Below, piece by piece: positions 1-25,158 of a stretch of DNA of 25,158 bases. Numbering within the stretch: the stretch's first letter is position 1; each line of letters opens with the position of its first letter. The translations under genes were made by a program, and so were the position numbers. The stretch comes from a virus (lineage: Duplodnaviria > Heunggongvirae > Uroviricota > Caudoviricetes): the IMG/VR virus record IMGVR_UViG_2671180680_000002, one strand, 5' to 3'. A model generated the notes under the pieces. The model worked only from the letters and a program-made list of their open reading frames with translations, searched no databases and was not told the origin of the DNA.

Positions 1-337
1 AGGGACAGCTGATAGAAACAGAAGCCACTGGAGCACCTCAAAAACACCATCATACACTAAATCAGTAAGTTGGCAGCATCACCAGCCTTCTTGAGGCTAC
101 CACCTGTTTTCAGGTGTCATTCAGACGTGATTTGCCCCAGATTGGGAAAGCACGCTTTTTTCTCAGCTATCGTCCTCTTATTTTGCCGTTACATTTCTTT
201 TTGCATTCTAATGATTAATTTACAATAATAATATCGGTAATTATTTAATCTCCGCATGGAACAAGTTGCATGCGTGACTATATTAAGACGACTTATAACC
301 ACCAAAACATTTGCTTTGCAAGCAAAAACAGTGACCA

Positions 338-366
338 TTGACTCTAAGAAAATTCCGATCTATTGT
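338..366 (+). promoter_or_regulatory. candidate sigma70-type promoter (TTGACT, 17-bp spacer, TATTGT)
   Basis: TTGACT at 338-343 and TATTGT at 361-366 with a 17-bp spacer, in an AT-rich stretch, about 35 nt upstream of the small ORF at 401. Promoter-like hexamers arise by chance in AT-rich DNA. Confidence 0.25.
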
Positions 367-400
367 TAGGGTCATCAAAGTTACTTAACAGTATTCCGAA

Positions 401-502
401 ATGAAAATACAAAGCAAGCTAATTGTCTTATTAAACATTATTATTGCATTTATATTATTTGAGCTTTTAGCTCAAAAATTTGGTTTGAGTACATTATTTT
501 AA
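401..502 (+). CDS. hypothetical small hydrophobic peptide (33 aa)
   Basis: ATG 401 to TAA 500-502 translates to MKIQSKLIVLLNIIIAFILFELLAQKFGLSTLF, a single predicted membrane-spanning helix. No clear Shine-Dalgarno. It lies between the candidate promoter (338-366) and the plus-strand terminator (651-685). Confidence 0.2.
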   Translation: MKIQSKLIVLLNIIIAFILFELLAQKFGLSTLF

Positions 503-650
503 AGCAAGATAAACAATATCGGGCACTCTAGTTTTTATAATTAACAATTAAACGTCCATAAAATGTTATTTACTTTTCTTCGCTATTGTCATATCTTAAT
601 ATAGTGGCTTACGCCACTCTACTTTCATCACATTTTGTACGTTTATGTAC

Positions 651-685
651 TCGCCATGAAGCTCTTTCATGGCGATTTTTTATTC
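651..685 (+). terminator. intrinsic terminator candidate (plus strand)
   Basis: Perfect 10-bp stem TCGCCATGAA (651-660) / TTCATGGCGA (666-675) with 5-nt loop GCTCT, followed by TTTTTTATTCTT. It would stop plus-strand transcripts before they run antisense into tfa. Confidence 0.45.
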
Positions 686-767
686 TTAATCCAAGAACAT
701 ACTCCCTACCTATAGCAAAATCACTTTTTTAACAAAAGAATAACGTATTTAGGTAATCATTACGAAT

Positions 768-1349
768 TTACCCTATAGGTGCTACTGGCCATTCAATATC
801 CGGTGCAGTTGATGTATCAACACGGTTCAGCAACACCCGATACTTTTTCCAAGCTTCCAGCAACAAGGTTTCTTTCTCCGTTGCGATCTCCAGATCCACA
901 GCATCCTGAAGCGGCGCTATATGCTCACTGGCTACCTGCATCAGGCTGTTTTTTGTTTCTTCCGCCTCCCGGATCCGGAACAGTTTTTCTGCTTCCGTAT
1001 CCTTCACCCAGGCTGTGCCGTTCCACTTCTGAAACTCCCCTTCCGGGGATAACCAGGTGACATTTTCCGGTAATGAGCCGAGTTCAGAAATAAATAACGC
1101 GTCGCCGGAAGCCACGTCATAAACCGTTTTACCCCGATGATCTTCAACGAGATGCCACGATGACTCATCACTGTTGAAAACAGCCACGAAACCAGCCGGA
1201 ATATCTGGCGGTGCAATATCGGTACTGTTTGCAGGCAGACCTGTATGAGGCGGAATATATGCGTCACCTTCACCAATAAATTCATTAGTTCCGGCCAGCA
1301 GGTTATAAATTTTTATGGTCCGTGCTTGTTCACTCATTCTGAATGCCAT
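768..1349 (-). CDS. tfa: tail fiber assembly protein Tfa
   Basis: 193-aa ORF. N-terminus [38 protein letters not shown] and the rest match lambda Tfa as I recall it. Its start codon overlaps the stf stop at 1349. Confidence 0.92.
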
Positions 1350-4300
1350 TATGCGAGCCTCACAATATAGTTAAATGCGATGTTTTTGACGGTGTTTTCC
1401 GCGTTACCAGCAGCGTTAACGGTGATGGTGTGTCCATGTGAACCAATCGCAACAGAGTGCGTATGAGCACCAATACCGACAGTATGCGCGTGTGCACCCG
1501 CAGATGCTGCTGTGCCGGACAGTGAGTGTGTATGGTTTCCTTCTGAAGATGATTTACCTACCCATTGGGAGGTGCCACTGGTTAATGAGCCACTGATACC
1601 AACCTGATTAGTCCCGCTAACTTGAGTACTCCCTGCCGGAAACATTCCAGTAGGTTGACTCCCGCTATTCGTTCTGGGCCCAGTCTGACTATGTTGGTGG
1701 GCCCCAGCTGAACTTGTAGAGCCGCTCAGACTGTGCGTATGCGCCCCGGTGTTATTCGTGGATTTAGTGCCGTAATCAAACGACGATGTGGTTTTCGTCC
1801 CCAAATCCGTACTGGATGCGCTGGCGCTGTGGGTGTGCGATTTAATGCCATCCTGTTCCTGAGACAATACGGCACGACCACTGGCGGGCTTGCCCTTAAT
1901 CGTCCAGCCACGCATATCAGGGATCACGCCTGACGGATAAGCGGCTGCAAGTTTCGGGTAAGCAGATTTGTCAAAAGTCTGCCCCTGCATCAGGGCATAA
2001 CCAGACGGAACGGTATCTGATGGCCACGGGATTGGTGCACCGACTGGATAAAACTCTGCAGGAGGATGAGCCGAGGTGTAAAGCTGCGCCCACGGCGACC
2101 AGTTTGCGTCGGTCGTATCCCGTCGTGAACGAATAAATGCCGGAGCATGAGCACCGCTTGTACCACTCCAGCCGATGAGTAACTCACCTTCGCCAACGGC
2201 TGTCATCCCTTTCAGGTGAATGATATTTCCATACGCTGTTGGATATCCGTTGTTATACACCTCGTATAACTCAAGACCTGCTGCCCCCTGCGTATTGTCT
2301 GTCAGCGCGGCTACCCGACCTTTTGAAGCCAGATTAACTGATGATACTGCTGTTCCACCTGACGGTAGCGCCCCGATCTCTGATGCCGTTGGCTTATTTC
2401 TGGAGTTATAGTCCCTTCGCCAGCCAGGTGAATAATCTGTTCCGTGATTAATATAGGTAAACTGGGCGTTGGTTGTTCCGCCACCGCTGGATGTGGTCGG
2501 AGTGGTAATGCGGATCGTCATCGCTGACTTTATCCCCATTACTTCAATGACAGCTCCGGCGAGATGAATATTACCGCAGCCAGTATCAGTAATGATTTTA
2601 TTATTGCCATAAGACCAGGAACCCTTGCACATCCAGTATGGATGGTTAAATGCTCCCTGAGAATCCAGCCACTCGATAAACTGTGCAGTCGTCCAGTTTC
2701 CTGTTGTTGTGCTTACTGACCCACCGAAGGCACGGCAGGCACCAATATTTTTCGTAAAGGTGTCTTTGCCAGGGATATCCGCACCGTTCTGATCTTTCTG
2801 CAGACGTTTCTCAGCATTGTCATTGGCTGCTTTTACTGCCTTTGGCGTTGCCGCCAGCGTTTCAGACGTGCTGTTGGTCGCGCTGCTTAGCTGGATTATC
2901 CCTTTCTGTGCTGTCGTTGCATCCTGTGCGGTGTATTTCCCGTTAGCCAGGTCATACGCGGCCTTAACGGCTTTTGGTGTTGCCGCCAGTGACTCGGAAG
3001 TGCTGTTAGTCGCACTACTGAGCTGTACTATCCCCTTTTTCGTCGTGCTCGCATCCTCAAGCGCCACGGCGGATGCAATATCCTCTGCCCGTTTTGCCGC
3101 TGTCTCAGCGCGCGTTGCTGCAGATTCCGCCGTACTTTTGCTCTGAGCTGCTGCCGTCGCACTACCAGCAGCCTCTGTCGCCTTCGTGGATGCCGTCGTG
3201 GCGCTGCCCTTCGCTGCTGACGCCTGTCTGGTCGCCTCATCTTTTGAAGCAGACGCCGATGATGCCGATGACGCCGCCGAACTGGCGGACGATGCGGCAG
3301 CCGTTTTTGAGGATTCTGCACGGGTTTCCGACGCTTTCGCGTTCGTTTCGGATGTCTTCGCTGCGGAAGCTGACCTCGCTGCTGCCGTGGCCTGCTCAGT
3401 GGCTTCGCCAGCCTTCGTTGTGGCTGTTGAAGCGGATGATGCGGCGCTTTCTGCCGATTTTCCGGCGGCGGTGGCACTGGCTGAGGCCTGCCCGGCACTT
3501 GTTGACGCGGCGCTGGCAGACGACGCAGCCGCTGTTTTTGAGCCTGCCGCAGCTGAGGCACTCTGTCCCGCTGCCGTTTCAGAAGACCTGGCGTTCGTCT
3601 CGGACGTTTTGGCCGCCTTCGCAGAATTTGCAGCCGCCGTCGCCGAGGAAGCTGNNNNNNNNNNNNNNNNNNNNNNNNNNNNNNNNNNNNNNNNNNNNNN
3701 NNNNNNNNNNNNNNNNNNNNNNNNNNNNNNNNNNNNNNNNNNNNNNNNNNNNNNNNNNNNNNNNNNNNNNNNNNNNNNNNNNNNNNNNNNNNNNNNNNNN
3801 NNNNNNNNNNNNNNNNNNNNNNNNNNNNNNNNNNNNNNNNNNNNNNNNNNNNNNNNNNNNNNNNNNNNNNNNNNNNNNNNNNNNNNNNNNNNNNNNNNNN
3901 NNNNNNNNNNNNNNNNNNNNNNNNNNNNNNNNNNNNNNNNNNNNNNNNNATGCCGTTCCTGCGCTGGAAGACGCTGACTGAGCCGACGAAGCGGCCTGTC
4001 CGGCTGACGTGCTGGCTGCACGTGCTGAATCTGCAGCATCAGTCGCATGGGTTGCCGCCTCACGGGCTGATGTGCTGGCATCGCTGGCTGATTTCTTCGC
4101 GGCTGCCGTGTTCTGTGCCACCGCGGACGCGTTACGCGCCACCTCTTCCACCATCAGCTCAAAACGGCGCAGTGCCTCCGGACGGGCATCATCCTCCGTC
4201 ATGGCACCGAGAAAATCATTCAGCGTACCGGGTCGGGAATCTTCATACACGGTGATGGTCCCGGCATGTGACGGCGGGAATCCTTCCACCAACAGAATAA

Positions 4301-4478
4301 CGCTGTACTGACCGTACTCAACGTCCATGCTGTAACGCCCGGCTTCATCCGGATTTTCTGAGGCCAGCGTGTTCACCACCACCGTGGTGCTGTTACGTTT
4401 TGCTTTCAGCTGGATTGTGCAGTTCTGTACCGGTTTTCCTGTGCCGTCTTTCAGTACACCTGAAATCTTTACTGCCAT
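1349..4478 (-). CDS. stf: side tail fiber protein Stf (interrupted by N-run 3655-3949)
   Basis: ORFs 1349..4081 and 3579..4484 are one gene split by a 295-nt N-run (not a multiple of 3). ATG at 4478 gives [26 protein letters not shown], the lambda Stf N-terminus. Ala/Ser-rich shaft, tandem GI(V/I)[11 protein letters not shown] repeats, and a His-rich C-terminal tip ending [18 protein letters not shown]. Confidence 0.88.
2838..3035. repeat. intragenic tandem direct repeat in stf (two copies of about 66 nt, period 132 nt)
   Basis: 2838-2902 and 2970-3035 are roughly three-quarters identical by eye. They encode the duplicated motif [28 protein letters not shown] / [28 protein letters not shown], a phage tail fiber repeat. 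Confidence 0.6.
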
Positions 4479-4488
4479 ATTCACCCCA

Positions 4489-4516
4489 CAAAAAAGCCCG
4501 CCTGAACCGGCGGGCT
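4489..4516 (-). terminator. intrinsic terminator downstream of lom
   Basis: On the minus strand: 8-bp GC-rich stem AGCCCGCC / GGCGGGCT (4495-4502 with 4509-4516), 6-nt loop, then a U-tract (plus-strand A-run 4490-4495). Sits between the lom stop (4543) and the stf start (4478). Confidence 0.55.
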
Positions 4517-4542
4517 GTCATAACACTGTGTTACCTGGCTAA

Positions 4543-5059
4543 TCAGAATTTATAACCGACACCCACGATGAAACCGTCAGTGCGCCAGAGACGTGTTGCT
4601 GTGGCGACCGTCATCACTTCCGGTCAGCACATCGTGCGTTTTCCCCTTATTGTCAGTTACGCGGATATAATCCCCGGAAAAAGTCGACACACGGCTGTAA
4701 GCCACACCCGCCATCGCATACGCGCTGAACCATTCATTCACGCGCACAGACGGCCCCGCCATCACGCTGAACCAGCGGTTACGCACGGAATCTTCATGCC
4801 AGCGGGTATCGCTGTAACGGGTCAGCTGGCGATTCTTGTCTCCTGCATAGCTGAATGACGTCACCAGCCCCAGCGTATCCGTAAACTCATAACGGTATTT
4901 CACGTTAATCCCGTTCAGATCATCACTGCCGGGAACGTTGGTCCGGGCATGAAGATACCCCGCGCTCAGCGTGGACTGATGTTCAGACGCCCATGCAGGC
5001 GCACCGGATACGGCCAGGCAAATGGCTGCGGACAAAATGGCTGCACAAACTTTACGCAT
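4543..5059 (-). pseudogene. lom: lom (Lom/Ail-family outer membrane protein) with internal deletion and frameshift
   Basis: ATG 5059 preceded by GAGAGG. Residues 1-159 (MRKVCAAILSAAICLAVSGAPAWASEHQ...SNTSLA) match lambda Lom; the frame then stops at 4577 (..SLAH-stop). The conserved C-terminus WRTDGFIVGVGYKF-stop (ending 4543) is in a different frame. The gene is 517 nt against 621 nt for lambda lom. Confidence 0.65.
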
Positions 5060-5081
5060 AATTACCTCTCGCTTTTCTGCA

Positions 5082-5107
5082 ATAAAAAAGGCGTCATTCC
5101 TGACGCC
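5082..5107 (-). terminator. intrinsic terminator candidate between J and lom
   Basis: On the minus strand: stem GGCGTCA / TGACGCC (5090-5096 with 5101-5107), loop GGAA, followed by UUUUUUAUU (plus-strand A-run 5084-5089). Lies 22 nt downstream of the J stop and just upstream of the lom RBS. Confidence 0.5.
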
Positions 5108-5129
5108 ATTTATTGGGGTTATAAATATT

Positions 5130-8100
5130 TCAACGAATACTGATGCCGGAAGCCGCTTTTTTGGTCACAATCACCGTACAGTCGGTGATATTGCCTGCCC
5201 CCTGATTGCCTTTCTGGAAAATCTTAAACTCCAGAGTGACGCTACCACCACCACTAGGCATATCAATAACTGCACTGTAACTACCGGGAATGGCACCTTT
5301 AGTTTCTCTGGATGCGATTAATACGCCGTTTTTGCGAACTTCAAAACCATAACCCGTGTATCGCGTGCCTCCTGGGTTATTTCCGCTCCCCGGATCGTCA
5401 TACGCTATACCGTTAAAAATAATGGGCGGAATAATAATCTGGCGGTCAAAGTTATGATCATCGCTTATGGTGACTGTAACCGTCCCGTTTGGTGTTTCCG
5501 TGTTACCCCACGTACCAGCCTGTTTCGGAAATGATTTGGATACAGCTTTAACGAAGTCACCTCTGACCTGAGTCGCCTCCAGCATGCCCTTAATCGTACA
5601 GTTTTCATTTACCGTGACATTGTTGAGCGTCCCGGCGTTCGCATTCACACTGCCACTGATATCCGCATTTTTAGCGGTCAGCTTTCCGTCCGGAGTCAGG
5701 GAAAATGCCGATGGATTTCCACCGCTGGTAATGGTGGGGGCCGTCAGGCGTTTCAGGAACACGTCGTTCATGAATATCTGATCGCCCTGACCAACAAACA
5801 TCGGTTTTGTGTTGCCATTCGCAGGATTAACCATCGCAATCCTGTCCGCCGCCAGCAGCACCTGACTCTGCATGCCGTCAGGGGTGTTCTCAATACCGGC
5901 ACCAATACCCGCGATATAAAGGCGTCCGTCCTGCATCTGCTGCAGCTTCACAGCCCACATGCTGTTCAGGTTATTATTTGTATCAACCTGAACCTTCTGT
6001 ATCTGCTGAATTGCCGCACTCTGGTCTTCCAGTTTCTTATTGACGGTCTGCGTGATTTCATTGCTGACATCCGTAATGGACGTCCTGATTTCAGCCAGGT
6101 CAGGCGCAAGCTGACCGTTATCAATCTGCGTCCACAGCTCCTGAGCCAGATGGGTTTTCCCTATCTCGCCTTTGAAAAAATCCAGATAACCGGATGCATC
6201 ATCACTCGGCTGACCAACAGCCTCCACGAATGCCGATTTGCCAACGGTGTTCACACTGCGGATATAAAAGTAATAATCATGGCCCGGTTTGATATTGATA
6301 CTGGCGGCTATCCAGTACAGCGCCGTGCCAAGATAGCGTGCTGTGGTTTCAACCTGCCTGATATCCGCAATCCGCTTTTCCGAGAACCAGAACTCAAACT
6401 GTACCGTCGGATCATAAACCGCAAGATGCGGCGTGGCGGTTATCTGAAAATAGCCCGGCGTCAGCTCAATCCGCGACAGCGCTGCCGGTGCGGCAATCCG
6501 GAACGATACCGACGCCGGATCGCCCTGCTGCCCCCACGCATTTACTGCCCGGACTGTCAGCCTGTAGTTCCCCAGCGCCAGTTGTGTGAAGCGGTAAGTG
6601 GTTTCCGTCGTCCGGGCCGTGCTGACCAGCCGCTCACTGCCGTCATCCGCTGTTACGGTCAGACGGAGCAGGAAGCTCACGCCCTTCACCACCTTCGGCG
6701 TGTCCCAGCGCGCCAGCACCTGATATTCCCCGCTGTCTGCGGTGACTTCGGCAGTCAGGTGCTGCACCGCTGGCGGCGTGACACCATTCACCGTGCCGCT
6801 CTGGTCGCCGTCAAAGTGCGCCCCGTTATCCACGATGGCTTCTTTTTCCGGCACATGCTGCACGGCGGTGATGGCATACGTGCCGTCGTCGTTCTCACGG
6901 ATACTCACGCAGCGGAACAATCGCTGGTGCAGCGTCGGCAGCTTCAGCCCCCACACGCTGTATTCAGCAACACCGTCAGGAACACGGCTCACTTTTACCT
7001 TCACGCCGTCGGTGACGGACTGGACCTCCACGCTGACCGGATTCCCCTGCCCGTCAACCAGGCTTATCAGCGTGGTGCCGGAGGATGGCAGCGTGATTTC
7101 ACGGTCGAGCGTCAGCGTCCGGGTCTGGCTGTTCACCGCCAGCACGCGCCCGCCGGTGCGGATACCGGCATAGTCATCATCGCAGATTTCAATGACATCG
7201 CCCGGTACATGACGAAGCCCTTCAGCACCCACGCTGAAATCCACGGTCTGCGTCTCCAGCAGTTCCGTTTTAATCAGCCACAGCCCGGCGCGGTGTGCCT
7301 GCCCCCGGCTGGTACAGCCAAAGGCATCCATCTTCGTGACGTTACGACCGTAACGGACAATGGCCTGCGTATCCTCCACAAGCTCTGTCGCCGTCTCCCA
7401 GCCGTTATCCGGGTCAATCCAGTTCACCTCAACGGCATTATGGCGGTCTTTCAGGGCGCTGAAACTGTAGCGGAACGGCGCGCCATCATCCGGCATCACC
7501 ACATTACTGCGGTTATAGGCCCACACCTTATCCGACTGTCGGTCCTGCACGAACGTCAGCGTCTGCCCGTTCCATACCGGCATACAGCGCATCGCCGAGC
7601 AGAAATCACTGAGCACATCCCACGCCTTGCGCTGTGTGGTCAGCCAGGCATTACAGGTGATGCGCGGCTCCGTGCTGCCAAAGCCGTCCGGCACCGACTG
7701 GTCACAGTACTGGCCGATGACATACAGCGCCCATTTATCCACATCTGCCGCACCAAGACGTTTCCCCATGCCATAGCGCGGATGGGTCAGCATATCCCAC
7801 AGACACCAGGCCATGTTGTTGCTGTATGCCGGTTTTAACGTTCCGTCCCAGATACCGCTGTATTGCCGCGTCTGCGGATTATAGTTCGACGGCACCTGCA
7901 GAATGCGCCCGCGAAGATGATAATTACGGCTCACCTGCTGGCTGCCGAACTGCTCCGAATCCACCTGTACGCCGACCAGTGCCGTGTTCGGGTAGCACTG
8001 TTTCACATCGATGATTTCGGTGTATGACGACCAGAGCGTTTTGTTCTGCAGCTGGTCTGTGGTGCTGTCCGGCGTCATTCTGCGCATCCGGATATTAAAC

Positions 8101-8627
8101 GGGCGCGGCGGCAGGTTATCCACCACCACCGAGGCCAGATACTGCGAGGTGGTTTTGCCCTTAATGGTGATGTCTTTTTCCGTCACCCAGCCACCGTTAC
8201 GCTGTATCTGAACCAGCAGGCGAACTTCAGACGGATTCCTGTCTCCCTTTGAGGTGGTTTCCACCAGTGCCTGTACACCGAAGGTAAAACGCAGTCGGTC
8301 AATGTTTGCCGACGTGATGGTCCGGGTGATCGGCGTGTCATATTTCACTTCCGTACCCAGCACCGTCTCGGAGCCGGAGGATTCAAATCCCTCCGGCGGT
8401 GACTGCTCCTGCTCACCTGCCCGGAACACCACCGTGACGCCGGAGATGTTGGTATTCCCCTCACTGTCCAGCACCGGCGTACTGTTCAGCAGCACGCTTT
8501 TTAATCCATCCACCGGACCTTCAACCGGCCCTTCGCTGATGGCATCGATCACACTCAGCAGCTGCGTGGACTTCAGGTTGTCCTTCGCTTCGCGCGGGGT
8601 ATGCCCCTTACTGCTGCCTTTACCCAT
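5130..8627 (-). CDS. J: tail tip / host specificity protein J (central tail fiber)
   Basis: 1165-aa ORF. N-terminal roughly 800 aa ([34 protein letters not shown]...) follow lambda J. The distal third diverges and the protein is 33 aa longer than lambda J (1132 aa). Confidence 0.93.
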
Positions 8628-8687
8628 TCGTCATGCTCCATAAACGATAAAACCGCCCGGAGGCGATTTCACATAAAACATTTTGCA

Positions 8688-9359
8688 TCAGCGACCAATC
8701 ACCACAACCTGACCACCGTCCCCTTCGTCTGCCGTGCTGATCTCCTGAGATACCACACGTGACCCCACGCGCATTTCACCATACAGAACAGGCATAACAT
8801 TGCCCTGGGCAACCATGTTATCCAGTGAGGAGAAATAGGTGTTCTGCTTACCGTTATCCGTTGTCTGTGTGCGGGGAGTTCTGGCTTTCGGTGCCAGCAT
8901 CTGAGCCACACCGCCGAGCACCATACTGGCACCGAGAGAAAACAGAATGCCGGTCATACCACCGGCACCAATGGCAGCCCCCCATGCTGCAAGGGTGGCT
9001 CCGGCGGTAAAGAATGATCCGGCAATGGCGGCTGCTCCCAGGACAATCTGGAATACACCACCTGACTTGGCCCCGGCGACTCTGGGAACAATATGAATCA
9101 CAGCGCCGTCAGGCAGAGCCTCATGTAACTGTGCCGTTAATCCGGACGTGCTAACATCCTGCCCGGCAATACGCACCTGATACCAGCCGTCGCTCAGCTT
9201 CTGACGAAACGCAGGGAGCTGTGTGGCCATCGCCCGGATGGCTTCGGCACCCGTTTTCACACGAAGGTCGATGCGGCGGCCAAATCGTTGCAAATCCCCG
9301 TAAAGGCAGATGCGTGCCATGCCCGGTGACGCCAGAGGGAGTGTGTGCGTCGCTGCCAT
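8688..9359 (-). CDS. I: tail assembly protein I
   Basis: 223-aa ORF MAATHTLPLASPGMARICLYGDLQRFGRRIDLRVKTG..., same length as lambda gpI. 60-nt spacer to J as in lambda. Confidence 0.92.
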   Translation of the reverse strand: MAATHTLPLASPGMARICLYGDLQRFGRRIDLRVKTGAEAIRAMATQLPAFRQKLSDGWYQVRIAGQDVSTSGLTAQLHEALPDGAVIHIVPRVAGAKSGGVFQIVLGAAAIAGSFFTAGATLAAWGAAIGAGGMTGILFSLGASMVLGGVAQMLAPKARTPRTQTTDNGKQNTYFSSLDNMVAQGNVMPVLYGEMRVGSRVVSQEISTADEGDGGQVVVIGR

Positions 9360-10000
9360 TTGTCGGTATACCTCTCTCGTTTGCTCAGTTGTTCAGGAAT
9401 ATGGTGCAGCAGCTCGCCGTCACCACAGTAAATGGCGGCATGATTCGGCACCGATGAACCAAAACAGCACAGCAGCACATCGCCCGGCTGCGCCGCTGAC
9501 AACGGCACCTGATACAGCCCTGTGGCCTCCAGATTATCCAGATAGAGATTCTGACCGTGACGCCACCAGTCATCCTCACGATGAAAATCCGGCATCTCAA
9601 TCCCCGCCAGATGGTAAGCATCCCGGAACAGCGTGTAACAGTCCGTCACCCCGTGCTCAAAGCGCCGCCCGGTAAGATGTGGCACACAGCGGAACTTGTG
9701 AATCGCCCCCCGGCAGACCAGCCACCACGGCAAATCACTCTGCACCTGCAGCCGCCGGTCGGCCTCACTCAGCCAGGGCAGACCACCGGGGTGGCTGTGG
9801 ACCAGTGCCACAATCTCACCCTGCATCTCTGCCTGCAGCCAGTCTTCCGGCGACATACGGAAATACGCCTCCGGCTCACCGGAGATATTCACGCAGGGGA
9901 AATATCTTTCCCCCTCCGGCGTTCTTACCACGAAGCCGCACGACTCCGCTGGAGCACATCGCCGGGCGTGCGCCAGAATCGCTGATTCTGTCTCTGTCAT
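9257..10000 (-). CDS. K: tail assembly protein K (MPN/JAMM plus NlpC/P60 domains)
   Basis: 247-aa ORF starting MTETESAILAHARRC. JAMM-like motif HSHPGGLPWLSEAD (about 9758-9799) and a Cys..His pair typical of NlpC/P60. The classical lambda annotation (199 aa) would start at the internal Met at 9856. Overlaps I by 103 nt. Confidence 0.88.
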   Translation of the reverse strand: MTETESAILAHARRCAPAESCGFVVRTPEGERYFPCVNISGEPEAYFRMSPEDWLQAEMQGEIVALVHSHPGGLPWLSEADRRLQVQSDLPWWLVCRGAIHKFRCVPHLTGRRFEHGVTDCYTLFRDAYHLAGIEMPDFHREDDWWRHGQNLYLDNLEATGLYQVPLSAAQPGDVLLCCFGSSVPNHAAIYCGDGELLHHIPEQLSKRERYTDKWQRRTHSLWRHRAWHASAFTGICNDLAAASTFV

Positions 10001-10005
10001 GGGAT

Positions 10006-10704
10006 TTACTGCGAAAGTTTGTTAATGGAAAGGAAGCCGCCAAAGTTGCCGACGTTATTGCGAAACTTACAGCCACTCAGGCATTTGCTGCATTTATCCT
10101 TCGTGATGTCGGACGTTGGCTGGTCATATTCATCCGCGACCGCCGGACCGTGATAACCGCACTCATCGCCGCGATAGGTCCAGGTGCAGGTGTTGGCCAG
10201 CATGATACGTCCCGGAAAAACAGCGCCATCTGTTTCCGTCGGCGTGGACAGTACAAAAGAGGCACTCACCGCGCTCAGTTCGCTGCACTGCTCAATGCGC
10301 CAGCGGCTGATCACCTCCTGCTCCGGATCGGCGTCACTGTTTCCGTTGACGAAGTTCACCGCATCCAGAAAACGGGCGTAAACCTTACGCCGGACCACCG
10401 TTCCGCCGACCAGACTCTGTAGATCTTCCGCCATCCCGGTGACCATACCGTACAGGTTAGAAACCATCAGCGTGGGGCGCGTACTGGTGCCTTTGCCATT
10501 CAGTTCAAAACCACTCCCCTGAATGGGATACGGCTGATACTGTCGCCCCTGCCAGGTGACCGGCTCACCTTTTTCGTTCTGCTCATTACAGAAAAAATAA
10601 CGTTCTCCACCGACCTCTGTCAGATCGATTTCCCAGAGCACCACGCTGGCCGACTGCTCCGCACGGGTGCATTCATTCAGTGTTTCCTGCCGGATATCCT
10701 GCAT
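10006..10704 (-). CDS. L: tail tip assembly protein L
   Basis: 232-aa ORF MQDIRQETLNECTRAEQSASVVLWEIDLTEVGGERYFFCNEQ... with a C-terminal Cys cluster. 699 nt as in lambda L. Confidence 0.93.
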   Translation of the reverse strand: MQDIRQETLNECTRAEQSASVVLWEIDLTEVGGERYFFCNEQNEKGEPVTWQGRQYQPYPIQGSGFELNGKGTSTRPTLMVSNLYGMVTGMAEDLQSLVGGTVVRRKVYARFLDAVNFVNGNSDADPEQEVISRWRIEQCSELSAVSASFVLSTPTETDGAVFPGRIMLANTCTWTYRGDECGYHGPAVADEYDQPTSDITKDKCSKCLSGCKFRNNVGNFGGFLSINKLSQ

Positions 10705-11033
10705 CAGTTCACCACCTGTTCAAACTCTGCGCTGAACTCAACACGCAGCATACTGACCCGCGACGACCATTTTGCGCAGGTCACCTTTATCTGCCGCCAC
10801 TCATAAGGCGGCGTCCACAGAAAGGCTTTCCAGCCCCCGTGCTCTTCCAGAAACGACTCCAGTACCATGGCCTCCTCACGGGGGACAGAAAGCGTCACGC
10901 TGTACGTTTTCAGGTTGGCATTCAGCCCGGCAGGCGCTCGCTGGGAATAGCCATCACCAAAGCGCACCTTTCTTACAGAAGGGGCCGAAGCCACATCCAT
11001 ACCGGGTTTCACTTTCCAGCGGAAGGTTTTCAT
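10704..11033 (-). CDS. M: tail tip assembly protein M
   Basis: 109-aa ORF MKTFRWKVKPGMDVASAPSVRKVRFGDGYSQRAPAGLN..., 330 nt as in lambda M. Start overlaps the H stop. Confidence 0.93.
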   Translation of the reverse strand: MKTFRWKVKPGMDVASAPSVRKVRFGDGYSQRAPAGLNANLKTYSVTLSVPREEAMVLESFLEEHGGWKAFLWTPPYEWRQIKVTCAKWSSRVSMLRVEFSAEFEQVVN

Positions 11034-13556
11034 CGTCCACCTCCGGAGAACAGGCCACCATCACGCATCTGTGTCTGAATTTCATCACGGGCACCCTTGC
11101 GGGCCATGTCATACACGGCCTTCATCATCTGTGGACCTGGCAGACCATTCGTACCGTCGTTCTGAATCACCACGTGATTGTTCTGATTAAAATTAATGCC
11201 TTCAGCCCGCCGCATCTGCGCCGGACTTCCGGCACCGCCCACATAACCACCTTCCGCATAGCCGCGCATCAGCCGGTAGAGATTCCCCACGCCAATCCGG
11301 CTGGTTGCCTCCTTCGTGAAGACAAATTCACCACGNNNNNNNNNNNNNNNNNNNNNNNNNNNNNNNNNNNNNNNNNNNNNNNNNNNNNNNNNNNNNNNNN
11401 NNNNNNNNNNNNNNNNNNNNNNNNNNNNNNNNNNNNNNNNNNNNNNNNNNNNNNNNNNNNNNNNNNNNNNNNNNNNNNNNNNNNNNNNNNNNNNNNNNNN
11501 NNNNNNNNNNNNNNNNNNNNNNNNNNNNNNNNNNNNNNNNNNNNNNNNNNNNNNNNNNNNNNNNNNNNNNNNNNNNNNNNNNNNNNNNNNNNNNNNNNNT
11601 TTTAACCTGTGACATACTGTCCGTGGCGCTCTCTTCCCACTCACTCCAGCCGGACTTCAGGCCTGCCATCCAGCTCCCGCGAAGCTGGTCTTCAGCCGCC
11701 CAGGTCTTTTTCTGCTCTGACATGACGTTATTCAGCGCCAGAGGATTATCGCCATACTGTTCCTTCAGGCGCTGTTCCGTGGCTTCCCGCGCTGCCTGCC
11801 GGTCAGTCAGCCCCCGGTTTTTCGCATCAATGGCTGCCCGTTTTGCCCGTTGCTGCTGTGCGAATTTATCCGCCTGCTGCGCCAGCGCATTCAGGTGCTC
11901 CTGATACGTAACCTTGTCACCAAGTGCAGCCAGCTGGCGTTTGTACTCCAGCGTCTCGTCTTTATGCGCCAGCAGGGATTTCTCCTGTGCGGACAGCTGG
12001 CGACGTTGTGCCGCCTCCTCCAGTACCGCGAACTGACTTTCTGCCTTCCACAAATCCCGGCGCTGCTGGCTGATTTTCTCATTCGCTCCGGCATGCTTCT
12101 CCAGCGTCCGGAGTTCTGCCTGAAGCGTCAGCAGGGCCGCATGAGCACTGTCTTCCTGACGATCGCCCGCATACACCTTCACGCCGGACTGTTTCGGCTT
12201 TTTCAGCGTCGCTTCATAATCCTTTTTCGCCGCCGCCATCAGCGTGTTGTAATCTGCCTGCAGGATTTTTCCGTCTTTCAGTGCCTTGTTCAGTTCTTCC
12301 TGACGGGCGGTATATTTCTCCAGCGGCGTCTGCAGCCGTTCGTAAGCCTTCTGCGCCTCTTCGGTATATTTCAGCCGTGACGCTTCGGTATCGCTCTGCT
12401 GCTGCGCATTTTTGTCCTGTTGACGCTGTTGATCTACCCTCTTTTGGGCTGCATCCCGCTCCAGGCGTTTTTTTTCACGATCATCCCAGTAACGCGCCCG
12501 TGCTTCATCGTTAACGAAATAATCATCCTTGCGCAGATTCCAGATGTCGTCTGCTTTCTTAAACGCAGCCTCTGCCTTAATCAGCATCTCCTGCGCGGTA
12601 TCAGGACGACCAATATCCAGCACCGCATCCCACATGGATTTGAATGCACGTGCAGTCCTGTCTGCCCAGGTCTCCAGCGTGCCCATGTTCTCTTTCAGGC
12701 GGCGGGTCTGGTCATCAAACCCTTTCGTTGCGGCCTCGTTCGCCGCCTGCAATGCCCCGGCTTCATCGCCGGAACGCTGCAACTGAGCAACATACGCAAT
12801 CTGCTCCGCCGTCACGTTATGGAACTGGCGTGCCATCGCCGTCAGCCCCGACGTCGGGTCTGTGGTCAGCTTCCCGAAGGCTTCAGCGACCTTGTCCACC
12901 TCCACGCCGGATGCATAGGAGAAACGCGCCACACTCTGGCTGATGGACGCAATCTGAGCCTCACCGCTTACCCCCGCCTTAACCAGTGCGCTGAGTGACT
13001 CGCTGGTCTGGTTAAACGTCAGCCCTGCCGCCTGCCCGGCTCTGGACAGGACCAGCATACGATCTGCCGTCAGTCCCGCCTGATTACCGGAAAGGACCAG
13101 CGTTTTGTTGAAATCGGACAGGGTTGAGTTGCCCTGATACCAGGCATACGCCAGCGCACCGGTCGCCACCGCCAGCGAGGTGGCCCCCACCATCGGCAGG
13201 GTGATCGCGCCGGCAAGCCCCCTGAACATGGGGATCATCCCGCCGAAGGAGTCCTTAACCTGACCACCCTGTTGCAGCAGGATCAGCCAGGGATTCTGCC
13301 CCCCTGCAAGCTGCGTGGCCACGTCGGTGAACTGTGCAGGCAGCATACGCATGGCGGCTTTATACTGCCCGACGGAAATCCCCGCTTTCTGTGCAGCCAG
13401 CGCCTGTCGGCTCAGCGACTGTTCAACGACTGCCGCTGTTTTTTTCGCATCACTTTCCGTACCGGAAAAATGACGCCTGACTCTGGCCATCTGCTCGTCA
13501 AATCTGGCCGCATCCAGACTCAAATCAACGACCAGATCGCCTACCGGTTCAGCCAT
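11030..13556 (-). CDS. H: tail tape measure protein H (interrupted by N-run 11336-11599)
   Basis: N-terminus MAEPVGDLVVDLSLDAARFDEQMARVRRHF, coiled-coil-rich centre, C-terminus ...ARKGARDEIQTQMRDGGLFSGGGR, all lambda gpH-like. The two flanks of the N-run are in different frames, which I treat as a gap artefact. 8-nt overlap with T and 4-nt overlap with M as in lambda. Confidence 0.9.
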
Positions 13557-14387
13557 ACCGGACTCCTCCTGCGATCCCTTCTGATACTGTCATCAGCATT
13601 ACGTCATCCTCCGTCATGTCCGCCACATCCGGGGAAGCGGGGATAACTTCATTCCCGTCCGGGCCAAAGCGGACACCTCCGGCAAGCCCTGCCGCTTTCT
13701 GCATCAGCACATCATCTTCAGGCTCTTCGTCAGCCTCGCGCCGGTTCAGCAGACTGAAATCCAGCGGATGCATCTCCGGATCGCTGAAAAACAGGCTGAG
13801 CACGGTGTACGTCAGCCCGGAAAAGTGCATATCCAGCAGAACATCATGAAAATAATGGGTACTGTAAAAGCGGTGCCAGTCGGCATACTCCGTGGATGAC
13901 ATCCCGGCAAGCATGGCGCGCCAGTCGGGTCGCCCCATCTCACGCGCCAGTTTCAGGGCAAAACTCAGCTCACCGTCGAACACTTTCCCGCAGAAACAGG
14001 CTCTGCAGGCCCGGCGTCCTCTGCCTGTTCAGGAGCATCATTCACCACAAACTCATACATACCGGACAGCCGGTACACCACGTTTTCAGCATGAGAAATT
14101 GCCTCTGTGGGCCAGGTGGTAAGCACTTCCTGCTCAATCTGTTTAACGGCTTCATTCATGGACGGCATCTGCGTCTTCTTCGGATGGTTATGCCACAGGG
14201 ACATCGCAACCACAAAAGCGCCGGTTCTGATGGCGTCTTCCACAGTAAACTTCCGGTTGCTGTCTGACTCCGCCTGTTCTGCCTGCCGTTTCATCAGGTC
14301 GAGATGCTCAATACGCTGCAGGGCTGACAGTTCAGAAAGCGTGACGGTCACACCGTTATGTTCAAATGATTCGGTTTTCAGGAACAT
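13549..14387 (-). CDS. GT: tail assembly chaperone G-T fusion (programmed -1 ribosomal frameshift product)
   Basis: G frame (13965-14387) and T frame (13549-13983, MFDGELSFALKLAREMGRPDW... in the ORF track) overlap at the slippery heptamer G GGA AAG (13983-13989). The T frame has no ATG of its own. Confidence 0.8.
13965..14387 (-). CDS. G: tail assembly chaperone G
   Basis: 140-aa ORF MFLKTESFEHNGVTVTLSELSALQRIEHLDLMKRQAEQ..., 423 nt as in lambda G. Confidence 0.9.
   Translation of the reverse strand: MFLKTESFEHNGVTVTLSELSALQRIEHLDLMKRQAEQAESDSNRKFTVEDAIRTGAFVVAMSLWHNHPKKTQMPSMNEAVKQIEQEVLTTWPTEAISHAENVVYRLSGMYEFVVNDAPEQAEDAGPAEPVSAGKCSTVS
13983..13989 (-). promoter_or_regulatory. -1 programmed ribosomal frameshift slippery site GGGAAAG (G to G-T)
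   Basis: Plus strand CTTTCCC at 13983-13989 is minus-strand G GGA AAG in the G zero frame, 6 codons before the G stop. Confidence 0.8.
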
Positions 14388-14402
14388 CGCTGACTCTCCG
14401 GA

Positions 14403-15143
14403 TTAACTGGCGGTGACGTTGATTTCTGCAACCGCAGCAAACTCACCATTACCAGATACGACCGGAATGTTGACCTTGCCTGCAGCAACACCTTTCACGG
14501 TGATGGTCATACCACTGACCGACACGGTGGCTTTTGTTTTATCCGCAGACACCGCACGGAAGCTCTTGTCGGTTGCGCCATCCGGCTGGAATGCCACGGT
14601 CAGCGTGGTGCTCTGCCCTTTCACTACGGAAGCACTGGCGGGTGTCACCGTCATGCCGGTCGTCGCCGTCACCGTGCTGCGATCTTCTGCCATCGACGGA
14701 CGTCCCACATTGGTGACCTTCACCGTGCGGGTAATCACCTCCTTCGCCGTCACCGCCTTACCGATACTGCTGACCCAGCCACGGAACACATCGACCGTGC
14801 CGTTCGGGAAGCGGATTTTATAGGCACGGGTATCACCTTCATTAAACCACGCCAGCAGCGCCTGCTGCCCCTGCTCTCCGGGCATCCACGCCAGCGTGAA
14901 GCTGGTATCTCCGGCAGATTTCTGCCCCTGCCCGGTCGCAGTCCAGTCTGCATCTTCATCATCGAGATAGCTGTCGTCATAGGACTCAGCGGTCAGTTCG
15001 CCGGGCGTCAGGTCTTTAACTTTTGCCAGACGCGACCAGTCAACGTCTGAAAGCGGGTTCGCATAAGGGTCACCGCTCCCCTTATAAACCCACAGGGTGG
15101 TCCCGGCACCTTTCACCGGCATTGTAGGATTTGGTACAGGCAT
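14403..15143 (-). CDS. V: major tail protein V
   Basis: ATG at 15143 preceded by GAGGA gives [36 protein letters not shown]..., 741 nt as in lambda V. The ORF-track extension to 15173 lacks support. Confidence 0.93.
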
Positions 15144-15150
15144 AGCGTCC

Positions 15151-15546
15151 TCACATTTCATAGATAATGACATAAGTCAGATCGGCTGAACTCCACAGGC
15201 CCGCATCATCGTCGCGCCGGTAGTCATAGCCGCTGGCCACCATACTGGTGATCAAATCTGACAGTGCCGGGATATCGCTCATCACCGGATAAATCCGGGA
15301 CTCCATCCACGAATCCAGCTCTGAATCCGGCACCTGAGCAGGCAGGAAAACTTCAATATGCAGCTCCGCCTGCCAGGTATCGCTGTCCAGCTCTTCGCCC
15401 GTGTATTCAGCGCCGGTGAGATAAACGGCAATTGCCGGAAAATCTTCCTCATCAAAAACAGCGGGGCGACCATCAAAAAGCGTCGCCCCGGTGTCATGCT
15501 TCTCCAGTGCATCCAGTACGGCTGCACGGAGTTCAGTATGTTTCAT
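15151..15546 (-). CDS. U: tail terminator protein U
   Basis: 131-aa [55 protein letters not shown]..., 396 nt as in lambda U. Confidence 0.93.
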
Positions 15547-16088
15547 CGCTTTATTACCATTCTCAGTTGATGCTGCAGCGCATAGCCCAGCTCTTTCGGA
15601 AGACGTTCACGCCGTATCCGTTCAATATTCTGTTTAAACGCCGTGGTCAGCGGCACCGCCATCGGGATTTTCACCACATCAATGGGGTAACGGTTTTTCC
15701 CGGCCACACGCTGCATAACATGCCACCGGCCGTTTTTCAGTTGCTGANNNNNNNNNNNNNNNNNNNNNNNNNNNNNNNNNNNNNNNNNNNNNNNNNNNNN
15801 NNNNNNNNNNNNNNNNNNNNNNNNNNNNNNNNNNNNNNNNNNNNNNNNNNNNNNNNNNNNNNNNNNNNNNNNNNNNNNNNNNNNNNNNNNNNNNNNNNNN
15901 NNNNNNNNNNNNNNNNNNNNNNNNNNNNNNNNNNNNNNNNNNNNNNNNNNNNNNNNNNNNNNNNNNNNNNNNNNNNNTATCGCGGATGAAGCAACGCGGT
16001 TAATGGCCATTGCGGCGGCACCGGGCACCGCCGTTTTGCTGATACGGCTGAGGTTTTCAACGGCCTGCTCAAGACCTTTTATGGCCAT
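15543..16088 (-). CDS. Z: tail completion protein Z (interrupted by N-run 15748-15977)
   Basis: N-terminus MAIKGLEQAVENLSRISKTAVPGAAAMAINRVASSAI and C-terminus ...[16 protein letters not shown] match lambda gpZ. 546 nt here against 579 nt in lambda, so the N-run is not true length. Confidence 0.88.
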   Translation of the reverse strand: MAIKGLEQAVENLSRISKTAVPGAAAMAINRVASSAIXXXXXXXXXXXXXXXXXXXXXXXXXXXXXXXXXXXXXXXXXXXXXXXXXXXXXXXXXXXXXXXXXXXXXXXXXXXXXQQLKNGRWHVMQRVAGKNRYPIDVVKIPMAVPLTTAFKQNIERIRRERLPKELGYALQHQLRMVIKR

Positions 16089-16099
16089 ACATCCCCCTT

Positions 16100-16453
16100 T
16101 CAGCGGCGACGGTTAACGGCAGGCGGTACGCCCCGTCCAAGCCAGAGATGACAACTTCCGCCATCATCCGGCGAAACCCGATCTACCCAGAAATTTTCCT
16201 CACCGATGGTCAGCGTGTCTCCACGCCGCAGCTGCCGCACCTCATCAGTCCGGACAAACAGGGACGGGCTGGAGCCTTCAACGCGCACGCCCTGTCCGGC
16301 ATAGCTGATATTTTCAGGGTCATCAAAAACACCACGTATCACCGCACCTGACTGCTCACCGGATGTCATGGTGGCTGACGTTCCCATGTACCCGCGTATC
16401 GTTTCATCGGCGCGGGCAATGGCAGCATCGAACAGGTTATCGAAATCAGCCAC
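16100..16453 (-). CDS. FII: head-tail joining protein FII
   Basis: 117-aa ORF MADFDNLFDAAIARADETIRGYMGTSATMTSGEQSGAVIRGVFDDPENISYAGQGVRVEGSSPSLFVRTDEV..., 354 nt as in lambda FII. Confidence 0.92.
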   Translation of the reverse strand: MADFDNLFDAAIARADETIRGYMGTSATMTSGEQSGAVIRGVFDDPENISYAGQGVRVEGSSPSLFVRTDEVRQLRRGDTLTIGEENFWVDRVSPDDGGSCHLWLGRGVPPAVNRRR

Positions 16454-16464
16454 AGCGCCTCCCG

Positions 16465-16863
16465 TTATTGCATTCTGGCCAGGCCGCGCTCTGTCATTTC
16501 GGCTGCCACACCGGCAGAGACACGAAACGCCGTTCCCGGCAGCACAAATGCCACAGGTTTATCCCGCGTGGCGTGAAGTGCATCAGTATGCAGCGTCACC
16601 AGTGCCACGACCGTGACCAGTTCAGCCGTATCCTGAATCACGGTATCCGGCTGCGCTGATACCACCTCATTTTCATGCCCGGTCAGCACATTTTCCCGGC
16701 TGAGAGGGGTGTCCTGACCGGCAGTTTCATCCGTGTCATCAAGCTCTTCTTCCAGCTCTGCCACACGAAGCGCCAGTTCTTCTTTCGTTCCCGTCAAACT
16801 GACATCGCGGTTCAATTGCTCACCCAGCTCCTGAAGACGGGCAATCAGTTCATCTTTCGTCAT
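16465..16863 (-). CDS. FI: DNA packaging / head assembly protein FI
   Basis: ATG at 16863 preceded by GGAGG gives MTKDELIARLQELGEQLNRDVSLTGTKEELALRVAELEEELDD..., 399 nt as in lambda FI. The ORF-track extension to 16902 is rejected. Confidence 0.9.
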   Translation of the reverse strand: MTKDELIARLQELGEQLNRDVSLTGTKEELALRVAELEEELDDTDETAGQDTPLSRENVLTGHENEVVSAQPDTVIQDTAELVTVVALVTLHTDALHATRDKPVAFVLPGTAFRVSAGVAAEMTERGLARMQ

Positions 16864-16884
16864 GAACTCCTCCACAGAGAGAAA

Positions 16885-16902
16885 ATGGCCCCGAAGGGCC
16901 AT
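16885..16902 (-). promoter_or_regulatory. E/FI intercistronic stem-loop
   Basis: Perfect 7-bp stem ATGGCCC (16885-16891) / GGGCCAT (16896-16902) with 4-nt loop, between the E stop (16905) and the FI RBS. No U-tract follows on the minus strand. Confidence 0.35.
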
Positions 16903-16904
16903 GA

Positions 16905-17930
16905 TTACGCCAGTTGAACGGACACGAACTCATCAGGATCAGCCAGCAGCATCAGCGGTGCTGACTGAATCATGGTGAACTCACGCGCCGGATCGCCGGT
17001 GGTCACCCAGTTTTTCGGGTAACGGGCAGAAGCGTTAATGCCTTCGCGCTGTGCGTCCGCATCCTGAATGCAGCCATAGGTGCGCAGACCGCGAGCCTGA
17101 GTGTTCCCCAGCACCATCGTGTTGTCCGGCAGGAAGTTCTTTTTGACGCCGTTTTCCACGTACTGTCCGGAATACACGACGATGGCCACATCGCCATACA
17201 TTCCCTTATAGGACACCGCTTTGCCCAGGTCTTTTACCGCTGTCTCCAGCTCGGAATGAGAGCCGCGACGGGTATCCAGCTTCTCCTTGACGGCTTTGAA
17301 GGAACGGAACAGCGCCCAGCCTTTCGGGTCAAACACGATGATATTCACCACACCGCTGGCGTTCAGCGCGTAGGCTTCGATATCGTCGGTCGGGTCATAC
17401 GTGGACTTGTCACGCTTGCTCCACTCCGTGACGCCGGACTGTGTGATGTTGTTCGCCGCACTGCGGCCCATATCCACCTCAACCGGATCGAAGGCTTCAC
17501 CGGTCATGGTGTATTTGCCCTTGAGCACGGCAGAAACTGCCTGCATCTCTTCGACCTGAGCAATGGCCAGCTCTTCGTCACGCATGTTCTGCATGATGAT
17601 GCGACGGCGGCGGTAAGCCGGGTCCGCCAGATTCTGCGGATCTTCATCCGGCAGGCGACGCAGGGTCATCTGCGGATTCACCTCATGCTTGGGTTTGACA
17701 TATCCCGGCGTAAATTCAGAGGTGGAGCCGCCACGGGAACGGATAACCTCACCGGAAACAATCGGCGAAACGTACAGCGCCATGTTTACCAGTCCCGGAA
17801 TTTGTGAGAGATAGACTTTCTCCGTAGTGAAGGGATAGCTCTCACGGAAAAAGAGACGCAGAAACAGCGGATCAAACTTAAATTTCTGCTCATTTGCCGC
17901 CAGCAGCTGGGCGGTTGTGTACATCGACAT
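16905..17930 (-). CDS. E: major capsid protein E
   Basis: ATG at 17930 gives MSMYTTAQLLAANEQKFKFDPLFLRLFFRESYPFTTEKVYLSQIPGLVNMALYVSPIVSGEV... ending ...ADPDEFVSVQLA. 1026 nt as in lambda E. Confidence 0.95.
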   Translation of the reverse strand: MSMYTTAQLLAANEQKFKFDPLFLRLFFRESYPFTTEKVYLSQIPGLVNMALYVSPIVSGEVIRSRGGSTSEFTPGYVKPKHEVNPQMTLRRLPDEDPQNLADPAYRRRRIIMQNMRDEELAIAQVEEMQAVSAVLKGKYTMTGEAFDPVEVDMGRSAANNITQSGVTEWSKRDKSTYDPTDDIEAYALNASGVVNIIVFDPKGWALFRSFKAVKEKLDTRRGSHSELETAVKDLGKAVSYKGMYGDVAIVVYSGQYVENGVKKNFLPDNTMVLGNTQARGLRTYGCIQDADAQREGINASARYPKNWVTTGDPAREFTMIQSAPLMLLADPDEFVSVQLA

Positions 17931-17985
17931 AAAAAAATCCCGTAAAAAAAGCCACACAGGCGGCCTTTAGTGATGAAGGGTAAAG

Positions 17986-18318
17986 TTAAACGATGCTGAT
18001 TGCCGTTCCGGCAAACACGGTCCGTTTTTTCGTCTCGTCGCTGGCAGCCTCCGGCCAGAGCACATCCTCATAACGGAACGTGCCGGACTTGTAGAACGTC
18101 AGTGTGGTGCTGGTCTGGTCAGCAGCAACCGCAAGAATGCCAACGGCAGCACCGTCGGTGGTGCCATCCCACGCAACCAGCTTACGGGTGGAGGTGTCCA
18201 GCATCAGCGGGGTCATTGCAGGCGCTTTCGCACTCAATCCGCCGGGCGCGGTTGCGGTATGAGCCGGGTCACTATTGCCCAGCGGCTGGTAATGGGTAAA
18301 GGTTTCTTTGCTCGTCAT
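17986..18318 (-). CDS. D: head decoration protein D
   Basis: ATG at 18318 gives [43 protein letters not shown]... ending TAISIV. 333 nt as in lambda D. Confidence 0.93.
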
Positions 18319-18327
18319 AAACATCCC

Positions 18328-18933
18328 TTACACTGGTGTGTTCAGCAAATCGTTAACGGCATCAGATGCCGGGTTACCTGCAGCCAGCGGTGCCGGTGCC
18401 CCCTGCATCAGACGATCCAGCGCAGTGTCACTGCGCGTCTGTGCACTCTGTGGTGCTGCGGCCAGAATACGGCGGGCCGTTTCCACGGTCATACCGGGGG
18501 TTTCGGCCAGCACGCGTGCCTGTTCTTCGCGTCCGTGAGCCTCCTCACAGTTGAGGATCCCCATAATGCGACTGTTTTCTGCCGCAACCGCTGCGGTGAT
18601 CTGCGCGTTCACGTCCGGCTGCGCCGCGCTGGCGTTCTCGCCCTCCGTCGCTTGCACCACGCCAGTAACGTCAGCCTGCGAAGCAGTGGCTGAAACAGTT
18701 GTTGATTGAGTCTCTTTGGTCATTCGCCCTCCTGAGAGACGGGATTTACGTGCATCCAGTGCATCACGCATGACGGTGATCGCATCGGTACTGTTAACAA
18801 GTTCATCAGCCAGTCCGGCATCAATGGCCTCCTGACCGCTGTACACTGCAGCCTCGGTATCCAGCACAGCCTGCACGGACAGGCCGGTATATGCCGACAC
18901 CTTCTGTGCAAACATCCGGCGGGTTGCATCCAT
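18328..18933 (-). CDS. Nu3: scaffolding protein Nu3 (in-frame internal start within C)
   Basis: In-frame ATG at 18933 gives MDATRRMFAQKVSAYTGLSVQ... (201 aa), co-terminal with C. 606 nt as in lambda Nu3. Confidence 0.7.
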   Translation of the reverse strand: MDATRRMFAQKVSAYTGLSVQAVLDTEAAVYSGQEAIDAGLADELVNSTDAITVMRDALDARKSRLSGGRMTKETQSTTVSATASQADVTGVVQATEGENASAAQPDVNAQITAAVAAENSRIMGILNCEEAHGREEQARVLAETPGMTVETARRILAAAPQSAQTRSDTALDRLMQGAPAPLAAGNPASDAVNDLLNTPV

Positions 18934-19353
18934 CCGGGACTGCAATGTTTCCCGGACATCATCCGGTAGATGGCTGTAGGGGTTGCCATCCACCTTATGG
19001 CTGCCGCTGTAAATCAGCGTGATTTCCACGCCCTGTTTCTCCAGTGCAGCGCCGTAATTACTGTGAGCCATCATGACGCCGATGGAGCCTGTCCGGGCGG
19101 TCTGCGTGACCAGACGCCGGGAGGCGGCACTGGCAAGCAGCTGACCTGCGCTGCAGTTCATGTCATTGGCCAGCGCCCATACCGGCTTTATGTCACGCAC
19201 ACGGGCGATGATGTCAGCGCAGTCAAATGCTCCCGCCACCATTCCGCCCGGTGGCGTCCGGCTGACCAGCGTGCCGGACACCGGCAGCACGGCGATGCCG
19301 TTCATTACCTGATAACTGCGGGCCTGTCGTGGTCCGTCATCATCACCGGATAA
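18328..19353 (-). CDS. C: prohead protease/scaffold C (5' end lost in N-run 19354-19630)
   Basis: Visible part LSGDDDGPRQARSYQVMNGIAVLPVSGTLVSR...GMVAGAFDCADIIARVRDIKPVWALANDMNCSAGQLLASAASRRL... is lambda gpC-like. Ends 9 nt before D as in lambda. Confidence 0.85.
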   Translation of the reverse strand, partial: LSGDDDGPRQARSYQVMNGIAVLPVSGTLVSRTPPGGMVAGAFDCADIIARVRDIKPVWALANDMNCSAGQLLASAASRRLVTQTARTGSIGVMMAHSNYGAALEKQGVEITLIYSGSHKVDGNPYSHLPDDVRETLQSRMDATRRMFAQKVSAYTGLSVQAVLDTEAAVYSGQEAIDAGLADELVNSTDAITVMRDALDARKSRLSGGRMTKETQSTTVSATASQADVTGVVQATEGENASAAQPDVNAQITAAVAAENSRIMGILNCEEAHGREEQARVLAETPGMTVETARRILAAAPQSAQTRSDTALDRLMQGAPAPLAAGNPASDAVNDLLNTPV

Positions 19354-19630
19354 NNNNNNNNNNNNNNNNNNNNNNNNNNNNNNNNNNNNNNNNNNNNNNN
19401 NNNNNNNNNNNNNNNNNNNNNNNNNNNNNNNNNNNNNNNNNNNNNNNNNNNNNNNNNNNNNNNNNNNNNNNNNNNNNNNNNNNNNNNNNNNNNNNNNNNN
19501 NNNNNNNNNNNNNNNNNNNNNNNNNNNNNNNNNNNNNNNNNNNNNNNNNNNNNNNNNNNNNNNNNNNNNNNNNNNNNNNNNNNNNNNNNNNNNNNNNNNN
19601 NNNNNNNNNNNNNNNNNNNNNNNNNNNNNN

Positions 19631-20939
19631 TTAAGACCAGCTGCGCGGCGCTCCATCGTTTCACGGACCTGCTGGGCAAAAATTTCCTGATAGTCGTCAC
19701 CGCGTTTCGCGCACTCTTTCTCGTAGGTGCTCAGTCCGGCTTCTATCAGCATCACCGCTTCCTGAACTTCTTTCAGACCATCGATGGCCATACGACCGGA
19801 GCCTATCCAGTCGCAGTTCCCCCAGGCACTGCGGGCTTCCTGAAAGCTGAAGCGCGCTTTTGAAGGTAACGTCACCACGCGGCGAACGATGGCCTCTTCC
19901 AGCCAGCACAGAAACATCTGGCTCGCCTGACGGGATGCGACGAATTTTCGCCGCCCCATAAAGTACGCCCACGACTCGTTCGCACTGGCCCGTGCCGTGG
20001 AGTAGCTCATCTGGGCGTAATTCCGGGAAAGTTGCTCATACGAGACACCCAGCCCGGCAGCGATATACCGCAACAGTGACTGCTCAAACACGGAGTAGCC
20101 GTTATCCGTGTCCTGAGCCGTCTGCAGGTTCAGTGAGTCCCCCGGCATCAGGTGCGGCACTTTTGCGCCTCCCAGACGGACCGGTGCTGCGGCGTAATAC
20201 GCGGCAATTTCACCAATCCAGCCCGTCAGCCTTTCCCGCTGCTCCTTACTGTTCGCGCCCAGAATAAAATCCATCGCTGACTGCGTATCCAGCTCACTTT
20301 CAATGGTGGCGGCATACATCGCCTTCACAATGGCGCTCTGCAGCTGCGTGTTCTGCAGCGTGTCGAGCATCTTCATCTGCTCCATTACGCTGTAAAACAC
20401 ATTTGCACCGCGGGTCTGCCCGTCCTCCACGGGTTCAAAAACGTGAATGAACGAGGCGCGCCCGCCGGGTAACTCACGGGGTATCCATGTCCATTTCTGC
20501 GGCATCCAGCCAGGATAGCCGTCCTCGCTGACGTAATATCCCAGCGCCGCACCGCTGTCATTAATCTGCACACCGGCACGGCAGTTCCGGCTGTCGCCGG
20601 TATTGTTCGGGTTGCTGATGCGCTTCGGGCTGACCATCCGGAACTGTGTCCGGAAAAGCCGCGACGAACTGGTATCCCAGGTGGCCTGAACGAACAGTTC
20701 ACCGTTAAAGGCGTGCATGGCCACACCTTCCCGAATCATCATGGTAAACGTGCGTTTTCGCTCAACGTCAATGCAGCAGCAGTCATCCTCGGCAAACTCT
20801 TTCCATGCCGCTTCAACCTCGCGGGAAAAGGCACGGGCGTCTTCCTCCCCGATGCCCAGATAGCGCCAGCTTGGGCGATGACTGAGCCGGAAAAAAGACC
20901 CGACGATATGATCCTGATGCAGCTGGATGGCGTTGGCAG
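19631..20939 (-). CDS. B: portal protein B (both ends lost in N-runs)
   Basis: Continuous frame ...NAIQLHQDHIVGSFFRLSHRPSWRYLGIGEEDARAFSREVEAAWKEFAEDDCCCIDVERKRTFTMMIREGVAMHAF...RETMERRAAGL is lambda gpB-like. The ORF-track start at 20742 is only the first in-frame Met. Confidence 0.88.
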
Positions 20940-21211
20940 NNNNNNNNNNNNNNNNNNNNNNNNNNNNNNNNNNNNNNNNNNNNNNNNNNNNNNNNNNNNN
21001 NNNNNNNNNNNNNNNNNNNNNNNNNNNNNNNNNNNNNNNNNNNNNNNNNNNNNNNNNNNNNNNNNNNNNNNNNNNNNNNNNNNNNNNNNNNNNNNNNNNN
21101 NNNNNNNNNNNNNNNNNNNNNNNNNNNNNNNNNNNNNNNNNNNNNNNNNNNNNNNNNNNNNNNNNNNNNNNNNNNNNNNNNNNNNNNNNNNNNNNNNNNN
21201 NNNNNNNNNNN

Positions 21212-23277
<2,066 letters not shown>

Positions 23278-23303
<26 letters not shown>

Positions 23304-23823
23304 TCAGCAACCCCGGTATCAGTTCATCCAGCGCGGCTGCTTTGTTCATGGCTTTGATGATATCCCGTTTCAGGAAATCAACATGTCGGTTTTCCAGTTC
23401 CGGAAAACGCCGCTGCACCGACAGGGGGATCCCGTCGAGAATACTGGCAATTTCACCTGCGATCCGCGACAGCACGAAAGTACAGAATGCGGTTTCCACC
23501 ACTTCAGCGGAGTCTCTGGCATTTTTCAGCTCCTGTGCGTCGGCCTGCGCACGCGTAAGTCGATGGCGTTCGTACTCAATAGTCCCTGGCTGGAGATCTG
23601 TCTCGCTGGCCTGCCGCAGTTCTTCAACTTCCCGGCGCAGCTTTTCGTTCTCAATTTCAGCATCCCTTTCGGCATACCATCTTATAACGGCGGCAGAGTC
23701 ATAAAGCACCTCATTACCCTTGCCACCGCCTCGCAGAACGGGCATTCCCTGTTCCTGCCAGTTCTGAATGGTACGGATACTCGCACCGAAAATGTCAGCC
23801 AGCTGCTTTTTGTTGACTTCCAT
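23278..23823 (-). CDS. Nu1: terminase small subunit Nu1
   Basis: 181-aa ORF MEVNKKQLADIFGASIRTIQNWQEQGMPVLRGGGKGNEVLYDSAAV... with an N-terminal helix-turn-helix. 546 nt as in lambda Nu1. Confidence 0.93.
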
Positions 23824-23839
23824 TGTTCATTCCACGGAC

Positions 23840-24012
23840 AAAAACAGAGAAAGGAAACGACAGAGGCCAAAAAGCCCGTTTTCAGCACCTGTCGTTTCCT
23901 TTCTTTTCAGGGGGTGTTTTAAATAAAAACATTAGGTTACGGCGAAGAAGAACGGAAACGCCTTAAACCGGAAAATTGTCATAAATAGCGAAAACCCGCG
24001 CGCCTTCCGCCC
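23840..24012. other. cos: cos site: cosB (three Nu1 R-elements) plus cosN cohesive-end 12-mer
   Basis: R-element cores GGAAACG at 23853-23859, CGTTTCC at 23893-23899 and GGAAACG at 23954-23960. Flanks align to the lambda left-end and right-end junction. The 12-mer at 24001-24012 (plus CGCCTTCCGCCC, minus-strand GGGCGGAAGGCG) sits where lambda has GGGCGGCGACCT. Confidence 0.75.
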
Positions 24013-24048
24013 CGTAACCTGTCGGATCGCCGGAAAGGACCCGCAAAA

Positions 24049-24063
24049 TGATAATAATTATCA
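24049..24063. promoter_or_regulatory. perfect 7-1-7 inverted repeat TGATAAT-A-ATTATCA (Fur-box-like palindrome)
   Basis: TGATAATAATTATCA at 24049-24063, about 40 bp from cosN and about 150 bp upstream of the plus-strand ORF at 24212. Confidence 0.3.
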
Positions 24064-24211
24064 TCTACATGTCACAACGTGCATCTACGCCATCAAACCA
24101 CGTCAAATAATCAATTATGACGCAGGTATCGTATTAATTGATCTGCATCAACTTAACGTAAAAACAACTTCAGACAATACAAATCAGCGACACTGAATAC
24201 AGGGCAACCTC

Positions 24212-24445
24212 ATGTCAACGAAGAACAGAACCCGCAGAACAACAACCCGCAACATCCGCTTTCCTAACCAAATGATTGAACAAATTAACATCGCTCTTGT
24301 TCAAAAAGGGTCCGGGAATTTCTCAGCCTGGGTCATTGAAGCCTGCCGCCGGAGACTGTGCTCAGAAAAAAGAGTTTCGCCTGAAGCAAACAAAGAAAAG
24401 AGTGACATTACTGAATTGCTCAGAAAACAGGTTAGACCAGATTGA
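24212..24445 (+). CDS. small cos-proximal protein, DUF3950 (YlcI-like) family
   Basis: 77-aa ORF MSTKNRTRRTTTRNIRFPNQMIEQINIALVQKGSGNFSAWVIEACRRRL... Resembles the small conserved protein encoded next to cos in lambdoid prophages (ylcI in DLP12). Opposite strand to the late operon. Family assignment is from memory. Confidence 0.6.
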   Translation: MSTKNRTRRTTTRNIRFPNQMIEQINIALVQKGSGNFSAWVIEACRRRLCSEKRVSPEANKEKSDITELLRKQVRPD

Positions 24446-24502
24446 AGCAATTTAGATAATCGTGCAGACTACGCCCCCTCATATCACATGGAAGGTACTA
24501 CA

Positions 24503-24913
24503 ATGGCTCAGGTTGCCATTTTTAAACAAATATTCGATAAAGTGCGAAATAATTTAAACTATCACTGGTTTTATTCTGAACTAAAACGTCACAATGTCTC
24601 ACATTACATTTACTATTTAGCCACAGAGAATATTCATCTTGTTCTTGAAAACGATAATACGGTTTTAATAAAAGGACAGGGTAAGGTTGTAAATGTAAGA
24701 TTTTCAAAAAATAAATGCCTTATAGAAGCCACCTTAAAAGGATTCAAATCAGGAGAGTTATCATTTTACGAATACAGGAAAAATCTTGCTACAGCAGGGG
24801 TTTTCAGATGGATTACAAATATCCACGAAAACAAAAGGTATTACTATACCTTTGATAATTCATTACTCTTTACTGAGAACATACAGAACACTACACAAAT
24901 ATTTCCGCACTAA
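24503..24913 (+). CDS. DUF1398 (YbcV-like) family protein
   Basis: ATG at 24503 preceded by GGAAGG gives [58 protein letters not shown]... (136 aa). Markedly AT-rich. Position matches ybcV next to ylcI near cos in DLP12-type prophages. The ORF-track start at 24488 is rejected. Confidence 0.6.
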
Positions 24914-24958
24914 ATCATAACGTCCGGTTTCTTCCGTGCCAGAACCGGACTCGCTGGC

Positions 24959-25158
24959 ATGATGAAATATGTGTACCCGGTAACCCCGGTGTGCATCGTT
25001 TTTGATTATTCCCGCACACTCGCGCAGAAGGAGTTCCCCGTCGGGCTACGGTCTCTGTTAATACGGGAATACGGCGACGATTGGATTTGCCCCTATATTT
25101 CCAGACATCTGTTATCACTTAACCCATTACAAGCCCGCTGCCGCAGATATTCCCGTGG
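24959..25158 (+). CDS. hypothetical protein, 5' fragment running off the window edge
   Basis: ATG at 24959 opens a frame with no stop through 25158 (MMKYVYPVTPVCIVFDYSRTLAQKEFPVGLRSLLIREYGDDWICPYISRHLL...). No clear RBS, rare codons, no family recognised. Confidence 0.2.
   Translation, partial: MMKYVYPVTPVCIVFDYSRTLAQKEFPVGLRSLLIREYGDDWICPYISRHLLSLNPLQARCRRYSR

Follow-up and report, generated by a model that had tools for sequence, protein, structure and literature searches.

The window analyzed here, a 25,158-nucleotide stretch of tailed-phage DNA (IMG/VR record IMGVR_UViG_2671180680_000002), contains adjacent genes for a Nu1-family small terminase subunit (TerS) and a gpA-family large terminase subunit (TerL), together with a predicted lambda-type cos site (Table 1). 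Nu1 matched Pfam family PF07471 with an E value of 2.4e-101. The unmasked N-terminal two-thirds of gpA matched the gpA ATPase and nuclease families PF05876 (E 4.4e-51) and PF20454 (E 6.4e-24), and a residue comparison showed that the unmasked part of this protein was about 99% identical to lambda gpA. Runs of N (3655–3949, 11336–11599, 15748–15977, 19354–19630, 20940–21211 and 21835–22084) hide parts of gpA, B, C and tail genes. These masks do not preserve length, as the offset relative to identical contigs changes by 1, 26 or 30 nt across them; consequently, open reading frames crossing a mask, gpA among them, have the false appearance of a frameshift. A frameshift in gpA was rejected because the mask at 21835–22084 alters the length and because the gene is intact, encoding 641 aa, in L011, an IMG/VR contig that is 100% identical to the window outside the masks.

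Table 1. Features of the predicted cos region and terminase genes in the window
Feature	Position in window	Strand	Basis
GGGTCCT heptamer, −30 to −24, identical to lambda	24036..24042	−	Invariant alignment columns
16-bp cosN core, CG/GGGCGGAAGGCG/CG (12-mer plus both nick-flanking CG dinucleotides)	23999..24014	−	Sequence read
cosN cohesive-end 12-mer, variant GGGCGGAAGGCG, bp 1–12	24001..24012	−	Sequence read and alignment to lambda/DE3
cosB R3, bp 50–65, AGGCGTTTCCGTTCTT, identical to lambda	23948..23963	−	Sequence read and alignment
cosB R2 (bp 109–124, inverted) and R1 (bp 150–165, CTGTCGTTTCCTTTCT)	23848..23904	−	Sequence read, invariant columns
Nu1 (TerS), intact, 181 aa, with about 98% identity to lambda Nu1	23278..23823	−	ORF, Pfam, residue comparison
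gpA (TerL)	21377..23303	−	ORF, Pfam PF05876 and PF20454

One further difference from L011 was observed in the minus-strand gene C, which encodes an S49 prohead protease. The window is without 108 nt (36 codons, in frame) at 19253/19254 that are present in the otherwise 100% identical L011 and also in L021 and L032. The protein reads ...VSRT/PPGGMVAGAF in the window (the slash marks the gap) versus ...VSRTRALQPYSGMTGYNGIIARLQQAASDPMVDGILLDMDTPGGMVAGAF, and the gap lies 100 nt from the mask at 19354–19630. The gap may reflect a genuine loss of protease-domain sequence or may stem from the construction of the window.

The cos region of the window was aligned with that of six relatives from the phage collection, including DE3/lambda with its annotated cos (EU078592.1). 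The GGGTCCT heptamer occupies what we take to be the position of lambda cosQ, the packaging termination signal. Also lambda-like are the cohesive end's left half (GGGCGG), the CG dinucleotides flanking both nicks, and R3, R2 and R1 together with their spacing. R1 and R2 are exact reverse complements of one another, as in lambda, and both are identical to their lambda counterparts. The ACG preceding the nick, the CG at bp 13–14 and the Nu1 start codon were conserved in the alignment. Moreover, the 30 bp upstream and 22 bp downstream equal lambda/DE3 except at bp −17 (C vs. T), where the base in the window agrees with the other aligned relatives. The window thus has a cosB with R3, an inverted R2 and R1 at lambda spacing, the layout given in PMC9026076. 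TerS is anchored at R3, which places TerL for nicking of the bottom strand (PMC9026076 and PMC4669245, for the coordinates and this role).

Direct reading of the minus strand yielded TACGGGGCGGAAGGCGCGCGGG for positions 23995–24016 and AGGTTACG GGGCGGAAGGCG CGCGGGTTTTCGCTATTTAT for 24020–23981. By homology, the top strand would be nicked between 24013 and 24012 and the bottom strand between 24001 and 24000. Relative to the lambda 12-mer, GGGCGGCGACCT, the window carries the substitutions C7A, G8A, A9G, C10G and T12G with C11 unchanged, such that the right half (bp 7–12) is AAGGCG instead of CGACCT. The preliminary description had reported five clustered substitutions relative to the lambda sequence, in a setting of lambda-like flanks, R elements and terminase genes. 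Its reading of the minus strand was exact, its picture of the surroundings agrees with the identities given above, and the lambda sequence it gave was right, as five of the aligned relatives (DE3/lambda, 2H10, Turner, PhiR49_1 and an Stx1a phage) carry GGGCGGCGACCT. Among the aligned sequences the AAGGCG block was present only in the window. Rare single-base variants in the same context were found in PhiR70_1 (GGGCGGAGACCT, C7A; L002/L024) and in the IMG/VR contig L103 (GGGCGGCGACCG, T12G). The 22-mer at 23995–24016 and the 12-mer each occurred once in the window and were absent from shuffled controls. With five of six neighboring bases altered in surroundings that are otherwise nearly identical, the change is clearly non-random.

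The block also changes the symmetry of the site. Twofold symmetry of the 16-bp core is 8/16 in the variant compared to 10/16 in lambda, the symmetric G3:C10 pair is lost, and bp 12, which adjoins the nick, is altered. In addition, the substitutions create a GCGCGCG run across the nick (GGCG/CGCGGG) with several CG steps. With differences at 5 of 12 positions, the window falls outside the group of sites that share the canonical, mutually annealable 12-nt overhang; as its changes lie within bp 7–12 while bp 1–6 and the flanks are unaltered, it is classified as a right-half variant.

Right-half variation has precedents. Natural cosN variation clusters at bp 7–12, with changes at positions 9 and 12 in N15 and phiD326 and at 8, 9 and 11 in Gifsy-1 (PMC4669245). 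The statement in the preliminary description that a block substitution would be unexpected here was therefore too strong (Feiss et al. 2015, PMC4669245). The same study found cosN to be functionally asymmetric, in that mutations at bp 7–12 had minimal effects whereas symmetric changes in the left half were severe; for example, G2C cut the yield about 10-fold and the symmetric C11G was without effect. Lambda terminase was reported to be largely insensitive to right-half changes, its R3-anchored TerL nicking such sites efficiently. This asymmetry depends on the proximity of cosB, and spacing studies indicate that R3-bound TerS positions TerL (PMC4669245), in agreement with the model of the nicking complex in PMC9026076. 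High conservation was noted for the nick-flanking CG dinucleotides (PMC4669245). Terminase from lambda and that from lambda-N15hy4, both of which contain lambda TerL, gave equal yields on cosN-lambda and cosN-N15, i.e. there was no cosN specificity, and a 2-bp end mismatch lowered the viable yield about four-fold (PMC4669245). The cosN of mEp213/LLS was reported as GGGCGGCGCGCT (PMC12315714), and that paper points to a dedicated survey by Vahanian et al. 2017. In the searchable literature the exact 12-mer GGGCGGAAGGCG gave one chance match only, in a Ginkgo paper; Vahanian et al. 2017 may list it. Tolerance of natural right-half cosN variation by lambda-like terminases is already established, and GGGCGGAAGGCG itself is without a description in the searchable literature.

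Comparison with these systems places the site in the window closest to lambda in everything except the right half. Heptamer, ACG/GGGCGG, flanking CG and an R3-I1-R2-R1 cosB at equal spacing are shared with lambda, as are Nu1 and gpA at 98–99% identity, and the cohesive ends have 7 of 12 bases in common, six of them contiguous, with bp 7, 8, 9, 10 and 12 differing. N15 and phiD326 likewise have natural right-half changes that include bp 12, although two rather than five relative to lambda. N15 TerL is only 64.9% identical to that of lambda and its cosB consists of a single R site, whereas carriers of the variant have a lambda-type gpA and a three-R cosB. Gifsy-1 of Salmonella and mEp213/LLS are also natural right-half variants in lambda-like packaging modules; however, their substitutions are other and fewer than those in the window, and Gifsy-1 alters bp 11, which the window keeps.

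As all of the elements reported to be sequence-critical are intact and the changes are confined to bp 7–12, we consider it very probable that the GGGCGGAAGGCG site is a functional, naturally circulating lambda-type cosN allele that is cut at the positions homologous to those in lambda. In the proposed mechanism, the Nu1 subunit of a terminase indistinguishable from that of lambda would bind cosB at R3 and set one gpA endonuclease center at a fixed distance, from where its nick in the bottom strand would fall between bp 12 and 13 with little dependence on the local sequence. Another gpA would recognize the conserved left half, ACG/GGGCGG, and nick the top strand. The product would be virion DNA with the 12-nt 5' overhang GGGCGGAAGGCG instead of GGGCGGCGACCT, and a filled-in right end would stop at ...TTACGGGGCGGAAGGCG. 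An injected chromosome with two variant ends would still cyclize, since the GC content of the overhangs is equal (10/12 in both) and their annealing energies are nearly equal, with computed sticky-end ΔG37 values of −17.8 kcal/mol for the variant and −18.2 kcal/mol for lambda. The ends of the two alleles have in common only the six bases of the left half and C11. Variant and canonical ends would probably not anneal productively, and a chromosome with mixed ends would then not cyclize. The published tolerance data (PMC4669245) come from sites with one or two changes and from N15, with its 2-bp difference; five simultaneous changes are presumably tolerated as well as these, with the nick positions kept.

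A functional site could instead be one in which the bottom-strand nick is shifted, so that the overhang would not have the length or the register of the homologous 12 nt. The GCGCGCG run offers several CG steps at which this might happen, and the nuclease is not highly sequence-specific, judging from the greatly reduced and inaccurate nicking that follows deletion of cosB (PMC9026076). However, the R3-to-cosN spacing is unaltered, and later papers, citing Higgins and Becker 1994, report that the distance from R3 (47 ± 2 bp) sets the nick position. The CG at bp 13–14 is kept as well. We regard a shifted nick as improbable.

The distribution of the variant was examined in several collections. 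In IMG/VR, an exact 29-mer spanning the block was found in 14 viral contigs and the 18-mer core in 86; a 25-mer was found in 31 metagenome contigs, mostly from human gut. Of 5,426 complete E. coli genomes, 155 contained matches to a variant-specific 40-mer, with 166 sites in total, compared to 7,469 sites in 4,128 genomes for the canonical 40-mer under the same criteria. The two counts are comparable because the variant 40-mer seeds only on the variant block, and they put the variant at about 2.2% of the lambda-type cos sites in E. coli. The variant 40-mer was also present in 23 PLSDB plasmids, including ones from E. fergusonii, E. albertii and Shigella sonnei, and in two phage records, YDC107_1 and PhiR46_1. 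Among species-representative genomes the variant was found in Escherichia sp. E1V33. An unbiased IMG/VR sample in which bp 7–12 were left free gave 116 canonical sites, 3 variant sites and 1 CGACCG (T12G) site among the matches listed, and the IMG/VR allele frequencies are sample values in this sense. No phage record among those searched starts with the variant 12-mer, and contig ends did not coincide with the nick positions in any of the 31 metagenome and 86 viral contigs. We conclude that GGGCGGAAGGCG, as a predicted cosN allele, is the second commonest of the lambda type in Escherichia and the most divergent found in this analysis. The preliminary description had named commonness of this 12-mer among lambda-family cos sites as a finding that would speak against its interpretation; the rank of the allele agrees with such commonness, whereas its share of only about 2% does not.

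These records also bear on the question of whether the block could have arisen through sequencing, assembly, construction of the window or engineering. The length-altering masks and the 108-nt gap near one of them might raise such a suspicion. However, the identical 12-mer occurs in public assemblies that were produced independently by many laboratories and come from many hosts and countries, and the 100% identity of L011 outside the masks indicates that the block is not a product of window preparation. The chance of an artefact or an engineered change is practically negligible.

The variant is found in diverse genetic contexts. Eight flank haplotypes over −120 to +200 were distinguished among 16 alignable variant loci, and more than 20 different sequences occupy the 12 bp to the left of ACG across all variant loci. 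Three types of small terminase, all belonging to Pfam Phage_Nu1, lie downstream of the variant. About 56 loci have the lambda Nu1 type. About 15 loci have a second type that is 67% identical to Nu1 and whose partner gpA is 97% identical to that of lambda; we take this type to resemble phage 21 gp1. At 4 loci there is a third type, in which the N-terminal region is divergent and the cosB unrelated. A single clonal prophage as the source of the variant was rejected on the grounds of the 8 haplotypes in 16 loci, the more than 20 left-flank contexts and the three TerS classes. In lambda-type loci the cosB-side haplotype C71, C97, G137 is strongly linked to the variant, and it is also found with canonical cosN, e.g. 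in Stx1a phages.

The variant is enriched on N15-like phage-plasmids, where both alleles are about equally common. Of the 166 variant sites in E. coli, 16 lay on replicons annotated as plasmids, compared to 19 of 7,469 for the canonical allele (odds ratio 42, p = 3e-18), and most variant plasmid replicons among the matches listed were 45–47 kb. Full inspection of one replicon, pEC21Z151-46K, identified it as a linear plasmid prophage of the N15-like kind, with genes for protelomerase, RepA and SopAB and a complete lambda-like lysis, head and tail module. PhiR46_1 (L033/L154) is of the same type, with telL annotated. It is a deposited phage genome that carries the variant, and its GenBank host field, which names ECOR13, suggests that it may be viable. 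We assume that the PhiR phages come from Brenes and Laub 2025. N15-like linear plasmid prophages such as L032 (NZ_CP101200.1, 46,173 bp) were observed to carry lambda-type Nu1 and gpA and not an N15-type terminase.

The preliminary description had offered two readings of the block: cosN could have varied naturally to give another sticky end, or the prophage could have lost the ability to have its cos nicked. The first is upheld by the occurrence of the same block in more than 250 records and many backgrounds, and the sticky end would indeed be different. According to the second, the element would be a decaying prophage in which the block abolishes bottom-strand nicking and packaging no longer takes place. 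Five of the six right-half bases are changed, including bp 12 beside the nick, with the accompanying fall in symmetry, and some of the carriers are defective: the capsid gene of L021 is interrupted, the morphogenetic region of L029 is truncated, and the window is without 36 prohead protease codons that L011 has. However, decay would be expected to diverge by lineage, yet the 12-mer is unchanged base for base in these more than 250 records from several species and many backgrounds. Intact terminase genes adjoin the variant, it is enriched in complete N15-like phage-plasmids, right-half changes are reported to be tolerated (PMC4669245), and defective carriers are equally common among prophages with a canonical cos (e.g. 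L030). A cos that can no longer be nicked is thus very unlikely.

The two terminase subunits were compared between variant and canonical loci. In a first set of 11 variant and 5 canonical loci, every variant locus long enough to judge encoded a 181-aa Nu1 and a 641-aa gpA, and no residue of either protein separated the alleles. A later set comprised complete 641-aa gpA open reading frames from 56 variant and 36 canonical loci, and no gpA position was fixed between them. The strongest association, N9D (46% of variant vs. 3% of canonical genes), was rejected as an allele-specific adaptation, as it reflects a linked haplotype or polymorphism. Six gpA protein sequences were identical across variant and canonical loci, indicating that the same enzyme is encoded beside both kinds of cosN. 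As no difference was fixed in either comparison set, co-variation of the terminase with the cosN allele was rejected.

The right halves of Escherichia lambda-type sites fall into essentially two alleles; CGACCT makes up about 98% and AAGGCG about 2%, the others (CGACCG, AGACCT and CTGACG) being singletons. Both main alleles are common to several TerS specificity classes. Intermediates between them, as expected of a stepwise origin, were sought among the matches listed in the IMG/VR sample and in an IMG/VR scan that excluded both main alleles; none was found, the scan returning one contig with CTGACG, and a stepwise origin was rejected. A 6-bp inversion was also rejected since the reverse complement, CGCCTT, differs from the lambda CGACCT at two positions. 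The AAGGCG at bp 7–12 (24001–24006) recurs as the hexamer at bp 49–54 (23959–23964), on the upstream edge of R3 (TTTAAGGCGTTTCC). An origin templated from this copy was discarded, as the flanks lack microhomology and about 0.1 such matches are expected by chance; the match is probably a coincidence.

Two alleles without intermediates sit awkwardly with the notion that bp 7–12 are not under selection, and compatibility of ends could account for the pattern. Cohesive ends would then act as compatibility groups in which the right half does not drift freely and rare or intermediate ends are selected against. Recombinant or mixed concatemers would give mismatched ends, which would disfavor such ends, and a distinct end would insulate phage-plasmids from annealing with co-induced integrated lambdoid prophages. 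This idea is tentative and we consider it rather unlikely.

The GGGCGGAAGGCG allele reveals no new mechanism. It is an extreme natural case of cosN asymmetry, with five of six right-half bases replaced beside a gpA that is sometimes identical to the one at canonical sites, and the two-allele pattern hints at constraint of the right half by end compatibility rather than by terminase recognition. For the prediction of termini, cos-based packaging and cosmid design, and prophage annotation, it matters that about 2% of E. coli lambda-type cos sites carry GGGCGGAAGGCG and that a string search with the canonical 12-mer misses them.

The searches also brought up other cos sites and elements. A third type of cos, found in IMG/VR contigs L095, L177, L219, L225 and L267, has a lambda-like heptamer, cosN and first ~25 bp after the nick, diverges beyond this point (...TATGAGCATTTTAAGG) and encodes a divergent Nu1-family protein (MKLHLMNKKNMAKSCRVSATAFDKWG...; PF07471, E 1e-24). 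No gpA homolog was present within 4 kb in L095, and L267 has yet another cohesive end, GGGCGGCTGACG. In the variant-cos prophage L021 (E. coli APEC E14033 chromosome, 18182–24101), the major capsid gene is truncated and the fragment is directly followed by integrase, HTH regulator, Icd-like protein, DUF4222 and DNA primase genes, which looks like a P4-like or satellite-type element inserted in the capsid gene. Sites identical or nearly identical to lambda cos were detected in assemblies of Raphidiopsis brookii D9 (L161), Aeromicrobium sp. (L162), Archangium violaceum (L163) and an Alicyclobacillus fastidiosus plasmid (L164); for these unrelated, non-enteric assemblies contamination with lambda or cosmid DNA is the likeliest explanation. 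Finally, Sorlinia euscelidii EV16P (L166, 5623–5648) contains TACG GGGCGGTATCTT CGCGGGTTTT between unrelated flanks; this match is due either to chance or to the presence of a distant cosN of the lambda-like kind in this insect symbiont.
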